DNA of 59,820 nt from the NCBI GenBank assembly GCA_045655245.1, contig JAZOOX010000045.1, positions 1 to 59,820 of the forward strand. Reading direction: 5' to 3'. The stretch is from Clostridia bacterium. GTDB taxonomy: Bacteria; Bacillota; Clostridia; RGIG8785. Positions 1 through 59,820 of the stretch are shown here, one piece after another (the first letter of the stretch is position 1; each line of letters begins with the position of its first letter). The position numbers and the translations under genes are program-made. The notes under the pieces are model-generated. The model had not been told where the DNA came from. It saw only the letters and a program-made list of their open reading frames with translations, and searched no databases.

Positions 1-1
1 G

Positions 2-955
2 ATTTTTTCGGTTGTCTGTGCCATCGCTCTTTGGTTTTACGTTATTGCCGCACAGAATCCTGAAATCGAAGTTAAGGTAAAAAATATACCGATTCAGATT
101 GATGCCACGAGCGAAGAAACGTTGTATCGTTCTCACGGTCTTTGCGTACTTAAACCCGTTGGTGGGCTTAAGACATCATTGACCGTCAAGGGAAGACGAA
201 GTGTTATCGGTGGCGTTGATAACAAAAATATCAAAGCAGTTGTTGATGTTTCTAAAGTTGAAAAGGCAGGAACTTCAGATCCTCTTACCATTAGTGTTCA
301 TTTGCCTGAATCCACCAGCTTGTATGTAATGAACATCAACCCGTTACAGGTAAACTATCCCGTAGAAGAGGGACTCGAACGAATTGTGCCTGTTGAATGC
401 GAACCATCGAAGGGAGTTGACGACGCACGTTATCTTTCGGATTTGAGCGTCAGCCCCAGTGAAATTAAAATATGGGGACCGAAATCGATTATCAGCACCG
501 TCGAAAAACTGTTGGTGACGCCCGATCTCTCCAAAATGAACGAAGACTTTTCCGAGGACTTTTCTTACACTGCTGTTAACGGCGAAGGAAAGAATGTGGA
601 TTTGATTAACGTTTCATCCTACGTCGATACGGTTCGGGTGAGCGGCAAAGTCCTTGGTGTTAGAACAGTGCCGTTGGAAATTGTCACCGAGCATATTGAT
701 GCTCCTGCGGGGTATATCGTCTCGGAAGCATCCGTTGAGCCGAAACGAATTCAGGTACGTGGTACCGAAAAGTCACTTGCTGACCTGGAATCGATCTTAA
801 TTCGGGTAAATCCTAAAAAAATTTCTGGTGAAGTGGGTGCTCAGGAGCTGGAAGGTGAGGTCGTTTTCCCCCTTGGCATCACTGCAGATGAGGAAAATTT
901 GTCAATTTATGTAAAAATTGTACTGGAAGAGGAATCCGAAACAAACAATGAATAG
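2..955 (+). CDS. YbbR-domain protein (CdaR-like), 5' end cut by the window edge
   Basis: The reading frame is open from nt 2, with no stop upstream of the listed ORF 122..955. A hydrophobic N-terminal stretch (FSVVCAIALWFYVIAA) is followed by repeated YbbR-like modules (patterns such as VKGRRSVIGGV...AVVDVSK...G and VRVSGKVLGV). The call is by resemblance only. Confidence 0.65.
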   Translation: MFSVVCAIALWFYVIAAQNPEIEVKVKNIPIQIDATSEETLYRSHGLCVLKPVGGLKTSLTVKGRRSVIGGVDNKNIKAVVDVSKVEKAGTSDPLTISVHLPESTSLYVMNINPLQVNYPVEEGLERIVPVECEPSKGVDDARYLSDLSVSPSEIKIWGPKSIISTVEKLLVTPDLSKMNEDFSEDFSYTAVNGEGKNVDLINVSSYVDTVRVSGKVLGVRTVPLEIVTEHIDAPAGYIVSEASVEPKRIQVRGTEKSLADLESILIRVNPKKISGEVGAQELEGEVVFPLGITADEENLSIYVKIVLEEESETNNE

Positions 956-1069
956 TTTTAAACGCATGAAAGGTAAAAAACTATTGACTTTTTGTGCGGT
1001 TTTTAGTATTCTATATGTATATTCAAAACTTAATCTTCTGCACTCTTCAGCAAAAGGAGCGAACTTAGT

Positions 1070-1336
1070 ATGTATTCCAAAGAAGTAACTGTACAAAGTC
1101 AGGTTGGGCTTCATGCAAGACCGGCTACATTCTTTATCCAAAAGGCAAATGAATATGCCGCCAGTATATGGATTGAAAAAGAAGAACGCAAAGTGAATGC
1201 CAAAAGTTTGTTGGGGGTTCTTTCTTTGGGAATCGCCAAGGGGACGAGCGTTATTTTAAGCGCTGAAGGTTCCGATGAACAAGAAGCGGTTGAAGCTTTA
1301 TCCGAGTTGGTTTCCAATGCCAATGTAATTCGTTGA
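1070..1336 (+). CDS. ptsH: Phosphocarrier protein HPr
   Basis: 88 aa. It has the His15 motif GLHARPA and the Ser46 regulatory motif NAKSLLGVLSLG. RBS aaaggag lies upstream, and a TTGACT-17-TATTCT promoter candidate is at 984..1012. Confidence 0.92.
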   Translation: MYSKEVTVQSQVGLHARPATFFIQKANEYAASIWIEKEERKVNAKSLLGVLSLGIAKGTSVILSAEGSDEQEAVEALSELVSNANVIR

Positions 1337-1350
1337 TTTGATTTTTGAAT

Positions 1351-1396
1351 GTCCCTTTCCTTTCTGTGTTAACATAGAAACGGAAGGGACTTTTTT
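1351..1396 (+). terminator. Rho-independent terminator after ptsH
   Basis: GC-rich inverted repeat gtccctttcctttct / agaaacggaagggac, followed by TTTTTT. Confidence 0.7.
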
Positions 1397-1412
1397 GTAA
1401 GGGGGAAGGGCT

Positions 1413-3227
1413 GTGCTGGATTATAAAAAACTACCTCAACACCCCGGGGTTTATGTTATGAAAAATGCCGCGGGTGAAGTCATTTACGTCGGGAAGGCCA
1501 AGTCTTTAAAAAATCGCGTCAGCCAGTATTTTCAAAACAATAAGGCACATTCTGCAAAGGTTCGTGCTATGGTCTCGAATATCGCGGATTATGAATACGT
1601 TTTGACCGGAAGCGAATTCGAAGCCTTTATCTTAGAATGCAACCTGATTAAAAAATATAAACCCCATTATAACATTTTACTGAAGGATGATAAAACGTTC
1701 CCGTACCTTCGTGTTACGGTCAAAGATCTTTATCCCAAGATGTCCGTGGCAAGGAAGATAAAAGACGACGGTGCTTTATACTTTGGTCCTTTTTTGAGTG
1801 TAAAAACCATACGTGACACGATTGATTTGGTCAAACGGTTGTTCGGCATCGCTACCTGCGACCGTTCTTTTCCAAGGGATGTAGGAAAGGATAGACCTTG
1901 TTTAAACTATCACATGAAACTCTGCTTGGCTCCCTGCCTACCCCAGATTACCGCCGACGATTATCGTGTTGCTTTCGATCGCGCAATTGCCTTTTTAAAA
2001 GGAGACCGTAACGAATGTATTGCAATGCTTAAAAATGATATGAAAAATGCAGTCGACCGCTTGGATTTTGAGTTTGCTGCACGAATCCGTGACATGATTG
2101 GGGAAATCGAAAAGCTAAGTCAAAAGCAAGCCGTTGTTTTGCAGGACAAGCGGGATCTGGATTGTATTGCCGTTGCAAAATATGGGGAAGTAGCATATTT
2201 CCAGGTATACTTTGTAAGAAACGGCGTTTTGTTGAATCGGTTTCAGAGCAAAATTGACGATTGCGCAGAAGAAACGGTTCAGGATCTAACCTACGCTTTT
2301 GTGCAGCAATTTTATGACGAAAACAGTATTCCTGACGAAGTGTTAGTTTCAGTAGAAGGAGTAGAAGCGCTGGGTGGGTTTTTAAGTGAAAAGCGCGGAA
2401 AACGTGTTGCGCTTCGCTGTCCGCAACGCGGAGAAAAAAGAAAACTTTTTGAAATGGCGCTCTCGAATGTGCAAGAGACTATACGGAAAGAAAATGAAGA
2501 AAACGAAAAAGCTCAAGTCCTCTTAACACAGTTTTGCACTTATACCGAAACGGATAAACCGCCTCGCAGAATCGAAGCAATTGATATTTCTCACACTTCA
2601 GGTGCAGAGACGGTAGGCGCGGTTGCCGTGTTTATAGACGGACGTGCATCCCGTAAGGACTATCGGTATTTTAAAATAAAAAATGCAGACGGAAATAACG
2701 ATTATGAAAACATGTGCGAAGTCGTTACAAGACGGGTGTTACGCGCAAAAAATCGGTCCCAGGGGTTTTCGGTATTGCCGGATCTACTCTTGGTTGATGG
2801 AGGAAAAGGTCAGGTCTCGGTTGTTAGAGAATGTCTAAACAAATTGGGCGTTAGTGATTTGCCGGTTTTGGGGATTGTAAAAGACGACTCCCATCAAACG
2901 CGAGGGCTGGCAAACGATAAAAAAGTATTTGAATTAGAGAAGAGCAGTCCCTTTTTTCACCTATTGGCAGAAATCCAAAACGAAGTTCACAACAGTGCTA
3001 TACGCTTTCATCATAAGCAGAGGAGTCGCAGCACGATACGTTCTTCGTTGCTGGGAATCGAGGGAATTGGCGAAACCAGACGGCGCGATTTGATGCGCAC
3101 CTTTAAGACGGTGCAGGCAATTCGTGCCGCTTCGGTCGAAGAGCTTTTAAAAGTTCCGTCTATGGATCGGCCCGCCGCGAGAAATCTCTTCGAACATTTT
3201 CATCCCGAACAACGAGAAAAAGATTGA
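1413..3227 (+). CDS. uvrC: Excinuclease ABC subunit C
   Basis: 604 aa with a GTG start after RBS gggggaaggg. N-terminal GIY-YIG motif (GVYVMKN...VIYVGKAKSLKNRV), a UvrBC-interaction region, and a C-terminal RNase H-like endonuclease plus (HhH)2. Confidence 0.95.
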   Translation: MLDYKKLPQHPGVYVMKNAAGEVIYVGKAKSLKNRVSQYFQNNKAHSAKVRAMVSNIADYEYVLTGSEFEAFILECNLIKKYKPHYNILLKDDKTFPYLRVTVKDLYPKMSVARKIKDDGALYFGPFLSVKTIRDTIDLVKRLFGIATCDRSFPRDVGKDRPCLNYHMKLCLAPCLPQITADDYRVAFDRAIAFLKGDRNECIAMLKNDMKNAVDRLDFEFAARIRDMIGEIEKLSQKQAVVLQDKRDLDCIAVAKYGEVAYFQVYFVRNGVLLNRFQSKIDDCAEETVQDLTYAFVQQFYDENSIPDEVLVSVEGVEALGGFLSEKRGKRVALRCPQRGEKRKLFEMALSNVQETIRKENEENEKAQVLLTQFCTYTETDKPPRRIEAIDISHTSGAETVGAVAVFIDGRASRKDYRYFKIKNADGNNDYENMCEVVTRRVLRAKNRSQGFSVLPDLLLVDGGKGQVSVVRECLNKLGVSDLPVLGIVKDDSHQTRGLANDKKVFELEKSSPFFHLLAEIQNEVHNSAIRFHHKQRSRSTIRSSLLGIEGIGETRRRDLMRTFKTVQAIRAASVEELLKVPSMDRPAARNLFEHFHPEQREKD

Positions 3228-3307
3228 TTTTTTAGGTTTTTTGCGGTAAAATTAAATTTGGGTTTTTCTATACTTAAGAAAGAATTTCTGTTGAAAAAGG
3301 AGACACT

Positions 3308-3502
3308 ATGTGGACTGTAGTTTATATTGCTAAAAACCGTGAGGTTTACGAGCATTTATTGCACACTTTAGACTCCAACGGATTGTTGACCAAAACGAAC
3401 GTACTGGGAACTGACGAGAACAAAAATACTTCGTACGAGATCTTGGTTCCCGAATCCGAAGTGGAAAAAGCACACACTTTGATTATTGATTTGGATTTTT
3501 AA
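3308..3502 (+). CDS. Small hypothetical protein (64 aa)
   Basis: Good RBS (aaaggagacact ATG). The gene is tightly packed between uvrC and pgsA. I recognise no family with certainty. Confidence 0.5.
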   Translation: MWTVVYIAKNREVYEHLLHTLDSNGLLTKTNVLGTDENKNTSYEILVPESEVEKAHTLIIDLDF

Positions 3503-3514
3503 TGAGGTGGAGTT

Positions 3515-4063
3515 ATGTTTGCCTGGTTGCCTAATTTTATCACACTGATTCGATTGCTTTTGATACCAATTTTTGTTTATTGTATGTTTGGCATCGAGGA
3601 TGGCACTGTTGCTGCGTTAATTGTTTTTATCCTCTCGGGTGCAACTGATGTTCTGGACGGTACTTTGGCAAGGGCTTTTCACTGGGAAAGTGCCGCAGGA
3701 AAAGTGCTTGACCCGTTGGCGGACAAGCTGATGCAATTGACGGTTTTTATTTCCCTTGTGGCTAAAAATTTGATACCCGGTTGGGTTGTTTTCCTTCTGA
3801 CTTTAAAAGAAGGACTGATGGTAATCGCAGGGGTAGCGTTGTGGGAACACAAAGTGGTCGTTCAATCCAACTGGAGCGGAAAGCTTGCCACAGTTGTAAT
3901 GTACATTTCGGTAACGACGATTATTCTATTCCAGATACTATCCATTTCGCTTCCGCATTTGATCGAGGTTTTACTTTGGCTGATTATTGTTGGAACCGCC
4001 TTGATGGCGTTTCTATGCTATTATTTTACATATAAAAAGGAACTGGCGAAACTAAAGGGGTAA
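3515..4063 (+). CDS. pgsA: CDP-alcohol phosphatidyltransferase (phosphatidylglycerophosphate synthase-like)
   Basis: Polytopic membrane protein carrying the CDP-alcohol motif DVLDGTLAR...G...DPLADK. Confidence 0.85.
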   Translation: MFAWLPNFITLIRLLLIPIFVYCMFGIEDGTVAALIVFILSGATDVLDGTLARAFHWESAAGKVLDPLADKLMQLTVFISLVAKNLIPGWVVFLLTLKEGLMVIAGVALWEHKVVVQSNWSGKLATVVMYISVTTIILFQILSISLPHLIEVLLWLIIVGTALMAFLCYYFTYKKELAKLKG

Positions 4064-4066
4064 ACC

Positions 4067-6589
4067 ATGGAACGTTTGCTTATTATTGATGGGAACAGCA
4101 TTGCTAACCGCGCATTTTACGGCATAAGAACCCTAAGCAACCATCAGGGCGTGCCGACCAATGCGATATACGGCTTTTTGAATATCATGCTAAAAACGGC
4201 AGAGGAACGAACCCCTGACTATCTTTGTGTTGCCTTCGATTTGCGCGCCCCTACTTTCAGACATAAAGCATACGATCTTTACAAGGCGCAGCGGAAAAAA
4301 ATGCCCGAAGAACTGGCGGTACAATTGCCGTTATTACAAGAGGTTCTTGATGCAATGAATATTCCTTGTCTGACCGCTGAAGGGTTTGAAGCGGATGATA
4401 TTATTGGAACGGTATCAGCACTTTGCAATCAGAAAGGAATTGCCTGCGAAATTTTGACCGGCGACAAAGACGATTTACAATTAATCGAAGACGGAACAAA
4501 TGTTTTGTTGACCACGACGCGAATGGGCAACACCGAAACCGAATTGTATACTGCTGAAAAAGTGCTGGAGCGGTACGGGTTAACTCCCGCGCAGATTATC
4601 GACCTAAAAGGGTTGATGGGTGATTCTTCCGACAACATCCCCGGTGTCCGCGGGGTGGGCGAAAAAACGGCGCTGTCGCTATTACAGCGCTACGGTTCTG
4701 TCGAGGCCTTGTACGACGGTTTGGAAAACGATACTGCGATCAAGGGGGCACTACGGGAAAAGTTAATGCAATCCCGTGATGATGCATTTTTAAGCAAACA
4801 ACTTGCGACCATTGTGCGAGATGTTCCGATTGTGTTTTCCTTTGAGAATTTCCGCAGAACAACGTCATACAAAGAGGCGTTGTATCCTTTACTGAAAGAG
4901 CTGGAACTTTTTAAACTGATCGAACGTTTGCAAGTTGAGGGTCCGTCCGAATGTCGTGAAACCTTTGAAATCAATTGGATTTCGGGCGATAAAACTGACT
5001 TGTGTGATAATGCCGTCGTTTCTCTTGCAATGGACGAAAAAGGTGCTGTGGTCCTTACAACTGACGGTGCCCGTTTTTCTTACTTCGAGACACTTCCTCA
5101 GGCATTGCTCGAAAACGCTAAGATCAAAAAGAAAACCCACTGTTCTTATCTGATATATCAACTGTATCCGGGTTTGGAAAATGTTGTATTTGATACTGAA
5201 CTGGCAGCGTATTTATTAGATGTCCTATCGGAGAAGTATCCCCTTTCGCTATTGGCAGAAATCTACTTGAACAAGACCATCTCCGCAGAAGAAGAAAAAC
5301 TGCGATTGGCAGAAGAATGTGCAGCAGTATATTACCTTTCATCTGTTCTTGAAGAGCATCTGCACAGAGAAGAGATGTTTCAGCTTTTTTCTGAGGTAGA
5401 GGTCCCCCTTGCAAAAGTTCTGGCGGATATGCACCGCATCGGTATTGGTGTAGAAAGAACGGTTTTGGAAGAACAAAGCAAAGCTTTAGGCGCTTTATTG
5501 GAGAAACAAGCGGCGGCTATTTATGAAATGGCAGGAGAGACCTTTAATATCAATTCTCCCAAACAGTTAGGGAATATCCTTTTTGAAAAATTGGAACTGC
5601 CCCACAAAAAGAAAACGAAAAGTGGATATTCAACCAATGCGGACGTCTTGGAAAAACTGCGGTATGCCCATCCGATTGTTGATGCTGTTTTAAATTATCG
5701 TCAAATGATGAAGTTGAAGTCGACCTATACCGATGGTCTGTTGCCTTACATTGAAGAGGATCAGCGGATTCATACCCATTTTAATCAAACGGTTACGGCA
5801 ACGGGACGGTTAAGCAGCACTGAACCGAATCTGCAAAATATTCCCGTCCGTACTGAAGAGGCGAAAATGATACGAAAGGCGTTTTGTGCCCGCGAAGGGT
5901 ATCATTTTCTGTCAGCTGACTATTCCCAAATTGAATTGCGAATTTTGGCACACATTTCCGATGATAGAGAGATGATTGCTGCATTTAACGAGGGAATCGA
6001 CATTCACACCAAGACTGCCGCATTGATTTTCGGCGTTTCTGTAGCAGACGTTACGTCTATGATGCGCAGCAGTGCAAAGGCGATCAATTTTGGTATTCTC
6101 TACGGAATGGGGGATTTTTCCCTGGGGAATGACTTGGGAATTACCCGCCGTCAGGCTGCGGAATATATTGAAAATTACCTGAATACTTATCCTAAGGTTC
6201 GCGACTACCTGGAACAAGTGATTACGGAAGCGCGGGAAAACGGATATGTTAAAACCCTTTTTGGCAGAAGACGATCCATGCCCGAACTTTCTGCATCGAA
6301 CTTTATCGTACGCTCTTTTGGCGAACGGGTAGCCAAAAACGCTCCCATTCAGGGCACCGCCGCTGATATTATCAAAATGGCAATGGTCCGTGTGTATCAG
6401 CGGTTAACGGACGAGAATTTAAAATCCCGATTAATTTTACAAGTTCATGATGAGCTGATTTTGGAAGTTGCTGATGATGAGGAAGAATATGTAACGGCTT
6501 TATTAAAACAAGAGATGGAGGGAGTCGTTTCCCTTTCTGTACCGTTGCCCGTCTCCGTTTCAAAAGCAAAAGATTGGTATCATCTGTAA
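4067..6589 (+). CDS. polA: DNA polymerase I
   Basis: 840 aa. N-terminal 5' nuclease domain (LIIDGNSIANRAFY, GDKDDLQL, GDSSDNIPGVRGVGEKTA). C-terminal family A polymerase motifs (DYSQIELRILAH, RSSAKAINFGILYGM, QVHDELILE). Confidence 0.96.
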   Translation: MERLLIIDGNSIANRAFYGIRTLSNHQGVPTNAIYGFLNIMLKTAEERTPDYLCVAFDLRAPTFRHKAYDLYKAQRKKMPEELAVQLPLLQEVLDAMNIPCLTAEGFEADDIIGTVSALCNQKGIACEILTGDKDDLQLIEDGTNVLLTTTRMGNTETELYTAEKVLERYGLTPAQIIDLKGLMGDSSDNIPGVRGVGEKTALSLLQRYGSVEALYDGLENDTAIKGALREKLMQSRDDAFLSKQLATIVRDVPIVFSFENFRRTTSYKEALYPLLKELELFKLIERLQVEGPSECRETFEINWISGDKTDLCDNAVVSLAMDEKGAVVLTTDGARFSYFETLPQALLENAKIKKKTHCSYLIYQLYPGLENVVFDTELAAYLLDVLSEKYPLSLLAEIYLNKTISAEEEKLRLAEECAAVYYLSSVLEEHLHREEMFQLFSEVEVPLAKVLADMHRIGIGVERTVLEEQSKALGALLEKQAAAIYEMAGETFNINSPKQLGNILFEKLELPHKKKTKSGYSTNADVLEKLRYAHPIVDAVLNYRQMMKLKSTYTDGLLPYIEEDQRIHTHFNQTVTATGRLSSTEPNLQNIPVRTEEAKMIRKAFCAREGYHFLSADYSQIELRILAHISDDREMIAAFNEGIDIHTKTAALIFGVSVADVTSMMRSSAKAINFGILYGMGDFSLGNDLGITRRQAAEYIENYLNTYPKVRDYLEQVITEARENGYVKTLFGRRRSMPELSASNFIVRSFGERVAKNAPIQGTAADIIKMAMVRVYQRLTDENLKSRLILQVHDELILEVADDEEEYVTALLKQEMEGVVSLSVPLPVSVSKAKDWYHL

Positions 6590-6602
6590 GAAAGGAACCG
6601 TT

Positions 6603-7205
6603 ATGTGGTTGATTGGTTTAACCGGCGGAAGCGGAAGCGGAAAAACAACTGCGGCAAAATTGTTTGCGGATTACGGTATTGCTGTTATTGATGCGGATGA
6701 GGTAGCCCGCTTTGTGGTTCGTCCAAACGCTTCTGCACTGGTACAAATCGCTCAAGTTTTCGGAAAGAAATATCTGCATGAAGATGGAACGTTAAACCGT
6801 TCGATGCTGGGGAGTTTGGTCTTTTCGGACAGTAGCGCTTTGGCACAGTTGAACCGGATCATGATTCCCGAAATACTGAATGAAATTCAATTACGTATCA
6901 AACAATTGCAGGATTCGGGTGAAAAAATAGCCCTTTTGGACGCCCCATTACTTTTTGAATACCAGCTGGACGCCATCTGCAATAGCGTGGTTTTAATGAG
7001 TACCCCCCTTGACATTCGGATTGAACGTTTGATGAAACGGGACGGTTTGACCGAAGAAGAGGTGAAAAGGCGTATTCAATCACAAATTGACTATTCGGCT
7101 TATGAGGACCGTGTTGATTATCGTGTGGATGCGACAGACGCTTTCTCGCTCCAAAAAGCTGTTTTCGAGATTGTGAATGATTTGCAAGGAAAGGCTAAAC
7201 TTTGA
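6603..7205 (+). CDS. coaE: Dephospho-CoA kinase
   Basis: 200 aa with P-loop GLTGGSGSGKTT and CoaE-like length and layout. Confidence 0.9.
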   Translation: MWLIGLTGGSGSGKTTAAKLFADYGIAVIDADEVARFVVRPNASALVQIAQVFGKKYLHEDGTLNRSMLGSLVFSDSSALAQLNRIMIPEILNEIQLRIKQLQDSGEKIALLDAPLLFEYQLDAICNSVVLMSTPLDIRIERLMKRDGLTEEEVKRRIQSQIDYSAYEDRVDYRVDATDAFSLQKAVFEIVNDLQGKAKL

Positions 7206-7732
7206 TGAAACGACTTCTTACCACCATTGTTATCGTTGCCATTTTAATCTACTGTGCATATTCCTTAATCCTTCAGTTTTTTCCGATGGAATATCGTGAC
7301 ACCATTGCAGAAGAGTGCAGAAAACACAATTTGGATCCCGCTTGGGTATCTGCAGTTATATGTGCCGAAAGCGGATTTGTTCCTGATGCAAATTCCCCTA
7401 AGGGAGCGGTTGGGTTAATGCAGGTGATGCCTCAGACAGGGGAGTGGATTGCCGAACAAATGGGGCTTGAATCTTTCGATTTGTACCAGCCCGAAGACAA
7501 CATCGCTATCGGTTGCACCTACTTAGCAATGCTTTTGGAACAATACGACAGTAAGTTCCTGGCACTTTGCGCGTATAATGCCGGAGAAGGACGCGTTGAC
7601 AAGTGGTTGGCAAAGTCGAGCACTCCGGAACAATTTCGTTCGCTACTGTATGAAGAAACGAGTAAATATTGCATCAAAATCGAAAACTACGAGAAAGTAT
7701 ATAGAACTTTGTATTGGAGGCGTGAAAAATGA
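7205..7732 (+). CDS. Lytic transglycosylase (SLT domain), membrane anchored
   Basis: N-terminal TM helix and SLT motifs AESGF, GLMQV and AYNAG. The ATG at 7205 overlaps the coaE stop (TGATG); the track lists a TTG at 7202. Confidence 0.8.
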   Translation: MKRLLTTIVIVAILIYCAYSLILQFFPMEYRDTIAEECRKHNLDPAWVSAVICAESGFVPDANSPKGAVGLMQVMPQTGEWIAEQMGLESFDLYQPEDNIAIGCTYLAMLLEQYDSKFLALCAYNAGEGRVDKWLAKSSTPEQFRSLLYEETSKYCIKIENYEKVYRTLYWRREK

Positions 7733-9114
7733 GCATTAAATTAGAACGCAAGAATATTTGGGAAACAGTAACTCCTGAAATGAAGAACGAAATTTTTTCT
7801 TTTTCCGAAGGATATATAGTCTTTTTAAACAAGGGAAAGACCGAACGGGAATGTGTTAACTACGCAATTGATTTGTTGAAAGAAAAGGGTTTTGTTTCTT
7901 TAAATGAAAAAGAAAAACTGGTCCCCGGAGACCGCGTGTATACCGTAAATCGTGGCAAAAATCTTTTGGCGGCTGTGATCGGTCAAGAATCGATGTGTAA
8001 AGGTTTTCAACTTGTTGCCGCTCACATCGATTCGCCCCGTCTGGATTTGAAGCCTTTACCGATTTACGAGGATCAGGAACTTTGCCTTTTAAAGACCCAC
8101 TATTACGGCGGGATCAAAAAATACCAATGGACTTCTATTCCCCTCGCTCTGCACGGAGTTGTTTGCAAAACCGATGGAACCCGTGTGGAGATTGTGATTG
8201 GTGAAGACAAAAACGATCCAGTTTTCACTGTTACCGATCTGTTGCCCCACTTGGCTCGCGAACAGGCCGATAAAAAGCTGGGACAGGCAATCGGGGGAGA
8301 AGCACTGAATATCCTGTTTGGCAGTATCCCTGCCGAAACCGAAGAATCCGAAAAGGTGAAGGATGCCGTTTTGCAGATTATTTTCGAAAAGTACGGAATC
8401 ACCGAAAGGGATTTTGCGTCTGCGGAAATCGAAGCGGTACCCGCCTTTCCTGCACAAGATCTTGGATTGGACAGAAGCATGATCGGTGGTTACGGACAGG
8501 ACGATCGCATTTGTTCTTATGCCGCTTTGGCTGCTCTCTTGAATATGGAAAGCATCCCAAACAAGACGGCCGTATGCCTGCTCGCTGATAAAGAAGAAAT
8601 CGGCAGTGCAGGGAATACCGGCTTACGCTCCAGATTTTTTGAGAACTGCATCGCCGAATGTTGCGCCAAATCTGTCACAGAACCCTATAACGATTTAATG
8701 CTTCGCAAAGCTTTAAGCGCAACAAAATGTATTTCCGCGGATGTTGGTGCGGCTGTAGACCCCACCTATGCGGATGTTAGTGAACGCAAGAATGCGGCAT
8801 TCTTAAATCAGGGCGTATTTTTGATGAAATACACCGGGAGCGGCGGCAAGAGCGGAAGCAGTGATGCCAATGCAGAATTTGTTGCAGAAGTACGCTCAAC
8901 ATTTGACAAGAACGATGTTGCCTGGCAAACAGGTGAGCTGGGGAAGGTGGATGTTGGCGGCGGCGGCACCGTTGCCCAGTATCTTGCAGCCTTAGACATT
9001 GATGTAATTGACTGCGGCACCCCGATTTTGTCCATGCATGCACCTTTTGAAGTTTCTTCCAAAGCGGATTTGTATATGACTTATCGCGCCTATTCCGCTT
9101 TTTATAATGCTTGA
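7729..9114 (+). CDS. M18-family aminopeptidase
   Basis: 461 aa with the family-like segments AAHIDSPRLDLKP, GYGQDDR, DKEEIGS and MHAPFE. ATGA overlap with the upstream gene. Confidence 0.78.
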   Translation: MSIKLERKNIWETVTPEMKNEIFSFSEGYIVFLNKGKTERECVNYAIDLLKEKGFVSLNEKEKLVPGDRVYTVNRGKNLLAAVIGQESMCKGFQLVAAHIDSPRLDLKPLPIYEDQELCLLKTHYYGGIKKYQWTSIPLALHGVVCKTDGTRVEIVIGEDKNDPVFTVTDLLPHLAREQADKKLGQAIGGEALNILFGSIPAETEESEKVKDAVLQIIFEKYGITERDFASAEIEAVPAFPAQDLGLDRSMIGGYGQDDRICSYAALAALLNMESIPNKTAVCLLADKEEIGSAGNTGLRSRFFENCIAECCAKSVTEPYNDLMLRKALSATKCISADVGAAVDPTYADVSERKNAAFLNQGVFLMKYTGSGGKSGSSDANAEFVAEVRSTFDKNDVAWQTGELGKVDVGGGGTVAQYLAALDIDVIDCGTPILSMHAPFEVSSKADLYMTYRAYSAFYNA

Positions 9115-9126
9115 CGGGAGATTAAT

Positions 9127-10554
9127 ATGAACGAAAGAACAGTTCGTCTGGTCCCGCCTGAGGTTATGGACGAGGAGAAGTGTGCAATTGCTGAAGTTTT
9201 GCAATACAATGCAGAATGCAACCAGCCACTTCGCGCTTTTGTCCAGACTTTTGGCTGCCAGTTGAATGAAAATGACAGCGAAAAGATTTGCGGTATGTTG
9301 GAACAAATGGGATTTTCTTTTACCGACAGTACTGAAACCGCCGACCTGATTTTACTGAACACTTGTGCCATTCGCGAAAATGCCCACGATAAGGTTTTTG
9401 GCATTATCGGCTCCTTAAAGCATCAAAAAGAAAAGAATCCGTCATTACTGATCGGGCTTTGCGGATGCATGGCGCAGGAACCGCAAGTGGTGGAAGAATT
9501 AAAACGCAAATATCGTCAGGTGGATTTTGTATTCGGTACGCATACCCTGCATCGTTTCCCAAGTGTTTTGCTGGATGCGTTAAAACAACAACGGTTTGTA
9601 TGTAACGTCGTTGATATAGACGGAGAAATTGCCGAGGGGCTTCCTGTTAAACGAGAAGATTCCTTTAAAGCATCCGTTTCCATTATGTATGGGTGCAACA
9701 ACTTTTGCTCGTATTGCATCGTTCCCTATGTTCGCGGTCGCGAGCGCAGTCGCGCTTCTGAGATGATACTCGGAGAAATTCGCGATTTAATCAAAGGCGG
9801 TTACTGCGAAATTATGTTGCTGGGGCAAAACGTAAACTCATACGGTCTGGATCTTGAAAACGAGATTAATTTCCCTACCTTATTGGAACGAATCAACGAA
9901 ATTGAAGGGGATTTCCGTGTCCGTTTTATGACCTCTCATCCCAAAGATATCAGCAAACATCTGATCGACGTGATTGCCGATTGTGATAAAGTTTGTAATC
10001 AGTTGCATATTCCCGTACAGTCGGGGAGTGATACCGTTTTAAAGGCGATGAATCGCCGTTACACGCGGGAGTCTTATCTTGATATTATCCGATACGCAAA
10101 AGAACGGATCCCCGGTCTGGTTTTAACCAGTGATATCATCGTCGGTTTTCCGAACGAGACCGAGGAGGATTTTGAACAAACGCTACAATTAATTCGAGAA
10201 GTTGAATACGATACTTTATTCACGTTTTTGTTTTCTCCTCGCGTTGGTACCCCTGCCGAAAAAATGCCTGATCCATTCTCTAAAGAAGAGAAGCAGCGGC
10301 GCTTTGAACGGTTGTTAGAAGTGCAGAACGAAATCTCGCGCACCAAGAACGAGAACTATCGCAATAAAGTTGTGACAGTTCTTATAGAGGGGCAATCAAA
10401 AACAGACAAGAGCCGACTTTCGGGCAGAACAGAAGGCGGAAAAATCGTTAATTTTATCGGAGACGAAACCTTAATTGGTTCATTCTGCAAAGTGCAGATA
10501 ACGGATATTCAAACCTGGTCTTTGACCGGAAAAATAGTAAAGGAGAATGAATAA
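9127..10554 (+). CDS. miaB: tRNA-i6A37 methylthiotransferase
   Basis: 475 aa. UPF0004 N-domain cysteines (FGCQLN, NTCAIRE, GCMAQ), radical SAM CNNFCSYC, and a C-terminal TRAM domain. Confidence 0.92.
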   Translation: MNERTVRLVPPEVMDEEKCAIAEVLQYNAECNQPLRAFVQTFGCQLNENDSEKICGMLEQMGFSFTDSTETADLILLNTCAIRENAHDKVFGIIGSLKHQKEKNPSLLIGLCGCMAQEPQVVEELKRKYRQVDFVFGTHTLHRFPSVLLDALKQQRFVCNVVDIDGEIAEGLPVKREDSFKASVSIMYGCNNFCSYCIVPYVRGRERSRASEMILGEIRDLIKGGYCEIMLLGQNVNSYGLDLENEINFPTLLERINEIEGDFRVRFMTSHPKDISKHLIDVIADCDKVCNQLHIPVQSGSDTVLKAMNRRYTRESYLDIIRYAKERIPGLVLTSDIIVGFPNETEEDFEQTLQLIREVEYDTLFTFLFSPRVGTPAEKMPDPFSKEEKQRRFERLLEVQNEISRTKNENYRNKVVTVLIEGQSKTDKSRLSGRTEGGKIVNFIGDETLIGSFCKVQITDIQTWSLTGKIVKENE

Positions 10555-10943
10555 TGGACGTTTTAGAAAAAGCAAGAGAATTAGGCGAGGCGTTGTTTGA
10601 AAGCGAAACTTACCGCAAAATGAAAGAGGCCGAGGACAAGCATTTGGCCGATGTTCCTTCACAAGAAGCGGTTATGGCATACAACGAAGAGCGCAACGCA
10701 ATTATGGAACGTATGCGCAAAGATGGTGCTACTAAAGAGGATATCGAAACTTGTCAGGCTGAACTCCAAGCCGCTTTTGACCGCGTTTTGGAAAACGAAG
10801 TAGTACGCAATTATGTTGAAACCAAACAGGCATTTGAGACGCTCTTACAGCAGATTAACAATATTTTAGGTTATTATGCGAGAGGAAAGCAAGAAGGCGG
10901 CTGTGATCCTTCCAAGTGCTCTTCTTGCAGTGGATGTCACTAA
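10554..10943 (+). CDS. YlbF/YmcA-family protein with a C-terminal Cys cluster
   Basis: 129 aa helical protein in the conserved position between miaB and mutS. The C-terminus reads CDPSKCSSCSGCH. The start overlaps the miaB stop (TAATG). Confidence 0.7.
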   Translation: MDVLEKARELGEALFESETYRKMKEAEDKHLADVPSQEAVMAYNEERNAIMERMRKDGATKEDIETCQAELQAAFDRVLENEVVRNYVETKQAFETLLQQINNILGYYARGKQEGGCDPSKCSSCSGCH

Positions 10944-10970
10944 TAATTCTTTGAAACGCAGGTGAGACCA

Positions 10971-13580
10971 ATGGCTCCTTTAACACCAATGATGAAGCAG
11001 TACTTTCAGATTAAAGAGAACTATCCCGATGCGATACTTTTCTTTCGTTTGGGAGACTTTTACGAGATGTTTTTTGAGGATGCGATTACCGCATCCCGTG
11101 AGCTTGATATTGTTCTGACCGGACGGGATTGCGGTCAGAAGGAACGCGCTCCCATGTGCGGCATTCCTTTCCACGCCGCAGAACAGTATCTGACTCGTTT
11201 GGTAAACAAAGGATATAAAGTTGCAATATGTGAACAGCTGGAGAATCCGACCCAAGTAAAGGGAATGGTAAAGCGGGATGTCATCCGCGTCGTAACACCC
11301 GGGACCATTTTTGATTCCAATGCTTTGGACGATAAAAAGAACAATTACGTTTGCGCACTCATTTGTGATGAAGAGACTATTGGTGCTGCCTTTGCGGATA
11401 TTACTACCGGCGAATTGAACTCCGTTTGCTTTTCGGGCGCGGATGCAATGTTGCGTTTAATGAGTGAGATGGCGTATTATCGTCCCAGAGAGATCATCCA
11501 AAACGGACGGGCGTTTGAAAACAAGGAATTAGCGGAGTATGTTTCTAATAAAATCCCCGAATGTTTGATTCAGCGAATTGATGCTTCGATTCCCGTTGAG
11601 CATTATTACGGATGTATTTGCAAACAGTTCCATGTGGATTCCATCGAAAAGGTTGGGTTTGTACAGAACTCGGTAGCAGCATCCGCAGTCGGTGTTTTGC
11701 TGAACTACCTGATGGAAACCCAAAAGACAGAACTGACTCATATTTTGGAGATCCGTTTTTTCCGCGAAGGGGAACATATGGAATTGGATCCTGCCACCAG
11801 AAGAAACCTGGAGCTGTGTGAGACCATGCGCGACCGTGGTAAAAAAGGCACTCTGCTTTGGGTACTGGACGATACCTGTACCTCTATGGGAGCGCGGCTC
11901 TTGCGTCGTTATGTCGAACAACCCTTAATCAACGGTGATGCTATCCGCAGACGCTTAGAGGGGGTTTCGGAACTGGTTGACAGTACCGTTTTGCGTGAAG
12001 AGTTGAAAACGGCAATGTCACCCATCCGTGATATGGAACGCTTGTTGTCCAAAGTCGCTTGCAAAACGGCAAACTGTCGTGATCTGGTTGGCCTTAAAAT
12101 CTCTTTCGCTCAATTGCCTGCAATCGCAGAATTACTGAAAGGTTGTAAAAGCAATCTGCTTTCGAGCATTTCTTTAGAGTTTGACAGTTTAACCGATCTT
12201 TGTACTTTGATCGATCAGGCAATCGTTGAAAATCCGCCCGTTTCTCTTCGGGAAGGGAACATGATCCGCGATGGGTTCCACGACGAGGTAGACCAGTGCC
12301 GCTATATCATGCGCGAAGGGAAAAACCTGATTCTTACTTTCGAGCAGGAAGAAAAAGAACGGACGGGCATTAAGAATCTGAAAGTCAGCTACAATAAGGT
12401 CTATGGGTATTATATCGAGGTTTCCAAGTCAAATATTGATATGGTTCCCCCTGAATATGTACGCAAACAGACCATTGTTAACGGCGAACGCTATATTACT
12501 GAGCCCCTGAAAGAAATTGAAACGAAAGTTTTGGGTTCCTCCGAGCGTTTGGCACAACTGGAGTATGAAATCTTTTGCCGAATTCGTGATGAGGTTTATA
12601 ATGCCATTGACCGTATTCAAAATACCGCCCGATTAATTGCGCAGTTGGACGCTGTCACTTCGTTGGCATCGGCAGCTGTTCGTAACGGTTATCAAAAGCC
12701 TGTTATTACCGATAATGGCGAAATTACAATTTTGGACGGACGTCATCCCGTGGTCGAACGGATGACCAACGACGGCCTCTTTGTCCCTAACGATACGACA
12801 ATGGATTACGGCGAACACCGTTTTACCATCATTACCGGTCCTAATATGGCGGGTAAATCAACTTATATGCGTCAGGTAGCGTTGATTACGCTGATGGCAC
12901 AGATTGGTTCTTATGTCCCGGCAAAAGAGGCGAGAATCGGTGTGGTCGATCGTATTTTTACCCGCGTAGGCGCTTCGGATGATTTGGCGGCAGGGCAGAG
13001 TACCTTTATGGTTGAAATGTCTGAAGTCGCACACATTTTGAAAAATGCAACAAAACATTCTCTGATTATTCTGGATGAAATCGGTCGCGGCACCAGTACA
13101 TACGATGGTTTGAGTATTGCCTGGTCGGTGGTCGAATATTTAAGTGATTTAAAACGCATCGGCGCAAAAACTCTTTTTGCAACCCACTACCACGAATTGA
13201 CCCGCTTGGAGGGCTTGTTAGACGGCGTTAAAAATTATTGTATCGCCGTTAAAAAGCGCGGGGACGATGTTATCTTTTTACGGAAAATCGTCCGCGGTGG
13301 TGCAGACGACAGTTACGGCGTTGAGGTTGCAAAATTAGCGGGCGTTCCCGACGCGGTTATCCAACGTGCCAAGGAAATGGTGGTGCAGTTTGAAGATGGG
13401 AAACTGGACTTGCAGACATCCGTCGCTAAGGATTACAGCGATGCGCAACCCGTCTGCTCGGTAGAGAAGAAAGTGGCGCAATCGCTGATGGATACCGACT
13501 TGTCTTTTTTATCTCCCATTGAAGCGATGAATTATTTGTACCGTTTGCAACAGATGCTTTCGGAGGAAGGTGAATCCTAA
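10971..13580 (+). CDS. mutS: DNA mismatch repair protein MutS
   Basis: N-terminus MAPLTPMMKQYF, Walker A GPNMAGKST, and DEIGRGTSTYDG. The ATG at 10971 with RBS aggtga is preferred over the listed GTG at 10962. Confidence 0.96.
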   Translation: MAPLTPMMKQYFQIKENYPDAILFFRLGDFYEMFFEDAITASRELDIVLTGRDCGQKERAPMCGIPFHAAEQYLTRLVNKGYKVAICEQLENPTQVKGMVKRDVIRVVTPGTIFDSNALDDKKNNYVCALICDEETIGAAFADITTGELNSVCFSGADAMLRLMSEMAYYRPREIIQNGRAFENKELAEYVSNKIPECLIQRIDASIPVEHYYGCICKQFHVDSIEKVGFVQNSVAASAVGVLLNYLMETQKTELTHILEIRFFREGEHMELDPATRRNLELCETMRDRGKKGTLLWVLDDTCTSMGARLLRRYVEQPLINGDAIRRRLEGVSELVDSTVLREELKTAMSPIRDMERLLSKVACKTANCRDLVGLKISFAQLPAIAELLKGCKSNLLSSISLEFDSLTDLCTLIDQAIVENPPVSLREGNMIRDGFHDEVDQCRYIMREGKNLILTFEQEEKERTGIKNLKVSYNKVYGYYIEVSKSNIDMVPPEYVRKQTIVNGERYITEPLKEIETKVLGSSERLAQLEYEIFCRIRDEVYNAIDRIQNTARLIAQLDAVTSLASAAVRNGYQKPVITDNGEITILDGRHPVVERMTNDGLFVPNDTTMDYGEHRFTIITGPNMAGKSTYMRQVALITLMAQIGSYVPAKEARIGVVDRIFTRVGASDDLAAGQSTFMVEMSEVAHILKNATKHSLIILDEIGRGTSTYDGLSIAWSVVEYLSDLKRIGAKTLFATHYHELTRLEGLLDGVKNYCIAVKKRGDDVIFLRKIVRGGADDSYGVEVAKLAGVPDAVIQRAKEMVVQFEDGKLDLQTSVAKDYSDAQPVCSVEKKVAQSLMDTDLSFLSPIEAMNYLYRLQQMLSEEGES

Positions 13581-15388
13581 TGAAGATTCAAGTACTAAGC
13601 AAACATGTATCGGATCTGATCGCGGCAGGCGAGGTAGTTGAACGCCCCGTTTCGGTTGTCAAGGAGCTGGTGGAAAATGCTTTGGATGCCGGCGCAGATT
13701 ATATCGTAATAGAAACACAACGCGGCGGTTTGGCGTCGATCCGAGTAACCGATAACGGCTGTGGTATTTCTTCCGCCGATGTTGAAACTGCGTTTTTGCG
13801 CCATGCTACCAGCAAAATTCAAACTGCGCGGGATTTGGAATCCATAGCTACAATGGGGTTCCGCGGTGAAGCCTTGTCCAGTATTGCCGCCGTTTCTAAA
13901 ATCCGCTTATTGACCCGTACTGCCGATAGTGACGAAGGTGTACTCCTGGAATTAGAAGGCGGCGCAGTGGTTGACCGCCAACCTGTTGGCTGTCCTGTGG
14001 GTACGACTTTTATGGTTTCTGATCTCTTTTATAACACCCCTGCGCGACTGAAGTTTGTCAAAAAAGATGCCACCGAAGCAGGGCATATTGCCGATTTGAT
14101 TGATGCAATGGCATTGGCACATCCCGATGTTTCCTTCCGCTTGATTCAAAACGGGCGAGAGAGTTTACACACTGCAGGCGACGGTGACCTGCAAGGCGCT
14201 GCCTACTCCGTTTTGGGAAGCGACATTGCAAAGCATTTACTTGCAGTAGACTATACCAGCGAAAACATGCATGTTAATGGTATGATCGGAACAGGCGAGA
14301 CCGCTCGTTCCAATCGTAAGGGCCAGCTGTTTTTCGTCAATCGTCGGTTGGTAAAAAGCAAACTCTTTTTTGCTGCAATCGAGGAAGCAACCGAAGGGGT
14401 TATTGTTGGGAAGCGTCATCCGGTATGTATGCTGAATATCGAAATTGATCCCTCCCAAATTGATATCAACGTACATCCCAGCAAAAGCGAAGTAAAGTTT
14501 TCGCGGGAGAACGAGGTGTATCATCTCTTATACTGGGGAATTAAAAACGCTTTCTATAAAAAGCCGATCGTTCCCGAGATTACCTTGGATCGGGAAGAAG
14601 AGCCTCGCAATGAAGAGAGGATTATGCCCGCAGAAACAAGCGTAACGGTTAAACCTTCCGAAGAACCGCCGAAAAAAACGGAACCGACCATCTGGCAAGA
14701 GGTGCCGAAAACGGTTTTTCCGTCCCCAAAAGCGGAGCAGATCGCTGCTGTTTTAAACAGCGCCCCCGCCCCACGGGAGGAACACGATTTAATGCCCAAG
14801 CAGCCGCCGTTGGAAGCAGAGGAGTGGCGCATTGTGGGACAAGCATTCCAGACTTATATCATCGCTGAAAAAGGGGATGAAATGCTGATTGTAGACCAGC
14901 ACGCCGCGCATGAACGGTTGAAGTACGAGCAACTGCGAAAACAACAGACTGCCGTTATTTCACAGGAACTCTTCCAACCGCTGGTCTTGGACTTTACCAA
15001 ATCGGAAGTCGCTTTGCTTTCAGAAAACGCCGCCCGTTTCCGGTCCTTGGGCTTTGATTTTGAAGAGTTTGGCGGAAACAGCCTGCGCTTTAATCGGATT
15101 CCTGTTTCGATTACTTCTACCGATGTCGAACAGGTCATTCGTGAACTCATTGACCAATTGGATGCACAACGTTCGGTTATTGAAAGCGAATTTCAGTCCC
15201 GTGCATTGTACACTATTGCTTGTAAGGCGGCAATTAAAGCTAACCAGAACTTAAGTGAAACTGAGATGAAGCAGTTGATTACAGATGTTTTGGCATTGGG
15301 CTCTATTAACACTTGCCCCCACGGACGTCCCATTACCCTTAAGATGACCAAGCGTGAATTGGAAAAACACTTTAAACGTATTGTATAA
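13580..15388 (+). CDS. mutL: DNA mismatch repair protein MutL
   Basis: GHKL ATPase motifs (AAGEVVERP, ELVENALDAG, DNGCGI, GFRGEAL) and the C-terminal endonuclease motif DQHAAHERLKYE. Confidence 0.96.
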   Translation: MKIQVLSKHVSDLIAAGEVVERPVSVVKELVENALDAGADYIVIETQRGGLASIRVTDNGCGISSADVETAFLRHATSKIQTARDLESIATMGFRGEALSSIAAVSKIRLLTRTADSDEGVLLELEGGAVVDRQPVGCPVGTTFMVSDLFYNTPARLKFVKKDATEAGHIADLIDAMALAHPDVSFRLIQNGRESLHTAGDGDLQGAAYSVLGSDIAKHLLAVDYTSENMHVNGMIGTGETARSNRKGQLFFVNRRLVKSKLFFAAIEEATEGVIVGKRHPVCMLNIEIDPSQIDINVHPSKSEVKFSRENEVYHLLYWGIKNAFYKKPIVPEITLDREEEPRNEERIMPAETSVTVKPSEEPPKKTEPTIWQEVPKTVFPSPKAEQIAAVLNSAPAPREEHDLMPKQPPLEAEEWRIVGQAFQTYIIAEKGDEMLIVDQHAAHERLKYEQLRKQQTAVISQELFQPLVLDFTKSEVALLSENAARFRSLGFDFEEFGGNSLRFNRIPVSITSTDVEQVIRELIDQLDAQRSVIESEFQSRALYTIACKAAIKANQNLSETEMKQLITDVLALGSINTCPHGRPITLKMTKRELEKHFKRIV

Positions 15389-15396
15389 GGACTTTT

Positions 15397-16323
15397 ATGA
15401 TGATTGATCTTGTTGTGATCGCGGGACCGACCGCTACCGGAAAAACGAAGTTATCCGTCGAGCTTGCCAAACGGTTCAACGGTGAGATCGTGAACGCAGA
15501 TTCAATGCAAATCTACAAAGAAATGGATATTGGTACCGCCAAGCCAACCGTTGAAGAGCGGGAAGGGATTCCACATCACTTGATGAGTTTTGTGCATCCG
15601 TTAGACACCTTCAGTGTTAAAGAGTATGTTGAACTTGCCCATCAAACGGTTAAAAACATTTCCGATGCAGGGAAATTACCTATTGTAGTCGGCGGGACCG
15701 GAATGTATATCAACGCTTTGGTTGATTGCACCGCCTTTCACGATTTGGACCCCGACCCCAAGGTTACTGCGCATCTGCAAAAGATTTTGGAAGAGGCGGG
15801 GGCGCAAGGACTTTTCGATGAATTACAGCGAATCGACCCTGAATTGGCTTCGCAACTTCACCCCAATAACCAAAGGCGGGTATTTCGTGCACTGGAACTT
15901 TACTACCTGACCGGAGTTGTTCCCACACAGATTCGCAAGGAGGCAATTGAACAGCCAAGCATTTACCGTCCTTTGATGTTGGCGGCAGATTTCGAACGCC
16001 AAGTGTTATATGACCGGATCAACCTTCGCGTCGGCGAGATGCTGAACTGCGGTTTGGTGGATGAAGTAAAAGGATTGCGCGAATTGGGGTGCACGTCGGA
16101 ACACCAATCGATGCAAGGAATCGGCTATAAAGAAGTGTTCCCCTATCTGGACGGGAGCATTACAACAGAAGAATTATACGAACAGATTTGCCGTAATACG
16201 CGGCGGTATGCAAAACGTCAGATGACTTGGTTTCGTCGGGACAAGCGTGTATTGTGGCAAAAGGACGGGTTTGACATCGAACATTGTTGTTCGTTGGTGA
16301 AAACATTTATTTCTGAAAAGTAG
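15397..16323 (+). CDS. miaA: tRNA dimethylallyltransferase
   Basis: P-loop GPTATGKT, DSMQIYKEMDIGTAKP and GGTGMY. Confidence 0.94.
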   Translation: MMIDLVVIAGPTATGKTKLSVELAKRFNGEIVNADSMQIYKEMDIGTAKPTVEEREGIPHHLMSFVHPLDTFSVKEYVELAHQTVKNISDAGKLPIVVGGTGMYINALVDCTAFHDLDPDPKVTAHLQKILEEAGAQGLFDELQRIDPELASQLHPNNQRRVFRALELYYLTGVVPTQIRKEAIEQPSIYRPLMLAADFERQVLYDRINLRVGEMLNCGLVDEVKGLRELGCTSEHQSMQGIGYKEVFPYLDGSITTEELYEQICRNTRRYAKRQMTWFRRDKRVLWQKDGFDIEHCCSLVKTFISEK

Positions 16324-17511
16324 GTGAATGTGTTGAAAAAAGGCTTGAAACGAACGATTTTGTCCATTGCTATCATTGTCTGCCTTTTATTGATAGTCAA
16401 CATTTTTCGATATCTGAATAAAAATCTGTCCTATTCCATAGCAAATAAAACGACGGTTGAAAGAGTGATCGCCGCAGACGCAACAGTTGTACGTAACGAG
16501 AAAACCGTTCCGATTAACGGCGGTGTATTCGAGGCAACGATTACTCCCGGAACCCGAGTGAGCGGGAAGAGTTTGTTGGGGCATTTGTACAAGGGGACTC
16601 TTGACAAAACGACTGAAGCTAAACTAAGAAGTTTGAACGAACAAATCGCTCAGCTTTCAGCTGATTCTTTGTTTGAAGACAACTACCATGAAACTTTCCC
16701 CGAAGAAGCCGCCGTTAACGAAGCACGTTTACTGCTGGCCGCAATCAATGCAGGAGATTACCAACAAATTTCTGTCCGAAGCATGTCTATTAAGTCTGCC
16801 TTAAATCAGCAGAAAAAGGAAGGCGAAAAAACCAACTTTGACCAACAGTTGGAGCGCTTGCGCGAGGAAAAAGCACGTCTCGAGGAACAGATTTCGACGG
16901 TGCGGGAAAACGTCTATGCGCCTTTTGGCGGCATTTTTTCCGAATCAGTTGACGGATACGAAGACGTCCTCCCCATCAAGATGTTAAAAACCTTGACCCC
17001 TTCTGTTTTACAGGATACTGTTCCTGTTAAAAACAAAACCGACTATATTAAAATTATCGATAACAGCGAATGGTTTTTAGCTTTGGAAACCGCTGCAGAG
17101 GAGTGCAAAAACCTTTCTGTTGGTAGTTCGGTTGCGATTCGCATTCCCGAACTGGGCGGAGAAGATATTCCTGCAACGATATATTCGATCAACTTCGAAG
17201 ACGACAGGTGTTGCTTGGTGATTTCGTGTTCCAGAACATTAACGGGCATTTTTGATCACCGCCACTTAAAGGTGCAAGTCGTTGTTTCTTCTCGTAACGG
17301 ATATAAGATTCCCTCCGAAGCCTTGCGTATGCGGGAAGGTCAAAAAGGCGTATATGTAGTAAGGGATAATATTGCCCGTTTTGTACCGATTGAAATTTTG
17401 CTTCAGGAAGATACGTTTATTCTGGTGAGTACGTCTACTACGGGTGGAATTAAACTCTATGATGAAATTATCACTTCAGGAAATGTCGAAGAAGGGATGT
17501 TGGTACGATGA
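16324..17511 (+). CDS. HlyD-family (membrane-fusion-like) protein
   Basis: N-terminal TM helix, a long coiled-coil (QQLERLREEKARLEEQ) and beta-barrel-like flanks. GTG start directly after the miaA stop. Family assignment is tentative. Confidence 0.55.
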   Translation: MNVLKKGLKRTILSIAIIVCLLLIVNIFRYLNKNLSYSIANKTTVERVIAADATVVRNEKTVPINGGVFEATITPGTRVSGKSLLGHLYKGTLDKTTEAKLRSLNEQIAQLSADSLFEDNYHETFPEEAAVNEARLLLAAINAGDYQQISVRSMSIKSALNQQKKEGEKTNFDQQLERLREEKARLEEQISTVRENVYAPFGGIFSESVDGYEDVLPIKMLKTLTPSVLQDTVPVKNKTDYIKIIDNSEWFLALETAAEECKNLSVGSSVAIRIPELGGEDIPATIYSINFEDDRCCLVISCSRTLTGIFDHRHLKVQVVVSSRNGYKIPSEALRMREGQKGVYVVRDNIARFVPIEILLQEDTFILVSTSTTGGIKLYDEIITSGNVEEGMLVR

Positions 17512-18197
17512 TTGCTGAGAACATCCAAAGAGTACGGGAACAAATTGCCGATGCCTGCCAAAAAGCCGGAAAGACGGACGATACGCTTCGTCTGGTTGCA
17601 GTGACAAAAACGATCGAGACCGAACGTATTAACGAAGCACTGGCTTTGGGGATCACCGATGTGGGCGAAAACCGCGTCCAGGAACTTTCGATCAAAGCAG
17701 ACCTTTTGTTGCCCCGTCCCACCTTTCATTTGATAGGACATTTGCAAACCAATAAGGTCAAAAACGCGGTTCAATATGCGGATTTTATCCACTCGGTGGA
17801 TTCTTTGCATCTTGCAAAGGAGATCCAAAAACAAGCATTTGCGACAGGGAAAACTGTGCAGATTTTATTGCAGGTCAATACCAGCGGCGAAGAATCCAAA
17901 TTCGGTGTTTCGCCTGATGGGCTGTTTGCTTTGACGGAGGGGGTCCTTACATTTTCCAATATCAGAATTCGTGGACTGATGACAATAGCCCCCAAAACGG
18001 ATACAGCAGAGGAGACACGACCGATTTTTGAAAAAACGCGCAAACTTTATGAACGCTTGTCGAATGAATATTTTTCATCTGCACCGCTGGATATGCTTTC
18101 GATGGGAATGTCCAACGACTTTGCCCAGGCGATTTTAGAAGGTGCGAATGTGATCCGTATCGGGCGAAGTATTTTTGGTGAGCGTATTTACCATTGA
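17508..18197 (+). CDS. YggS-family pyridoxal-phosphate homeostasis protein
   Basis: 229 aa. VAVTKT carries the PLP lysine; also HLIGHLQTNK and MGMSNDF. ATGA overlap with the upstream gene. Confidence 0.88.
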   Translation: MIAENIQRVREQIADACQKAGKTDDTLRLVAVTKTIETERINEALALGITDVGENRVQELSIKADLLLPRPTFHLIGHLQTNKVKNAVQYADFIHSVDSLHLAKEIQKQAFATGKTVQILLQVNTSGEESKFGVSPDGLFALTEGVLTFSNIRIRGLMTIAPKTDTAEETRPIFEKTRKLYERLSNEYFSSAPLDMLSMGMSNDFAQAILEGANVIRIGRSIFGERIYH

Positions 18198-18222
18198 CTT
18201 TTATCCAATCGTAACGTATAAT
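18194..18222 (+). promoter_or_regulatory. SigmaA-type promoter for smpB and ssrA
   Basis: TTGACT (18194..18199), a 17 nt spacer, then TATAAT (18217..18222). Confidence 0.55.
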
Positions 18223-18266
18223 AGTTTTCGTTGACTTTGCATAAACTGTTTTTGAAAGGAGACCTT

Positions 18267-18734
18267 ATGGGCCAGGAAAAGCGCACAATTGCTCAAAACA
18301 GAAAAGCGCGCCATGACTACTTTATCGAAGAAGTCTACGAAGCCGGCGTTGTGCTTACGGGCACCGAGGTAAAATCCTTGCGGCAGGGGAGAGTCAATTT
18401 AAAAGATTCTTATGTAACGATCAAAGACGGCGAATTGATCGCTATCGGTGTTCATATCAGTCCTTATGAAAAGGGCAATATCTTCAATACCGACCCCTTA
18501 CGGGAACGGAAACTCTTGATGCACCGTAGTGAGATTAACCGCCTGTTTGGAAAAGTAAAAGAAAAAGGTTTTTCCCTGATTCCCTTGTCACTTTACTTTT
18601 CGGGACAGTATGTAAAGTTGGAACTTGCTCTGGCACGGGGTAAAAAGCTCTATGACAAGCGCGACACTCTGGCAGAAAAGGCAGAGCGCCGTGATACAGA
18701 ACGAAGTATCAAAGAAATCTTTAAAAACGCATAG
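18267..18734 (+). CDS. smpB: SsrA-binding protein SmpB
   Basis: [22 protein letters not shown]...GTEVKSLR. The ATG at 18267 follows RBS aaaggaga. The listed TTG at 18231 is an unlikely N-terminal extension. Confidence 0.94.
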
Positions 18735-19080
18735 GGGGGCGTAATTGGTTTCGACAGGGATCATGAAGCATGAAAAGCGGGTAGTTGCGTTGGACAACTT
18801 TAAAACCGACACCTTAAATTAGACGCTAACAAAAACTTAGCTGTAGCTGCGTAATGCGGCTTGCACCTCCGCGTGGTAACCGCTCCGGCGGAAAGTGCAT
18901 CATCTAAGCGGTGAACGTGCGTGCGCAAAGCTTTGAGCGCACCATGAACAATGAAGCTACTGATACGACTCGTTTGTTTGTGTATGGGTCTTTGATGGAA
19001 TTCTAAAACACATTCTGCACCCGGAGAAGTTTGTGTGAATTGGTTTTTGGACAGGGGTTCAACTCCCCTCGCCTCCACCA
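18735..19080 (+). ncRNA. ssrA: tmRNA (SsrA)
   Basis: The 5' GGGGGCG pairs with the 3' CGCCUCC-A-CCA and includes a G3:U pair. A tRNA-like T-arm GGGGTTCAACTCCCC is present. The internal tag frame GAC GCT AAC AAA AAC TTA GCT GTA GCT GCG TAA (18822..18854) ends in LAVAA-stop. The gene starts directly after the smpB stop codon. Confidence 0.93.
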
Positions 19081-19085
19081 AAAAA

Positions 19086-19116
19086 GCAGACCTTTACAAC
19101 AAGGTCTGCTTTTTGT
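19086..19116 (+). terminator. Rho-independent terminator after ssrA
   Basis: gcagacctt / aaggtctgc stem followed by TTTTT. Confidence 0.8.
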
Positions 19117-19173
19117 TTGCTTGAAATATCGTTATCATTATGTTATAATAAATTCAAAAAAGAGGTGATTATA

Positions 19174-19950
19174 TTGAACATCAATCATACGAAAGAAAAA
19201 TTGCTTAGGAAACTGGATGGTGTATATCAAAAGTTAGTTATTTCTTCGGAAATGTCTGAAACCAAAGCATTTACGAAGATGATGGAAACCGTATCGGGTG
19301 ATGTGCATAGGCAAAGGATGACAAAATTCATTCAAACATATCAAGATGATGTTTTATGCATTGACTACGAAAGTGTCGTCCCTCATTACGGCGAGGCTCA
19401 AATCTTTGATATACTTCTAAGTGATTTGTTGGATTGCGATGGCGAATACACCTTATATCTAAACGTGCCCCGACGAAAAATTACCGAAGTGAAAGAAACT
19501 TTCAATAAGGTCTTCTTACATATGAAAGGATGGGTTGAAAACATCAGCGGCTCTTATCTGGACGATGGGTATGTTGTTGATGTTCGAGACAATCGTTCTG
19601 ACAGCGCAGGCAGTTATATAAAAGTATATCCAAACGGACAAGTCAGGCTTGTAACTGATTATGATTACCGTATTGATAAAACGGAATTTTTCCTTGTAGA
19701 TGTTTTGAGCGAAAAGCTGAATTCTGAAATCAAGAAAAAAGTTACAGAGTTGGTAGAGGGGAAGCGGTCGTCGAGTGGTAAAGAAGGGGACTTGTCAGAA
19801 CCTTTTATTATCACGTACGGCCTTGAATGGTTAGGCTATAATCAAAGCCTTCAAATTGACAGAGAGGTATGTTTTGCCGAAAAGGCTCCTTTAAGCGCAT
19901 TGGGAAAATTACTTGAAATCCCTATAATTAAAGAGAAGTTTATACGCTGA
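19174..19950 (+). CDS. Hypothetical protein, no recognisable domain
   Basis: TTG start at 19174, 7 nt after RBS agaggtga. The listed start at 19117 lacks an RBS. Local sequence looks more A/T-rich than the flanks by eye. This is the first gene after the tmRNA. Confidence 0.6.
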   Translation: MNINHTKEKLLRKLDGVYQKLVISSEMSETKAFTKMMETVSGDVHRQRMTKFIQTYQDDVLCIDYESVVPHYGEAQIFDILLSDLLDCDGEYTLYLNVPRRKITEVKETFNKVFLHMKGWVENISGSYLDDGYVVDVRDNRSDSAGSYIKVYPNGQVRLVTDYDYRIDKTEFFLVDVLSEKLNSEIKKKVTELVEGKRSSSGKEGDLSEPFIITYGLEWLGYNQSLQIDREVCFAEKAPLSALGKLLEIPIIKEKFIR

Positions 19951-19995
19951 AGAATGGAGAACATTATAATTGCAAAAAAATAAGTAAGAACGAGT

Positions 19996-20826
19996 GTGAT
20001 ATGGATGGGCAGAAAACTGTTTTGCGAAATTTCACCGTTGACCTATTGGATATCGGTACAAAAGAATATTCTGTTGCGCAATGTCAAGGACCTATTTAGT
20101 AAACAAAAATTTGCTCGTCAAAAAGCGAAAAAGAAATTACCAGTCAAGGTATTTGAGCATCGTTCAACAATCAGGCGGGTTTTGGGTGGCGTTGATATGA
20201 CTCTACAGGAAAACAAGGCAAAAAACCTTTCCTTGGCGGCACCTAAAATCGACGGCGTTTTGATATATCCCGGTGAGGTGTTTTCGCTTTGGAAGCTGGT
20301 GGGACCGTGCAAGGCTTCGATGGGATATAGGGAAGGCGTTACCATTTCCAACGGAAAAGTTTTTTCCGGAATCGGGGGTGGGATGTGCCAACTGAGCAAC
20401 CTGATTCATTGGATGGTTTTGCATTCTCCTCTTGAAATCGTGGAACATCACCATCACGACGGATTTGATTTATTCCCTGATTACAATCGTAAGGTGCCTT
20501 TTGGGACAGGAACGTCCATTACGTACAATTATCTGGACTATCGGTTTAAAAACACAACCGACAATGTTTTTCAACTCTGTATTCAGGTAAGTGAACAGGA
20601 GTTGGAAGGAGAACTTCGTGCATGTGAGCTTCCCGAATATCAGTATGAAATCCGGACGGAAAACGAACGGTTTGTTCGGAAGGACGGGGTTGTATACAGA
20701 AAAGGAAGTGTATTTAGAAAGTGTACTAACCGTGATACGGAAGAAATCGTATGGGAGAGGTGCATTCGCGAGAACCATGCAAAAGTAATGTATAGCACCG
20801 ATGCTTTGGCGATATCGGAGGAATAA
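19996..20826 (+). CDS. VanW-family protein
   Basis: Typical VanW N-terminus (RKLFCEISPLTYWISVQK) and core (GGGMCQLSNLIHWMVLHSPLEIVEHHHH, FGTGTSITYNYLDYRFKN). Confidence 0.85.
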   Translation: MIWMGRKLFCEISPLTYWISVQKNILLRNVKDLFSKQKFARQKAKKKLPVKVFEHRSTIRRVLGGVDMTLQENKAKNLSLAAPKIDGVLIYPGEVFSLWKLVGPCKASMGYREGVTISNGKVFSGIGGGMCQLSNLIHWMVLHSPLEIVEHHHHDGFDLFPDYNRKVPFGTGTSITYNYLDYRFKNTTDNVFQLCIQVSEQELEGELRACELPEYQYEIRTENERFVRKDGVVYRKGSVFRKCTNRDTEEIVWERCIRENHAKVMYSTDALAISEE

Positions 20827-20828
20827 AA

Positions 20829-21344
20829 ATGATTATACTGATAAGCGGTGCATCCCACTGCGGAAAAACCGTTCTTGCCCAAAAGATTTTAGAAAGACAC
20901 CATTACCCATATCTCTCAATTGACCATCTTAAGATGGGACTGATTCGTAGCGGAATGACAAATTTAACGGTGTATGATGACGAAAAGCTGACGGCATATC
21001 TTTGGCCCGTCCTACGAGAAATTGTAAAAACTGCGATCGAAAATAAGCAACACCTGGTTATTGAAGGTTGTTATATCCCCATAGACTGGAAAAAAGATTT
21101 TACAGAGGATTATCTTCAAAATATTCGGGGATATTGTCTCGTAATGAGTGAAAACTATATAAAAACGAATTTTGATGCAATAAAGAGGTTTGCAAGTGTG
21201 ATTGAAAGCCGACTGGATGATAGCGAATACACAATGGAGAATGCACTGGAAGAAAATCGCGCGATAAAGGAACGCTGTGAAACGGCAAGGGTGGATTATA
21301 TCCTGATTGACGATAATTTTGAAGCCGTTTTAGCGTTGGCATGA
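20829..21344 (+). CDS. P-loop NTPase or small-molecule-kinase-like protein
   Basis: 171 aa with Walker A GASHCGKT at the N-terminus. Size and layout resemble nucleotide or 2-phosphoglycerate kinase-like ATPases. The substrate cannot be inferred. Confidence 0.65.
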   Translation: MIILISGASHCGKTVLAQKILERHHYPYLSIDHLKMGLIRSGMTNLTVYDDEKLTAYLWPVLREIVKTAIENKQHLVIEGCYIPIDWKKDFTEDYLQNIRGYCLVMSENYIKTNFDAIKRFASVIESRLDDSEYTMENALEENRAIKERCETARVDYILIDDNFEAVLALA

Positions 21345-21364
21345 TGGGTTTTTTGTAAAAGCAC

Positions 21365-21392
21365 TTGACATATTTTCGATTTGTGATATAAT
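21365..21392 (+). promoter_or_regulatory. SigmaA-type promoter of the T-box leader
   Basis: TTGACA (21365..21370), a 16 nt spacer, then the extended -10 TGaTATAAT (21384..21392). Confidence 0.65.
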
Positions 21393-21403
21393 TATGTAGG
21401 AAT

Positions 21404-21668
21404 TAAAGGCTGTGACGAAGAGGGCGCGTCTATCGAATCTTCAGAGAAATGGCGGTTGGTGCAAGCCATAGAGGAGATTTTCGTGTTTGTAGTTTCTGAG
21501 CCGAAAGGAAGAAAGCCGTCAGGTGAGTAGAACCTTTCCGTGATTGCTGCGTTAATGCATACGGGTTGTTAGGCCCTGAGAGTGGCGATTTTATCGCAAT
21601 TTGAGTGGTACCGCGGGTGTGCAAACGCTCGTCTCAAAGTAAATGGCTTTGGGGCGAGTTTTTTTTCG
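21404..21668 (+). promoter_or_regulatory. T-box riboswitch leader with a probable Val (GUA) specifier
   Basis: Stem I has a GA/K-turn (GGCUGUGACGAAG ... UUUCUGAGCC), an AG bulge AGAGA (21443..21447) and a distal loop GGUGCAA (21458..21464). The T-box sequence AAUUUGAGUGGUACCGCG is at 21598..21615, with the UGGU bulge at 21606..21609. A terminator (CUCGUCUC / GGGGCGAG plus U8, 21628..21666) follows. The triplet in the specifier position is GUA (21489..21491), followed by a purine. Confidence 0.9.
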
Positions 21669-21689
21669 CCCTTGAACGGAGGAAAGAAT

Positions 21690-23981
21690 ATGGAAAATTT
21701 TAAGGATGTTGGCCTGAAAATCAAAGAGATGGCGTGGCGTATCCGGGAACTGCGCGAAATTGAAGGATATTCCCCCGAAGAAATGGCACAAAAGACCGGT
21801 GTAACTGCAGAAGAATACCTGCGTTGTGAAAACGGAAAAAGCGATCTGAATTTTGCGTTTATTTACCGTTGTGCATCTGCTTTGCGTGTCAACGTAACAG
21901 ATATTATCGAGGGTTATAGCCCGAAACTGAAATCCTATACCGTAACCCGTTCCGGGGCGGGTCAGGAAATCGCAAAAGCACACGGCATGACCTATCACAA
22001 CCTGGCGTTTGCATTCAAAAATCGTATTGCCGAGCCGTTGTTCGTTCATAGCGTTTATGACGAAGCGGCACAGACCCGTGATATCGAATTAACGACCCAT
22101 GAAGGGCAAGAATGCGATATTGTCATTGACGGACATCTGATGGTTCAGATTGGTGCGCACAAGGAAGTGTTGGGGCCCGGAGACAGCATTTACTATAATA
22201 GCGACACGCCTCACGGTATGATTGCCGTAAACGGTGCAGACTGTCATTTTTACGCCATTGTTTTGCGCTCCAATGTAGAAACCGAATCTGCCGTCGGTAG
22301 CGAAATCATCCCTGAAAAGATTATCGGCACAGTTTTGCGGGATACAAAAGAACGTATCTATCACGAATTTATCGATATCGTTGAAGACGAGGACGGCACT
22401 CCGACTTCGATTACTTTCAAAAACGAAGATCGTTTTAATTTTGCATTTGATTTAGTGGACAAACTGTCCGAACGTGAACCGAAGAAACTGGCAATGTTAC
22501 ACGTTGCGAAAGATAAGACTGTTCGGCGGTTTACCTTTACCGATATGAAGAAGATGTCCAACCAGTGTGCAAACTATTTTGCATCGTTAGGCATTAAAAA
22601 AGGCGATCGGGTTATGCTGGTACTGAAGAGACATTACCAATTCTGGATCGCAATGCTCGGTCTGAACAAGTTGGGTGCGATTGCCATTCCTGCGGTTGAT
22701 CAGTTGCAAGAACACGATTTTGAATATCGTTTCAACGCAGCTGGAGTCAGCACCATCATTTGTACTTCGGATGGTGAAGCATCGAAACAGGTTGATATTG
22801 CGGCCGAAAAAGCACCTTCTTTGGTAAATAAAATCATGGTCGGTGATACCCGTGAGGGATGGCGCAATTTTGATGAAGAATTTAAACGTTTCAGCACTCA
22901 TTTTGCGCGGACGGAGGAATCCCCCTGCGGCGACGATACCATGCTGATGTATTTCACTTCCGGCACTTCGGGTTATCCCAAAATTGCGGCACATAACTAC
23001 AAGTACCCCTTGGGACATTTCCATACTGCTAAGTATTGGCATAATGTTGACCCTGACGGCTTGCATTTTACCATATCCGACACCGGCTGGGCAAAGGCGA
23101 TGTGGGGGAAACTGTACGGTCAATGGCTGTGCGAAGCCGCGACTTTTGTATACGATTTCGATCGTTTTGATGCTGCAGATATTTTGCCGATGTTTGCAGA
23201 ACATCACATTACCACGTTCTGTGCACCGCCCACCATGCTTCGTATGATGATTAAACAGGATATTTCAAAATACGACTTTTCTTCTGTCCGTCATATGACC
23301 ACGGCAGGGGAGGCTTTAAATCCCGAAGTTTACCGCCAGTTTGAAAAGGCAACCGGCCTTCAAATTAAGGAGGGGTTTGGTCAGACCGAGAGCACAATGA
23401 TCATCGGTAATCTGGTTGGGAAGCCGCATAAAATCGGCGCAATGGGCAAGCCTGCCCCGATTTACGATGTTGCATTGATGGATGGCGACGGAAACCTAAT
23501 CACCAATAACGAAGCGGGAGAAATCGTTATCAATGTTAAAAACGGTGCTCCCTGCGGCCTGTTTACGGGTTATTATAACGCCGAAGAAAAGACTAAGGAA
23601 GTTTGGCACGATGGCTATTACCATACCGGTGATGTTGCTTGGCGAGACGAGGACGGTTTCTACTGGTACGAAGGCAGAATTGATGATGTAATCAAATCGT
23701 CAGGCTACCGCATCGGACCTTTTGAAATCGAAAGCGTCATTATGGAACTGCCCTATGTTTTGGAATGCGGTGTTTCCGCAGTACCCGACGAGGTTCGTGG
23801 ACAAATTGTTAAGGCAAGTATTGTTTTGGTTGCAGGTACTGAACCCACAGAGGAACTGAAAAAAGAAATTCAGACCTATGTAAAAGATCGTACCGCACCC
23901 TATAAATATCCCAGAATTGTCGTATTCCGTGACAGCCTGCCCAAGACGGTTAGCGGAAAGATTCAAAGAAATAAACTGTAA
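21690..23981 (+). CDS. Fusion protein: XRE-type HTH plus cupin domain joined to a medium-chain acyl-CoA synthetase (ANL superfamily)
   Basis: The ATG at 21690 follows RBS ggaggaaag. The listed start at 21582 lies inside the T-box leader. The N-terminus has an HTH (YSPEEMAQKTGVTAEEYLRCENGKSD) and a cupin (GQECDIVIDGHLMVQIG...GDSIYYNSDTPHGM). The C-terminus has AMP-binding motifs YFTSGTSGYPK, GFGQTE, YHTGD, GRIDDVIKSSGYRIGPFEIE and SGKIQR. Confidence 0.9.
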   Translation: MENFKDVGLKIKEMAWRIRELREIEGYSPEEMAQKTGVTAEEYLRCENGKSDLNFAFIYRCASALRVNVTDIIEGYSPKLKSYTVTRSGAGQEIAKAHGMTYHNLAFAFKNRIAEPLFVHSVYDEAAQTRDIELTTHEGQECDIVIDGHLMVQIGAHKEVLGPGDSIYYNSDTPHGMIAVNGADCHFYAIVLRSNVETESAVGSEIIPEKIIGTVLRDTKERIYHEFIDIVEDEDGTPTSITFKNEDRFNFAFDLVDKLSEREPKKLAMLHVAKDKTVRRFTFTDMKKMSNQCANYFASLGIKKGDRVMLVLKRHYQFWIAMLGLNKLGAIAIPAVDQLQEHDFEYRFNAAGVSTIICTSDGEASKQVDIAAEKAPSLVNKIMVGDTREGWRNFDEEFKRFSTHFARTEESPCGDDTMLMYFTSGTSGYPKIAAHNYKYPLGHFHTAKYWHNVDPDGLHFTISDTGWAKAMWGKLYGQWLCEAATFVYDFDRFDAADILPMFAEHHITTFCAPPTMLRMMIKQDISKYDFSSVRHMTTAGEALNPEVYRQFEKATGLQIKEGFGQTESTMIIGNLVGKPHKIGAMGKPAPIYDVALMDGDGNLITNNEAGEIVINVKNGAPCGLFTGYYNAEEKTKEVWHDGYYHTGDVAWRDEDGFYWYEGRIDDVIKSSGYRIGPFEIESVIMELPYVLECGVSAVPDEVRGQIVKASIVLVAGTEPTEELKKEIQTYVKDRTAPYKYPRIVVFRDSLPKTVSGKIQRNKL

Positions 23982-23983
23982 AA

Positions 23984-25324
23984 TTGGAGGTGGTCGTTAC
24001 GAACCTTCCGTCCTATGTGAACGAAATACTTCGACGCCTGGAAGATGCCGGGTTTGAAGCATATGTTGTCGGCGGATGTGTACGCGACCACCTCTTATCA
24101 CTTATGCCGACCGATTACGACATAACCACTTCAGCAACGCCGCAAGAAATTAAATCGGTGTTTTCGGACACTAAAACAGTCGACATCGGCATTGCCCACG
24201 GAACAGTAGGGCTTTGCCTCGAAGACACCGTGGTTGAAGTGACAACCTTCCGAATCGATGGGGAGTACTGTGACTCCAGACATCCAACCGAAGTTTCTTT
24301 CACTGCCTCTTTAGAAGAAGACCTTAAGCGCCGCGACTTTACCATTAATGCGATGGCGTATTCGCCGCGACATGGTCTTGTGGATCTCTTCGGCGGTGCG
24401 ACTGACCTAGAAAACAAAATCATCCGTTGCGTTGGGAATCCCCAAAAACGTTTTCAAGAAGACGCGCTCCGTATAATGCGAGCATTACGTTTCGCTTCAA
24501 CGCTTAATTTCAGCATTGATAAAGACACGATGAATGCCGCGTTTTTGCTTCGTGACGGGCTTTTGCAAGTTTCATCTGAAAGAATTACGGTTGAACTCTT
24601 AAAAATGCTCTGTGGCGCAAATATCAAGCGGATTTTATTGGATGCAACTGCGGTTTTAGCCGTTATAATCCCCGAACTTCTCGAGATAAAAAACTTTGAC
24701 CAAAGGAATCCCCATCATATTTTCGACGTACTGGAGCATACCGCTGTAGCACTTGAAAACGTCGAAGCGACTCCTGAATTGCGTTTGGCGGTTTTGCTTC
24801 ATGATATGGGAAAACCCCGCACTTTCAGTTTGGACGAAAAGGGGGTTGGTCATTTCTATGGACATGCCGTTGTCAGTGTTGTGCTGAGCAAGAAGATAAT
24901 GGGCCGCTTACGCTTAGACAACGTGACCGTGGAACGCGTACTTCAGTTAGTAAAGTGGCACGACCACTGGATTGAGCCTGATAAAAGGGCCATTAAACGA
25001 GTATTAAATCATTTAACTCCGGAAGGGCTTAATGCGCTGTTAAAAGTAAAACGCGCCGATAATCTCGCTCAACACCCCGATCATCGGGACCGACTTTCGG
25101 TATACGAAAGAATACAAAAAATTTCCGGGGAAATAGTTGCTGAAAACGAATGCTTTTCACTAAAAAATCTTGCTGTCAACGGCAAGGACTTAATCGAACT
25201 CGGTGTGACGCCCGGTCCGCGTTTGGGCGAGTTACTGGACATTTTATTGAATGAAGTGATTGAAGAACGAACGGCAAATGAGAAGGACGCCTTGCTGGCC
25301 TTGGCAAAACGCATAAAACAATAA
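23984..25324 (+). CDS. cca: CCA-adding tRNA nucleotidyltransferase with an HD domain
   Basis: GGCVRD, DYDITT, RRDFTINAM and the HD motif LLHDMGKP. The exact start (TTG 23984 or GTG 23990) is uncertain. Confidence 0.88.
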   Translation: MEVVVTNLPSYVNEILRRLEDAGFEAYVVGGCVRDHLLSLMPTDYDITTSATPQEIKSVFSDTKTVDIGIAHGTVGLCLEDTVVEVTTFRIDGEYCDSRHPTEVSFTASLEEDLKRRDFTINAMAYSPRHGLVDLFGGATDLENKIIRCVGNPQKRFQEDALRIMRALRFASTLNFSIDKDTMNAAFLLRDGLLQVSSERITVELLKMLCGANIKRILLDATAVLAVIIPELLEIKNFDQRNPHHIFDVLEHTAVALENVEATPELRLAVLLHDMGKPRTFSLDEKGVGHFYGHAVVSVVLSKKIMGRLRLDNVTVERVLQLVKWHDHWIEPDKRAIKRVLNHLTPEGLNALLKVKRADNLAQHPDHRDRLSVYERIQKISGEIVAENECFSLKNLAVNGKDLIELGVTPGPRLGELLDILLNEVIEERTANEKDALLALAKRIKQ

Positions 25325-25356
25325 AAAAGACAGGAGCGATGCTCCTGTCTTTTTTA
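25323..25356. terminator. Bidirectional terminator between cca and the aspartate kinase gene
   Basis: gacaggagc-gat-gctcctgtc hairpin, flanked by an A-run and a T-run. Confidence 0.8.
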
Positions 25357-25364
25357 TTAACAAA

Positions 25365-26714
25365 TCAATGAATCAACGCGTTGTACAATGCGGTAACCGC
25401 TTTCTTTTCTTCGTGTGCACGAACACCGAACATCATGCTGATTTCAGAAGAACCCTGATTAATCATTTCGAGGTTGATATTGGCGTCGGCAAGAGCACGA
25501 GTTGCTTTTGCAGCGGTACCGACCGAGTTTTTCATACCTTCACCGACCAGCATGATGAGTGCAATATTTTGGTGAACATCAATGCTATCGGTATGAAGCT
25601 CGCTTTCTATGCGCTTGATAACCTTATTTAAAGTTGCCTCGGTGATGTTCTTTTTTCGAAGAATGACGGAGATGTCATCAATGCCCGAGGGAATATGCTC
25701 ACAGGAAATGTGAAAATCTTCAAGAATGGCAAGTAACTTACGGATAAATCCAACCTCGCGGTTCATCAGGTATTTACTGATTTGCAGGGTACAGAAACCA
25801 CTCTCGCTGGCGATACCCGAAACACTTCTGGAGATGCTGGCACGAACGGGCCAAATCATTGTACCAGGGGCGGCAGGGTTGTTGGTGTTGCGGATGCAAA
25901 CGGGGATCTTTGCTTTAAATACAGGAACGAGGGTTTCTTCCTGCAGGACGGAGAATCCGCTGGAAGAGAGCTCGCGCATTTCGCGATAGGTCAATTCTAA
26001 AATCGGTTTCGGATTTTCGATGATCTTAGGGTTGGCAGCAAATACGGAGTCAACGTCGGTAAAGTTTTCGTACAAATCAGCATCTACTGCGGCAGCCAGG
26101 ATAGCTCCGGTAATGTCGGAACCACCACGAGGGAAGGTGACCAGTACGCCATCGGTGGTATAACCAAAGAAGCCGGGGAAAACAACGATTGCCTTGCGGT
26201 TCTTTAAGCATTTTAAGAGTTCATAAGAGGTTTCAAGAATCTGAGCATTACCGGGTTCGTCACTCAGAATCATCCCCGCCTCCTTAGGGTTGACATATTC
26301 CGCCTCTTTGCCCAGCGAGGTGAGGTATGCGGCAACGACCTTTGCATTGTTGTCTTCACCTGCCGCTTTTAGGGCGTCGGTCAATTGGTCGGGATGGTCG
26401 GCGCCAATCTCAAGACGGGAATACAAATCTTTGCGAATGGTCTCGATTAAGTCTTTAGATACGCCCAGCCCGTTGATAATATCTGCATAGCGTTCTACCA
26501 CCGTTTCAATTTCACGGTCGGCAGAACCGGTTTTGATAAAGGCTTTTGCGCACTCGATTAATAAATCGGTGACTTTGGTATCAGAATCGTTACGTTTACC
26601 GGGCGCAGAAACGACAACTACGCGGCGTTCCTCGTCGGAAAGAACGATCTGAGCAACTTTTTTAATCTGTTCTGCACTTGCGAGGGAAGAACCTCCGAAT
26701 TTCGCTACTTTCAT
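25365..26714 (-). CDS. Aspartate kinase (monofunctional, with C-terminal ACT domains)
   Basis: MKVAKFGGSSLA...VVVVSAPG. The ATG at 26714 follows RBS caggagg; the listed start at 26747 adds 11 unlikely residues. The promoter candidate TTGAAA-17-TACAAT lies just upstream. I saw no riboswitch in the short leader. Confidence 0.9.
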   Translation of the reverse strand: MKVAKFGGSSLASAEQIKKVAQIVLSDEERRVVVVSAPGKRNDSDTKVTDLLIECAKAFIKTGSADREIETVVERYADIINGLGVSKDLIETIRKDLYSRLEIGADHPDQLTDALKAAGEDNNAKVVAAYLTSLGKEAEYVNPKEAGMILSDEPGNAQILETSYELLKCLKNRKAIVVFPGFFGYTTDGVLVTFPRGGSDITGAILAAAVDADLYENFTDVDSVFAANPKIIENPKPILELTYREMRELSSSGFSVLQEETLVPVFKAKIPVCIRNTNNPAAPGTMIWPVRASISRSVSGIASESGFCTLQISKYLMNREVGFIRKLLAILEDFHISCEHIPSGIDDISVILRKKNITEATLNKVIKRIESELHTDSIDVHQNIALIMLVGEGMKNSVGTAAKATRALADANINLEMINQGSSEISMMFGVRAHEEKKAVTALYNALIH

Positions 26715-26791
26715 ATTGGCCTCCTGATATTTTATAACTCTAAACATTGTACCTTTTTTTAGTGACTATTTCAAGTGTTTTCCAAAAAGAG

Positions 26792-28072
26792 TTACCGCTT
26801 TTTTGCTTTTTTTCTTGCTTTTTTTCGTGAAATTTCCAGTTGACGGAGAAAAAGTATTACAAACAAGGCAATAAAACCAAGGATCACGATGATGGTAACA
26901 GGATGTGTCAGAATCCGAAAGGCGACCCCTGCGCCCGAAACAGTAGGGCGATACGCCACCGAGCGGTCACTGTAAAGGGGAGATGTACCCAAAAGATTTC
27001 CTTGGAAATAAAAGGATACCTCGCCAAGAATATCACCTTTTGAAATAGGGGCACGTAATGTTTCGGAACATTTGATCTTTTTCTCGATCTCCTCCGCTGA
27101 AATGTCAGAGGGGAGAAAGGCAGTCTTTTGCTCTGATGCTTTTAGAATGATATGCGTTCCCTTCGGCGCATTATCAATGAGACGTTCGGTTATGGGTTCA
27201 TCTGCCGAGAGAAGCACTTTCGTTGAAAAGCGTTCAAATAAGAAATTTCCCAATTCTTGAACATCGTTATACGCGGTAATTGCATTTTCGTTCTGCTTTG
27301 CATTTGCAAGAACGAGGATAAGTTCGCGATCGCCGTTTTTTAACAGCGTTACGATATGATTGGTATTATCGGCCGACCAGTATGCTTCTTTAATCCCGTA
27401 GGCATATCGGTAAAGATAGGATGTATGCCGATAATTGCTGACCAACGAGTTGGTACAATAGACAGCGTAAGGGACAGCACCTTCGTTACGGGCGCAAAAT
27501 TCCTTGTAAACCGTTTTAGAAACGCCGGACAGTAACTCGTCATTGGCGTATTCACAGCCGAAGATTGCGAGGTCGTGCGCCGTCGTGACATTGTCAGGGT
27601 CACTGTAGCTAAGACTCTTCAGTTGCGTGCCCTTACAACCGAGGGCAGTAAGTTCTTGTTCAACGGCGGCGAAAAAGGATTCTACGGAATCGTAAAGGCC
27701 GGTTACAAGTGCATATAAACTTTGTGTCGAAGAATTCAGTGCGGTCATTTCGACCAAATCACGAACGGTATAGACGTCTCCCGACTTTAACTGGAGAGAG
27801 TTGTTGGGCAGCGGCAGATTTTCGGGTACTGTGATTTCCCGTTCCATGTCTGCGCCTTTGACAATAGTTGCCAAGGCAAAAACCGTAAGTTGTTCTGCAA
27901 TCGGAAAGGCTTGGTCAGCATTGGCAGAGAGTACAATCTGCCCTGTTGCAGGAACCATCGCCAGATAAACCGTCGATGCGAGGTCGGGGAGTTCTTCCGC
28001 ATTTGATATGGGATTGATTGCAGTAACAAGGAGTACTATGGCGATAATGATTGGTATGAACTTCTTTCTCAT
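26792..28072 (-). CDS. PBP5/S11 D,D-carboxypeptidase homolog with degenerate catalytic motifs
   Basis: Signal peptide, PBP5-like N-domain, PBP5_C-like domain (APISKGDILGEVSFYFQGNLLGTSPLY), and a C-terminal TM helix with a K/R tail. The expected SxxK site reads IAEQLT, the SxN region reads LNSSTQ, and the KTG region reads IKEAY. Confidence 0.72.
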   Translation of the reverse strand: MRKKFIPIIIAIVLLVTAINPISNAEELPDLASTVYLAMVPATGQIVLSANADQAFPIAEQLTVFALATIVKGADMEREITVPENLPLPNNSLQLKSGDVYTVRDLVEMTALNSSTQSLYALVTGLYDSVESFFAAVEQELTALGCKGTQLKSLSYSDPDNVTTAHDLAIFGCEYANDELLSGVSKTVYKEFCARNEGAVPYAVYCTNSLVSNYRHTSYLYRYAYGIKEAYWSADNTNHIVTLLKNGDRELILVLANAKQNENAITAYNDVQELGNFLFERFSTKVLLSADEPITERLIDNAPKGTHIILKASEQKTAFLPSDISAEEIEKKIKCSETLRAPISKGDILGEVSFYFQGNLLGTSPLYSDRSVAYRPTVSGAGVAFRILTHPVTIIVILGFIALFVILFLRQLEISRKKARKKAKKR

Positions 28073-28197
28073 AAAAAGCCCCTTTCTCTTTCGACACTAT
28101 TATACAATATTTTTTTAGAAAAGGCTACAAGTTTTTAAAAAACATTTGATATTCTTTTTAATTTATTGTATGATGTTATTATAAGGGAGTGTTATAG

Positions 28198-28881
28198 ATG
28201 AAAATTTTGATTGTTGACGATGAAAAATTGTTAGCGAAAGCAATTAAATTTAATTTTGAACAGGAAGGATATCAGGTTGAGGTTGCCTATGACGGCGAAG
28301 AAGCGATTAAAATGGCACGTGATAAGACCATTGATGTAATCGTTTTGGACCTGATGCTCCCGAAAGTCGATGGATTGACCGTTTGCCAAAGTGTTCGCGA
28401 GTTTTCCAACGTGCCGATTATTATGCTCACCGCCAAAAGCGAGGATATGGATAAGATTATGGGATTGGAATACGGAGCAGACGATTATCTGACCAAGCCT
28501 TTTAATATTTTGGAACTGAAAGCGCGAATCAAGGCGATTTTGCGGCGGAGTAACCAAAACCAGCTGGAAGATGTTAAATCAAGACAAGTTGAAGCAAAAG
28601 GGATTTTGCTGGATTACAATTCCAGGAAGGTTAAAATGGATGGCAAAGACGTTGAACTGACAGCGAAAGAATTTGATCTTTTGGATTTGTTTATGACCAA
28701 CATCGGGCGCGTATACAGCCGAGAACAGTTACTGGATATTGTTTGGGGGTACGATTACCCCGGCGACATCAGAACGGTGGATGTGCATGTGAGACGGTTA
28801 AGAGAAAAAATCGAGCCCAATCCCGCCGAACCGATCTACATTATGACCAAATGGGGTGTTGGCTATTATTTCAGTGAATAA
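28198..28881 (+). CDS. OmpR-family response regulator (WalR/YycF-like)
   Basis: REC domain (ILIVDDE, LDLMLPKVDG, MLTAK, GADDYLTKPF) and a winged-helix output domain (VELTAKEFDLL...RTVDVHVRRLREK). Confidence 0.92.
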   Translation: MKILIVDDEKLLAKAIKFNFEQEGYQVEVAYDGEEAIKMARDKTIDVIVLDLMLPKVDGLTVCQSVREFSNVPIIMLTAKSEDMDKIMGLEYGADDYLTKPFNILELKARIKAILRRSNQNQLEDVKSRQVEAKGILLDYNSRKVKMDGKDVELTAKEFDLLDLFMTNIGRVYSREQLLDIVWGYDYPGDIRTVDVHVRRLREKIEPNPAEPIYIMTKWGVGYYFSE

Positions 28882-30310
28882 GTTGCGACTCTTTTCCAAA
28901 AGCAGTCTACGCAGTCAGATTATTTTCACTTACGCTTTGATTTTTGTGCTCTGTTTGGCGTTTATGCTGATTTATACCACCGGCGGAATCCAAAGCCGAC
29001 TGGTAACACGAAACAATGACGAAAGCCTAAAAAACGCCAATTTCCTGTCAGTTTTATCCGTAGAAAGTGTTCGAAACGGGAACTATAGTTCTCTCCCTAA
29101 AGATTTAGCATCTTTGGGGAGTATGCGAGGCACGCCGCATGTAATGGTTTTAAATCGCGAGTGCCGCATTATATACGATTCTTCCGAAACAGCACCGTTA
29201 ATCGGAAAAGTGCTTTTAGAGCCGGTCATTCTTTCTGCCTTGAAAGGACAAGAAAGCTCCTATACCGATTTCCGTGAAGAACATCGGTGGCAGACATTTG
29301 CCGCCGTACCCATTCGTACAGGCGATGAGATTTACGGTGTGATATACTTAACGGTGTTTGACACAGACAGCGGCGTGCTGATTGCCAGCACACAACAGTC
29401 TATCATTTTGATGGGAATTGCCGTCTGTCTTCTGTTGGTGTTGCTATCTGCAATTTTTGCGAATTGGTTGACACGTCCGCTTGTTTCGTTGACCAAAAAA
29501 ATGAAGGAATATCGCGGCGGTACAATAGAAACAATTGCTTTGCACGGAAGTTCTGAAATTGTCGCCTTAAGCCAGAGCTTTAATGAAATGGCCGAACGCC
29601 AGAACGATACTGATTTACGTCGCAGCACCTTTGTTTCAAATGCATCTCATGAGTTAAAGACACCACTGACTTCAATGAAACTCTTTGCTGACTCTATTCT
29701 TCAAATGCCCGAGTTGGATGGTGATATCGTCCGTGAATTCATGTCGGATATGACCAACGAGATTGACCGCTTGACGAAGATCATCGATGACCTTTTTGAA
29801 CTGACGAAAATGGATTCCACTTTATCTCCGTCGGCGGCTAAACCCCTTGATTTGAATGAGTTATTAAAAGGGATCATGAAGATTTTGCTCCCTGTTGCCC
29901 AAGAAAAAAAGATTGCCCTTCACCTTGAGAGCGAGGGGAGTCTTGAGGTAATCAGCGATTATAACCGGATATGGCATACGGTTTTTAATATCGTTGATAA
30001 CGGTATCAAGTATGCCGATGAAAGCGGAATGGTTTTGGTCCAGCTACAGCCTACCGACGACGGTGCTGTGGTGATGGTTTCGGATAACGGCGTAGGGATC
30101 CCGCAAGACGAACTTGGCAAGATTTTCGACCGTTTTCATCGTGTAGACAAGGCGCGGTCCCGTGATACGGGCGGTACGGGCCTTGGCCTTTCGATTGCCA
30201 AAAACTCGATCGAAATGTGCGGCGGACGTATTGAAGTAGAAAGCGAAGTGGGCGTAGGAAGCGTCTTTAAAGTGTATATTCCCAACGCGAAAACGGAGGA
30301 AACCGAATGA
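28856..30310 (+). CDS. Membrane sensor histidine kinase (HAMP, HisKA, HATPase)
   Basis: Two TM segments, H-box FVSNASHELKTPLTSM, N-box NGIKYA, and G-boxes DNGVGIP and GGTGLGLSIAK. The start is either GTG 28856 or GTG 28874. It overlaps the end of the regulator gene. Confidence 0.88.
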   Translation: MLAIISVNKLRLFSKSSLRSQIIFTYALIFVLCLAFMLIYTTGGIQSRLVTRNNDESLKNANFLSVLSVESVRNGNYSSLPKDLASLGSMRGTPHVMVLNRECRIIYDSSETAPLIGKVLLEPVILSALKGQESSYTDFREEHRWQTFAAVPIRTGDEIYGVIYLTVFDTDSGVLIASTQQSIILMGIAVCLLLVLLSAIFANWLTRPLVSLTKKMKEYRGGTIETIALHGSSEIVALSQSFNEMAERQNDTDLRRSTFVSNASHELKTPLTSMKLFADSILQMPELDGDIVREFMSDMTNEIDRLTKIIDDLFELTKMDSTLSPSAAKPLDLNELLKGIMKILLPVAQEKKIALHLESEGSLEVISDYNRIWHTVFNIVDNGIKYADESGMVLVQLQPTDDGAVVMVSDNGVGIPQDELGKIFDRFHRVDKARSRDTGGTGLGLSIAKNSIEMCGGRIEVESEVGVGSVFKVYIPNAKTEETE

Positions 30311-31221
30311 AAAAGCGGATCGTTATTATTACAATAATAGTTGCACTTTTGGCATTCAGCATCTTTTTCGCCGTGTTTTTGGCACAGCGAAATGATAATA
30401 AAACCACGCTATACTTCGCTGATTTAAACCGTGGAACTTTAAAAGCAGAGCTTAGGGAGATCGCATATGAAACGGAAGAAGAGTTGTTGAATCGTGCTTT
30501 AGAGGCACTCATCATCGGGCCGTCTCCGTCTTCTGAATGTGTGGGCTTAATTCCAAAAGGGACACAACTGAAATCAGTAAGTATTGATAACGATTGCGTT
30601 TTGATCGATTTCTCCCAACAACTATTAGCGGTTGATAATGATGTTGACCGTCTTTTGACGCGTTATTCTATTGTAAAAACGGTTTGCGAACTTTCGGATC
30701 AATTTGCATATGTACGATTGACCGTCGACGGCGAGCCCCTTTATGATAACTACGGGAACGGGCTGGGAATGATGAGTGTTGACGATACGTTTTTCGACGC
30801 TGTATCTACCGAACAAAAAAAAGTAAAGGCGATTTTATACTTCGCAGATTCCACAGGGCAAAATCTAGTAGCGGAAGAGCGGGAGGTTTCGGTCAAAAGC
30901 GCTGAAACGGTCGCGTTTGCAATTCTGCAAGAATTGATTGGCGGACCCGCAACAAAACAGTTGGTTGGGACCATTCCGTCAGGAACGAAGATCCTTTCTG
31001 CCGATGTAAAAAACGGCGTTTGTTATGTAGATTTTTCTCCAGCGTTTGTAGAAAAGCACGTCGGTGGTTCGACGGGAGAAATTCTGACTGTGTACTCGGT
31101 TGTAAACACCCTTACCGCTCTGGAGGGGATTGACAAGGTACAGTTTTTAATTAACGGGAAAACTCGCGAAATCTTTGGTAATTTACTGTTTTCCGAACCT
31201 TTTGTTTCGAATATTCGATAG
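30307..31221 (+). CDS. GerMN-domain (sporulation/germination) membrane-anchored protein
   Basis: N-terminal TM helix and two GerMN-like repeats (LYFAD...ALEALIIGPS...IPKGTQLKSVSIDNDCVLIDFS and LYFADSTG...ILQELIGGPA...IPSGTKILSADVKNGVCYVDFS). Confidence 0.8.
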   Translation: MKKRIVIITIIVALLAFSIFFAVFLAQRNDNKTTLYFADLNRGTLKAELREIAYETEEELLNRALEALIIGPSPSSECVGLIPKGTQLKSVSIDNDCVLIDFSQQLLAVDNDVDRLLTRYSIVKTVCELSDQFAYVRLTVDGEPLYDNYGNGLGMMSVDDTFFDAVSTEQKKVKAILYFADSTGQNLVAEEREVSVKSAETVAFAILQELIGGPATKQLVGTIPSGTKILSADVKNGVCYVDFSPAFVEKHVGGSTGEILTVYSVVNTLTALEGIDKVQFLINGKTREIFGNLLFSEPFVSNIR

Positions 31222-31232
31222 GAGGAGCCCCA

Positions 31233-31448
31233 ATGTACGATGAATTTGTAGAATGCCGATATTGTAAATTTGCAACTGTTTTGGCACACAGTTCCGCAGA
31301 AGTGCTTTGTGAAAAGCGCGGTGTGGTATCCGCGGGAGGAAAATGTAAAAAATTTGATTTAAATTTGCTTTCCATTAAACCGCCTGCAAGGAAACGCAGT
31401 ATCAACGATAAAAAGTCGAAGTTTAAGGCAGAGGACTTCAGTATATAA
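31233..31448 (+). CDS. Small Cys-containing hypothetical protein (71 aa)
   Basis: Strong RBS (taggaggagcccca ATG). CxxC...C...C pattern (CRYC, LCEKRG, GGKCKKF) and a basic C-terminal tail. Confidence 0.5.
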   Translation: MYDEFVECRYCKFATVLAHSSAEVLCEKRGVVSAGGKCKKFDLNLLSIKPPARKRSINDKKSKFKAEDFSI

Positions 31449-31457
31449 GGAGGTCCT

Positions 31458-31862
31458 ATGAAAACAAATTCGCTCAAAACGGTCCTATGGATTATTGCGG
31501 CCATCCTGCTCTTGGTGGTTGTTATTAACGGAGTTGTCAGTGGCTTGATGCAGCGACACGATGTTGTTTTGGACAATTATGCAGTTTCGGCCGATGGGAC
31601 CGAAATCGCTTTGAAAGTTTCAGTCCTGTCTTCTGCCGGATATGTAAGAGGATACAAAGACAATGGCGGCGGCGTAAAGCCGCATTACCTAACCTTTTAT
31701 TCAACCTTTGGCGGAATCAACAGTCGTCTTGGCGCAAATGATACCTTTACGTTGTCTCTGGGCAAAGATGACACCATGATTTATTTTAGCCGCCCCAATG
31801 GCGGGTATAAGCCGATCTTGAAGAAAAACCAAGACGGCAAGTGGGAAAGGGTTAAACCGTAA
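31458..31862 (+). CDS. Hypothetical membrane-anchored protein (134 aa)
   Basis: RBS taaggaggtcct, one N-terminal TM helix, and a beta-rich remainder. Confidence 0.55.
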   Translation: MKTNSLKTVLWIIAAILLLVVVINGVVSGLMQRHDVVLDNYAVSADGTEIALKVSVLSSAGYVRGYKDNGGGVKPHYLTFYSTFGGINSRLGANDTFTLSLGKDDTMIYFSRPNGGYKPILKKNQDGKWERVKP

Positions 31863-31896
31863 AAAAAGAACCTCGCAATGCGAGGTTCTTTTTTTA
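31861..31896. terminator. Bidirectional terminator
   Basis: gaacctcgc-aat-gcgaggttc hairpin flanked by A7 and T7. Genes on both sides converge on it. Confidence 0.85.
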
Positions 31897-34098
31897 TTCG
31901 CTTTCAGCAGAGAAGAAACCTAATTGATGCAAGCCGCGATCCTCATCAGTCAAAAAACGTCCTGATACAGGGATGGTCCGACCGCGGTAGTATTCCAAAT
32001 CAGTAAACTGATCCGCATCAGGGACCTTCATCTCAGTGATTAAAAGGTTCTTCTTCAGGGTCATTACCTGAACACCGATCGTGCTTTTCGTCGTCTTTTC
32101 GGGAATTAAAGATGAATTTACCAACAGAAGTTTTTCGTTGTTGCTGGTCAGTAAAAGATCGGTATCCTGCTCAATGTAAATAACGTTCACCAACGGCGAT
32201 GCACCGCCATATGCGTTAATCAGTTGTTTTCGGTTGGATTTTGTTGCGTAGGCACTTAAAGGAACTTTCGAGACCTTGCCATTTTCGAATGCAAAAAGCA
32301 AATGACCGTGGTAGTCTTTTGTAGGAAGCACAAACTTAACCAACTCGTCCGGTTGCATTTTCAACAGGTTGGGGAGGTACTCGCCGAGGCTACTTGCCTT
32401 ACAGTCTGGCAGATCTGCGATCCGTGCCTTATAAACCGTTTGCTTGTCGGTGAAGAAGAGAACCTCATCAACGTTATTGCATTCCCAGCTTTGCAAGATG
32501 CTATCACCGTCTTTTAGCTTTTGCTCACCGGCGGAGCGCAGGGAGGTCAACGGAATTTTTTTAAAATAGTTTTCCTTCGTAAAGAAAAGCTTTAACGGAT
32601 AGTCTTCAACAAATACTGCCTCGTTATATTCAACCGCGTAATCCTCATAAATGATTTCCGTCTTACGCGGTTTACCATACTTTTTGATGATCGCTTTTTG
32701 TTCTGCAGCAATCTGCTTTTTGATTTCGCGGTCACTTTCAATCAGTTTCTTTAAAGCGGCAATCTCCTCGATCAGTTTTTCGATATCGGCAGTACGCTTG
32801 ATTATATATTCCTGATTTAAGTTCCGTAATTTGATTTCAGCAATATACTCTGCCTGTTGTTGGTCGATATCAAACCCCCGCATTAGATTGGGAATAACAT
32901 CGCTCTCTAACGCGGTATTACGGATGATAGCAATGGCCTTGTCAATATCCAGCAAAATTTTTTCCAAGCCGCGTAGCAAGTGGAGTCGGCGTTCCTTTTG
33001 ATTGACATCGAAAACGGAAGCACGTCTAATGCAATCAATACGAAATCTGATAAAATGGTTTAAAATATCGCGAACACCCAAAACATAGGGAGAACCGTCA
33101 ATTAAAACATTAAAGTTACAACTGAAGGTAGTCTGCAGTTCGGTCATTTTCAGCAGTTTACTCATCAATTTTTCAGGATCGGTACCGCGTTTGATTTCCA
33201 GGGAAAGTTTAAGGCCCGCAATATCACTTTCATCCCGTGCCTCGTTAATTTCACGCAGTTTACCCGTTTTTGCCAACAAGGAAATCTTATCAATGATTGC
33301 TTCGATGGTTGTGGTATAAGGGATCTCGGTGATATCGATACAGCTTTGCTTTTTATCATAACGATATTTTCCGCGGAGTTTATAGGTACCGAGACCGGTT
33401 TCCATAATGCTACGGTGCTCTTTTTCGTCAAAAATCAGCTGGCCGCCCGTAGGAAAGTCAGGACCTTTTACGTATTCGTAAATATCCGCTTTTTCGTTTT
33501 TTAAGAGCGCAATGGTTGCTTCACAGATCTCGGTCAAATTATAACTGCAGATGTTGCTGGTCATACCGACTGCGATACCCTGATTGGGGTTGATTAAGAT
33601 ATTGGGAAAGGTTACGGGAAGCAAAGTCGGTTCTTTTAATGTTCCGTCATAGTTGTCCACCAAATCAACGGTGTTTTTGTCAATTTGATGGAAAAGCTCA
33701 CTGGCAATGGATTCCAATTTGACTTCGGTATAACGGGCGGCGGCAAAAGCCATATCCCGGGAGTACTTTTTACCAAAGTTACCCTTAGAATCAACCAACG
33801 GGTAGAGGAGTGACTCGTTACCGCGGGTCAGACGAACCATCGTTTCGTAGATAGCAGCATCACCGTGAGGGTTTAACTTCATAGTAGTGCCGACAACATT
33901 GGCCGATTTGGTACGGGCACCGTTTAACAATCCCATGGTGTACATCGTGTAAAGCAATTTCCGATGAGAGGGCTTAAACCCATCAATACCGGGAATAGCA
34001 CGGGACACGATGACACTGATGGCATAGGGCATATAGTTTGTTTCAAGGGTTTCGGTAATCGGTTGCTCGATAACCTGACCCAATTCTTGTTCTAACAT
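31894..34098 (-). CDS. Type IIA topoisomerase subunit A (ParC/GyrA family, ParC-like)
   Basis: 734 aa. YMPYAISVIVSRAIPGIDGFKPSHRKLLY, the catalytic Tyr context AAARYTE, and a beta-pinwheel C-domain. I saw no QRRGGKG-type GyrA box. Confidence 0.88.
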   Translation of the reverse strand: MLEQELGQVIEQPITETLETNYMPYAISVIVSRAIPGIDGFKPSHRKLLYTMYTMGLLNGARTKSANVVGTTMKLNPHGDAAIYETMVRLTRGNESLLYPLVDSKGNFGKKYSRDMAFAAARYTEVKLESIASELFHQIDKNTVDLVDNYDGTLKEPTLLPVTFPNILINPNQGIAVGMTSNICSYNLTEICEATIALLKNEKADIYEYVKGPDFPTGGQLIFDEKEHRSIMETGLGTYKLRGKYRYDKKQSCIDITEIPYTTTIEAIIDKISLLAKTGKLREINEARDESDIAGLKLSLEIKRGTDPEKLMSKLLKMTELQTTFSCNFNVLIDGSPYVLGVRDILNHFIRFRIDCIRRASVFDVNQKERRLHLLRGLEKILLDIDKAIAIIRNTALESDVIPNLMRGFDIDQQQAEYIAEIKLRNLNQEYIIKRTADIEKLIEEIAALKKLIESDREIKKQIAAEQKAIIKKYGKPRKTEIIYEDYAVEYNEAVFVEDYPLKLFFTKENYFKKIPLTSLRSAGEQKLKDGDSILQSWECNNVDEVLFFTDKQTVYKARIADLPDCKASSLGEYLPNLLKMQPDELVKFVLPTKDYHGHLLFAFENGKVSKVPLSAYATKSNRKQLINAYGGASPLVNVIYIEQDTDLLLTSNNEKLLLVNSSLIPEKTTKSTIGVQVMTLKKNLLITEMKVPDADQFTDLEYYRGRTIPVSGRFLTDEDRGLHQLGFFSAESE

Positions 34099-34112
34099 AT
34101 TAAAGCCTCCTA

Positions 34113-36101
34113 TTAGGAAATATCAGCCAAATCAAGATAGTCCTTGCCGCGTTCGGCAATCATTTCTTTTCTGCCTTGGATATTGTCGCCCAAAAGAAGC
34201 TCAAACATTTCCTGCGCGGCAACTGCATCGGAAGGAAGAACGCTGATAAGGCGGCGTGTTTTAGGATGCATGGTGGTAAGAGACATCATCTCGGGGTCAT
34301 TCTCGCCAAGACCTTTCGAACGCTGGATGGTATACTTGGTATCACCCAAGGCTTCTAAAATCTCGGTTTTCTCGCGCTCGTTATAAGCAAAATATGTTTT
34401 TTGCTTGGTGGTAATTTCAAAGAGGGGAGTCTCGGCAATAAAGACCTTTCGCTGTTCAATCAACGTTGGTACCAAACGGTAAAGCATTGTCAAAACCAAG
34501 GTGCGAATCTGGAATCCGTCAACATCCGCATCGGTACAAATTATTACTTTACTCCAGCGCAGAGAATTGATGTCAAACTCATTGATGTTCTTGCTATGCT
34601 TATTCCGTATCTCGACACCGCAACCCAATACTTTGATCAAGTCAGTAATGATTTCGCTTTGAAAAATTTTGTGATAATCCGCTTTTAAGCAGTTTAAGAT
34701 TTTACCCCGAATCGGCATGATCGCCTGGAATTCCGCGTCTCTTGCCTGCTGACAGGAGCCTTTTGCAGAGTCGCCCTCTACAATAAACAGCTCGCGCTTT
34801 GTGATATCTTTGGTTCGGCAATCGACGAACTTTTGCACACGGTTGGTCAGGGTAATGCTTTCTTTGAATTTCTTTTTGCTTTCGACACGAGCGCGTTCCG
34901 CTGATTCTCTGCTTCGTTTGTTGATCAACACCTGGTTGGCAATCCGCTCGGCATCCGCTTTGTTTTCGATAAAGAAAACCTCGAGATTACGGCGGAGGAA
35001 AGCGGTCATGCAATCCTGAATGAATTTGTTATCAAAGGACTTTTTGGTTTGGTTTTCGTAGCTCGCCTCACTGGAGAAGGTGTTGCTGACCAAAGCCAAA
35101 GAATCACTGATGTCTTCGAATGTGATCTTACTTTCCTTTTTATTGTACTTCCCGTTTTGCTTTAAGTAAGCGTCAACAGCAGAAACGAAGGCACTTCGTA
35201 CAGCTTTTTCCGAAGAACCTAAATGTTCCAGGAAGCTGGAATTGTGGTAATATTCCGTGAAGGCGGCGGTATTGGTAAAGCAAAAGCAAACCGAAATTTT
35301 AGCCTTATATTCGGGACGATCTTCGGAATCTCGCCCCTTGTCTTCGGTTTCGTAATATACGGGGAAGGTTAAGGTCTCGTCACCGCAACGCTTTTTTAGA
35401 TAGTCTTGAATGCCGTTGGGATAACAGAACTCGTACTGATCAAATTTCCCGGGCGCCGTTTCGTTGCGCAATACCAAGGTAACCCCCGCATTGACAATCG
35501 ATTGTTTTTCCAATACATCGAGATAGTATTCCAAGGGAATATCGATCTCTTTAAAAACAGTTTTATCGGGCAACCAGCGAATAGAAGTCCCGGTCTTTTT
35601 GGAGTTGGTTTCTTCTTTTTGGAGTCCGCCGACATTATAGCCCTTTTCAAAATGCAAGGTATAACGAAACCCGTTGCGTACAATTACAGCGTCCATATAT
35701 TCAGAGGCATATTGTGTTGCACAAGTACCCAAACCATTGGTTCCAAGACTGTATTCATAGGTCTCGCTGGTGTTTTTCTTATATTTACCGCCAGCGTAGA
35801 GTTCGCAGAAAACAAGTTCCCAGTTATAACGGTCTTCATTCGGATTATAATCAACGGGGATTCCGCGGCCGTTATCGGTCACTTCGATCGAATGGTCTAA
35901 AAAGCGAACCACTTCGATCCGTTTTCCGTATCCATCTCTGGCTTCGTCGATGGAGTTGGACAGGATTTCGAACATTGCATGTTTGCAACCTTCCAGGCTG
36001 TCGGAACCGAAGATAACCGCAGGACGGGTACGGACTCGTTCGGCGTCTTTTAACAGAATAATACTTTTATCATCGTATGTGTTGTTGGTTTTTGCTGCCA
36101 T
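34113..36101 (-). CDS. Type IIA topoisomerase subunit B (ParE/GyrB family)
   Basis: GHKL motifs (HAMFEILSNSIDEA, DNGRGIP, GTNGLG) and Toprim motifs (ELFIVEGDSA, ICTDADVDG). The ATG at 36101 follows RBS aagggtga; the listed start at 36164 adds 21 unlikely residues. Confidence 0.9.
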   Translation of the reverse strand: MAAKTNNTYDDKSIILLKDAERVRTRPAVIFGSDSLEGCKHAMFEILSNSIDEARDGYGKRIEVVRFLDHSIEVTDNGRGIPVDYNPNEDRYNWELVFCELYAGGKYKKNTSETYEYSLGTNGLGTCATQYASEYMDAVIVRNGFRYTLHFEKGYNVGGLQKEETNSKKTGTSIRWLPDKTVFKEIDIPLEYYLDVLEKQSIVNAGVTLVLRNETAPGKFDQYEFCYPNGIQDYLKKRCGDETLTFPVYYETEDKGRDSEDRPEYKAKISVCFCFTNTAAFTEYYHNSSFLEHLGSSEKAVRSAFVSAVDAYLKQNGKYNKKESKITFEDISDSLALVSNTFSSEASYENQTKKSFDNKFIQDCMTAFLRRNLEVFFIENKADAERIANQVLINKRSRESAERARVESKKKFKESITLTNRVQKFVDCRTKDITKRELFIVEGDSAKGSCQQARDAEFQAIMPIRGKILNCLKADYHKIFQSEIITDLIKVLGCGVEIRNKHSKNINEFDINSLRWSKVIICTDADVDGFQIRTLVLTMLYRLVPTLIEQRKVFIAETPLFEITTKQKTYFAYNEREKTEILEALGDTKYTIQRSKGLGENDPEMMSLTTMHPKTRRLISVLPSDAVAAQEMFELLLGDNIQGRKEMIAERGKDYLDLADIS

Positions 36102-36237
36102 TTTTTTCACCCTTTGCATAAATTTGCAGACACAATATATAGTTATTTTAACACAATCAACCACAAAATGTCAAGCAATCCTTGACAGTATGGTACAGCG
36201 GTTATATAATTAAAAATAAGGAAAGAGGTGCTTGAAG

Positions 36238-36843
36238 ATGTTCGAAAATTTTAAAAAACGCTGGGAGCAATTGGATTATGAGGTCTATCTTGCAGAAAAC
36301 AAAGAAAAATGCGCGGAGCTTGTTAAAACTTTGATTCCGAAAACCGAAAGTATTTCTTTGGGAGGTTCGGTCACTTTAGACCAAATGGAATTGGTAACAA
36401 TGTTTCGTACCGAAGGTTTTAAACTTCTTGATCGTTACGCCGAATTGAGTGATGCAGAACGCACCGAATGTTTCAAACGGGGGCTGACTGCCGACTGGCT
36501 GGTGACAAGTTCCAACGCCATTACCGAAGACGGCGAGATCATTAATGTTGACGGAACGGGGAACCGTGTCGCCCCGCTGATTTACGGCACACAGAACGTT
36601 TTAATTGTAATTGGCAAAAACAAGATTGTTCCGGATGTGACTGCAGGTTTGGAACGAATCCGCCGCGTTGCGCCCTTAAACGCCAAACGGTTAAATCGTG
36701 CAACACCCTGTGTTGTTGACGGTGTTTGTCACAATTGCAACAGCAAAGAGCGCATTTGTAACATGACCTCGATTATTCATAACGGTTATAGATTCCCTAA
36801 ACGGATTAAAATTATCCTGGTCAACGAGGCCCTTGGGTATTGA
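36238..36843 (+). CDS. LUD-domain (lactate-utilisation/YkgG-like) protein
   Basis: About 200 aa with SLGGSVTL, SSNAITEDGEIINVDGTGNRV and a C-terminal CxxC (CHNCNSKERIC). The ATG at 36238 follows RBS aaagaggtg. Confidence 0.7.
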   Translation: MFENFKKRWEQLDYEVYLAENKEKCAELVKTLIPKTESISLGGSVTLDQMELVTMFRTEGFKLLDRYAELSDAERTECFKRGLTADWLVTSSNAITEDGEIINVDGTGNRVAPLIYGTQNVLIVIGKNKIVPDVTAGLERIRRVAPLNAKRLNRATPCVVDGVCHNCNSKERICNMTSIIHNGYRFPKRIKIILVNEALGY

Positions 36844-36874
36844 AAAAAGAGACGAATCATTCGTCTCTTTTTTC
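36843..36874. terminator. Bidirectional terminator between the LUD gene and the orphan kinase gene
   Basis: agagacgaa-tca-ttcgtctct hairpin flanked by A6 and T6. It overlaps the last codons of the minus-strand kinase gene. Confidence 0.8.
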
Positions 36875-37843
36875 AATAGGAACATCTACCAGTATAAAGG
36901 CTACACGCTCTTTTATTTCTTCAAAACCGGAGGTCAACCGCGGAGCATTAAGGATGTTTTTCGATTCTTCGTCTTTGGGTATCGAAAACGTAACGGTTGC
37001 ACCCAAATCGACGTTGTTTTCTAAGCTTAAAACCCCGCCGTGTAATTCTACAATTTTACGAACCAGATACAACCCGATGCCCAATCCTTGCACGGGTTTA
37101 TTCAACGGATTTTCACCTTGCACATAGGCATCCGTCAGATGATATGGGTTGGGTGTAGAAAAACCAACACCGTTATCGGTTACGCGGAGCAAAACAGCGT
37201 CTTTTTCTTCGATGAGTGAAAGAATGATTTTGGGCGTTCTTTCCACCGGCGTCATTTTTATCCCATTGTTGATCAACTGCAATAGTGCGAAAAGAATCTT
37301 GTTTTCATCACACTTCACGGATGCAAAGGGCGAATGCACATCCAAAACAACGATCTCTTGCTCGTAGTAAAGGTTGATACTCTTTGTCAAAAGGGCGAGC
37401 ATCTGAGGAAGATCACAACAGGGCTTCGCATTAAGTTCCATTACCCCGTTACGAAAACTCATCTCCAGTGTGATTGACTGCAGTTTCTTTTTAAAAGTGG
37501 TAAATACGGTTTGGAAAAATGCGCTTTCTTCTTCAGGAAAAGCAATCTTGTCCAATCGGGTTTGCAACTGAAGGATAGGGGCAGACAACTCATGTTCGAT
37601 TTGCACAATGCCACCGATGCGTTCATGGTTCGGCAACGGAACCAGCTCCATCACCATAAGTTCACCGTTAGACATTATGACACGGGAAGTATGCGTGTAA
37701 ACAAGTGCGCCCGTCAAAACGGATACGTGTTTCCCTTTAGAAGAAACACCATTGTTGATTTGTAATGCCAGACTATTCTCGTCGAGTATAATTTCATCAT
37801 TTGCATACAAAACAACCGGAACGGAAAATTTGTCTAAATCCAT
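36857..37843 (-). CDS. Orphan cytoplasmic histidine kinase
   Basis: 328 aa with no TM segment. H-box IEHELSAPI, N-box LINNGIKM, G1 DNGVGF, and G2 GLGIGLYLVRKIVELHGG. No response regulator gene is adjacent. Confidence 0.8.
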   Translation of the reverse strand: MDLDKFSVPVVLYANDEIILDENSLALQINNGVSSKGKHVSVLTGALVYTHTSRVIMSNGELMVMELVPLPNHERIGGIVQIEHELSAPILQLQTRLDKIAFPEEESAFFQTVFTTFKKKLQSITLEMSFRNGVMELNAKPCCDLPQMLALLTKSINLYYEQEIVVLDVHSPFASVKCDENKILFALLQLINNGIKMTPVERTPKIILSLIEEKDAVLLRVTDNGVGFSTPNPYHLTDAYVQGENPLNKPVQGLGIGLYLVRKIVELHGGVLSLENNVDLGATVTFSIPKDEESKNILNAPRLTSGFEEIKERVAFILVDVPIEKRDE

Positions 37844-37904
37844 TTACTCACCACCTATAAATGTATTTTAACAAACCATCCGACAAATTTCAACATTTTT
37901 CGTA

Positions 37905-38744
37905 TTATATTTTCAACTTTTTAAAACAATAGGGGAGAAATCCTACCGCGCTAAAGACAATAAGGGAATAACGCAACGTATCGCAGAGAAGTGCGGGGAT
38001 AGTCAACAGTTTAAAACCGATGTAGATAGCAAGCAGGAACGAGATCCCCAGCATCAGCCGCAATGCTTTCCGGGTCATAGTGGCCGGGATCTCAAACTGC
38101 ACAAACCGTTTCTCGAACCAAGTTCCCAACACAAACGAACAGAGCCCTGAAAAAAGCATCACATATTCGTCAGAAGGGTGGGTGATTAAAAAAAGCGAAG
38201 ACAGTAAAATTGTCACGATATAAACGAAAACTTTGTTTTTGCAAAGTCTTAAAACGTAAATGCATACGACCGAGGTGAAAGCGCCGAAAAACATTCCTCC
38301 AAGCACATCGGTCAGATAGTGGACTCCAAGATAAACACGCGAGGCACCCATCAGGATGGTCAGGAGACATAAAGATAATATCAGGCATAGATTTTTGAAA
38401 TAATGGCCCAGCGTAACCGTGAGGTTAGACACAACCTGCGTATGCATGCTGGGGAATGAATAGCCGGGGGCGCTTTCTGTAGCCAACGAAACAACACCTT
38501 CCCGTCCAAAGGGGCGGGGGAGTCGGATACAGTCTTTTAAAAAGGTGCTGAAAAGCATGTTGGTAACGGCGATATATCCTAAGTTTTCACCCTTTTCTTT
38601 ATTAATGCACCAATAAACCATGGTAACTGCAATGATGAAAAATAAGTCAGTAAAATTCGCAAGAAGAATTGCAATTGCATCGAGCACGGGAGAAGAAAAT
38701 TGCTGAAGGAAAAGAATTGGTGCCAAATCTTCCAAAATTACCAC
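37905..38744 (-). CDS. PAP2-family membrane phosphatase
   Basis: Polytopic membrane protein with PAP2 motifs KDCIRLPRP, PSMH and SRVYLGVHYLTD. The start is uncertain: GTG 38744, or an in-frame TTG at 38735 that is better spaced from RBS gagaggtgg. Confidence 0.8.
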   Translation of the reverse strand: MVILEDLAPILFLQQFSSPVLDAIAILLANFTDLFFIIAVTMVYWCINKEKGENLGYIAVTNMLFSTFLKDCIRLPRPFGREGVVSLATESAPGYSFPSMHTQVVSNLTVTLGHYFKNLCLILSLCLLTILMGASRVYLGVHYLTDVLGGMFFGAFTSVVCIYVLRLCKNKVFVYIVTILLSSLFLITHPSDEYVMLFSGLCSFVLGTWFEKRFVQFEIPATMTRKALRLMLGISFLLAIYIGFKLLTIPALLCDTLRYSLIVFSAVGFLPYCFKKLKI

Positions 38745-38832
38745 CTCTCAATCGTTTTTATCAGTTTATCACAGAACTTTTTATTCCGCAATACATAATG
38801 TAGAGATTTGTCTCAAATAATACCAAAAAACC

Positions 38833-38862
38833 TTGACAAAGCAAGGTTATAGGTGCTATACT
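38833..38862 (+). promoter_or_regulatory. SigmaA-type promoter of the PFOR gene
   Basis: TTGACA (38833..38838), an 18 nt spacer, then the extended -10 TGcTATACT ending at 38862. RBS aggagg lies before the ATG at 38909. Confidence 0.6.
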
Positions 38863-38908
38863 TTTTAATTAGATAAATAATTATTTTAATATTTAGGAGG
38901 TTGTTTAC

Positions 38909-41900
38909 ATGGCGAGAAAAATGAAGACCATGGACGGTAACAATGCTGCCGCTTGGGCGTCTTATGCATTTACCGACGTTGCGGCTATTTATCCCATTAC
39001 GCCGTCTTCGGTCATGGCAGAAGTAACTGACGAATGGGCGGTTGACCAGAGAAAGAATATTTTCGGACAACCCGTCAAGGTTGTTGAAATGCAGTCTGAA
39101 GCTGGTGCTGCCGGTGCAGTTCACGGCTCTTTGGCCGCAGGTGCTCTGACCACCACTTATACGGCTTCCCAGGGTCTGCTCCTGATGATTCCGAATATGT
39201 ACAAGATGGCTGGCGAGCTGTTGCCTTCGGTTATCCATGTAAGTGCTCGTTGTGTTGCTTCTCATGCACTGAACATTTTCGGTGATCACTCTGACGTTAT
39301 GGCTTGCCGTCAGACCGGTTATGCCCTCTTGTGTTCCAACAGCCCTCAAGAGGTTATGGACCTGGGTGCGATTGCCCACCTGGCTGCGATTAAAGGCAAG
39401 GTGCCTTTCCTGCATTTCTTTGACGGTTTCAGAACCTCTCACGAGATTGACAAGATTGAATGCTGGGACTATGATGATCTGAAGTCTTTGGTTGATATGG
39501 ATGCAGTTCGTGAATTCCGTGCTAACGCCTTGAATCCCGAACGCCCCGTTCTACGTGGTAGCGCTCAGAACCCCGACATCTTCTTCCAGAACCGCGAAGC
39601 TTGTAACACCTACTACAACAACGTTCCTGCTGTTGTAGAAGAATATATGAACAAAGTTAACGCAATGATCGGCACCAACTATCACCTGGTTGATTACTAT
39701 GGTGCACCCGATGCAGAAAAAGTTCTGGTTGCTATGGGTTCTGTTTGCGAAACCATCGAAGAAACCATCGATTATATGTTGGACAAGGGCGAAAAGGTCG
39801 GTTTGATCAAGATTCGCCTGTATCGTCCCTTCCCCGTAGAAGCGTTCTTGAATGCAGTTCCTGCTACTTGTAAGAAGATTGCCGTTCTGGATCGTACCAA
39901 GGAACCCGGTTCTATCGGCGAACCTCTGTATCTTGATGTTTGCGCTTGCTACAACGGCAAGACCGACGTTCCGATGATTATTGGCGGTCGTTACGGCCTT
40001 GGTTCTAAGGACACCATCCCTGCAGACATCATTGCTGCATACCGCAATCTGGACAGTGCCAACCCCGTTAAAGGCTTTACCCTTTCCATCGAGGACGATG
40101 TTACTCACCTGTCTCTGCCCAGAGTTGAAAACCCCGACACTTCTGCAGTCGGCAACACCTCTTGTAAGTTCTGGGGTCTGGGGTCTGACGGTACCGTTGG
40201 TGCAAACAAGAACTCCATCAAGATTATCGGTGACCACACCGACCTGTTTGCTCAGGCTTATTTCTCCTACGACTCCAAAAAGTCCGGCGGTATTACCGTT
40301 TCCCACCTGAGATTCGGTAAGAAGGCTATCAAGTCCACCTACCTGATTAACAAAGCAAACTTCGTTGCTTGCCACAACCCGTCCTACGTCGATAAGTACG
40401 ATATGGTTGAAGATTTGGTTCCCGGCGGTAGCTTCCTGCTGAACTGTGCTTGGGATGTGGAAGAACTGTCCAAGAGACTGCCCGCCAAGATGAAACGTTT
40501 CATCGCTGAAAACAACATTTCTCTCTACACCATTGATGCTATCGGCATCGCAAAAGACCTGGGTCTGGGCAACAAGACTTCCATCGTTTTACAGTCTGCA
40601 TTCTTCAAGATCGCCAACGTAATTCCTTTCGAAGATGCTGTTGGTTATATGAAAGATGCCGTTGTTAAGTCCTTTGGTGCCAAGGGTGAAAAGATTGTTG
40701 CTATGAACCATGCTGCAATTGCAGAAGGCGAAAAGAACATTAACAAGATCGACGTTCCCGCAGAATGGGCAACCGCCGAGGACGCTCCTGCCGCTGCAGC
40801 AGAAGTTCCCGCATATGTTAAGAATATTCTGGAGCCCTGCAACGCACAGAAAGGTGACAAGATTCCCGTTTCCACTTTCACCGACCGTGTTGACGGCCAT
40901 CTGCCTCAGGGTATGGCTGCTTACGAAAAACGCGGCATCGCCGTTGAGGTTCCCGAATGGATTCCCGAAAACTGCATCCAGTGTAACCAATGTTCCATCG
41001 TTTGCCCCCACGCTGTCATTCGTCCTATCGTTATGAATGCAGAAGAAGTTGCAAACGCACCCGCTAACTTAAAGCACAAGAAAATGATTGGCAAGGGTAT
41101 GGAAAACTACGAGTTCACCATGGCCATCACTGTTCTTGACTGTACCGGTTGCGGCAACTGTGCAAAAGTATGTCCCGCTAAGGAAAAAGCTTTGGTCATG
41201 AAACCTCTGGATACTCAGCGCGACCAACAACAGTGCTATGACTACGCAAGAAACGTTTCCGTTAAGGAAGATGTATTGGCTGGTCCTATCACTGTTAAGA
41301 CCTCTCAGTTCCGTCAGCCCTTACTGGAGTTCTCCGGCGCTTGTGCAGGTTGCGGTGAAACCCCTTATGCTAAGCTGATCACCCAGATCTGCGGTGACCG
41401 CGCTTATATCTCCAATGCTACCGGTTGTTCTTCCATCTGGGGTGGCAGTGCTCCTTCCACACCTTATACCGTAAACCATAAGGGTCACGGTCCCGCTTGG
41501 GCAAACTCCTTGTTCGAGGATAATGCTGAGCATGGTTTGGGTATGGCTATCGCCGCTAAGCAGTTACGTGAGCGTTTAAGAGATCAGATCGACGCCATCG
41601 ACTGTGCCGGCGTTAAGGAAGCTGCTGCTCTTTGGAAAGAAACTTACAACAACGGTGCTGAAAACGAAAAACCCACCGAGGCTCTTATCGCTGCTTTGGA
41701 AGCTTGTGGTTCTGAAGAAGCAAAGGCTGTTCTGGAAATGAAGGAATACCTGTCCAAGAAGGCTGTTTGGATCTTTGGTGGTGACGGTTGGGCATACGAT
41801 ATCGGCTTCGGCGGCTTAGATCACGTAATCGCTTCCGGCGAGGATATCAACATTATGGTATTTGATACCGAAGTTTACTCTAACACCGGCGGCCAGGCAT

Positions 41901-42403
41901 CCAAGGCTACTCCTACCGGTGCAGTTGCTCAGTTTGCTGCAGGCGGTAAGCCGATTAAAAAGAAGAGCCTTTCTGACATTGCAATGTCTTACGGCTATGT
42001 TTATGTTGCACAGGTTGCACTGGGTTATGATATGGCTCAGACCGTTAAGGCAATCAAGGAAGCCGAAGCTTACCACGGTCCTTCCATCATTATCGGTTAT
42101 GCACCTTGTATCAACCATGGTATCAAGGGCGGCATGACTGATACCCAGAGAATCATCAAGAACGCTGTTAAGGCAGGTTACTGGCATACCTTCCGCTTTG
42201 ACCCGATGTTGGCGGCAGAAGGCAAGAATCCTTTCCAAATGGATTCTAAGGAGCCTGATGCTTCGTACCGTGACTTTATCATGAACGAAGTTCGTTACAG
42301 CTCCTTGGCACGCAAGTTCCCTGAACGCGCTGAAGAACTCTTTACCGAAGCAGAAAAATCTGCAAAGGAAAAATATCAGCACTTCTCGGATCTGTCCAAA
42401 TAA
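38909..42403 (+). CDS. nifJ: Pyruvate:ferredoxin (flavodoxin) oxidoreductase, single-polypeptide type
   Basis: 1164 aa. N-terminus MDGNNAAAWASYAFTDVAAIYPITPSS, two ferredoxin-like 4Fe-4S motifs (CIQCNQCSIVCPH and CTGCGNCAKVCP), and the TPP domain GGDGWAYDIGFGGLDH. Confidence 0.96.
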   Translation: MARKMKTMDGNNAAAWASYAFTDVAAIYPITPSSVMAEVTDEWAVDQRKNIFGQPVKVVEMQSEAGAAGAVHGSLAAGALTTTYTASQGLLLMIPNMYKMAGELLPSVIHVSARCVASHALNIFGDHSDVMACRQTGYALLCSNSPQEVMDLGAIAHLAAIKGKVPFLHFFDGFRTSHEIDKIECWDYDDLKSLVDMDAVREFRANALNPERPVLRGSAQNPDIFFQNREACNTYYNNVPAVVEEYMNKVNAMIGTNYHLVDYYGAPDAEKVLVAMGSVCETIEETIDYMLDKGEKVGLIKIRLYRPFPVEAFLNAVPATCKKIAVLDRTKEPGSIGEPLYLDVCACYNGKTDVPMIIGGRYGLGSKDTIPADIIAAYRNLDSANPVKGFTLSIEDDVTHLSLPRVENPDTSAVGNTSCKFWGLGSDGTVGANKNSIKIIGDHTDLFAQAYFSYDSKKSGGITVSHLRFGKKAIKSTYLINKANFVACHNPSYVDKYDMVEDLVPGGSFLLNCAWDVEELSKRLPAKMKRFIAENNISLYTIDAIGIAKDLGLGNKTSIVLQSAFFKIANVIPFEDAVGYMKDAVVKSFGAKGEKIVAMNHAAIAEGEKNINKIDVPAEWATAEDAPAAAAEVPAYVKNILEPCNAQKGDKIPVSTFTDRVDGHLPQGMAAYEKRGIAVEVPEWIPENCIQCNQCSIVCPHAVIRPIVMNAEEVANAPANLKHKKMIGKGMENYEFTMAITVLDCTGCGNCAKVCPAKEKALVMKPLDTQRDQQQCYDYARNVSVKEDVLAGPITVKTSQFRQPLLEFSGACAGCGETPYAKLITQICGDRAYISNATGCSSIWGGSAPSTPYTVNHKGHGPAWANSLFEDNAEHGLGMAIAAKQLRERLRDQIDAIDCAGVKEAAALWKETYNNGAENEKPTEALIAALEACGSEEAKAVLEMKEYLSKKAVWIFGGDGWAYDIGFGGLDHVIASGEDINIMVFDTEVYSNTGGQASKATPTGAVAQFAAGGKPIKKKSLSDIAMSYGYVYVAQVALGYDMAQTVKAIKEAEAYHGPSIIIGYAPCINHGIKGGMTDTQRIIKNAVKAGYWHTFRFDPMLAAEGKNPFQMDSKEPDASYRDFIMNEVRYSSLARKFPERAEELFTEAEKSAKEKYQHFSDLSK

Positions 42404-42409
42404 TAACAA

Positions 42410-42490
42410 AAAGGAGACTCCGTTCGGGGTCTCTTTTTTCTTTTTCTCTTTTGAGGGAGAAGGGTGGCGAATGCCGCCCTTTTTTATTTT
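42410..42490 (+). terminator. Two tandem rho-independent terminators after the PFOR gene
   Basis: Hairpin 1 is gagactcc-gttc-ggggtctc plus T6 (42414..42439). Hairpin 2 is gggtggcg-aat-gccgccc plus T6 (42462..42486). Confidence 0.75.
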
Positions 42491-42548
42491 CACCAAAATT
42501 TTTATCACACATAAACTGATAGGGAAGAATGTTTGAAAATTACGGGAG

Positions 42549-42812
42549 ATGAACCAAGTGAAATATTATTATATTGTTTTTTCATCCATCACGCACGCGA
42601 TGCGGCTTGAAAAAAGAACAAAACAAATCGGCAAACGCAGCACTATTGTACGCACCCCCGCAGAATTTGCGATTGGCGGGTGCGGCTATTCGCTTCGTGT
42701 TGATTCTGAAGAATACGCGCGTTATATTTATCAGGAAGCAACTTTCCAAAATGCCAAACCACTTGCCTTATTTTCCATCGGTTTTGATGGCGAAGCGAGT
42801 CGCTTATTATGA
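42549..42812 (+). CDS. DUF3343-like small protein (putative S/Se carrier-like)
   Basis: 87 aa. YYYIVFSSITHAMRLEKRTKQ...VRTPAEFAIGGCGYSLRV resembles DUF3343. The start may instead be the GTG at 42558. ATGA overlap with the downstream desulfurase gene. Confidence 0.6.
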   Translation: MNQVKYYYIVFSSITHAMRLEKRTKQIGKRSTIVRTPAEFAIGGCGYSLRVDSEEYARYIYQEATFQNAKPLALFSIGFDGEASRLL

Positions 42813-43933
42813 TTTACCTTGACAACAGTGCAACGACGCTAATTAAACCTGAAGGCGTTTCCAAAGCAATGACAGAGGCTATGGGCAACGCAGGACGAGG
42901 CGGACATAAGCTTTCGTTAGATACCGCCCAGCGTATTTATTCTTGCAGAGAGACGATTTGTGATTTATTCGAAGCCCCTGCACCTGAAAATGTCATTTTT
43001 ACCAAAAACGGAACCGAGGCATTGAATCTCGCCATTCTTGGTAACGTAAATGAAAAAACGCATATTGTTTGTACTTCAATGGACCACAATGCGGTCATCC
43101 GCCCCTTGGTCGAGAGCGGGGTGGATTATACAGTTGTAAAAGCAGATCGAAAAGGGTTTATTAGTCCTTCAACCTTAAAAAGTGCTTTAAGACCGTCAAC
43201 CAAACTGCTTGTTTTGACACACGCATCGAATGTATGCGGAACGGTTCAAAACATCGAGGAACTCGCATCGTTAGCAAGAACCAACGGTACCGATGTTTTA
43301 GTGGATGCGGCACAAAGCGCAGGCGTTATTCCGCTTTCAATGTCCGCAACCAACATCGATTACCTTGCATTTTCAGGGCATAAAGGCCTGATGGGCCCGC
43401 AGGGCACCGGGGTCTTAATCCTCGGAAACAAAAAAAGGCCAAGACCTTTACAGTTTGGCGGGACGGGAAGTGTATCGGAAGACGTGAATCAACCCCTGTT
43501 TCTACCTGACCGTTATGAAAGCGGGACGCTTAACGGATGCGGAATTGCGGGTTTATCGGTCGCGGTACAATTTATTAAAAAAATTGGTGTTAAAGAAATT
43601 TGCGCGAAAAAGACGTTTCTTGTAAACCGTTTAATAGAAGGTCTTTTAAACATTGATAAGGTGATTTTTTACGGACCTACAGATGCATCCAAACGGGCGG
43701 ATGCCGTTGCATTTAATATAGAAGGTTGGGACTGTAATCTGTTAGGGTCGGTTTTGGAAGATGAGTTTGGGATTTGCGGACGAACGGGTCTGCACTGTGC
43801 TCCCTTGGCACACCAGACGGTAGGAAGTTTTGATTGCGGGGGAAGTGTACGCTTAAGCCCATCATATTTCACTACACTATCGGACATTGACCGCGCAATC
43901 TGGTGCGTTAATAATATCGCCAAAAGAAGATAA
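42809..43933 (+). CDS. Class V aminotransferase-fold cysteine desulfurase family protein
   Basis: 374 aa. IYLDNSATT, the PLP-lysine context FSGHKGLMGPQGTG, and a C-terminal GRTGLHCAP loop containing Cys. Confidence 0.82.
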   Translation: MIYLDNSATTLIKPEGVSKAMTEAMGNAGRGGHKLSLDTAQRIYSCRETICDLFEAPAPENVIFTKNGTEALNLAILGNVNEKTHIVCTSMDHNAVIRPLVESGVDYTVVKADRKGFISPSTLKSALRPSTKLLVLTHASNVCGTVQNIEELASLARTNGTDVLVDAAQSAGVIPLSMSATNIDYLAFSGHKGLMGPQGTGVLILGNKKRPRPLQFGGTGSVSEDVNQPLFLPDRYESGTLNGCGIAGLSVAVQFIKKIGVKEICAKKTFLVNRLIEGLLNIDKVIFYGPTDASKRADAVAFNIEGWDCNLLGSVLEDEFGICGRTGLHCAPLAHQTVGSFDCGGSVRLSPSYFTTLSDIDRAIWCVNNIAKRR

Positions 43934-44012
43934 GGGGCACTGCCCCTTTTTTACTTGTGTTTTTTTGCGTTTTATGTTACGATGATATTATCATTTATGC
44001 GAGGTGTCACAG

Positions 44013-44678
44013 ATGGACGGAAATATTGTACAACCCTATATCACCGAGTTCGTTCGCAATCTGATTCCCGAACATACAGGGTTATTGAAAGAGCTGGAGG
44101 ATTTTGCATCCGAGAACCATGTTCCGATCGTTTCTCCCGAAGTAGGACAGTTATTGTCAACGGTCGTTGAAATGAAGAAGCCCAAACGGATTTTAGAGAT
44201 CGGAACAGCAATCGGTTATTCCGGATTATTGATGAGTGTCGCCGCCCCTGATGCAGAAATAGTTACTTTGGAACTGCGAGAGGAATGGGCAGATATTGCC
44301 GAAGATAACTTTCGCAAAGCAGGAAAAGAGGGCCGAATCAAAATTGTTAGAGGGAATGCAGTTGAAACGCTAAATAGTGTTGAGGGGCCTTTTGATTTTA
44401 TTTTCCTGGATGCAGCAAAGGGGCAATATTTGGAATTTTACAAAGCCAGCATGCGGCTGTTAGAAAAAGGGGGCGTTATCTTTAGCGATAATGTTTTATA
44501 CCGCGGAATGGTTGCATCGCGAGCATTATTGATTCGCCGCAAGATTACCATCGTTAAGCGATTGCAAAAATATCTGAAGCAACTATCAACAGATGATCGA
44601 TTGACGACTGCTGTTTTGTCGGTCGGAGACGGTGTTGCAATTTCCTATCGAAAGGATGGTCGGGATGAAGAAACCTGA
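44013..44678 (+). CDS. Class I SAM-dependent O-methyltransferase, YrrM/TrmR-like
   Basis: O-methyltransferase family 3 layout with SAM motif ILEIGTAIGYSG and FDFIFLDAAKGQY. The ATG at 44013 follows RBS gaggtg. Confidence 0.8.
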   Translation: MDGNIVQPYITEFVRNLIPEHTGLLKELEDFASENHVPIVSPEVGQLLSTVVEMKKPKRILEIGTAIGYSGLLMSVAAPDAEIVTLELREEWADIAEDNFRKAGKEGRIKIVRGNAVETLNSVEGPFDFIFLDAAKGQYLEFYKASMRLLEKGGVIFSDNVLYRGMVASRALLIRRKITIVKRLQKYLKQLSTDDRLTTAVLSVGDGVAISYRKDGRDEET

Positions 44679-45882
44679 ATTATTAGCTCCTGCGGGGGAT
44701 TTGGAAAAGCTAAAAGCGGCGGTTCGTTACGGTGCCGACGCTGTTTATGTTGGAGACGAGTTTTTCAGTCTTCGGGCAGCAGCAAAGAACTTTAATGAAC
44801 ATGATTTGCAGGAAGGAGTCCGTTTTGCCCACGAACATGGCGTGAAAGTCTATCTTGCCGCAAACATTTTTCCGCATCAAGCAGACTTCGCTTTCCTTCC
44901 CAACGCAGTGACGGTTTGGAAAAACGCCGGGATTGATGCTGTTATTGTTTCTGATTTGGGTTTATTCTCTGCCATTAAAAAATTGGCTCCCAAATTAGAA
45001 ATACACATCAGCACACAGGCAAACAACGTCAATGCCGAAACCGTTAAAATGTGGCATTCGTTAGGAGCAAAGCGTGTGGTTCTTGCCCGCGAACTTTCCT
45101 TCGATGAGATTTGTTCCATCCGAAAAGAAGTTCCCGAAACTTGTGAATTAGAAATGTTCGTGCATGGTGCAATGTGCATATCGTATTCGGGTAGATGTTT
45201 GCTCAGCAATTATATGGCTGACCGTGACAGCAACAAAGGTGCCTGCGCGCAACCCTGCCGCTGGAACTACAGTCTGGTAGAAGAAAAACGCCCCAATGAG
45301 TTTTTTCCGGTATTCGAGGATGAACGAGGAACATATATTTTTAACTCCCGTGATTTGAATTTACTTCCTTTTTTGGAGCAAATTGTGCGTTCCGGAGTTT
45401 CTTCTTTGAAGATTGAAGGACGAGTTAAAAGCGAGTATTATGTTGCCAGTGTGGTTAAAGTATACCGCGAGGCAATTGATGCTTATTTTGACGACCCGGC
45501 AACGTTTGAACTCAAACAAGAATGGCTTGAAGAACTTAAAACCGTCAGCCACCGCGCTTACGGATCGGGATTCTTTGAACGAAAACCCGATCATAACGGT
45601 CAGATTTACGGCACATCTTCGTACATTCGTGACTACGAGGTTGTTGGTATGGTTATTGACTACCGTGACGGCGTTGCAACCATCGAACAACGGAACCGTT
45701 TTTTTAAAGGAGACGAAGTTGAATTTTTACCTTTTAAGGGTTCTGCGTTCATGCAGAAGGTAAACTGGCTAAAAGATGCTGACGGAAACCAAATTGATAC
45801 TGTTCCTCATCCGCAGATGCTTTTTTATATGCCTTGTGACCGTCCGATTGAACCCCATACTTTTCTGCGAAAAAAGAAGTGA
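44665..45882 (+). CDS. Peptidase U32-family protein (YrrO/TrhP-like)
   Basis: MKKPELLAPAGDLEKLKAAVRYGADAVYVG, ELEMFVHGAMCISYSGRCLLS, and CAQPCRW. The start overlaps the end of the methyltransferase gene. Confidence 0.85.
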   Translation: MKKPELLAPAGDLEKLKAAVRYGADAVYVGDEFFSLRAAAKNFNEHDLQEGVRFAHEHGVKVYLAANIFPHQADFAFLPNAVTVWKNAGIDAVIVSDLGLFSAIKKLAPKLEIHISTQANNVNAETVKMWHSLGAKRVVLARELSFDEICSIRKEVPETCELEMFVHGAMCISYSGRCLLSNYMADRDSNKGACAQPCRWNYSLVEEKRPNEFFPVFEDERGTYIFNSRDLNLLPFLEQIVRSGVSSLKIEGRVKSEYYVASVVKVYREAIDAYFDDPATFELKQEWLEELKTVSHRAYGSGFFERKPDHNGQIYGTSSYIRDYEVVGMVIDYRDGVATIEQRNRFFKGDEVEFLPFKGSAFMQKVNWLKDADGNQIDTVPHPQMLFYMPCDRPIEPHTFLRKKK

Positions 45883-45941
45883 ATATTTTTCTGATTGCGA
45901 AACATAATAAGACTGCAACAAATTTTGAAAGGAGTTTTATT

Positions 45942-46085
45942 ATGAACAATCAAGAAAAGAACAACCAGCAAAACCGTTCCGAGCAGAAGTTTCAGGATTC
46001 CAAAAACGTAAAGCAGGATTCTAAGAACAATCTGCAGGACAAGAAACAGAACGAGAAAAACGATAATCAGAACAAGCAGTATTAA
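45942..46085 (+). CDS. 47-aa N/Q/K-rich low-complexity hydrophilic protein
   Basis: ATG 8 nt after RBS aaaggag. Sequence: MNNQEKNNQQNRSEQKFQDSKNVKQDSKNNLQDKKQNEKNDNQNKQY. The listed start at 45879 lacks an RBS. Confidence 0.45.
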   Translation: MNNQEKNNQQNRSEQKFQDSKNVKQDSKNNLQDKKQNEKNDNQNKQY

Positions 46086-46139
46086 GGTAATATATTGACA
46101 AAAGGCATGGCGTTGGTGTAAACTAATGTCATGCCTTTT

Positions 46140-46214
46140 GTCTCCATAGTTCAAGGGATAGAATAGGATCCTCCTAAGATCTAGATGTAGGTTCGAGTCC
46201 TACTGGGGACGCCA
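46140..46214 (+). tRNA. tRNA-Arg (anticodon CCT)
   Basis: Cloverleaf by hand. Acceptor GTCTCCA/TGGGGAC, anticodon stem GGATC/GATCT, loop CTCCTAA, T-arm GTAGG-TTCGAGT-CCTAC, encoded CCA. Confidence 0.88.
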
Positions 46215-46246
46215 AAACCCGCACGTTATGTGCGGGTTTCTTTATC
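46215..46246 (+). terminator. Terminator after tRNA-Arg
   Basis: cccgcac-gttat-gtgcggg hairpin followed by TTTCTTT. Confidence 0.75.
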
Positions 46247-46375
46247 TAAAACCTGTATATCCAGAAAGCTGTATGATAAAATTGCCGTCAAAATAATTGT
46301 TAAAAATTTGATACGCCTTTTATTGCAAGGAAGAGCATATAATTTATAGTGCCGTAATTTTTGAAAGCAACATAA

Positions 46376-47134
46376 ATGACCGCTTTGGTATTGCAGAAAA
46401 AGGGGAGATCAAACATAAGACCGATTACAAAAACCAAACTTATTGCCCACCGTGGATTAAGTGGCTTTGAATGTGAAAATACTGCCGCCGCCTTTATCGC
46501 CGCAGGAAATCAAGATTATTTTGGTATCGAGACCGATCTGCGCCAAACCGCCGATGGAAAATTCGTGCTTCTTCACGATCATCAAACAGAGCGAATCGCC
46601 AATACAAACTTGGTGGTTGCCGACACCACCATTGCCGAACTGCAAGATTTGCGTTTAAAAGACTTGCCGCGTATGACGGGAGAGACCCATACCCATCTGC
46701 GTATTCCGTCTTTGGAAGAATACTTGTCAATTTGTAAGTATTATCGTAAAACCGCTGTTCTTGAAATTAAAATTCGGTTGACCCATACGCTGGCGCAAGA
46801 AATATTAAACATCGTTAAAGAAACGGGTATGGACAAAAATATCATCATTATCGACTTCACTTTTGACAATTTGGTGTTGCTTCGAAAACTCGCTCCCGAT
46901 ATGCCCATGCAATACCTGACAGGGGAGTACACCGATTCACTTATCAGCCGCCTCTCAGAGTACTGTTTGGATTTGGATATCTATTATCCCGCATTAGATC
47001 AAGAAATTGCTTCCAAGCTAAAAGAAAGCGGCATTTTGATTAATGTATGGACGGTGGATGACTTGGCAACCGCTAAAAAGTTTGCCGAATGGGGTGTTGA
47101 CTTCATTACCACAAACCGCATTTTATCACTCTGA
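46376..47134 (+). CDS. Glycerophosphodiester phosphodiesterase
   Basis: GDPD motifs IAHRGLSG, ENT and GIETDLRQTADGKFVLLHD. The RBS before the ATG at 46376 is weak, so the exact start is uncertain. Confidence 0.82.
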   Translation: MTALVLQKKGRSNIRPITKTKLIAHRGLSGFECENTAAAFIAAGNQDYFGIETDLRQTADGKFVLLHDHQTERIANTNLVVADTTIAELQDLRLKDLPRMTGETHTHLRIPSLEEYLSICKYYRKTAVLEIKIRLTHTLAQEILNIVKETGMDKNIIIIDFTFDNLVLLRKLAPDMPMQYLTGEYTDSLISRLSEYCLDLDIYYPALDQEIASKLKESGILINVWTVDDLATAKKFAEWGVDFITTNRILSL

Positions 47135-47186
47135 TCGTCGCCAAAAAACTTTCGCAAAAAAAGTTTAATAAAAATCAAAAAAAGTG

Positions 47187-47215
47187 TTGACAAATGCCAA
47201 TTCTTTTCGTATAAT
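47187..47215 (+). promoter_or_regulatory. SigmaA-type promoter of the tRNA Asp-Thr-Lys cluster
   Basis: TTGACA (47187..47192), a 17 nt spacer, then TATAAT (47210..47215). Confidence 0.7.
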
Positions 47216-47260
47216 AAGTGATGTCGCCGAAAGATTCCATGACAGGACGGGCGTCAATGT

Positions 47261-47337
47261 GGCCCGGTAGTTCAGTTGGTTAGAACGCTAGCCTGTCACG
47301 CTAGAGGTCGAGAGTTCGAGTCTCTTCCGGGTCGCCA
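47261..47337 (+). tRNA. tRNA-Asp (anticodon GTC)
   Basis: Cloverleaf by hand. Anticodon loop CCTGTCACG, T-loop GTTCGAGTC, encoded CCA. Identical to the copy at 59430..59506. Confidence 0.92.
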
Positions 47338-47340
47338 TTT

Positions 47341-47416
<76 letters not shown>

Positions 47417-47419
47417 TAT

Positions 47420-47495
47420 GCACCATTAGCTCAGTTGGTAGAGCACCTGACTCTTAATCAGGGTGTCCACGGTTCGAGCCCGTGATGGTGTACCA
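47420..47495 (+). tRNA. tRNA-Lys (anticodon CTT)
   Basis: Acceptor GCACCAT/ATGGTGT, anticodon loop CTCTTAA, T-loop GGTTCGAGCC, encoded CCA. Confidence 0.92.
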
Positions 47496-47497
47496 AA
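47469..47497 (+). repeat. Direct repeat copy 1 (29 bp, the 3' end of tRNA-Lys); att-like
   Basis: acggttcgagcccgtgatggtgtaccaaa is identical to 50243..50271. Confidence 0.9.
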
Positions 47498-47527
47498 AAT
47501 CCCCGTTCTTACGAACGGGGATTTTTA
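47496..47527 (+). terminator. Terminator after tRNA-Lys
   Basis: tccccgttc-ttac-gaacgggga hairpin followed by TTTTT. Confidence 0.8.
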
Positions 47528-47732
47528 CTTATTGCCTCTTCACTATTCTTTAAAATGTCTTTTAGATTTTGGAAAGTGATAGGTAATAGCAAATAAGGAA
47601 GTGGCATAGTACATACTCACCTGAATGAGTTGTATTTGATAAACAAGACCTTACACATGTTGAAAGTGCAGGAACTGGCGACCTTCTTGACTTTTGTCGA
47701 CATATTGTGTATGATAAAACCGAAGGGAGAGG

Positions 47733-48611
47733 ATGACTATGAAAGCAAAGAAGAAAACGCTGTTTTGTTTTTTTGGACTTTTGTTATTTTTAACTTATTC
47801 TTTTGCTTTAGAGGCATTTGCTGAAAACGCCAACCGAATTGTGTACCACGCGAACTCGCCTGACTCTCAAATCGTTATCCCGAAAGGCTATACGCTTTTC
47901 ACAAGAAGTATTGATGAGAATTCCGAAGAATTAAGGCGGATGAATATAGCAAAGGATGACCTTGTAACTTATTTAAATGCATATGGTTCTGAATTTTTGG
48001 CAGTTTCGCCCGATGGAAACATGGAAGTTATGCTAAAACTCAAAAAAACAGGTTTTGGCTCAAATAATTTAAATTCTCAAAGCATAGATGTGGTTTCTTC
48101 ATTCGCCGAGGGACTGCAAAAGGGGTTTGGCGCAAAAACTTATGAGTTGGTTGAAAGAGATGATATAACATGGGTTAAATTGACTTATTTGCAACCCGTT
48201 TCCGATTCCAGCACCCCTGCGGATATTATTAGATATACAACTGTAGCGAATGGTTGGGATGTCTATCTTTGGGGAAGTTCTTACAACGGGAAACTTACGC
48301 AACAGAACTCAATAGAACTTCAAAATATGTTGGATAGCTTTTCTTTTACAAAGAAGACTACATCGTCATACACGAAACCGAAAACCTCTACTTCTCACTC
48401 CATTTCTAAGAACAAAACAGATACATCGGGCACACTATTTGTTCTTGTGCTTTTGTTGATCACATTTTCCCTTTGTATTACAATATTGATAATAGCCAAA
48501 CGGAATCTAGCGAAAAAACATTCCATTTACAAGATGAAAAAGTGCCCTTGTTGTAAACAAAGTGTTCCAAAAGAAAGCGACTTCTGTCATCATTGCGGTG
48601 AAAAAGTATAA
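47733..48611 (+). CDS. Secreted/membrane-anchored protein with a cytoplasmic C-terminal zinc ribbon
   Basis: Signal peptide (KKKTLFCFFGLLLFLTYSFALEAFA), an extracytoplasmic domain of about 190 aa, a Ser/Thr/Lys linker, and a TM helix. The tail is CPCCKQSVPKESDFCHHCGEKV. A TTGACT-17-TATGAT promoter candidate and RBS gggagagg lie upstream. Confidence 0.7.
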   Translation: MTMKAKKKTLFCFFGLLLFLTYSFALEAFAENANRIVYHANSPDSQIVIPKGYTLFTRSIDENSEELRRMNIAKDDLVTYLNAYGSEFLAVSPDGNMEVMLKLKKTGFGSNNLNSQSIDVVSSFAEGLQKGFGAKTYELVERDDITWVKLTYLQPVSDSSTPADIIRYTTVANGWDVYLWGSSYNGKLTQQNSIELQNMLDSFSFTKKTTSSYTKPKTSTSHSISKNKTDTSGTLFVLVLLLITFSLCITILIIAKRNLAKKHSIYKMKKCPCCKQSVPKESDFCHHCGEKV

Positions 48612-48624
48612 GAGGGGTGTTGTT

Positions 48625-49116
48625 ATGAAAGTTCTGATTTATTGCTTGTGGTTCTTTTGTCTTGTTTGTATTCAGGTAATCTTCAAAAATATTGGCGTAC
48701 TTTTAGGCGCTCTTCCCACAGCTCTTCTCTATCTGTTGGTGTGGTTTTGTGCAGATAAAACATGGTATGCATGGAAACAACACACAGTTTTAAAAGAAGC
48801 ACAAAAGGCTGGAAAAACTCCTTTTGAATTTATAGCAAATGATGTTCCTGAAAGCGTTATCGAATACTGCAATTCCGTTCGCGGAAATGTAGCAGAAGTG
48901 AAAGACTATTTAAAAGCTTGCGTGAAAAATAAGAGTATTACTGATTTAGAATCCCGAATTCTTTTTGAGGAGTTTAAAACGCCACGACTTCTCTCGGCTG
49001 AAAACCACGGAAAACCCATCCTCTTTTGTCGAGAATGTGGCACAAAACTTTTGGGAAATAGTTCTTTCTGCCAAAAATGTGGAACAAAGATTATTACACC
49101 GGAGGAAATAAAATGA
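48625..49116 (+). CDS. Two-TM membrane protein with a C-terminal zinc ribbon
   Basis: The ATG at 48625 follows RBS gaggggtg. Two N-terminal hydrophobic helices and a C-terminal CRECGTKLLGNSSFCQKCGTKI. Confidence 0.65.
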   Translation: MKVLIYCLWFFCLVCIQVIFKNIGVLLGALPTALLYLLVWFCADKTWYAWKQHTVLKEAQKAGKTPFEFIANDVPESVIEYCNSVRGNVAEVKDYLKACVKNKSITDLESRILFEEFKTPRLLSAENHGKPILFCRECGTKLLGNSSFCQKCGTKIITPEEIK

Positions 49117-50198
49117 AGTGTACAAAATGTGATAGCATTTTACCTGAAGGGAGCAAGTTTTGCCAATATTGTGGACAACAAATAGTTTCTCCTTCGGTAA
49201 AAATCGAAGAACTTGAAGATCCTATAATTCGTGCTTTGATAAAGAGATCGGAAAGTTTGAATGCTGATGAACGAAAAGAAATTTTTGAGAAGCTGAAAGA
49301 ATCTGCGGAAAGAAGAAATATTCTTTATGAAAGACAAAAACCAGATGAAGAAAATTACGGATTTTGCATAGAAAACCCCATTATTACTTCAACGGTTTTT
49401 GATAGTTCGAGTTATCTTTCTCGTTTGAGAACCGCTGACAAAGAGCCTCTTTTTTGGGCAAGAACAGGAGCGTACTATGAAGTCGAAGTACATGGCGTAA
49501 TTGTAAATGGGGTTGATTGTTATACTCTTTATCTTTATGGGGAAGAGTATGCAGTATTATATCTTTGTCCTTATGGACATGTCGCAAAAAAAGCACCAAA
49601 AGGATTTGTTTTGGAAGATGAAGATAATCGCGAATTCGGCGGAAGCATAGAAAAAGAATGTGAGGCTAAAAATCTTTCTCAGGAGCAAATTCTGTTGATG
49701 CATAAACACGAACACGAAAACGAGCAATTGGCTCAAAATGTTGTGCCAGAAAAAGGAACATCGGGAGATTCTAATACCAAAAGCCAACTAGGAATATCAC
49801 CGAAACGCTTTTGTAAGATGTGTGGTGGAGAAATAGATGAAAATAAAAAGTGCTCACAATGCGGAAAGCAGTATTTTAAAGGTTTAGCCGACAGTATGGT
49901 TTGGATACTGATTTTGTCTTTGTTTTCTTTAATTCTATTAACCATCAATATCGTGAATGAACTCAAAATCAATGAACTGGCATCAGAATTGCAGATGTAT
50001 CGTGAAAACGTTGTATTTGTCGTTGAAGGATATTCAAGTGCTTTTGGCAAAAGACCACCAATATATCATACAGATTCTAACTGCCGTAAGTTGAAAGAGG
50101 CTTCGAACCATGAAATCAGATCCAAAGATGAGGTTTTATACTCTGATTCTGCATGGGATTCCAAACCAAACAAATGCGTCTGGTGCTTTACAGATTAG
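49113..50198 (+). CDS. Protein with two zinc ribbons, one TM helix and a C-terminal H/C-rich motif
   Basis: The ATG at 49113 follows RBS ggaggaaat and makes an ATGA overlap with the upstream gene. N-terminal CTKCDSILPEGSKFCQYCG, an internal CKMCGGEIDENKKCSQCG, and a TM helix (MVWILILSLFSLILLTINIV). The C-terminus reads IYHTDSNCRKL...KCVWC. Confidence 0.65.
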   Translation: MKCTKCDSILPEGSKFCQYCGQQIVSPSVKIEELEDPIIRALIKRSESLNADERKEIFEKLKESAERRNILYERQKPDEENYGFCIENPIITSTVFDSSSYLSRLRTADKEPLFWARTGAYYEVEVHGVIVNGVDCYTLYLYGEEYAVLYLCPYGHVAKKAPKGFVLEDEDNREFGGSIEKECEAKNLSQEQILLMHKHEHENEQLAQNVVPEKGTSGDSNTKSQLGISPKRFCKMCGGEIDENKKCSQCGKQYFKGLADSMVWILILSLFSLILLTINIVNELKINELASELQMYRENVVFVVEGYSSAFGKRPPIYHTDSNCRKLKEASNHEIRSKDEVLYSDSAWDSKPNKCVWCFTD

Positions 50199-50242
50199 AA
50201 TAAGTATAATAAGGAACTCCAATACTCTCGGCTTTTAAAATT

Positions 50243-50271
50243 ACGGTTCGAGCCCGTGATGGTGTACCAAA
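50243..50271 (+). repeat. Direct repeat copy 2 (29 bp fragment of the tRNA-Lys 3' end); att-like
   Basis: Identical to 47469..47497. No 5' part of a tRNA precedes it. Confidence 0.9.
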
Positions 50272-50306
50272 CAAGCACTTACGAAAGTAGGTGCTTGTTT
50301 TCTTTT
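50271..50306 (+). terminator. Terminator hairpin after the displaced tRNA-Lys 3' fragment
   Basis: acaagcacttac-gaaa-gtaggtgcttgt hairpin followed by TTTTCTTTTT. Confidence 0.7.
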
Positions 50307-50368
50307 TCAAAAAAGCCAGGCGAACCCTGATCAAAGGCGGAACTGGTTTTGGAAAAATTTGGTGGATT

Positions 50369-50433
50369 TGTCGAATTATGTCGAAATACATCGAAGATTT
50401 ATGCTTGAAAATGTCGAATGATTGCGATATAAT
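50369..50433 (+). promoter_or_regulatory. Cluster of Spo0A-box-like heptamers overlapping a sigmaA-type promoter
   Basis: TGTCGAA at 50369, 50379 and 50412, and CATCGAA at 50389. The promoter is TTGAAA (50405..50410), a 17 nt spacer, then TATAAT (50428..50433). Confidence 0.6.
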
Positions 50434-50489
50434 AAAAACCGTAAGAGAGCTCTCCTCAAACAACGCGTTAAAATCCTAAAAAAGTAAGG

Positions 50490-50708
50490 ATGACTGCTAT
50501 GATCTGCACCTACTCGTTAGTTGAGGAAAAGAAAAACGGAAGAATATCTTATGGCATCAGAGCCACAAGTGGGGACGGAAAAGAGGTTGCCGCTTTTACC
50601 GATGTGTTTTCGGAACGGGAGCAAGCAGAAGAGTTGGTTCGTCGTTGTAATGAAGGTGAACTATGCTTCTGCCATCTTCAAGATGTGGTTTTGGACACCA
50701 TAGGATGA
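50490..50708 (+). CDS. Small hypothetical protein (72 aa, or 69 aa from the ATG at 50499)
   Basis: RBS aaggatg. Sequence: MICTYSLVEEKKNGRISYGIRA...CNEGELCFCHLQDVVLD. No family is assigned with confidence. Confidence 0.55.
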   Translation: MTAMICTYSLVEEKKNGRISYGIRATSGDGKEVAAFTDVFSEREQAEELVRRCNEGELCFCHLQDVVLDTIG

Positions 50709-50714
50709 GCAGGA

Positions 50715-51566
50715 ATGTTTATGAACGCTACATACACTAAATTACAAGAAAGTTTGGACTTCATTCGCTCTAAAACAGCTTTTAGGCCCGAAATCGGACT
50801 GGTATTAGGTTCGGGGTTGGGGAATTTTGCCGACGAAATTAAAACCGTTTTAACGGTTAATTATGATGAAATCCCGCAATTTCCAAAATCCACCGTTAGT
50901 GGACATCGGGGCCGGTTTATATTCGGTTATATCGGCAAAAAAAGCGTTGTTGCAATGCAAGGACGTGTTCATTACTACGAAGGATATGACATTGACGACG
51001 TTGTTATGCCGATTCGCTTAATGGGGCTTTTGGGCGCTAAAACGATTGTTCTTACGAACGCCGCAGGTGGAATCAACACCAATTTTGTCCAGGGGGATCT
51101 GATGTTGATTCGTGACCATATAGCGTCATTTGTTCCATCGCCGTTACGAGGGGAGAATTCGGAAGAATTAGGACCGCGGTTTCCCGATATGTCCAATATT
51201 TATTCTGAAGGACTTTGCCGTTTGATCGAAACATCAGCAGAACATCTTGGTCTTTCACTAAAAAAGGGTGTTTATCTGCAGGTCAGCGGACCGCAATACG
51301 AGACACCGTCTGAAATTTCGGCATACCGAATCCTGGGCGCCGACGCGGTCGGCATGAGTACTGCCTGCGAAGCAATTGCCGCTAAGCATATGGGGCTTTA
51401 TGTATGTGGAATCAGTTGTATCACCAACATGGCTTCGGGGATTTCAAAAACGCCGTTATCCCACGACGAAGTAAAAGAAACCGCCGCAAAGATCTCGGTT
51501 GACTTTTCGAAACTGGTTAAAGATTTTTTAAGACGGATCCCAAGCGAGGAGGCGTACAATGGATAA
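50715..51566 (+). CDS. punA: Purine nucleoside phosphorylase (PunA type)
   Basis: GLVLGSGLG, STVSGHRGRFIFG, LTNAAGG and GMSTACE. Confidence 0.9.
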   Translation: MFMNATYTKLQESLDFIRSKTAFRPEIGLVLGSGLGNFADEIKTVLTVNYDEIPQFPKSTVSGHRGRFIFGYIGKKSVVAMQGRVHYYEGYDIDDVVMPIRLMGLLGAKTIVLTNAAGGINTNFVQGDLMLIRDHIASFVPSPLRGENSEELGPRFPDMSNIYSEGLCRLIETSAEHLGLSLKKGVYLQVSGPQYETPSEISAYRILGADAVGMSTACEAIAAKHMGLYVCGISCITNMASGISKTPLSHDEVKETAAKISVDFSKLVKDFLRRIPSEEAYNG

Positions 51567-51732
51567 TCTTTGCGAGCAGTGCATGTATTACGAATGGGAT
51601 GACGAATTAGAGGCATATTCCTGTGTTATGTCCCTGGATGAAGACGAAATACAACAATTTTCATATACCAAACGAACTTGCCCATATTTTCGATTTGGTG
51701 ACGAGTATCAAATTGTTAAAAAACAAAATTAA
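51559..51732 (+). CDS. Small Cys-containing ORF (57 aa), absent from the supplied ORF track
   Basis: Translated by hand: MDNLCEQCMYYEWDDELEAYSCVMSLDEDEIQQFSYTKRTCPYFRFGDEYQIVKKQN. RBS gaggagg lies upstream. The start overlaps the end of punA, and a terminator follows immediately. Confidence 0.45.
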   Translation: MDNLCEQCMYYEWDDELEAYSCVMSLDEDEIQQFSYTKRTCPYFRFGDEYQIVKKQN

Positions 51733-51758
51733 AAGGAGCACAAATGTGCTCCTTTTAA
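51731..51758. terminator. Bidirectional terminator between the punA operon and dapB
   Basis: aaaaggagcac-aaat-gtgctcctttt hairpin. Confidence 0.8.
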
Positions 51759-52511
51759 TTATTCGTTAATCAGATCTTTCATGCTGTACATCCCGGCAGG
51801 TTGTTTGGTTAAGTAGAGTGCTGCTTTCAAAGCACCGTTAGCAAAGATCTCGCGGGAATCAGCGCGGTGTCCGACGGTGATGATCTCATCCCGACCCGCA
51901 AAGATAACTTCGTGTTCACCAACGATGGTGCCGCCACGAATCGAGTGGATACCGATTTCGGCAGAGTCGCGTTTTTTTCGAACTGCGTGGCGGTCGTAGG
52001 TGTAGTGAGTTTCATCACGCACCTCAGCCAGTGCATCGGCAATCGCAATAGCGGTGCCGCTGGGAGCGTCCAGTTTTTGGTTGTGGTGCTTTTCGATAAT
52101 CTCGACATCGAATCCCGTATCCAAAAACTTTGCGGCTTTTTGAGCAAGATCAATCAGCAAGTTGATGCCGATGGACATATTCGCTGAAAAGAAAACGGGG
52201 ATAGAGGAGGATGCCTCGTGCAAATCGCTGATTTGCGCCTCGGATAAGCCCGTAGTTGCAAAAACAGTAGGAATTTCTCGTTCTTTTACATAAGGCAAAA
52301 GGTTCTCTAATGCTTTGGGATTTGAAAAATCAATCAAGACATCTGCGGGGCCGTCATAATCCCAAGGGTTGGTATAAACAGGATAGTCGGAATCGCCCGG
52401 GACAGAGATATCAAAGCCGCATACTACTTGACACAGCGGATGTGCGGCAATCATTGCGGTCAAGACACGGCCCATTCTGCCGTTGCAACCGTTTAAAATA
52501 ACATTTATCAT
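51759..52511 (-). CDS. dapB: 4-hydroxy-tetrahydrodipicolinate reductase
   Basis: 250 aa. N-terminus GCNGRMG, then EKHHNQKLDAPSGTA and RGGTIVGEHEVIF. Confidence 0.93.
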   Translation of the reverse strand: MINVILNGCNGRMGRVLTAMIAAHPLCQVVCGFDISVPGDSDYPVYTNPWDYDGPADVLIDFSNPKALENLLPYVKEREIPTVFATTGLSEAQISDLHEASSSIPVFFSANMSIGINLLIDLAQKAAKFLDTGFDVEIIEKHHNQKLDAPSGTAIAIADALAEVRDETHYTYDRHAVRKKRDSAEIGIHSIRGGTIVGEHEVIFAGRDEIITVGHRADSREIFANGALKAALYLTKQPAGMYSMKDLINE

Positions 52512-52528
52512 CAGTATCCCACCTTTGA

Positions 52529-53416
52529 TTAGCCTAATAAACCAACTTTCTTCATCGAAGACTTTAAGGTTTCAAGGTTCTTGTCTTCCATTTCACAAAG
52601 GGGCATCCGCAAGATGCCTGCATTCATACCCATCAAATTTAATGCGGTTTTGACAGGGATGGGGTTGACTTCGATGAACAGACTGTTCACCAAATCCAGA
52701 TACTTCAGCTGCAATGCAGTGCTTTCTTTGGTATTGCCGTTCAGATAAAACTCAACCATGTCATGAGTTTCCCTGGGAAGAACGTTTGCCAGAACAGAGA
52801 TAACACCCTTTCCGCCCAAAGAGAGGATGGGGACGATCATATCGTCGTTACCCGAATAGATGGCAAAGTCCTCGGGACAGATTGCAGCAATTTTTGCGGT
52901 CAGGGCAATGTTTCCGCTAGCTTCTTTAATGCCGACGATGTTTTCGGTCTTGGAAAGTTCCAAAGCAGTTTCGGGGGTAATATTCATACCCGTACGACCG
53001 GGGACGTTGTACAATAAGCAGGGGATTTTAACACTGTTTGCAATAGCGTTAAAATGCTTAATCAACCCCTTTTGAGTAGCCTTGTTGTAGTAAGGAGTAA
53101 CGAGAAGCAGACCATCGACACCTAAAGCCTCGGCAGACTGGGAAAGATGAATTGCGTGGGGGGTATCGTTACTTCCCGTTCCGGCAATTACGGGGATGCG
53201 GTGGTTCACTTTCTTAACCGCATACTCGATGCAGGAAAGGTGCTCGGCATCAGGCATAGTAGATGCTTCGCCCGTGGTTCCGCAAACAACAACAGCATCG
53301 GTCTTATTGGCAATGTGGAACTCCAACAGTTTACCGAAAGAGTCAAAATCAACACCGTTTTCGTTCATCGGAGTGACAATTGCGACACACGAACCGGTAA
53401 AAAGTGTTTTTTTCAT
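52529..53416 (-). CDS. dapA: 4-hydroxy-tetrahydrodipicolinate synthase
   Basis: GSCVAIVTPM, CGTTGE, YNVPGRTG and GIKEASG, which carries the Schiff-base lysine. The ATG at 53416 follows RBS caggagg. Confidence 0.94.
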   Translation of the reverse strand: MKKTLFTGSCVAIVTPMNENGVDFDSFGKLLEFHIANKTDAVVVCGTTGEASTMPDAEHLSCIEYAVKKVNHRIPVIAGTGSNDTPHAIHLSQSAEALGVDGLLLVTPYYNKATQKGLIKHFNAIANSVKIPCLLYNVPGRTGMNITPETALELSKTENIVGIKEASGNIALTAKIAAICPEDFAIYSGNDDMIVPILSLGGKGVISVLANVLPRETHDMVEFYLNGNTKESTALQLKYLDLVNSLFIEVNPIPVKTALNLMGMNAGILRMPLCEMEDKNLETLKSSMKKVGLLG

Positions 53417-53433
53417 AGAAGAACCTCCTGGTT

Positions 53434-54435
53434 TTATTCGGCTTCCCAATACTCAATCAGTTTTTCTGCGATCTGTACCGTGTTGGTTGCTGCGCCTTTA
53501 CGGATGTTATCGGCAACAACCCAAAGGTTAACACCACTTTCAACACTTTCGTCACGGCGAACACGCCCGATGAAGGTATCATTCTTTCCGGTTGCAGTAA
53601 TCGCCATCGGATAGACATTGTTAGCCGTGCTATCCTGCAGCGTTACGCCGGGAGCGTTAAAGAGAACCTCTTTCAGCTCATCTAATTCGAAAGGCTTTTC
53701 AAACTCAACATTAATCGACTCGCTATGTCCGTTGACAACAGGAACACGGACTGCAGTAGCGGTAATGCGGATGGAGTCGTCACCCAGGATTTTGTGGGTT
53801 TCGTTTACCATCTTCATTTCTTCTTTTGTATAGCCGTTAGGCAAGAAAACGTCAATGTGCGGAATGCAGTTTCCTACGATAGGATAGGGGAACTTTTTAG
53901 GAGCAACGCCTTTGTATCCCTCTTCCAAATCGGTAACACCTGCAACACCTGCACCGGAGACGGCCTGATAAGTAGAATAAACGATACGTTTGATCTTGTA
54001 GTGATCGTGTAAAGGCTTTAAAGCAACCATTGCCTGAATGGTCGAGCAGTTGGGGTTTGCGATAATACCCTTGTGCTTTAAAATATCCTGGGGGTTCACT
54101 TCCGGAACAACCAGAGGAACTTCAGGATCCATTCTCCAGCAGCTGCTGTTATCGACAACAACACAGCCTTTCGAAGCGGCAATGGGAGCAAACTTTTCAC
54201 TGATACCTGCCCCTGCAGAGAAGAGCGCAATGTCAATTCCGCGATCGAAAGAGTTTTCAGTCAGTTCTTCAACGGTATACTCTTTCCCGTTGAAAGTAAT
54301 CGTTTGTCCTGCAGAACGTGCAGAAGCAAACAGGTATAATTCACTGATGGGAAGTTTTTCTTCCCCTAATACCTGTAAAAAGGTTCTTCCGACCATGCCG
54401 GTGGCGCCGACAATTGCGATTTTGTACTGTTTCAT
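53434..54435 (-). CDS. asd: Aspartate-semialdehyde dehydrogenase
   Basis: IAIVGATGMVG, the active-site context NPNCSTI, and SGAG. The ATG at 54435 follows RBS ggaggg. Confidence 0.94.
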   Translation of the reverse strand: MKQYKIAIVGATGMVGRTFLQVLGEEKLPISELYLFASARSAGQTITFNGKEYTVEELTENSFDRGIDIALFSAGAGISEKFAPIAASKGCVVVDNSSCWRMDPEVPLVVPEVNPQDILKHKGIIANPNCSTIQAMVALKPLHDHYKIKRIVYSTYQAVSGAGVAGVTDLEEGYKGVAPKKFPYPIVGNCIPHIDVFLPNGYTKEEMKMVNETHKILGDDSIRITATAVRVPVVNGHSESINVEFEKPFELDELKEVLFNAPGVTLQDSTANNVYPMAITATGKNDTFIGRVRRDESVESGVNLWVVADNIRKGAATNTVQIAEKLIEYWEAE

Positions 54436-54454
54436 AATCGTAAATCCCTCCATT

Positions 54455-54666
54455 AAAAAATCCGGTTTCTAAAGCGCAGAAACCGGTTTGCTACTACAAT
54501 ACCGATAGCGCTCCATCCAACTTGGATGACAAGCGTACAGTTATTCGCTGCACACCCAGATAAGAAACGCTGACTCGGTTCCCTCTTCGGCATCCGCCCC
54601 TTTTTTCACGGTTCACAGATTAGTCAGAACCTCGCCGCGAATACTTTTGGCACAATGCACCTCTAT
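54455..54666 (-). promoter_or_regulatory. Lysine riboswitch (L-box) with a terminator, leader of asd-dapA-dapB
   Basis: The minus-strand transcript reads AUAGAGGUGC...AAAGUA...GUGAAAAAAGGGGCGGAUGCCGAAG...GUCA...CUGGG...UGUCAUC...GGAUGGAGCGCUAUC. This matches the conserved L-box helix junction segments. The terminator CCGGUUUCU/AGAAACCGG plus U6 follows (plus-strand 54455..54488). Confidence 0.88.
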
Positions 54667-54674
54667 CTATGTAT

Positions 54675-54703
54675 ATAGTAACATTATTATTAAGATGTGT
54701 CAA
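54675..54703 (-). promoter_or_regulatory. SigmaA-type promoter of the L-box leader
   Basis: On the minus strand: TTGACA (54703..54698), a 17 nt spacer, then TACTAT (54680..54675). Confidence 0.6.
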
Positions 54704-54772
54704 TTGTTTTTTGCTTTTTGTTTAAAGGAAATGAGAAGTTTTTGTCGAAATTAATTAAATAGGGGTGATGAT

Positions 54773-56188
54773 ATGAAAAAAACGCTTGTCTTCTTTTCCT
54801 TGATCCTAACATTAACTGTTCTGTATACATACTCTGTTTCCGCAACCGAGAAAGTAAACGTCGGCTTGTTTTACGGTGATAGTGCATTGGAATCGCTTAG
54901 CGTTTCGGGCGAAGAACTTTCGTTCAGCATTCCGCAAATTCCAGAATCTTCCCACTATATGCTAACGGCTGAAACTGCCGGAACGGTCTTTGCTTCCTAT
55001 CTATCGGACGAAGATGCCGAAGAACACTTTCCGGTAATGGTGAACAGCGCAGGCACGTATAAACTTGTTGACGAAAGCCAATTTACCCTGACCATCCCGT
55101 TGACGAATTCCGCTATTCGTGTTAGCATTGACGGCCAGACCGTTGCCGTATTCGACTTGCCCGACGGGGTAGGGGTGCAGGATTTTTCCGATTATCGCAT
55201 ATTACTGAACGGCAAAGAATACGACGGAAAGCTTTTGGTTCGCCGCGAAACAGGTGATTCACTTTCCGTCATCAACCGTTTGGACATCGAACCCTATCTT
55301 TGCGGCGTTCTGCCCTATGAAATGAGCAGTGGCTGGCCATTAGAGGCCTTGAAAGCGCAGGCAGTTGCGGCGCGGAACTATGTGGTAAACAATTTAAATA
55401 AGCATAAGTTAAACGGCTTTGACTTGTGCAACACCACCCACTGTCAGGTTTATCGCGGGGTTGCCGGACATGCCGATGATTGCACCCGTGCCGTAAAAGA
55501 AACCGCTGGCGTTTATCTGTATTACAACGGGAAACCCGCTCAGACCTTTTATTTTTCAAGCAGCGGAGGACGTACGGAGAACGTCAAGGATGTATGGGGA
55601 TCTTCGTTTCCTTATCTGGTAAGCGTAGAAGACACCTATGAAAAAACCGAAGAAATTCCTTCTGCCACATGGAATTACAAAACCACTTTCGAAAAGTTGA
55701 GCAGTCAACTCAGCAATTACGATGTTGGTATGGTAAAAGACGTTGCTGTCACATCCACAACCGACGGAGAACGCGTCAAGACTTTACGGATTATCGGCAC
55801 TTCCAAAACAATTGATTTAAAAGCGACTGAATTCAGAACTTTAGTCGGCAATTCGCTCATTAAAGGAACCTATTTTACCATCGAAAAAAGCGGTGGTGAA
55901 CCCTATCACGTTCTTTCGGCCAATACGACCCAAAAAGGAAGCGAGAGAATTGCCGTCATGGGAGAAGACGGCATTATAAAAAGCATAACCGTTTCGGCGA
56001 TGTTAGGAAAAAACGGTGTCAAACAATTTTCACCTAATTACACCGAATTGACTTTCAAAGGCAGAGGCTACGGTCACGGCGTCGGAATGAGCCAATGGGG
56101 CGCGAGGGGAATGGCTGAAGCAGGATTTACGTATGACCAGATTTTGACCCATTATTTTACCGGAACGGAAATACATACCGAGGAGTAG
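54773..56188 (+). CDS. SpoIID/LytB-domain protein
   Basis: Signal peptide and SpoIID motifs [44 protein letters not shown] and [11 protein letters not shown]. Confidence 0.88.
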
Positions 56189-56193
56189 ACAGA

Positions 56194-57240
56194 ATGGAAT
56201 TAAACGAGTTTTACTATAATTTACCGCAAGAATTGATTGCACAACACCCCCTTGCAGACAGAAGCAGTTCCAAGCTGCTTCATCTCGATAGTCAGACGGG
56301 CGAAACCGCCCACCGACATTTTAGCGACTTATTGGACTACATCCAGCCCAACGACTGTCTTGTTATCAACAATACGCGTGTTATCCCCGCACGGTTATAC
56401 GGACAAAGAGAGGATACGGGCAGTCCGATCGAATTCGTATTATTGCATCGTAGTGGAGCGCTTTGGGAGGTTATCTTAAAGCCCGGCAAACGCGCTAAAA
56501 TCGGAAAGCGTTTCACTTTCGGCGACGGACTGTTAAAGGCTGAAGTGGTTGATATCGTAAACGAAGGAAACCGATTGGTGCGCTTTGAATACGACGGTGT
56601 ATTTGAAGAGATTTTAGACCGTCTCGGTGAAGTTCCTTTACCGCCCTATATCACCGAAAAATTAGATGATGCCGAACGTTATCAGACGGTTTATGCAAAG
56701 CATTCCGGTTCTGCTGCGGCTCCTACTGCAGGTCTACATTTTACACCCGAACTTTTAGACGCAATTGAGAAAAAAGGCGCCGCCATTGCTCCAGTGACCC
56801 TTCACGTCGGTTTAGGAACCTTTAGACCCGTGAAAGTCGACCGTATCGAAGACCACAAAATGCACGAGGAATTTTATGTCTTGCCACAGGAGAGTGCCGA
56901 TAAGATCAACGCCTGTAAAGAAAAAGGCGGACGGATAATTGCCGTGGGCACCACAAGCGTCCGTACACTCGAAACGGTTGCGACTGTAGACGGGAAAGTG
57001 ACCGAATCTTCGGGCTGGACGGGGATTTTTATCTACCCCGGTTATCGATACAAGATCGTTGATGCCATCGTCACCAATTTTCACCTGCCTTGTTCCACAC
57101 TATTAATGCTCATCAGCGCATTTGCAACGAAAGAATATGTCTTTAAAGCATATGAAGAAGCCATTGAGCAAAGCTATCGGTTCTTTAGTTTTGGAGACGC
57201 CATGTTCATCGAAGGAGGTCAAAATGTTCAAAATACATAA
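56194..57240 (+). CDS. queA: S-adenosylmethionine:tRNA ribosyltransferase-isomerase
   Basis: [38 protein letters not shown] and [10 protein letters not shown]. Confidence 0.95.
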
Positions 57241-58354
57241 AACAAACGGTGGAGCAAGATTAGGAACTTTCCACACCGTTCACGGAGACATCCAAACTCC
57301 CGTCTTTATGAATGTGGGTACCGCCGCCGCCATCAAAGGTGGTGTTTCGGCGCCCGACTTAGTTGATTTGGGTTGCCAAGTTGAACTGTCAAACACCTAT
57401 CATTTACATTTGCGTCCTGGAGACGAGGTAATCAAAAAGATGGGTGGTTTGCATCGCTTTATGAACTGGGACCGGCCGATTTTAACCGACAGCGGCGGCT
57501 TCCAGGTCTTTTCCCTTGCTTCGCTTAGAAAAATCACCGAAGAAGGTGTAAGTTTCGCATCTCACATTGACGGCAGAAGAATCTTTATGGGTCCCGAGGA
57601 AAGCATGCGCATCCAATCCAACCTAGGCTCAACCATTGCAATGGCTTTTGATGAGTGTGTCGAAAATCCTGCAGGATACGACTATTCCAAGGCGTCCTGC
57701 GAACGTACTACCCGTTGGCTGGAGCGATGCAAAATTGCACTCGAAAAATATAATAACGAGGAAGGCTGTGTCAATCCCCACCAACTGCTTTTCGGTATCA
57801 ATCAGGGATGTACCTTTGACGATTTGCGTGTCGAACATATGAAACGGATTTCGGAACTGGATTTACCGGGGTATGCCGTCGGCGGTCTTGCAGTAGGGGA
57901 GCCGACCGAGGTGATGTATCATATCCTCGATGTTTTACATCCTTACTATCCCGAAGGAAAGCCACGCTATCTGATGGGCGTCGGTACCCCTTCCAATATC
58001 ATCGAAGCGGTGGCACGCGGCATCGACTTTTTCGACTGTGTAATGCCCAGCAGAAATGCGCGGCACGGAAATTTGTTTACCGAAGATGGCATCATCAACC
58101 TATTCAATGCAAAGTACGAGACGGACGATTCACCCATCGATCCGACCTGTCAATGCCCAACCTGCCGTAATCACAGCAGGGCCTATTTGCGACATTTGCT
58201 AAAAGCGAAAGAATTACTTGCTCTCCGCCTTTGCGTTATGCATAACCTTTACTTCTATAATCATTTAATGGAAGAAATCCGCAAAGCTATCCTGGAAGAC
58301 CGGTTTGACGCATTCCGTCGGGAAAAATCTGAAAAGTACGCAAGGAGAATATAA
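57224..58354 (+). CDS. tgt: Queuine tRNA-ribosyltransferase
   Basis: [27 protein letters not shown], and the zinc site CxCxxC...H ([16 protein letters not shown]). The ATG at 57224 follows RBS gaaggagg and overlaps the end of queA. Confidence 0.95.
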
Positions 58355-58794
58355 TGTACTTCACGTTACTGGAAAAGAGGTTACGAGGGAAGGCTCCGTT
58401 CCACCAAAAAGTTTTGCACTTCCAATACGAAATCCCTCTCTCAAACCTTAAAAAAGCGTTCTATGATGTTACTTCTTCAAAAGGGTCTCTGTTTCAATGC
58501 AACGATACACTGGAGGAAACACCGATAAAAACGGTTGATAAAATCCCGTTTTCCGAAGAGGTATTTCAACAAAACGGGGTTGTGTGCGGCATATTCGACG
58601 AATACGAATCGTTTTATATCAGACTTGTGATTGACCCTGCCGAGAATGCAAATAGCAACGAAGAAGTGTGTGGGAACTTTTATTTATTTGCCAGCGACGA
58701 AATGATCTATGAAATCGGAAAGCATCTAGGGTGTACTTATGGTCAACTGGTGCTCGAGAGCACAGCAGATCATTTTGCTCTTTTGGCAGACTAA
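58354..58794 (+). CDS. Hypothetical protein (146 aa)
   Basis: TAATG overlap with the tgt stop. No domain recognised. Confidence 0.5.
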
Positions 58795-58807
58795 ACCAGG
58801 AGGAACT

Positions 58808-59260
58808 ATGAAACACGTTGATTTATATACCGACGGTGCCTGCTCGGGAAACCCCGGCCCCGGGGGGTATGGGATTATTTTGTCTTACAACGGAAAGGAA
58901 AAGGAACTGTCAGAAGGGTTTTCAGAAACCACGAACAACAGAATGGAAATTTTGGCAGTAATTAATGGGTTAAAGGCATTAAAAGAACCCTGCGAGGTGA
59001 CCGTTTACAGTGATTCCAAATATGTTGTTGATGCCATTAACAAAAATTGGCTCTATACATGGGAAGCAAACGACTGGAGACGGTCAAACAAGGAACCGGT
59101 GCTGAACCCCGAACTTTGGATGGAGCTTCTTGTTTTGATGGAAGAACACGATGTTTCGTTCGTTTGGGTAAAGGGGCACAACGAGCACCCGCAGAACGAA
59201 AGATGCGATCGTTTAGCCGTTGCGGCTGCCCAAAAAGCAAAGAAAGAATTGGGAAATTAG
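58808..59260 (+). CDS. rnhA: Ribonuclease HI
   Basis: [32 protein letters not shown] and the WVKGH...NERCDRLA catalytic DEDD context. The ATG at 58808 follows RBS aggagga. Confidence 0.92.
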
Positions 59261-59298
59261 GTGCCTGAAAAAATTTTTGAAAAAAATGAAAAAAGTTA

Positions 59299-59327
59299 TT
59301 GACAAGGCAGACCTTTTTATGTATAAT
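59299..59327 (+). promoter_or_regulatory. SigmaA-type promoter of the tRNA Val-Asp-Phe-Gly(-Cys) cluster
   Basis: TTGACA (59299..59304), a 17 nt spacer, then TATAAT (59322..59327). Confidence 0.7.
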
Positions 59328-59350
59328 AGGTTCTGTCGTCAGGACGCCGT

Positions 59351-59426
59351 GGGCGCATAGCTCAGCTGGGAGAGCATCTGCCTTACAAGCAGAGGGTCAT
59401 AGGTTCGAGCCCTATTGTGCCCACCA
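59351..59426 (+). tRNA. tRNA-Val (anticodon TAC)
   Basis: Acceptor GGGCGCA/TGTGCCC, anticodon stem TCTGC/GCAGA, loop CTTACAA, discriminator A, encoded CCA. Confidence 0.92.
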
Positions 59427-59429
59427 CAC

Positions 59430-59506
59430 GGCCCGGTAGTTCAGTTGGTTAGAACGCTAGCCTGTCACGCTAGAGGTCGAGAGTTCGAGTCTCTTCCGGG
59501 TCGCCA
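59430..59506 (+). tRNA. tRNA-Asp (anticodon GTC), second identical copy
   Basis: Sequence identical to 47261..47337. Confidence 0.92.
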
Positions 59507-59510
59507 ATAT

Positions 59511-59586
59511 GCCTCTGTAGCTCAGTCGGTAGAGCAGGGGACTGAAAATCCCCGTGTCGGTGGTTCGATTCCGCCCGGAGGCACCA
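59511..59586 (+). tRNA. tRNA-Phe (anticodon GAA)
   Basis: Anticodon stem GGGGA/TCCCC, loop CTGAAAA, T-loop GGTTCGATTCC, encoded CCA. Confidence 0.92.
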
Positions 59587-59601
59587 CTATTAAGTTTTTA
59601 T

Positions 59602-59676
59602 GCGGGAGTGGCTCAGTGGTAGAGCGTCACCTTGCCAAGGTGAACGTCGCGAGTTCGAATCTCGTCTTCCGCTCCA
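59602..59676 (+). tRNA. tRNA-Gly (anticodon GCC)
   Basis: Anticodon stem TCACC/GGTGA, loop TTGCCAA, T-loop GTTCGAATC, encoded CCA. Confidence 0.92.
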
Positions 59677-59713
59677 AACAAAAGGCGTATATATATTACG
59701 CCTTTTCATATAT

Positions 59714-59787
59714 GGCGCCATAGCCAAGTGGTAAGGCAGAGGTCTGCAACACCTTTATCCCCAGTTCAAATCTGGGTGGCGCCTCCA
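59714..59787 (+). tRNA. tRNA-Cys (anticodon GCA)
   Basis: Acceptor GGCGCCA/TGGCGCC, anticodon stem GAGGT/ACCTT, loop CTGCAAC, discriminator T, encoded CCA. A hairpin aaaaggcgta/tacgcctttt at 59682..59707 precedes it. Confidence 0.9.
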
Positions 59788-59820
59788 AAAATAAAAGCAC
59801 TCATATTGAGTGCTTTTATT
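59788..59820 (+). terminator. Terminator after tRNA-Cys, reaching the window edge
   Basis: aaaagcactc-atat-tgagtgctttt hairpin. Confidence 0.7.

Follow-up and report, generated by a model that had tools for sequence, protein, structure and literature searches.

T-box riboswitches usually control genes for aminoacyl-tRNA synthetases, amino acid biosynthesis and transporters. The branched-chain members in the Firmicutes are found at valS, ileS, the ilv-leu operon and brnQ, and in a catalogue of 93 genomes the targets of the valine T-boxes were valS and brnQ only (PMC3766115). The leader described here belongs to the same RNA family and has the same predicted mechanism. [quoted passage not shown] The target, however, lies outside the tRNA synthetases, the transporters and the acetolactate pathway: it is an acyl-CoA synthetase, joined in relatives by 2-oxoisovalerate:ferredoxin oxidoreductase (VOR) and the aminotransferase IlvE in what would be a salvage and carboxylation route, and the leader is without the Stem I S-turn. 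A full-text literature search gave nothing that links T-boxes to acyl-CoA synthetases or to VOR; Vitreschak et al. 2008 and TBDB were not covered by this search, and a prior description is therefore not excluded.

Rumen anaerobes have been described that make valine from isobutyrate and isoleucine from 2-methylbutyrate (Allison and colleagues, 1966-1971; as cited in PMC7356843). As far as that source recounts the work, it was physiological and relied on isotope tracing, and the activating enzyme, the gene cluster and the regulation were not identified. The organisms carrying loci orthologous to the present one are gut and rumen Clostridia, and the reductive carboxylation route of Allison and colleagues would be encoded in the relatives by the synthetase, a four-subunit VOR-type oxidoreductase and IlvE.

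The stretch of DNA analysed, here called the window, comprises 59,820 nt from a Clostridia bacterium (RGIG8785; GCA_045655245.1, contig JAZOOX010000045.1, positions 1-59,820, forward strand). Relatives of the HTH-cupin-acyl-CoA synthetase were confirmed at no fewer than 596 matched stretches among GTDB species-representative genomes. The comparison set consists of 80 species-level loci among the matches listed, with orthologues 74-85% identical to the window synthetase. Leaders of the window type (Val-type) were obtained from 76 of the 80 loci and give, together with the window, the 77 sequences of alignment A1. We consider it probable that the window leader is a tRNA-Val T-box that acts by transcription attenuation and turns on the activation of isobutyrate for reductive carboxylation to valine.

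Leader and specifier

The region 21403-21639 is a T-box leader, as observed in the initial annotation, which had also proposed a covariance search as a check. In a local search the region aligned to RF00230 over the full length of the model (Table 1). The score is below the Rfam gathering score of 93, which is an annotation cutoff and not a structural feature, and the leader is therefore overlooked by routine annotation. An Rfam search of the window at that threshold reported no T-box, which is a threshold effect as the permissive search gave a full-length match. Eleven orthologous leaders scored 77.7-102 bits against RF00230, five of them above the threshold and all of them full-length with E <=1e-15, and about half of the HTH-cupin-synthetase leader family falls under the gathering threshold.

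Every element named in the initial annotation, from the promoter through the K-turn halves, the AG bulge, the distal loop and the T-box sequence to the competing terminator, was recovered at its position by sequence analysis and covariance alignment. A comparable promoter, ending approximately 16 nt upstream of Stem I, is found in 77/77 Val-type leaders and in 46/46 leaders of the Ile type described below. The basal K-turn (GA motif) is represented by UGACGAAG and UGAGC, which fall on the K-turn positions of the model, and the helices flanking it covary (columns 1-3 with 103-105 and 10-13 with 96-99 of A1). The AG bulge and the distal loop, which form the tRNA-elbow platform, are conserved across the 77 leaders, and compensatory changes are found in 16 of the 19 Stem I pairs. 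For Stem II with its S-turn, the Stem IIA/B pseudoknot and Stem III, posterior probabilities in the model alignment are high.

Table 1. Positions of the leader elements, genes and other features in the window (CM, covariance model RF00230; A1, alignment of 77 leaders)
Feature	Position	Strand	Basis
Sigma-70-type promoter, TTGACA-16-extended -10 TGaTATAAT	21365..21392	+	12/12 hexamer match with TG
T-box leader, RF00230	21403..21639	+	81.6 bits, E 2.9e-18, model 1-219
Stem I	21408..21502	+	CM alignment; covariation in A1
Stem I K-turn halves	21408-21420 and 21493-21502	+	CM alignment
AG bulge AGAGA	21443..21447	+	Aligned to model AGAGA
Distal loop GGUGCAA	21458..21464	+	Aligned to model UGGUGaaA
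Specifier GUA (Val) 21489-21491 and 3' purine G 21492	21489..21492	+	CM register, model GAAauuca against GUUUGUAG
Stem II (GAAAGG...CCUUUC, AGUAGAA/GAA S-turn) and Stem IIA/B pseudoknot region	21503..21565	+	RF00230 alignment only
Stem III	21584..21598	+	CM alignment
T-box sequence AAUUUGAGUGGUACCGCG	21598..21615	+	CM alignment, on conserved model positions
Antiterminator with T-box bulge UGGUACC (UGGU 21606-21609)	21602..21636	+	CM alignment
Intrinsic terminator, 14-bp stem 21627-21659 and U8 to 21666	21627..21666	+	Sequence analysis; competes with antiterminator
Val-type HTH-cupin-acyl-CoA synthetase, 763 aa, start ATG at 21690	21690..23981	+	Pfam; MbcS-like; PDB 3ETC
Synthetase domains: HTH aa 13-71, cupin aa 131-190, AMP-binding aa 261-629, AMP-binding_C aa 679-757			Pfam
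Gene for a CCA-adding tRNA nucleotidyltransferase, probably co-transcribed; position of its start codon uncertain	23984..25324	+	NF009814, 302 bits against cutoff 290
Strong hairpin, 19-bp stem, between convergent CCA and aspartate kinase genes	25319..25359	.	
tRNA-Val(UAC), A73, encoded CCA; presumed effector	59351..59426	+	ARAGORN, Rfam, sequence

The variable base of the UGGN bulge is U and matches A73 of tRNA-Val; the fit to an A73-CCA end claimed earlier thus agrees with the tRNA-Val gene of the window, which has A73 and an encoded CCA. Upstream regions were first taken from the window and from the 76 loci that had enough sequence there; 75 of these 77 have an identical core, AGUGGUACCGCG, and in the remaining loci the core is located further upstream. 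The antiterminator and the terminator are mutually exclusive because they have the strand CUCGUCUCA (21628-21636) in common. A run of U follows within 90 nt of 118 of the 128 T-box cores in the loci.

No S-turn (AGUA/GAA, loop E) surrounds the specifier in Stem I; in the covariance alignment the AGUA of the model is deleted and GAA is replaced by GUU. On its 5' side the specifier loop has 4 nt in the Val-type and 2 nt in the Ile-type leaders. Such an S-turn is usual, though not universal, where Stem I is long, and it is also missing from T-boxes whose Stem I is short. Its absence is here treated as a peculiarity of the HTH-cupin-synthetase leader family and not as a ground for exclusion.

The specifier had been placed on GUA by hand alignment, and the covariance model gives the same triplet with its 3' purine, directly 5' of the lower helix. 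As had been pointed out, the window has a tRNA-Val gene, identified with ARAGORN and Rfam, whose UAC anticodon is the complement of GUA. A survey of homologous genes, also suggested earlier, showed the T-box leader to be conserved and GUA to be invariant (77/77), followed by G in 68 leaders and by A in nine. The surrounding sequence is by comparison variable, with 29 different hexamers preceding the triplet. The helix one purine away shows compensatory changes, with GC in 67, AU in nine and GU in one of the leaders. The proposed valine specificity is in agreement with these patterns, while read-through in response to tRNA-Val is inferred.

In approximately 46 loci a paralogous synthetase is situated directly upstream, behind a T-box of its own with an invariant AUC (Ile) specifier (46/46). 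The paralogue is full-length and shares 59-69% identity with the window protein. Each type of leader goes strictly with one type of enzyme, with 71 + 44 matches and no crossovers. A register of the Ile-type specifier shifted by one base (UCN, Ser) was rejected because the same register turns the Val-type triplet into UAR, a stop codon. The single apparent ATA specifier (L017) was a regular expression artefact from the promoter region of that locus.

The acyl-CoA synthetase

Members of the synthetase family are labelled "AMP-binding protein" or, for some, "acetyl-CoA synthetase" in the source databases. The closest solved structure is Macs of Methanosarcina acetivorans (PDB 3ETC, E 2.5e-180), with approximately 50% identity to the window enzyme across the whole catalytic domain; Macs differs in being archaeal and in having no HTH-cupin extension. 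The YHTGD motif is conserved between the two enzymes and the acyl pocket is of the Macs type: the Gly of GFGQTE replaces the Trp of Acs, and W472 aligns with Trp259 of Macs. The roles of these residues, including that of the acetate-restricting Trp of Acs, have been described (PMC10455477). Macs prefers 2-methylbutyrate, as the initial annotation had stated, and adenylates C3 to C8 acids (PMC10455477).

The best NCBIfam model is that of methylbutyryl-CoA synthetase, MbcS (NF047394), with 429.6 bits against an equivalog cutoff of 850, which is not met; judged by this score the window enzyme is a relative of MbcS and not an orthologue. MbcS of Staphylococcus aureus uses isobutyrate and 2-methylbutyrate, the two acids to which the Val and Ile specifiers point here, while its product feeds branched-chain fatty acid synthesis. 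We know of no report of T-box control or of an HTH-cupin fusion for MbcS. The enzyme selectively activates isobutyrate and 2-methylbutyrate, isovalerate being a poor substrate and acetate giving no detectable activity (PMC10026030). By analogy, this range parallels the occurrence of Val and Ile specifiers without a Leu specifier in the present family, and a Leu-specific third synthetase paralogue was not found among the loci examined. The branched short-chain acid suggested as substrate from the outset is thus supported by homology to Macs and MbcS, but the activity itself is inferred, from homologues approximately 50% identical and from an MbcS score far under the cutoff.

The N-terminal 245 aa have the two-domain layout of the PuuR-type XRE-HTH and cupin regulators, with weak full-length similarity (PuuR of E. 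coli, E 1.8e-4; PDB 1Y9Q, E 0.0024), the module being fused to an enzyme instead. An analysis of k-mer occupancy upstream of Stem I, made in search of an operator for this module, gave the promoter hexamers only. The role of the fused module is unexplained, and any function assigned to it is inferred.

Neighbouring genes and the proposed pathway

According to the reading preferred here, scarcity of valine would let uncharged tRNA-Val(UAC) pair with the leader, by its anticodon at the GUA of the specifier loop and by its free A73-CCA end at the UGGU bulge. Binding would stabilize the antiterminator over the terminator, and RNA polymerase would enter the synthetase gene. The product, an AMP-forming short branched-chain acyl-CoA synthetase, would most likely convert exogenous isobutyrate to isobutyryl-CoA, which VOR would carboxylate reductively to 2-oxoisovalerate and IlvE would transaminate to valine. 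In the relatives the Ile(AUC)-T-box paralogue, which the hypothesis predicts, would by an equivalent route lead from 2-methylbutyrate to isoleucine. Leucine would be formed from 2-oxoisovalerate by way of a LeuA-like gene under Leu-T-box control; a Leu(CUC) T-box precedes such a gene next door in six loci.

The genes downstream of the Val-type gene in the relatives are in agreement with this pathway. A P-loop gene is found there in 51 loci, a VorB-type alpha subunit in 47 (NF005507, 542.6 bits against a cutoff of 399), the VOR beta subunit in 42, the gamma subunit in 34 and IlvE in 34 (NF009897, 309.3 bits against a cutoff of 307), and the delta ferredoxin subunit of VOR was read in L039. These genes are on the same strand as the synthetase, and the first of them starts at the synthetase stop codon, which would place the partners in one operon. 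The suggestion of reductive carboxylation to valine made in the initial annotation thereby gains support from 34-47 species, although a biosynthetic direction of VOR is inferred.

The window itself belongs to a subgroup of approximately 25 loci in which the module of T-box and synthetase stands alone among variable neighbours. Synteny was sought for the neighbouring aspartate kinase, VanW and a 171-aa P-loop protein, none of which is conserved in the 80 loci. No VOR, IlvE or P-loop homologue is present on the 59.8-kb contig, where the search found only weak similarity to a nifJ-type PFOR; the absence of VOR from the window had been noted before. The gene for this PFOR is situated at 38909..42403 (coordinates of the initial annotation). 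As the VOR and IlvE partners are missing from the contig, the pathway in the window genome is inferred from the relatives, and its partner genes are assumed to lie elsewhere.

The valine and lipid fates of isobutyryl-CoA are not mutually exclusive, and the product could equally feed branched-chain fatty acids. That it mainly primes the synthesis of iso-even branched-chain fatty acids, with the switch and the enzyme as described and with valine scarcity drying up the primer otherwise supplied by valine catabolism, is unlikely. This explanation would suit both the missing linkage of VOR and IlvE to the synthetase in the window genome and the demonstrated role of MbcS, the best NCBIfam match, in the supply of such primers (PMC10026030). 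In the relatives, however, the genes that follow the orthologue lead to an amino acid and not to a lipid, and the catalogued T-box targets restore the supply or the charging of the cognate amino acid (PMC3766115).

Comparison of the two paralogues bears on the substrate. Seven positions in the catalytic domain separate Val-type from Ile-type enzymes and four of them flank known acyl-pocket residues: A468/G and M471/L (Val/Ile) beside the pocket Trp, and M570/L and G573/A beside the Gly of GFGQTE. The Val-type residues A468, M471, M570 and G573 correspond to G, V, V and A in Macs, the Ile type having the G and A states of Macs. These differences offer only indirect support for a preference for alpha-branched acids, which is itself a deduction. 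They are nevertheless hard to explain, in paralogues matched to Val and Ile specifiers, if the physiological substrate is a non-branched acid (for instance propionate, butyrate or acetate) and the T-box merely couples general acyl-CoA supply, or HTH-cupin regulation, to valine status. The Gly in place of the acetate-restricting Trp, as in Macs, and the preference of the nearest characterized relatives for alpha-branched acids also make that explanation very improbable, even if the substrate is inferred solely from homologues, Macs accepts a range of chain lengths and the acetyl-CoA synthetase label would fit it.

The synthetase had been taken for the only downstream gene, which is wrong, because the gene for a CCA-adding enzyme begins 3 nt past the synthetase stop codon without a promoter or terminator between them. 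The hairpin that follows it is likely to mark the end of the transcription unit. Adjacency of the two genes is conserved only in L081 and L082, the closest relatives among the matches listed, and in 0/80 loci of the comparison set, and the CCA-adding enzyme was accordingly rejected as a conserved operon member. That this enzyme of tRNA 3'-end repair is the relevant target in the window lineage and the synthetase incidental is scarcely tenable in spite of the close spacing and its retention in L081 and L082, for the pair of T-box and synthetase is kept throughout, it is not obvious what general CCA repair would have to do with an invariant valine specifier, and a tRNA without CCA cannot stabilize the antiterminator, which leaves the switch blind to the defect that the enzyme repairs.

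Branched-chain acid use in gut and rumen Clostridia

Work dating back to the 1960s established that isobutyrate and 2-methylbutyrate are needed or used by many fibre-degrading anaerobes of the rumen and gut for making valine and isoleucine. The synthetases described here are proposed as the activating enzymes of this route, linked in many species to a dedicated VOR and IlvE; by the inferred read-through, they would be induced when the corresponding amino acid runs short. As the specifier designates an amino acid, a specific prediction follows for each paralogue: Val-type enzymes should act on isobutyrate and Ile-type enzymes on 2-methylbutyrate.

A wider interpretation is offered only tentatively and remains open to considerable doubt. 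The T-box specifiers may serve as substrate labels for a widespread family, the HTH-cupin-acyl-CoA synthetases of gut and rumen Clostridia, and these enzymes, with their dedicated VOR and IlvE, may be what has long been sought as the genetic basis for the dependence of these bacteria on branched-chain fatty acids. The HTH-cupin module might then be a DNA-binding sensor that adds a second signal, for example the availability of precursor or product, to the amino acid demand read by the T-box.

The finding widens the T-box regulon by an enzyme class absent from the published catalogues. It also exposes an annotation gap, as around half of the leaders are under the Rfam threshold and the proteins are generically labelled. 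Its practical bearing is on the supplementation of ruminant diets with branched-chain volatile fatty acids and, in the human gut, on cross-feeding with branched-chain acids.

The T-box leader and its conservation

The promoter, T-box elements and terminator that the initial annotation had described in 21365-21689 were recovered by a consensus scan and by alignment to the Rfam T-box model RF00230 (see the table). The alignment was obtained with permissive filters; at the Rfam gathering threshold (score 93) the T-box is not reported in the window, where tmRNA, a lysine riboswitch and nine tRNAs are. Conserved model positions were also matched in the K-turn halves, Stem II with its AGUA/GAA S-turn, the IIA/B region and Stem III. 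The window leader departs from the usual T-box layout in one respect, as it lacks the S-turn of Stem I above the specifier. Positions 21628-21636 form both the 3' strand of the antiterminator and the 5' strand of the terminator, and the two structures are therefore mutually exclusive. Mechanistically this RNA is a T-box of the ordinary kind.

The specifier-loop consensus GAAauuca of RF00230 aligned to GUUUGUAG, with GUA in the specifier slot, the same triplet that had been placed there by hand. The tRNA-Val gene singled out earlier fits both this triplet and the UGGU bulge.

A scan of GTDB species-representative genomes gave at least 600 matched stretches, at least 596 of them encoding a relative of the query. 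The best 80 of these, with identities of 74-85%, were kept as loci; all are from MAGs of gut and rumen origin, under the labels Acutalibacteraceae, Oscillospiraceae, Christensenellaceae or Clostridia. Upstream regions were first extracted for 76 loci and the window; 75 of these 77 have the identical core AGUGGUACCGCG 77-185 nt ahead of the start codon, and in the remaining loci it is found farther upstream. This survey of homologous HTH-cupin-acyl-CoA synthetase genes, proposed in the initial annotation, gave conserved T-box leaders, and GUA was invariant in the alignment of 77 Stem I elements from the best 80 loci and the window (Val type). GUA is followed by G in 68 of these and by A in nine, and 29 different hexamers precede it. 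Compensatory changes were found in 16 of 19 predicted Stem I pairs; the helix just 3' of the specifier covaries (GC in 67, AU in nine, GU only in the window). In the loci examined each leader is preceded by a promoter of its own, whose end lies some 16 nt ahead of Stem I, and a U-run follows 118 of 128 T-box cores. Eleven orthologous synthetase-associated leaders (relatives' loci L016, L018, L027, L039, L057 and L061) scored 77.7-102 bits with RF00230, six of them below the gathering score, so that about half of the leader family is missed by threshold-based annotation.

Features of the window and of relatives' loci (L-numbers; L081 and L082 are the two closest relatives, outside the 80 loci). 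Counts of loci refer to the best 80 of at least 596; VOR, 2-oxoisovalerate-type ferredoxin oxidoreductase; IlvE, branched-chain aminotransferase.
Feature	Position	Strand	Remarks
sigma-70 promoter	21365-21392		TTGACA-16 nt-TATAAT, preceding TG; perfect match, consensus scan
T-box (RF00230)	21403-21639		model 1-219 end to end; 81.6 bits, E 2.9e-18
AG bulge	21443-21447		on matching conserved RF00230 position
Distal loop	21458-21464		on matching conserved RF00230 position
Specifier GUA; purine G	21489-21491; 21492		RF00230 model slot
T-box sequence; UGGU bulge	21598-21615; 21606-21609		on matching conserved RF00230 positions
Intrinsic terminator	stem 21627-21659		stem and U-run; the only one in consensus scan of 21365-21689
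Synthetase ORF	21690 (ATG)-23981		763 aa; HTH_3, Cupin_2, AMP-binding, AMP-binding_C
CCA-adding tRNA nucleotidyltransferase	23984-25324		NF009814, 302 bits, cutoff 290
Strong hairpin	25319-25359		past CCA-adding gene
tRNA-Val	59351-59426		anticodon UAC, A73, encoded CCA
tmRNA	within 18231-19080		directly after ORF 18231-18734; tag ANKNLAVAA
Lysine riboswitch	54498-54673	-	96 bits
Aspartate kinase	25365-26747	-	elsewhere in the window than the lysine riboswitch
CCA-adding gene in relatives	L081 7310-8641; L082 3585-4913		gap to synthetase 17-18 nt
P-loop protein	L039 6299-6967 (example, between Val-type synthetase and VOR delta)	same as synthetase	221-222 aa, begins at Val-type stop codon; 51 loci
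VOR delta subunit	downstream of Val-type gene	same	68 aa, 2x[4Fe-4S]; read in L039
VorB-type alpha subunit	downstream	same	47 loci; NF005507, 542.6 bits, cutoff 399
VOR beta, gamma subunits	downstream	same	42 and 34 loci
IlvE	downstream	same	34 loci; NF009897, 309.3 bits, cutoff 307
Leu(CUC) T-box	L057 631-873	-	similar in L073, L074, L076, L080
Leu(CUC) T-box	L044 ~9630-9860	+	

The ORF in front of the tmRNA gene is probably smpB, because a Pfam SmpB gene holds the equivalent position in L081; this order is the ordinary arrangement.

The synthetase, its Ile-type paralogue and the CCA-adding gene

A second T-box, on the same strand and some 2.6 kb farther upstream, is present in about 46 of the best 80 loci and stands ahead of a full-length paralogue (about 755 aa, HTH-cupin included) with 59-69% identity to the window protein. 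The Stem I architecture is the same, but all 46 leaders have AUC in place of the Val-type GUA; these are termed Ile type. After AUC, 23 of the 46 leaders have A, 20 have C and three have G, so that a pyrimidine often takes the place of the usually conserved purine; the specifier loop, with 2 nt on the 5' and 5 nt on the 3' side, is very small (e.g. L016 1074-1171). A register one base on, giving UCN (Ser), was rejected since the Val-type triplet would become the stop codon UAR; GUA/AUC is the consistent register. Leader type and enzyme clade agreed in 71 and 44 cases with no crossover, median identity being 78% and 71% within the groups and 64% between them. An exception to the pattern is L066 (1531-6274), where a Val-type gene without a T-box of its own lies 13 nt past the Ile-type gene and both would fall under the Ile leader.

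The best NCBIfam model for the window synthetase is the branched short-chain enzyme MbcS of Staphylococcus aureus, with a score of 429.6 bits (cutoff 850). MbcS is selective for 2-methylbutyrate and isobutyrate, with poor use of isovalerate and undetectable acetate activity (PMC10026030). The closest solved structure is the Methanosarcina acetivorans enzyme Macs (3ETC, E 2.5e-180, aa 246-761, about 50% identity), whose preference for 2-methylbutyrate, mentioned in the initial annotation, is stated in PMC10455477. In Macs the acetate-restricting Trp of Acs is replaced by Gly and an alternate Trp259 shapes the pocket (PMC10455477); both residues are conserved in the window enzyme (the Gly of GFGQTE, and W472). 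Only seven catalytic-domain positions separate the two types (at least 90% conserved inside each group and different between them). Four lie beside determinants of the pocket: A468/G and M471/L adjoin W472, and M570/L and G573/A lie just past GFGQTE. At G255, A360 and H109 the Ile type agrees with Macs. These differences would fit a somewhat tighter Val-type pocket, for a C4 acid, an inference from residue patterns. Twelve more positions that separate the groups fall within the HTH and the linker preceding the cupin (window aa 1-245, 21690-22424), which suggests that the fused regulatory module has also diverged. This module weakly resembles PuuR-type regulators, and no operator motif for it was found in the regions upstream of the leaders.

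The synthetase had been taken as the only gene downstream of the leader, which is incorrect, as the CCA-adding gene begins 3 nt past its stop codon. No promoter or terminator separates the two in the window, and the tRNA-sensing switch may therefore also drive the enzyme of tRNA 3'-end repair. The adjacency is kept in the two closest relatives (protein identity 88-89%) and missing in all 80 of the best species-level loci, and is thus specific to the lineage of the window.

Pathway genes and possible fates of isobutyryl-CoA

Genes for VOR and IlvE follow the Val-type synthetase in many loci. The conserved P-loop protein has only weak Mrp/ApbC/MinD/Zeta-toxin-like matches; it might serve VOR in Fe-S maturation or in some accessory role. 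Six loci carry a Leu(CUC) T-box ahead of an adjoining LeuA-like (HMGL) gene, so that T-boxes for three branched-chain amino acids are clustered with the Ile and Val modules. The lack of a Leu-type synthetase would be explained, because leucine can come from 2-oxoisovalerate. About 25 loci, the nearest relatives of the window included, have the T-box-synthetase module alone with variable neighbours. As noted in the initial annotation, the window holds no VOR; no VOR or IlvE homologue was found there beyond weak similarity to the nifJ-type PFOR.

The best-supported reading is still the one first proposed, with a pathway now added; the tRNA response, the substrate and the flux are inferred from sequence. 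Uncharged tRNA-Val would stabilise the antiterminator, and read-through would yield the synthetase and activation of isobutyrate. Isobutyryl-CoA would then be reductively carboxylated by VOR and converted to valine in the IlvE step. PMC7356843 cites the classical isotope work on these carboxylation routes in rumen anaerobes. In the main alternative, isobutyryl-CoA would serve as a primer for branched-chain fatty acids, as in the case of MbcS; this cannot be ruled out for this genome, in which the VOR and IlvE partners are unlinked to the synthetase. The amino acid and primer fates could coexist. With the catabolic direction, from valine to isobutyrate, induction on valine starvation would be senseless.

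In a T-box regulon catalogue of 93 genomes, valS and brnQ are the only valine targets, and acs and vor genes do not appear (PMC3766115). No T-box linked to acyl-CoA synthetases or VOR was found in the full-text literature searched; a listing in Vitreschak et al. 2008 or TBDB is possible. The class of T-box target appears to be new, and so does the pairing of two paralogues with matching specifiers.

What the first reader, a model, noticed from the sequence alone, without database searches (positions are those of the whole stretch)
21690..23981. A single ORF fuses an XRE-HTH plus cupin sensor-like module to an ANL-family acyl-CoA synthetase
- **Seen:** the reading frame is uninterrupted from 21690 to 23981.
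  - Residues 1 to about 60 form an XRE-type helix-turn-helix (SPEEMAQKTGVTAEEYLRCENGKSD).
  - Residues of about 110 to 195 form a cupin barrel (GQECDIVIDGHLMVQIG...GDSIYYNSDTPHGM).
  - The remaining ~530 residues carry all the AMP-forming ligase core motifs.
- **Established knowledge:** HTH-cupin proteins are normally free-standing small-molecule-responsive transcription regulators.
- **Inference:** covalent fusion to an enzyme suggests one of three things.
  - A trigger-enzyme-like protein that both catalyses and regulates.
  - Ligand-gated control of the ligase by the cupin domain.
  - DNA tethering of the enzyme.
- **Context:** together with the T-box leader, this gene would carry two stacked sensory layers. 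I cannot tell from sequence alone how widespread the architecture is.
Basis: partly seen in the sequence, partly recalled or inferred. Interest (0 to 1): 0.65.

Follow-up and report, generated by a model that had tools for sequence, protein, structure and literature searches.

The report
Valine-controlled branched-acid ligase with HTH-cupin head
This is a real gene, common in gut Clostridia, that fuses a regulator-like HTH-cupin module to a branched short-chain acyl-CoA ligase switched on by valine starvation; it most likely salvages isobutyrate into valine, while the job of the HTH-cupin module is still unknown and is probably not ordinary DNA binding.

Summary
One uninterrupted 763-aa ORF (21690..23981) carries XRE-HTH, Cupin_2, AMP-binding and AMP-binding_C domains, behind a T-box leader. 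It is not an assembly error: at least 596 species-level genomes of gut and rumen Clostridia encode it, and 79 of the 80 fetched loci do so as one full-length frame.

Comparison assigns a function. The T-box specifier is an invariant GUA (Val). Many genomes hold a tandem paralog behind an AUC (Ile) T-box. In 40 of 58 loci the pair is followed by a ferredoxin, VorB-type 2-oxoacid:ferredoxin oxidoreductase subunits and, in 37, IlvE. The ligase half is closest to MacsMa (PDB 3ETC), which prefers 2-methylbutyrate. The gene is therefore most likely an isobutyrate-CoA ligase induced by valine starvation, feeding reductive carboxylation to valine.

The regulator reading is weak. The HTH is acidic and no conserved operator flanks the promoter. 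The module's fold matches HTH-cupin enzymes such as HppE as well as it matches a putative regulator, and it keeps a His-x3-Glu...His metal-site pattern. The module is under purifying selection, so it does something, but its role is unresolved. No publication on this fusion was found. I rate it a new variant of a known kind, of moderate interest.

The parts
21365..21392 (+). Sigma-70 promoter: TTGACA, 16-nt spacer with a TG extension, TATAAT.
   Evidence: 12 of 12 consensus matches. The -35 and extended -10 boxes are the only conserved upstream elements across 71 Val-type leaders apart from the coding end of the upstream paralog.
21403..21669 (+). T-box leader, valine-specific. Specifier GUA at 21489-21491 followed by a purine at 21492. 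T-box core UGGUACCGCG at 21606-21615. Terminator hairpin at 21627-21659 followed by a T-run at 21660-21666.
   Evidence: Rfam RF00230 scores 81.6 bits with E = 2.7e-18. Terminator found. GUA occupies the specifier position in 73 of 74 aligned leaders, and all 74 carry UGGU. The cognate tRNA-Val(UAC) with discriminator A is encoded in the same window.
21678..21682 (+). Ribosome-binding site GGAGG, 7 nt before the ATG.
   Evidence: Read directly from the sequence.
21690..23981 (+). CDS of the 763-aa HTH-cupin-acyl-CoA ligase fusion.
   Evidence: ORF; domains; 79 of 80 orthologous loci are uninterrupted.
21726..21920 (+). XRE-type five-helix domain, residues 13-77. Acidic, with an atypical recognition helix (TAEEYLRCENG).
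   Evidence: Pfam HTH_3 and HTH_31. Modelled helices 2-74 with pLDDT about 90. Net charge -3. pN/pS 0.21.
21963..22265 (+). Cupin beta-barrel, residues about 92-192, with invariant T135-x-H137-x3-E141-x6-G148 ... P174-H175.
   Evidence: Pfam Cupin_2 residues 131-190. Modelled strands 92-192 with pLDDT above 90. Invariant columns in alignments A1-A3. pN/pS 0.11.
22266..22355 (+). Low-confidence, poorly conserved interdomain linker, residues about 193-222.
   Evidence: pLDDT below 50 in both models. The interdomain stretch 196-255 shows the lowest column conservation (0.67) and the highest pN/pS (0.27).
22356..23978 (+). ANL (AMP-forming) acyl-CoA ligase body, residues 223-763. MacsMa-like acyl pocket: W450 in AKYWHNV, and G564 in GFGQTE.
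   Evidence: Pfam AMP-binding and AMP-binding_C. 605 bits, E = 1e-180 to PDB 3etc. 3etc is the top Foldseek hit. NCBIfam best hit is MbcS at 430 bits.
23984..25324 (+). CCA-adding enzyme gene directly downstream, possibly co-transcribed. This arrangement is not conserved in other genomes.
   Evidence: Pfam PolyA_pol, tRNA_NucTran2_2 and HD. It starts 3 nt after the ligase stop codon with no terminator between. It is absent near the fused gene in all 79 other loci.
59351..59426 (+). tRNA-Val(UAC), the predicted effector of the T-box.
   Evidence: ARAGORN. The 3' end reads ...GUGCCC-A-CCA, so the discriminator is A.

Best explanation
The gene encodes a catalytically competent, MacsMa/MbcS-like branched short-chain acyl-CoA ligase whose transcription is gated by a valine-specific T-box.

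Proposed mechanism:
1. When tRNA-Val(UAC) is uncharged, it pairs with the GUA specifier and with UGGU in the T-box core. This stabilises the antiterminator, so the ligase is transcribed.
2. The enzyme most likely activates isobutyrate to isobutyryl-CoA.
3. A VorB-type 2-oxoacid:ferredoxin oxidoreductase reductively carboxylates isobutyryl-CoA to 2-oxoisovalerate.
4. IlvE transaminates 2-oxoisovalerate to valine. This is the classical 'isoacid' salvage route of rumen and gut anaerobes.

A tandem paralog behind an Ile (AUC) T-box would do the same with 2-methylbutyrate for isoleucine.

The N-terminal HTH-cupin module is an obligatory, selectively maintained part of the enzyme. I infer that it is not a classical DNA-binding repressor. 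Instead I read it as an HppE-like helical-plus-metal-cupin module that binds a small ligand, mediates oligomerisation, or both, and so modulates the ligase. An example would be feedback by the amino acid or the 2-oxoacid.

Shown: the architecture, the T-box and its specifier, the operon context in relatives, and the closest enzyme relatives.
Inferred: the substrate, the direction of the pathway, and the role of the N-terminal module.
For: T-box. Rfam hit, promoter and terminator. GUA is invariant in 73 of 74 leaders while the flanking bases vary, and UGGU is present in 74 of 74. tRNA-Val(UAC) with A73 is encoded in the same window.

Paralogs. The upstream paralog (about 65% identical) carries its own T-box with AUC in 44 of 46 loci. 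The same Ile-then-Val pair occurs in a distant lineage, L081, where the specifier loops read AUC-A and GUC-G.

Operon context.
- The L016 cluster runs: ligase A, ligase B, P-loop protein, 2x[4Fe-4S] ferredoxin, VorB alpha (543 bits, cut-off 399), TPP beta subunit, gamma subunit, IlvE (475 bits, cut-off 307).
- The five genes from the P-loop protein to the gamma subunit follow the ligase in 40 of 58 loci with at least 4.5 kb of downstream sequence. IlvE is also present in 37 of those.

Enzyme.
- The ligase half scores 605 bits to 3ETC/MacsMa. MacsMa's preferred substrate is 2-methylbutyrate (PMC10455477).
- The MacsMa pocket Trp is conserved, and the Gly that replaces the Acs pocket Trp is conserved too.
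- Val-type and Ile-type paralogs differ at A468G and M471L in GW[A/G]KA[M/L]WGK. The Ile-type matches MacsMa's Gly; the Val-type has the bulkier Ala.

N-terminal module.
- pN/pS is 0.21 for the HTH and 0.11 for the cupin, against about 0.08-0.12 for the ligase.
- The only apparent split form examined at sequence level (L090) is an in-frame nonsense codon.
- The HTH is acidic, and no conserved operator was found.
- Foldseek places HppE, Psf4, HEPD and MPnS level with 1y9q.
- HppE is a homotetramer of an alpha domain plus a cupin, with ligands His138, Glu142 and His180 (PMC9088020, PMC7916636). Here H137-x3-E141...H175 is invariant.
Against: No biochemical data exist for any member of the family. 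The substrate is inferred from the T-box specifier, the gene context in relatives and homology.

In the window itself, and in its closest relatives L001-L015, the Vor/IlvE cluster is not adjacent. Whether this genome has the cluster elsewhere is unknown.

The ligase scores below the NCBIfam equivalog cut-off for MbcS (430 against 850).

The T-box scores below Rfam's gathering score, and its specifier loop does not match the model's GAA consensus.

The case against DNA binding is indirect, resting on charge, recognition-helix composition and the absence of a detectable operator at the gene's own promoter. A target elsewhere in the genome was not tested and cannot be excluded.

The full-length AlphaFold model is too poor (pLDDT 68.6, pTM 0.57, disordered linkers) to show whether the cupin contacts the ligase.

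The Foldseek TM-scores for the module are low (0.34-0.48) because the relative domain orientations differ.
Confidence: 0.6

Rival explanations
1. Trigger enzyme (BirA-like). The HTH binds DNA, and the ligase or cupin reports substrate or acyl-AMP availability. The protein would then both catalyse and repress or activate genes, for example the de novo ilv genes or transporters.
For: HTH_3 and HTH_31 score above their Pfam cut-offs. The HTH is under purifying selection (pN/pS 0.21). One divergent fused clade (P0124) has lost the P-loop and the A10 lysine but keeps the whole architecture, as expected if the ligase body can serve as a sensor. From general knowledge, BirA, NadR and PutA are precedents for enzyme-repressor fusions.
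Against: The HTH carries net negative charge, -3 here and -5.4 on average, against +3 and +4 in the comparators. Acidic residues open the recognition helix. No conserved palindrome or motif other than the -35 and -10 boxes lies upstream of 71 Val-type leaders. No HTH helix 2-3 position discriminates the two paralogs. Enzymes with the same two-domain fold exist that do not bind DNA.
Confidence: 0.2
2. The cupin is a second catalytic domain: a metal-dependent activity acting on the branched acid, its CoA ester or the 2-oxoacid. The protein would then be a bifunctional enzyme.
For: An invariant 2-His-1-Glu pattern (H137, E141, H175) matches the cupin metal motif. The closest folds include the metalloenzymes HppE, Psf4, HEPD and MPnS. 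Constraint on the cupin is as strong as on the ligase.
Against: The route from acid to acyl-CoA to 2-oxoacid to amino acid needs no extra chemical step. The hosts are gut and rumen Clostridia, presumably strict anaerobes, so the O2- or H2O2-dependent chemistry of the structural relatives is unlikely there. No paralog-specific position falls in the barrel core, residues 126-195.
Confidence: 0.1
3. The ligase serves membrane branched-chain fatty acid synthesis, as MbcS does in Staphylococcus aureus, or general short-chain acid assimilation, rather than amino-acid synthesis.
For: The best NCBIfam hit is MbcS. MbcS activates isobutyrate and 2-methylbutyrate for branched-chain fatty acid synthesis (PMC10026030 and PMC13584741). 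In the window the gene is not next to vor or ilvE.
Against: Control by aminoacyl-tRNA status, through Val and Ile T-boxes, points to amino-acid supply. In 37-40 of 58 loci the gene is followed on the same strand by the VorB-type oxidoreductase genes and IlvE, with 0-20 nt between the ligase and the first downstream gene. The MbcS equivalog cut-off is not reached (430 against 850).
Confidence: 0.08
4. Assembly or annotation artefact: two genes, a regulator and a ligase, were merged by a missed stop codon or frameshift.
For: A few database entries are short HTH-cupin proteins followed by a ligase ORF (L089, L090).
Against: 79 of 80 independent genomes encode one uninterrupted frame. More than 120 clusters at 90% identity have the full architecture. 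The one 'split' examined at sequence level, L090, is an in-frame TAA inside a cupin strand, that is, a nonsense mutation or sequencing error. The linker is under purifying selection as coding sequence (pN/pS 0.27).
Confidence: 0.01

Closest known systems
MacsMa, the medium-chain acyl-CoA synthetase of Methanosarcina acetivorans (PDB 3ETC)
   Same: The ligase half aligns end to end (605 bits, E = 1e-180), and 3ETC is the top Foldseek hit. Both share the pocket Trp in AKYW, GFGQTE with Gly in place of the Acs pocket Trp, YHTGD, and the A10 lysine. MacsMa prefers branched 2-methylbutyrate (PMC10455477).
   Different: MacsMa has no HTH-cupin module and is archaeal, and as far as I know it has no T-box (T-boxes are bacterial). 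At position 468 the window protein has Ala (GWAK) where MacsMa and the Ile-type paralogs have Gly.
MbcS, the methylbutyryl-CoA synthetase of Staphylococcus aureus (NCBIfam NF047394)
   Same: It is the best NCBIfam family (430 bits, residues 256-763). It activates isobutyrate and 2-methylbutyrate (PMC10026030, PMC13584741).
   Different: The score is far below the equivalog cut-off of 850. MbcS is unfused and feeds fatty-acid synthesis. Here the context is T-box, Vor and IlvE, which points to amino-acid synthesis.
Free-standing XRE-HTH plus Cupin_2 regulators (for example PDB 1y9q from Vibrio cholerae, and PuuR-type repressors)
   Same: Same two-domain order and fold. 1y9q is the best sequence match (E = 0.0025) and the best fold match (E = 1e-14).
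   Different: Those proteins are about 180-200 aa, stand alone, and have basic HTH domains (+3 for 1y9q over the aligned segment). Here the module is acidic, is covalently fused to an enzyme, and keeps H-x3-E...H, which is not seen in 1y9q at the aligned positions.
HppE, Psf4, HEPD and MPnS: enzymes that join an N-terminal domain to a metal cupin
   Same: Foldseek E = 3e-14 to 1e-9, level with 1y9q. HppE has a helical alpha domain plus a cupin, forms a homotetramer, and binds metal through His138, Glu142 and His180. That is the same H-x3-E...H pattern as H137, E141 and H175 here.
   Different: Sequence identity is only 13-21%. Those enzymes carry out O2- or H2O2-dependent phosphonate chemistry. 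No such chemistry is expected in this pathway, and no ligase is fused to them.
BirA-type enzyme-repressors (an HTH fused to an adenylate-forming ligase)
   Same: Conceptually similar: an N-terminal HTH precedes an adenylate-forming enzyme, so an acyl-AMP-dependent regulatory switch is conceivable. This comparison rests on my own knowledge.
   Different: The folds are unrelated (a winged helix plus a class II aaRS-like biotin ligase). BirA has a defined operator, whereas none was found here.
T-box riboswitches (Rfam RF00230)
   Same: Stem I with a specifier loop, an AGAGA and GGUUGGUG distal region, the T-box core UGGUACCGCG, and a mutually exclusive terminator.
   Different: All five leaders of this family that were scanned score below the gathering cut-off (66-82 bits against 93). 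In the Val leaders, the three bases aligned to the model's GAA before the codon are usually UUU (52 of 74). The regulated gene class, an acyl-CoA ligase and vor operon, is not among the classes listed in the 2008 T-box regulon survey that I checked (PMC2494555).

Membership tests
ANL superfamily, AMP-forming acyl-CoA synthetase | AMP-binding and AMP-binding_C domains above the curated cut-offs. | tested here: met
   201 bits (cut-off 29.9) and 74 bits (cut-off 24.5).
ANL superfamily, AMP-forming acyl-CoA synthetase | Core motifs A3 (TSGTxGxPK), A5 (GxTE), A7 (YxTGD), A8 (GRxDD) and A10 (PKTxSGK) are intact. | tested here: met
   YFTSGTSGYPK, GFGQTE, YHTGD, GRIDD and PKTVSGKIQR are all present, and almost all of their residues are invariant or nearly invariant in the 40-sequence alignment.
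ANL superfamily, AMP-forming acyl-CoA synthetase | Catalytic activity (acyl-AMP and thioester formation). | not testable with these tools
   Needs an enzyme assay.
MacsMa-like branched short/medium-chain acyl-CoA synthetases | Gly at the Acs pocket-Trp position, plus the alternative pocket Trp (MacsMa Trp259). | tested here: met
   The alignment to 3etc shows identical GFGQTE and a conserved AKYW. The definition of these features comes from PMC10455477.
MbcS (NCBIfam NF047394 equivalog) | Score at or above the equivalog cut-off of 850 bits. | tested here: not met
   429.6 bits. The protein is a relative, not an equivalog.
Acetate-CoA ligase (the name JGI gives some members) | Score at or above the NCBIfam cut-off, and Trp in the acyl pocket. 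| tested here: not met
   PRK04319 scores 384 against 729, and TIGR02188 scores 254 against 725. The pocket Trp is replaced by Gly.
T-box leader (RF00230) | Rfam gathering score of 93 bits. | tested here: not met
   81.6 bits. The hit is nevertheless full-length (model positions 1-219) with E = 2.7e-18 in the local scan.
T-box leader (RF00230) | A specifier codon in the Stem I loop, a UGGN core matching the tRNA discriminator, and a terminator/antiterminator pair. | tested here: met
   GUA plus a purine is invariant in 73 of 74 leaders, and UGGU is present in 74 of 74. Terminator. tRNA-Val(UAC) with A73 is present in the window.
T-box leader (RF00230) | tRNA-dependent antitermination. | not testable with these tools
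   Needs in vitro transcription with uncharged tRNA-Val.
XRE-family HTH-cupin transcription regulators | HTH_3 and Cupin_2 domains in that order. | tested here: met
   Pfam. Fold model with pLDDT 81.5. 1y9q is the top hit.
XRE-family HTH-cupin transcription regulators | Sequence-specific DNA binding, with an operator near regulated promoters. | tested here: inconclusive
   No conserved operator at the gene's own promoters. The HTH is acidic with an atypical recognition helix. Targets elsewhere in the genome were not testable.
Metal-binding cupins (2-His-1-carboxylate type, as in HppE) | Conserved His-x3-Glu in motif 1 and His in motif 2. | tested here: met
   H137, E141 and H175 are invariant in A1, A2 and A3. 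The HppE ligands are given in PMC7916636.
Metal-binding cupins (2-His-1-carboxylate type, as in HppE) | Bound metal and ligand. | not testable with these tools
   Needs ICP-MS or a structure.
Branched-chain acid to amino acid reductive-carboxylation operon (ligase, VOR, IlvE) | Co-location with genes for a 2-oxoisovalerate:ferredoxin oxidoreductase and a branched-chain aminotransferase. | tested here: inconclusive
   Met in 37-40 of 58 related loci. Not met in the window or in its 11 closest relatives that have enough flanking sequence. The rest of this genome is unseen.

The most novel reading that the evidence does not exclude
The protein is a self-contained sensor-enzyme. The metal-cupin would bind the pathway's end product or 2-oxoacid (valine or 2-oxoisovalerate; isoleucine or 2-oxo-3-methylvalerate in the paralog), and through the helical domain would gate or oligomerise the ligase. 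That would add a fast post-translational feedback layer on top of the slower T-box layer. Alternatively it is a BirA-like switch, in which isobutyryl-AMP formed in the ligase drives DNA binding by the HTH. In either case, an XRE-cupin 'regulator' module has been recruited as the allosteric domain of a metabolic enzyme. The dead-motif clade (P0124) would show the reverse path, from enzyme to pure sensor.
Probability: 0.25. Interest if true: 0.75.

Novelty: new variant of a known kind. Interest (0 to 1): 0.55.

Why it matters
Many rumen and gut Clostridia are long known to need, or benefit from, 'isoacids' (isobutyrate, 2-methylbutyrate, isovalerate), which they carboxylate into branched-chain amino acids. 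That background rests on my own knowledge; PMC7356843 mentions the leucine route from isovalerate.

This family supplies a concrete, testable genetic module for that physiology: paralogous ligases, each wired to the tRNA of the amino acid it would supply, in front of VOR and IlvE. It is present in at least 596 species-level genomes of gut and rumen Clostridia.

The T-box specifier offers a free, built-in substrate label for otherwise unannotated 'AMP-binding proteins'. These leaders fall below Rfam's gathering score, so standard annotation misses them.

The obligatory HTH-cupin head is an uncharacterised addition to an ANL enzyme. Finding out whether it binds DNA, a metal or a metabolite would show how a regulator-type module can be reused on an enzyme.

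Tried and rejected
1. **Default Rfam scan.** The gathering-threshold scan of the window found no T-box. Only the permissive local scan did.
2. **Neighbours in the window.** VanW-like, AAA-like kinase, CCA-adding enzyme and aspartokinase genes are not conserved next to the fused gene in any of 79 related loci, so they say nothing about its function.
3. **Operator search.** k-mer enrichment (k = 6-8, both strands, against shuffles) and visual alignment of 140 nt upstream of 71 Val-type leaders gave only the -35 and -10 boxes and the coding end of the upstream paralog. My pattern caught only 5 Ile-type leaders, so the Ile set is underpowered.
4. **Full-length AlphaFold2 model.** With a 40-sequence alignment at 63-90% identity it reached pLDDT 68.6 and pTM 0.57, with the linkers below 50. 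The interdomain packing is unusable, and no PAE is returned.
5. **Homolog search with the N-terminal 250 aa.** This was meant to find free-standing relatives. It returned almost only contig-end fragments of the same fused family.
6. **Apparent stand-alone or split HTH-cupin genes.** L090 is an in-frame nonsense codon. L089 is a similar broken copy at a contig end. L088 is a truncated remnant beside recR. I rejected these as evidence for a natural two-gene form.
7. **Public reads.** None are served for this sequence, so there is no read-level or RNA evidence.
8. **A Leu-type third paralog.** Single CTC and GGC matches from my pattern have non-canonical flanks and are probably mis-hits. I make no claim from them.
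9. **Literature.** Seven searches combined T-box, isobutyrate, valine, reductive carboxylation, ferredoxin oxidoreductase, cupin, helix-turn-helix and acyl-CoA synthetase. They found no paper on this fusion or on a T-box-controlled ligase and vor operon. The library is incomplete, so this is not proof of absence.


Full report
**1. The observation**

The frame from the ATG at 21690 to the TAA at 23979-23981 is open and gives 763 aa. A GGAGG lies 7 nt before the ATG. Pfam places the following domains, all above their curated cut-offs:
- HTH_3/HTH_31 at residues 13-71
- Cupin_2 at residues 131-190
- AMP-binding at residues 261-629
- AMP-binding_C at residues 679-757

The ligase core motifs are intact: YFTSGTSGYPK, GFGQTE, YHTGD, GRIDD and PKTVSGKIQR.

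The T-box it mentions is also there, but only the permissive scan finds it. RF00230 matches 21403-21639 at 81.6 bits, below the gathering score of 93, with E = 2.7e-18. The default scan misses it. A perfect TTGACA-16-TATAAT promoter lies at 21365-21392, and a 14-bp terminator with a T-run lies at 21627-21666.

**2. Not an artefact, and how widespread it is**

- A search of 5.8 billion proteins returned more than 120 clusters at 81-100% identity, all with the same four domains. Where named, they are called 'AMP-binding protein', 'cupin domain-containing protein' or 'acetyl-CoA synthetase'.
The best 80 are all gut or rumen Clostridia MAGs: Acutalibacteraceae, Oscillospiraceae, Ruminococcus, Christensenellaceae.
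- In 79 of the 80, the whole protein is a single uninterrupted match.
- An exhaustive HMMER search of 1.84 billion representatives at 50% identity shows only three full-length fused clusters (P0121 at 64%, P0122 at 61%, P0124 at 43%), plus fragments. Unfused ligases follow from 56% identity downward.

The family is therefore abundant but compact. Short 'HTH-cupin only' entries are contig-end fragments or broken copies. The one inspected at sequence level, L090, has an in-frame TAA inside a cupin strand. No reads are served for this sequence.

**3. What the T-box reads**

The T-box core TGGTACCGCG lies upstream of the gene in 78 of 79 loci. In an alignment of the leaders, the 3' side of the specifier loop ends in an invariant GTA plus a purine (G in 64, A in 10), directly before the lower-stem strand CTTC. 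The bases before it vary. GTA occupies that position in 73 of 74 leaders, and all 74 carry UGGU. In the window the codon is at 21489-21491.

GUA is a valine codon. UGGU requires an A discriminator. The window itself encodes tRNA-Val(UAC) at 59351-59426, ending ...GUGCCC-A-CCA.

The alternative reading UGU (Cys) is rejected for two reasons. The first U is not invariant (L020 has GGUAG). From my own knowledge, tRNA-Cys has a U discriminator.

**4. Context in related genomes**

None of the window's neighbours travels with the gene. From L016 onward, however, most loci share a same-strand cluster:

| Order | Element |
|---|---|
| 1 | T-box, then a fused ligase paralog A (about 65% identical to the window protein) |
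| 2 | About 350 nt containing the Val T-box |
| 3 | The window's ortholog (paralog B) |
| 4 | A 220-aa CbiA/ParA-like P-loop protein, 0-20 nt downstream |
| 5 | A 71-aa 2x[4Fe-4S] ferredoxin |
| 6 | VorB-type alpha subunit (NCBIfam 543 bits, cut-off 399) |
| 7 | TPP-binding beta subunit |
| 8 | Gamma subunit |
| 9 | IlvE (475 bits, cut-off 307) |

Of 58 loci with at least 4.5 kb of downstream sequence, 40 have the P-loop protein, the ferredoxin and the three oxidoreductase subunits, and 37 of those also have IlvE. Eighteen have none of these, including all the closest relatives of the window protein.

Paralog A has its own T-box, whose specifier is AUC (Ile) in 44 of 46 loci. Rfam confirms both leaders in L016 (79 and 78 bits). 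It also confirms both in the more distant L081, where the specifier loops read AUC-A and GUC-G before two tandem fused genes, one of which is P0121.

**5. The enzyme**

The ligase half matches PDB 3ETC at 605 bits (E = 1e-180), and 3ETC is the top Foldseek hit. 3ETC is MacsMa, whose preferred substrate is branched 2-methylbutyrate. Its pocket is shaped by Trp259 and by a Gly replacing the acetyl-CoA synthetase pocket Trp (PMC10455477). Both features are conserved here, in AKYW and GFGQTE.

The best NCBIfam model is MbcS, the S. aureus ligase for isobutyrate and 2-methylbutyrate. The score of 430 is far below the equivalog cut-off of 850. The acetate-CoA ligase models also fail.

Seven ligase positions are fixed differently in the 79 Val-type and 47 Ile-type proteins. 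Two of them lie in DTGW[A/G]KA[M/L]WGK: the Ile-type shares Gly with MacsMa, and the Val-type has the larger Ala. This fits a one-carbon-smaller substrate, although I have not mapped these residues onto the structure.

**6. Best explanation for the ligase**

Valine starvation leaves tRNA-Val uncharged, the T-box reads through, and the ligase is made. The ligase then activates isobutyrate. VOR reductively carboxylates isobutyryl-CoA to 2-oxoisovalerate, and IlvE makes valine. The paralog does the same for isoleucine from 2-methylbutyrate.

The T-box logic argues for the biosynthetic direction, because the gene is induced when the amino acid is short.

- Shown: the leader, its specifier, the paralog and specifier pairing, the operon in relatives, and the homology.
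- Inferred: the substrate, the direction, and that this genome has VOR and IlvE elsewhere.

**7. The N-terminal module**

The module is maintained by selection. pN/pS is 0.21 for the HTH and 0.11 for the cupin, against 0.08-0.12 for the ligase. The stretch between cupin and ligase, which contains the linker, is the least constrained at 0.27.

Its role as a DNA-binding regulator is doubtful, for four reasons:

1. Over the segments aligned to 434 repressor and to 1y9q, the window's HTH has net charge -3, against +4 and +3. Across orthologs, residues 7-77 average -5.4, with a range of -8 to -2.
2. The recognition helix begins [S/T]-x-[E/D]-E-Y, with E42 invariant. The 434 repressor has Q-Q-S at the corresponding positions.
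3. Upstream of 71 Val-type leaders, nothing is conserved beyond the promoter boxes.
4. A good model of residues 1-225 (pLDDT 81.5) matches 1y9q, an uncharacterised 'HTH_3 regulator', at E = 1e-14. It matches the enzymes HppE (E = 3e-14), Psf4, HEPD/PhpD and MPnS essentially equally well.

HppE is a homotetramer whose monomers combine an all-helical domain with a cupin (PMC9088020). It binds iron through His138, Glu142 and His180 (PMC7916636). The fused family has an invariant T135-x-H137-x3-E141-x6-G148 ... P174-H175, even in the clade at 43% identity. This is cupin motif 1 with three of the four usual metal ligands retained.

Paralog-specific positions in the module cluster at residues 97-117, the first cupin strands. 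None lies in the barrel core or in HTH helices 2-3. This pattern is compatible with paralog-specific ligand recognition, or with interfaces that keep the two paralogs from mixing.

I therefore favour a non-DNA-binding, metal- or ligand-binding and possibly oligomerising module that modulates the ligase. This is inference, and the trigger-enzyme rival keeps about 0.2.

The full-length model is too poor to show the packing (pLDDT 68.6).

**8. Comparison and novelty**

The ligase is a member of the ANL superfamily and is MacsMa-like. It is not an MbcS equivalog and not an acetate-CoA ligase. The leader has every T-box feature but falls below Rfam's gathering score, as do all five leaders of this family that I scanned. 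The HTH-cupin head belongs by fold to the XRE-cupin group, which contains both regulators and enzymes.

I found no publication describing the fusion, or a T-box-controlled ligase and vor operon. The library is incomplete. The architecture is visible in databases but only under generic names.

I classify it as a new variant of a known kind. Interest is moderate: 0.55 overall, and 0.75 if the cupin proves to be an allosteric end-product sensor or the protein a BirA-like switch, to which I give a probability of about 0.25.

Noticed in passing
window 23984-25324 (+): A CCA-adding enzyme gene (PolyA_pol, tRNA_NucTran2_2 and HD domains) starts 3 nt after the ligase stop codon, with no terminator between them. 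In this genome a tRNA-maturation enzyme may therefore be co-transcribed under the Val T-box. The arrangement is not seen in any of 79 related loci.
   Followed up: partly
P0124, in L084 4493-6769: A divergent fused clade (43% identity) has lost the ligase P-loop (FLQSYSYGMAK), the A10 lysine (PKDANGVVIR) and part of A5, but keeps the full length and the cupin H-x3-E...H pattern. It lies 73 nt behind another fused gene and in front of a class I/II aminotransferase, with no T-box. It may be a pseudo-enzyme or a pure sensor.
   Followed up: partly
L016 8299-8961, and 40 of 58 related loci: A conserved 220-aa CbiA/ParA/NUBPL-like P-loop protein always sits between the ligase and the ferredoxin and VOR genes. 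It matches no NCBIfam family. It could be an Fe-S or cofactor maturation factor for the oxidoreductase.
   Followed up: no
L016 12728-12817: A third T-box leader begins right after ilvE and is cut off by the end of the locus (38 bits, model positions 1-93). The cluster may therefore continue with another amino-acid-controlled gene.
   Followed up: no
L081 667-3150 (-) and 3255-4685 (-): Next to a tandem Ile/Val fused pair lie a different ligase fusion (AP_endonuc_2 TIM-barrel plus AMP-binding, 827 aa) and a LeuA-like HMGL gene, both divergently oriented.
   Followed up: no
window 21403-21639, L016 and L081 leaders: All five T-box leaders of this family that were scanned score 66-82 bits, below Rfam's gathering score of 93. 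In the Val leaders, the three bases aligned to the model's GAA before the codon are usually UUU (52 of 74). Standard annotation would miss these leaders.
   Followed up: partly
L090 963-3257: One MAG carries the gene with a single in-frame TAA inside the last cupin strands (MIAVNG*DCKFYAIVL). Gene callers report it as a 182-aa 'regulator' plus a 574-aa ligase. It is either a pseudogene or a sequencing error.
   Followed up: yes
window 18735-19080 (+); 54498-54673 (-); 46140-47495 and 59351-59787 (+): Other RNA features in the window: a tmRNA (tag ANKNLAVAA), a lysine riboswitch on the minus strand, and two tRNA clusters. The mutS/mutL/miaA-like layout upstream suggests an ordinary chromosomal region.
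   Followed up: no

What the first reader, a model, noticed from the sequence alone, without database searches (positions are those of the whole stretch)
47469..50271. A 29-bp direct repeat of the tRNA-Lys 3' end brackets a 2.8 kb integrase-less islet
- **Seen:** acggttcgagcccgtgatggtgtaccaaa occurs at 47469..47497, as the genuine 3' end of tRNA-Lys(CTT).
  - It occurs again at 50243..50271, where no 5' tRNA half precedes it.
  - Each copy is followed by a different terminator hairpin.
- **Established knowledge:** this is the classic attL/attR signature of a tyrosine-integrase element inserted in a tRNA 3' end. The element supplies a replacement 3' end and the original one is displaced.
- **Seen:** the intervening 2.77 kb encodes only three ORFs of unknown function. 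It has no integrase, excisionase or replication gene. By eye it looks more A/T-rich than the flanks.
- **Inference:** it is either a decayed remnant of a larger island, or a minimal cargo module mobilised in trans by an integrase encoded elsewhere.
Basis: partly seen in the sequence, partly recalled or inferred. Interest (0 to 1): 0.7.

Follow-up and report, generated by a model that had tools for sequence, protein, structure and literature searches.

The report
Integrase-less islet in tRNA-Lys gene
A 2.7 kb piece of foreign, A/T-rich DNA carrying three membrane zinc-ribbon genes sits at the end of a lysine tRNA gene, bracketed by the repeat that site-specific integration leaves behind but with no integration enzyme of its own; this is an ordinary kind of decayed mobile element, though the same cargo turns up in similar enzyme-less islets elsewhere.

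Summary
The 29-nt 3' end of tRNA-Lys(CTT) (47469-47497) recurs exactly at 50243-50271, where there is no tRNA. No shuffle gave even one match.

The 2745 bp between the copies is the most compositionally deviant stretch of the contig: GC 0.368 against 0.447, z = -4.7. It holds one promoter and three intact genes for membrane zinc-ribbon proteins. It has no recombinase, excisionase, replication or transfer gene.

In two relatives (PNP 71-74% identical) the same tRNA 3' end abuts the right-hand hairpin, the Spo0A-box promoter, and the DUF6514 and PNP genes. The right flank is therefore ancestral and the islet is an insertion. A true empty site could not be shown, because both relatives' contigs begin at the tRNA 3' end.

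Best reading: a CIME-like remnant of a tyrosine-recombinase element, that is, a new member of a known kind.

One unexpected result: ORF3 homologues with a small zinc-ribbon partner occur as low-GC islets without a recombinase in other genomes.
- One is bracketed by an 86-nt duplication of the spo0A 3' end.
- One is bracketed by an ~80-nt repeat next to tRNA-Glu.
- Others sit as cargo beside tyrosine or serine recombinases in predicted phage contigs.

The cargo's function is unknown.

The parts
47187..47215 (+). Promoter of the tRNA Asp-Thr-Lys operon (TTGACA-17-TATAAT)
   Evidence: 12/12 consensus match. The same promoter sequence is conserved after the GDPD gene in relatives L094 and L095.
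47420..47495 (+). Intact tRNA-Lys(CTT), last gene of the tRNA operon. Its 3' part lies within the repeat.
   Evidence: ARAGORN; Rfam RF00005, 67.5 bits.
47469..47497 (+). Left copy of the 29-nt direct repeat (attL core): T-arm, acceptor 3' strand, CCA and 2 nt
   Evidence: Exact repeat; 0 of 100 shuffles gave a match.
47495..47526 (+). Hairpin supplied by the islet that now follows the tRNA (AAAAATCCCCGTTC-TTAC-GAACGGGGATTTTT)
   Evidence: 14-nt arms, 100% complementary (I14). Absent from the relatives' tRNA-Lys downstream sequence.
47498..50242 (+). The islet proper: 2745 bp of low-GC foreign DNA between the repeats
   Evidence: GC 0.368 against 0.447, z = -4.7. Its tetranucleotide distance exceeds that of all 208 comparison windows. 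No DNA match in phage or plasmid records.
47687..47715 (+). Promoter-like site of the cargo operon (TTGACT-17-TATGAT)
   Evidence: 10/12 consensus match, 18 nt upstream of the ORF1 start region. Consensus match only.
47733..48611 (+). ORF1 (290-292 aa). By my reading of the sequence: signal peptide, ~200-aa external domain, TM helix, C-terminal zinc ribbon.
   Evidence: Sub-threshold DZR match at residues 267-287, E 2.9e-4. 25% identical over 212 aa to the first cassette gene of L218, E 5e-12. Not related to L082_296 outside the zinc ribbon.
48625..49116 (+). ORF2 (163 aa): N-terminal hydrophobic (probably TM) segments by my reading, C-terminal zinc ribbon
   Evidence: PF13240, E 9.4e-7. 38-42% identical over 55-57 aa to L081_144 and L082_146.
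49113..50198 (+). ORF3 (361 aa): zinc ribbon, conserved ~110-aa central domain, second zinc ribbon (CxxCG...CxxCGKQYF), TM helix, helical (probably coiled-coil) segment, C-terminal YH..C...CxxC motif
   Evidence: Full-length homologues at 27-32% identity, E 1e-24 to 1e-31. The family has 324 clusters at E<=1e-30. No solved-structure or fold match.
50243..50271 (+). Right copy of the 29-nt repeat (attR core): the displaced original tRNA 3' end, with no tRNA 5' part
50269..50300 (+). Ancestral terminator of the tRNA operon
   Evidence: 14-pair stem followed by a T-run. A homologous hairpin follows the tRNA-Lys 3' end in L088 and L096.
50360..50708 (+). Ancestral right flank: TGTCGAA (Spo0A-box-like) repeats, TTGAAA-17-TATAAT promoter and the DUF6514 gene (50490-50708)
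   Evidence: Conserved in L088 and L096.

Best explanation
**What it is.** The islet is what remains of an integrative element, a prophage or other tyrosine-recombinase island. That element inserted by site-specific recombination into the T-loop to 3'-end region of tRNA-Lys(CTT), the last gene of the Asp-Thr-Lys operon.

**How it formed.**
- Recombination between the element's attP and the tRNA rebuilt the tRNA 3' end at attL. The rebuilt end is now followed by an element-borne hairpin.
- The original 3' end, with the ancestral terminator and the Spo0A-box/DUF6514/PNP flank, was pushed 2.77 kb downstream to attR.
- The integrase and the rest of the element were later lost. Both att cores survive, together with one self-contained cargo operon.

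**What it carries.** The operon has its own promoter and three membrane-anchored zinc-ribbon proteins. In ICE/IME terminology the locus is a CIME-like element. It cannot move by itself. It could be excised only if a cognate integrase arrived, for example on an element that integrates at the same tRNA.

**What the cargo does.** It is most likely a 'moron', a gene set kept because it benefits the host. My guess is an envelope-level phage-exclusion or defence function. That step is inference only.

**Shown:** the repeat, the intact tRNA, foreign composition, the gene content, the ancestral right flank, and homologous cargo in other mobile contexts.

**Inferred:** the tyrosine-recombinase mechanism, a former larger element, and the cargo function.
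For: - **Repeat and tRNA:** exact 29-nt repeat, non-random. It spans T-stem to CCA plus 2 nt, the commonest tDNA recombination site. The tRNA is intact at attL and there is no tRNA at attR.
- **Foreign composition:** the islet is the compositional extreme of the contig and its limits coincide with the repeats.
- **Ancestral right flank:** in L088 and L096 the tRNA 3' end, preceded by C as in the true T-stem, is joined directly to the homologous hairpin, promoter, DUF6514 and PNP genes. The left flank (GDPD, promoter, tRNA-Asp) is conserved in L094 and L095.
- **No mobility genes:**. No arm-type repeats occur in the islet arms. A real phage attP in L217 has at least 6 GCGGACA repeats.
- **Homologous cargo rides on larger elements:**
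  - In L217 an ORF3-like gene lies between ImmA and a tyrosine integrase. The adjacent attP holds the 3' part of a tRNA-Lys(UUU)-like sequence.
  - In L218 and L082 the cassette lies near large serine recombinases.
- **Independent decay-like cases:** L085 and L081 carry ORF3 homologues with a small zinc-ribbon partner in low-GC, repeat-bracketed islets without recombinases.
- **Definition:** the CIME definition matches (PMC5704250 and PMC6323972).
Against: - No empty site was observed. Both relatives' contigs start at the tRNA 3' end, so they could equally be attR junctions.
- No full-length parent element or cognate integrase was found in the window (motif screen only). None was found in viral contigs either.
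- The islet is very tidy: 235 bp, an intact operon, then 44 bp. Two other loci hold similarly compact islets with related cargo. Three independent decays to nearly the same minimal unit is somewhat surprising. It fits a cassette that moves as such at least as well.
- The cargo function is entirely inferred. PADLOC gave no hit and the AlphaFold model was poor (pLDDT 57).
Confidence: 0.6

Rival explanations
1. The islet is a functional, non-autonomous integrative cassette, not a decay product. It would be a minimal unit (promoter, cargo operon, att) that an integrase encoded elsewhere in the genome or on an incoming element inserts and excises in trans. This would be analogous to integron cassettes, or to mobile insertion cassettes of IS elements.
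For: - Three loci hold compact, repeat-bracketed, recombinase-free low-GC islets of about 2.0-3.0 kb. Each carries an ORF3 homologue plus zinc-ribbon membrane partner(s): the window, L085 at the spo0A 3' end and L081.
- In the window both 29-nt copies are identical and all three genes are intact.
- Contigs of two relatives, from two different assemblers, begin at exactly the same base, one nt upstream of the repeat. A population polymorphic for what lies upstream of the core would produce that.
Against: - The three islets use different targets and repeat lengths (29, 86 and about 80 nt). Their non-coding arms share no similarity. A common trans-acting recombinase is therefore unlikely.
- No arm-type binding repeats occur in the window's arms.
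- The window holds no obvious tyrosine recombinase (a weak screen).
- The contig starts can also be explained by k-mer breaks at a tRNA 3' end shared by many gut Clostridia (at least 120 matches, and all of the 80 loci examined lie in tRNA-Lys genes).
Confidence: 0.22
2. The repeat comes from a local duplication or a degenerate second tRNA-Lys gene, not from site-specific integration. The three genes would then be native.
For: tRNA genes are often duplicated, and tRNA-Asp occurs twice in this window.
Against: - Nothing tRNA-like lies upstream of the second copy.
- Identity ends sharply on both sides.
- The interval is compositionally foreign.
- Relatives join the tRNA 3' end directly to the right flank.
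Confidence: 0.03
3. Assembly chimera. The low-GC segment belongs to another organism in the metagenome and was threaded into this contig through the shared 29-nt tRNA-Lys sequence.
For: - The window is a whole metagenomic contig (longest contig 59820).
- The tRNA-Lys(CTT) 3' end is identical in many gut Clostridia.
- The islet GC differs from the flanks.
Against: - It needs two joins through a 29-nt repeat. The donor would itself have to carry the 29-mer, without a tRNA 5' half, at the right end.
- Modern assemblers use k well above 29.
- An analogous repeat-bracketed islet (L085) was recovered in 24 contigs, from at least three different samples.
Confidence: 0.04

Closest known systems
CIMEs (cis-mobilizable elements), e.g. 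those at the fda 3' end in Streptococcus thermophilus; 235 are listed in ICEberg 2.0
   Same: Defined as elements that have lost their integration and transfer genes but keep attL and attR (PMC5704250 and PMC6323972). The window has intact att repeats at the 3' end of the target gene, no recombinase and only cargo.
   Different: - No related ICE/IME parent is known.
- The cargo's relatives sit on phage-like contigs rather than on conjugative elements.
- Descent by deletion and cis-mobilisation by accretion are untested.
- At 2.7 kb with a single operon, the element is very small.
tRNA-gene genomic islands and prophages integrated by tyrosine recombinases (T-loop to 3'-end sublocation)
   Same: The direct repeat covers T-stem, T-loop, acceptor 3' strand and CCA. 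The tRNA is rebuilt. The target is the last tRNA of an operon. The insert has foreign composition.
   Different: The defining integrase next to the att site is missing, and no phage or transfer genes are present.
Degenerate tycheposon remnants in Prochlorococcus islands
   Same: Cargo material flanked by partial tRNA copies that tRNA-targeting integrative elements leave behind; remnants without intact integrases are described (bioRxiv 10.1101/2020.12.28.424599).
   Different: Different phylum and different element family. Here there is a single clean islet, not an array, and no fragmentary integrase.
Prophage 'morons' next to int/attP (model here: L217)
   Same: In L217 an ORF3-like membrane zinc-ribbon gene lies between the ImmA/cI lysogeny switch and a tyrosine integrase. 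Its attP contains a tRNA-Lys-like 3' part.
   Different: - L217 targets a tRNA-Lys(UUU)-like sequence, not this CTT tRNA.
- Its gene has only the C-terminal half of ORF3.
- Its orientation relative to the tRNA differs.

Membership tests
CIME (cis-mobilizable element) | [quoted passage not shown] | tested here: met
   29/29-nt exact repeat at 47469-47497 and 50243-50271; the left copy is the tRNA-Lys 3' end.
CIME (cis-mobilizable element) | No integration/excision genes and no conjugation or mobilisation genes inside | tested here: met
   Three ORFs fill the interval. Pfam, NCBIfam, PHROGs and PADLOC give only zinc-ribbon hits.
CIME (cis-mobilizable element) | Derived from an ICE/IME by internal deletion | tested here: inconclusive
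   No parent element was found by DNA or protein search in phage, plasmid or viral collections. Cargo homologues occur on recombinase-bearing elements.
CIME (cis-mobilizable element) | Can be excised or transferred in cis after accretion with an element that encodes a cognate integrase | not testable with these tools
   Needs experiments, or population data with tandem arrays.
tRNA-integrated genomic island / prophage (tyrosine recombinase) | Direct repeat that reconstitutes the tRNA 3' part (T-loop or anticodon loop to 3' end) | tested here: met
   compared.
tRNA-integrated genomic island / prophage (tyrosine recombinase) | Integrase gene adjacent to an att site | tested here: not met
   No integrase in the islet. 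A motif screen of the window found no obvious candidate.
tRNA-integrated genomic island / prophage (tyrosine recombinase) | Atypical composition relative to the host | tested here: met
   GC 0.368 against 0.447, z = -4.7; tetranucleotide distance exceeds that of all 208 comparison windows; low GC3.
tRNA-integrated genomic island / prophage (tyrosine recombinase) | Empty site (tRNA followed directly by the right flank) in related genomes | tested here: inconclusive
   L088 and L096 show the tRNA 3' end joined to the right flank, but both contigs start at that point. No same-species sequence exists in the collections searched.
Known anti-phage defence systems (PADLOC) | Proteins match models of a described system | tested here: not met
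   Only a 12.6-bit Cas10 noise hit.

The most novel reading that the evidence does not exclude
The ORF3-family zinc-ribbon membrane cassette may define a recurrent class of minimal, recombinase-free, repeat-bracketed islets of about 2-3 kb and about 37-39% GC, whatever the host GC.
- These islets land at the 3' ends of conserved genes: tRNA-Lys here, spo0A in L085, and beside tRNA-Glu in L081.
- Either they are genuine cargo-only cassettes moved in trans by diverse integrases, or the cargo is so beneficial that it is repeatedly the last survivor of decaying prophages. A new envelope-level phage-exclusion system would be one such benefit.
Probability: 0.15. Interest if true: 0.6.

Novelty: new member of a known kind. 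Interest (0 to 1): 0.35.

Why it matters
On its own this is a textbook footprint of site-specific integration with the integrase gone. It helps genome annotation by marking horizontally acquired DNA and an integration hot spot at tRNA-Lys(CTT).

Its wider value lies in the cargo. ORF3 belongs to a large, uncharacterised protein family: 324 clusters at E<=1e-30 and 1697 at E<=1e-10. Members occur on predicted phage contigs and recombinase-associated loci of gut Clostridia. In at least two other genomes a member survives as a small recombinase-free islet.

That pattern marks the family as a candidate host-beneficial module that is worth testing. The three att-bracketed islets also offer natural material for asking how cargo outlives its vehicle.

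Tried and rejected
- **Empty site in close relatives.**
  - Exact-protein look-ups of the GDPD and PNP flanking genes found nothing, because the gene calls use different start codons.
  - The scan of representative genomes with PNP gave at best 66% identity and no synteny at tRNA-Lys.
  - Homologue searches showed that the species is unique in the collection.
  - The nearest relatives' contigs break in the tRNA cluster. More distant ones lack the tRNA adjacency.
- **Junction and core searches.**
  - The exact attR-junction 29-mer had no hit in metagenome contigs.
  - The tRNA 3'-end 27-mer and 20-mer had no hit in viral contigs.
  - The P and P' arm junctions had no hit in viral contigs.
- **tRNA 25-mer in metagenomes.** All of the 80 loci examined lie in tRNA-Lys(CTT) genes or in their 3' part at a contig edge; L126 alone got no ARAGORN call despite tRNA-like upstream sequence. 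None has a second partial copy of 13 nt or more. By eye, none has an integrase just downstream. This gives no evidence that the tRNA is a hot spot elsewhere.
- **Phage and plasmid records.** No DNA match to the islet and no protein match to the ORF3 homologue P0003.
- **Cargo function.** Pfam, NCBIfam, PHROGs and PADLOC gave only zinc ribbons. A PDB profile search gave nothing. The AlphaFold model was poor at pLDDT 57. Foldseek gave no hit at E<=0.001 (best E 0.34) and TM-scores below 0.3.
- **RNA elements.** Rfam found nothing above the gathering score in the islet.
- **Arm-type repeats or arms shared between islets.** None found.
- **Rejected readings.** A tRNA pseudogene or local duplication. 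ORF3 as a novel recombinase: it has a TM helix, the targets and repeats vary, and it rides on elements that have their own recombinases.
Full report
**1. The observation**

The 29-mer ACGGTTCGAGCCCGTGATGGTGTACCAAA occurs exactly twice in the 59,820-nt window, at 47469-47497 and 50243-50271, both on the + strand. This holds even when three mismatches are allowed, and none of 100 shuffles produced a match.
- The first copy is the T-arm, the 3' acceptor strand and CCA plus two bases of tRNA-Lys(CTT) at 47420-47495. This is the last gene of an Asp-Thr-Lys cluster (ARAGORN; Rfam tRNA 67.5 bits).
- At the second copy neither program sees a tRNA. The 49 nt before it resemble the tRNA 5' part no more than shuffled sequence does.
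- Identity ends abruptly on both sides.
- Each copy is followed by a different hairpin, at 47495-47526 and 50269-50300.

**2. What lies between the copies**

The 2745 bp at 47498-50242 contain a promoter-like site at 47687-47715 and three tightly packed ORFs on the + strand.
- ORF1 (47733/47739-48611) has a signal peptide, an external domain, a TM helix and a C-terminal zinc ribbon.
- ORF2 (48625-49116) has TM helices and a zinc ribbon.
- ORF3 (49113-50198) has two zinc ribbons, a conserved central domain, a TM helix, a coiled coil and a Cys-rich C-terminus.

Signal peptide, TM helices and coiled coil are my reading of the sequences and of the AlphaFold model's long helix; no topology predictor was run.

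Only 235 bp on the left and 44 bp on the right are non-coding. Pfam, NCBIfam, PHROGs and PADLOC report nothing beyond zinc ribbons. There is no recombinase, excisionase, replication or transfer gene, and no room for a pseudogene of one.

The interval is compositionally foreign.
- GC is 0.368 against 0.447 for the rest (z = -4.7). That is lower than any of 1033 equal-sized windows.
- Its tetranucleotide distance exceeds that of all 208 comparison windows.
- GC3 is 0.29-0.35 against 0.42-0.51 in neighbouring genes.

**3. Which flank is ancestral**

The window is a whole metagenomic contig. Its species is otherwise absent from a collection of 5.8 billion proteins: the best PNP relatives are 74% and 71% identical, and the best GDPD relatives 73% and 67%.

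Right flank:
- Contigs L096 (ENA) and L088 (Logan) both begin with CACGGTTCGAGCCCGTGATGGTGTACCAAA.
- This is followed directly by the homologue of the 50269-50300 hairpin, the TGTCGAA-repeat promoter, and the DUF6514 and PNP genes. L088 continues through dapB, dapA and asd.
- The base before the repeat is C, as in the true T-stem. It is not T as at the window's right copy.

Left flank:
- GDPD, the tRNA-operon promoter and tRNA-Asp are likewise conserved in L094 and L095.

What is missing is a contig that runs through the whole tRNA cluster. Both relatives' contigs start at the tRNA 3' end, so a strict empty site is not demonstrated.

The two contigs come from two different assemblers yet start at the same base. 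Either something variable lies upstream of the core in those populations, or both assemblies broke on k-mers of a tRNA 3' end shared by many gut Clostridia (at least 120 matches, and all of the 80 loci examined lie in tRNA-Lys(CTT) genes). I treat this only as a hint.

**4. Mechanism**

A repeat running from the T-stem to just past CCA, with the tRNA rebuilt and the original end displaced, is the usual product of tyrosine-recombinase integration into tDNA. Most recombination sites comprise the T-stem, T-loop, acceptor 3' half and CCA (bioRxiv 10.1101/2020.11.02.365908).

[quoted passage not shown] Comparable degenerate remnants flanked by partial tRNAs are described for tycheposons (bioRxiv 10.1101/2020.12.28.424599).

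Evidence bearing on whether the islet can still move:
- The islet arms show no arm-type repeats. A real attP found during this work (L217) has at least six GCGGACA repeats around a tRNA-like core.
- No parent element or cognate integrase was found. There was no DNA hit in phage or plasmid records. There was no exact hit for the core or arm junctions in viral contigs. A crude motif screen of the window gave no candidate.

**5. The cargo elsewhere**

ORF3 belongs to a sizeable uncharacterised family: 324 clusters at E<=1e-30 and 1697 at E<=1e-10 among 1.84 billion representatives (alignment A1). Homologues, usually preceded by one or two small zinc-ribbon membrane proteins, occur in several contexts.

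| Locus | Context |
|---|---|
| L217 (predicted viral contig) | An ORF3-like gene sits between ImmA/cI and a tyrosine integrase. The adjacent attP contains the 3' two-thirds of a tRNA-Lys(UUU)-like sequence. |
| L218 (predicted viral contig) | ORF1-, ORF2- and ORF3-like genes in the same order as in the window. They lie among helicase-nuclease and Schlafen/AlbA genes, next to a large serine recombinase. |
| L082-L084 | Cassette followed by Trypsin_2 and LRR genes. In L082 it lies 2.3 kb from a serine recombinase. |
| L085-L087 | Cassette in a 2.96-kb recombinase-free islet. An 86-nt, 97% identical duplication of the spo0A 3' end brackets it, and the displaced fragment keeps its own terminator. 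|
| L081 | Two-gene version just downstream of tRNA-Glu(CTC), bracketed by an ~80-nt repeat. |

In every case the cassette has lower GC than its host: 0.38-0.42 against 0.45-0.535. The non-coding arms of the islets are unrelated to one another.

**6. Interpretation**

The simplest account is that this cargo is a 'moron' carried by diverse temperate elements of Clostridia. After integration the vehicles decay and the cargo is retained.

The window is one such remnant, at tRNA-Lys(CTT). I give this 0.6.

The alternative is that these compact islets move as cargo-only cassettes through integrases acting in trans. Three similarly minimal islets make this attractive. Their different targets, repeat lengths and arms, and the absence of arm sites, weaken it. 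I give it 0.22.

Local duplication or a tRNA pseudogene (0.03) and assembly chimerism (0.04) are disfavoured.

**7. Function of the cargo**

This remains unknown.
- The AlphaFold model is poor at mean pLDDT 57.
- Foldseek and PDB profile searches give nothing significant.
- PADLOC has no match.

A role in phage exclusion or defence at the envelope is suggested only by the membrane topology and by the location beside int/attP and among defence-type neighbours in phage-like contigs. That is inference.

**8. Verdict**

The locus is a new member of a known kind: a CIME-like, integrase-less islet in a tRNA gene. Interest is modest at 0.35. What lifts it above routine is the recurrence of the same uncharacterised cargo in other recombinase-free, repeat-bracketed islets.

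Noticed in passing
L085:6246-9436 (same layout in L086 and L087): A 2.96-kb low-GC islet (0.384 against 0.535) with no recombinase carries an ORF3 homologue preceded by a large zinc-ribbon membrane protein. An 86-nt, 97% identical duplication of the spo0A 3' end brackets it (6246-6331 and 9293-9378). The displaced fragment keeps its own terminator. An element-borne hairpin recurs at both islet ends (6396-6427 and 9229-9260).
   Followed up: partly
L081:1-2324: A two-gene version of the cassette (359-1782) lies just downstream of a tRNA-Glu(CTC) 3' end and its terminator. It is bracketed by an ~80-nt imperfect direct repeat (142-219 and 2246-2324; exact blocks of 44 and 24 nt). The nature of the repeat (att site or dispersed repeat) is unresolved.
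   Followed up: partly
L217:7593-10260: In a predicted viral contig an ORF3-like membrane zinc-ribbon gene sits between ImmA/cI and a tyrosine integrase. Next comes an attP-like region with at least 6 GCGGACA repeats around an antisense 3' portion of a tRNA-Lys(UUU)-like sequence.
   Followed up: partly
L088:1-30 and L096:1-30: Contigs of two different relatives, from two assemblers (Logan and a k141 assembly), both begin at exactly CACGG..., one base upstream of the window's repeat boundary. Either what precedes the core is polymorphic in those populations, or both assemblies broke on shared tRNA k-mers.
   Followed up: partly
window:50360-50433: A cluster of TGTCGAA / CATCGAA (Spo0A-box-like) repeats overlaps a TTGAAA-17-TATAAT promoter upstream of the DUF6514 gene. 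It is conserved in L088 and L096, which suggests that this small gene is regulated by Spo0A.
   Followed up: partly
window:47135-47186 compared with L094:10741-10985 and L095:4954-5196: Both relatives carry an extra ~80-aa Cys-rich gene (L095: PF04071, zf-like) between GDPD and the tRNA-operon promoter. The window lacks it and keeps only the gene's last few bases, so it was probably deleted in this lineage.
   Followed up: no
window:18735-21000: The tmRNA gene (18735-19080) is followed by a stretch of lower GC (about 0.40-0.41) and high GC skew. No repeat of the tmRNA 3' end longer than 11 nt was found in the window.
   Followed up: partly
L127 (downstream of tRNA-Lys and tRNA-Glu): Three tandem paralogous ~215-aa secreted proteins end in a GYECWSCxYCGKWTGN motif. 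They lie directly after a tRNA-Lys(CTT)-tRNA-Glu pair in a human-gut contig.
   Followed up: no
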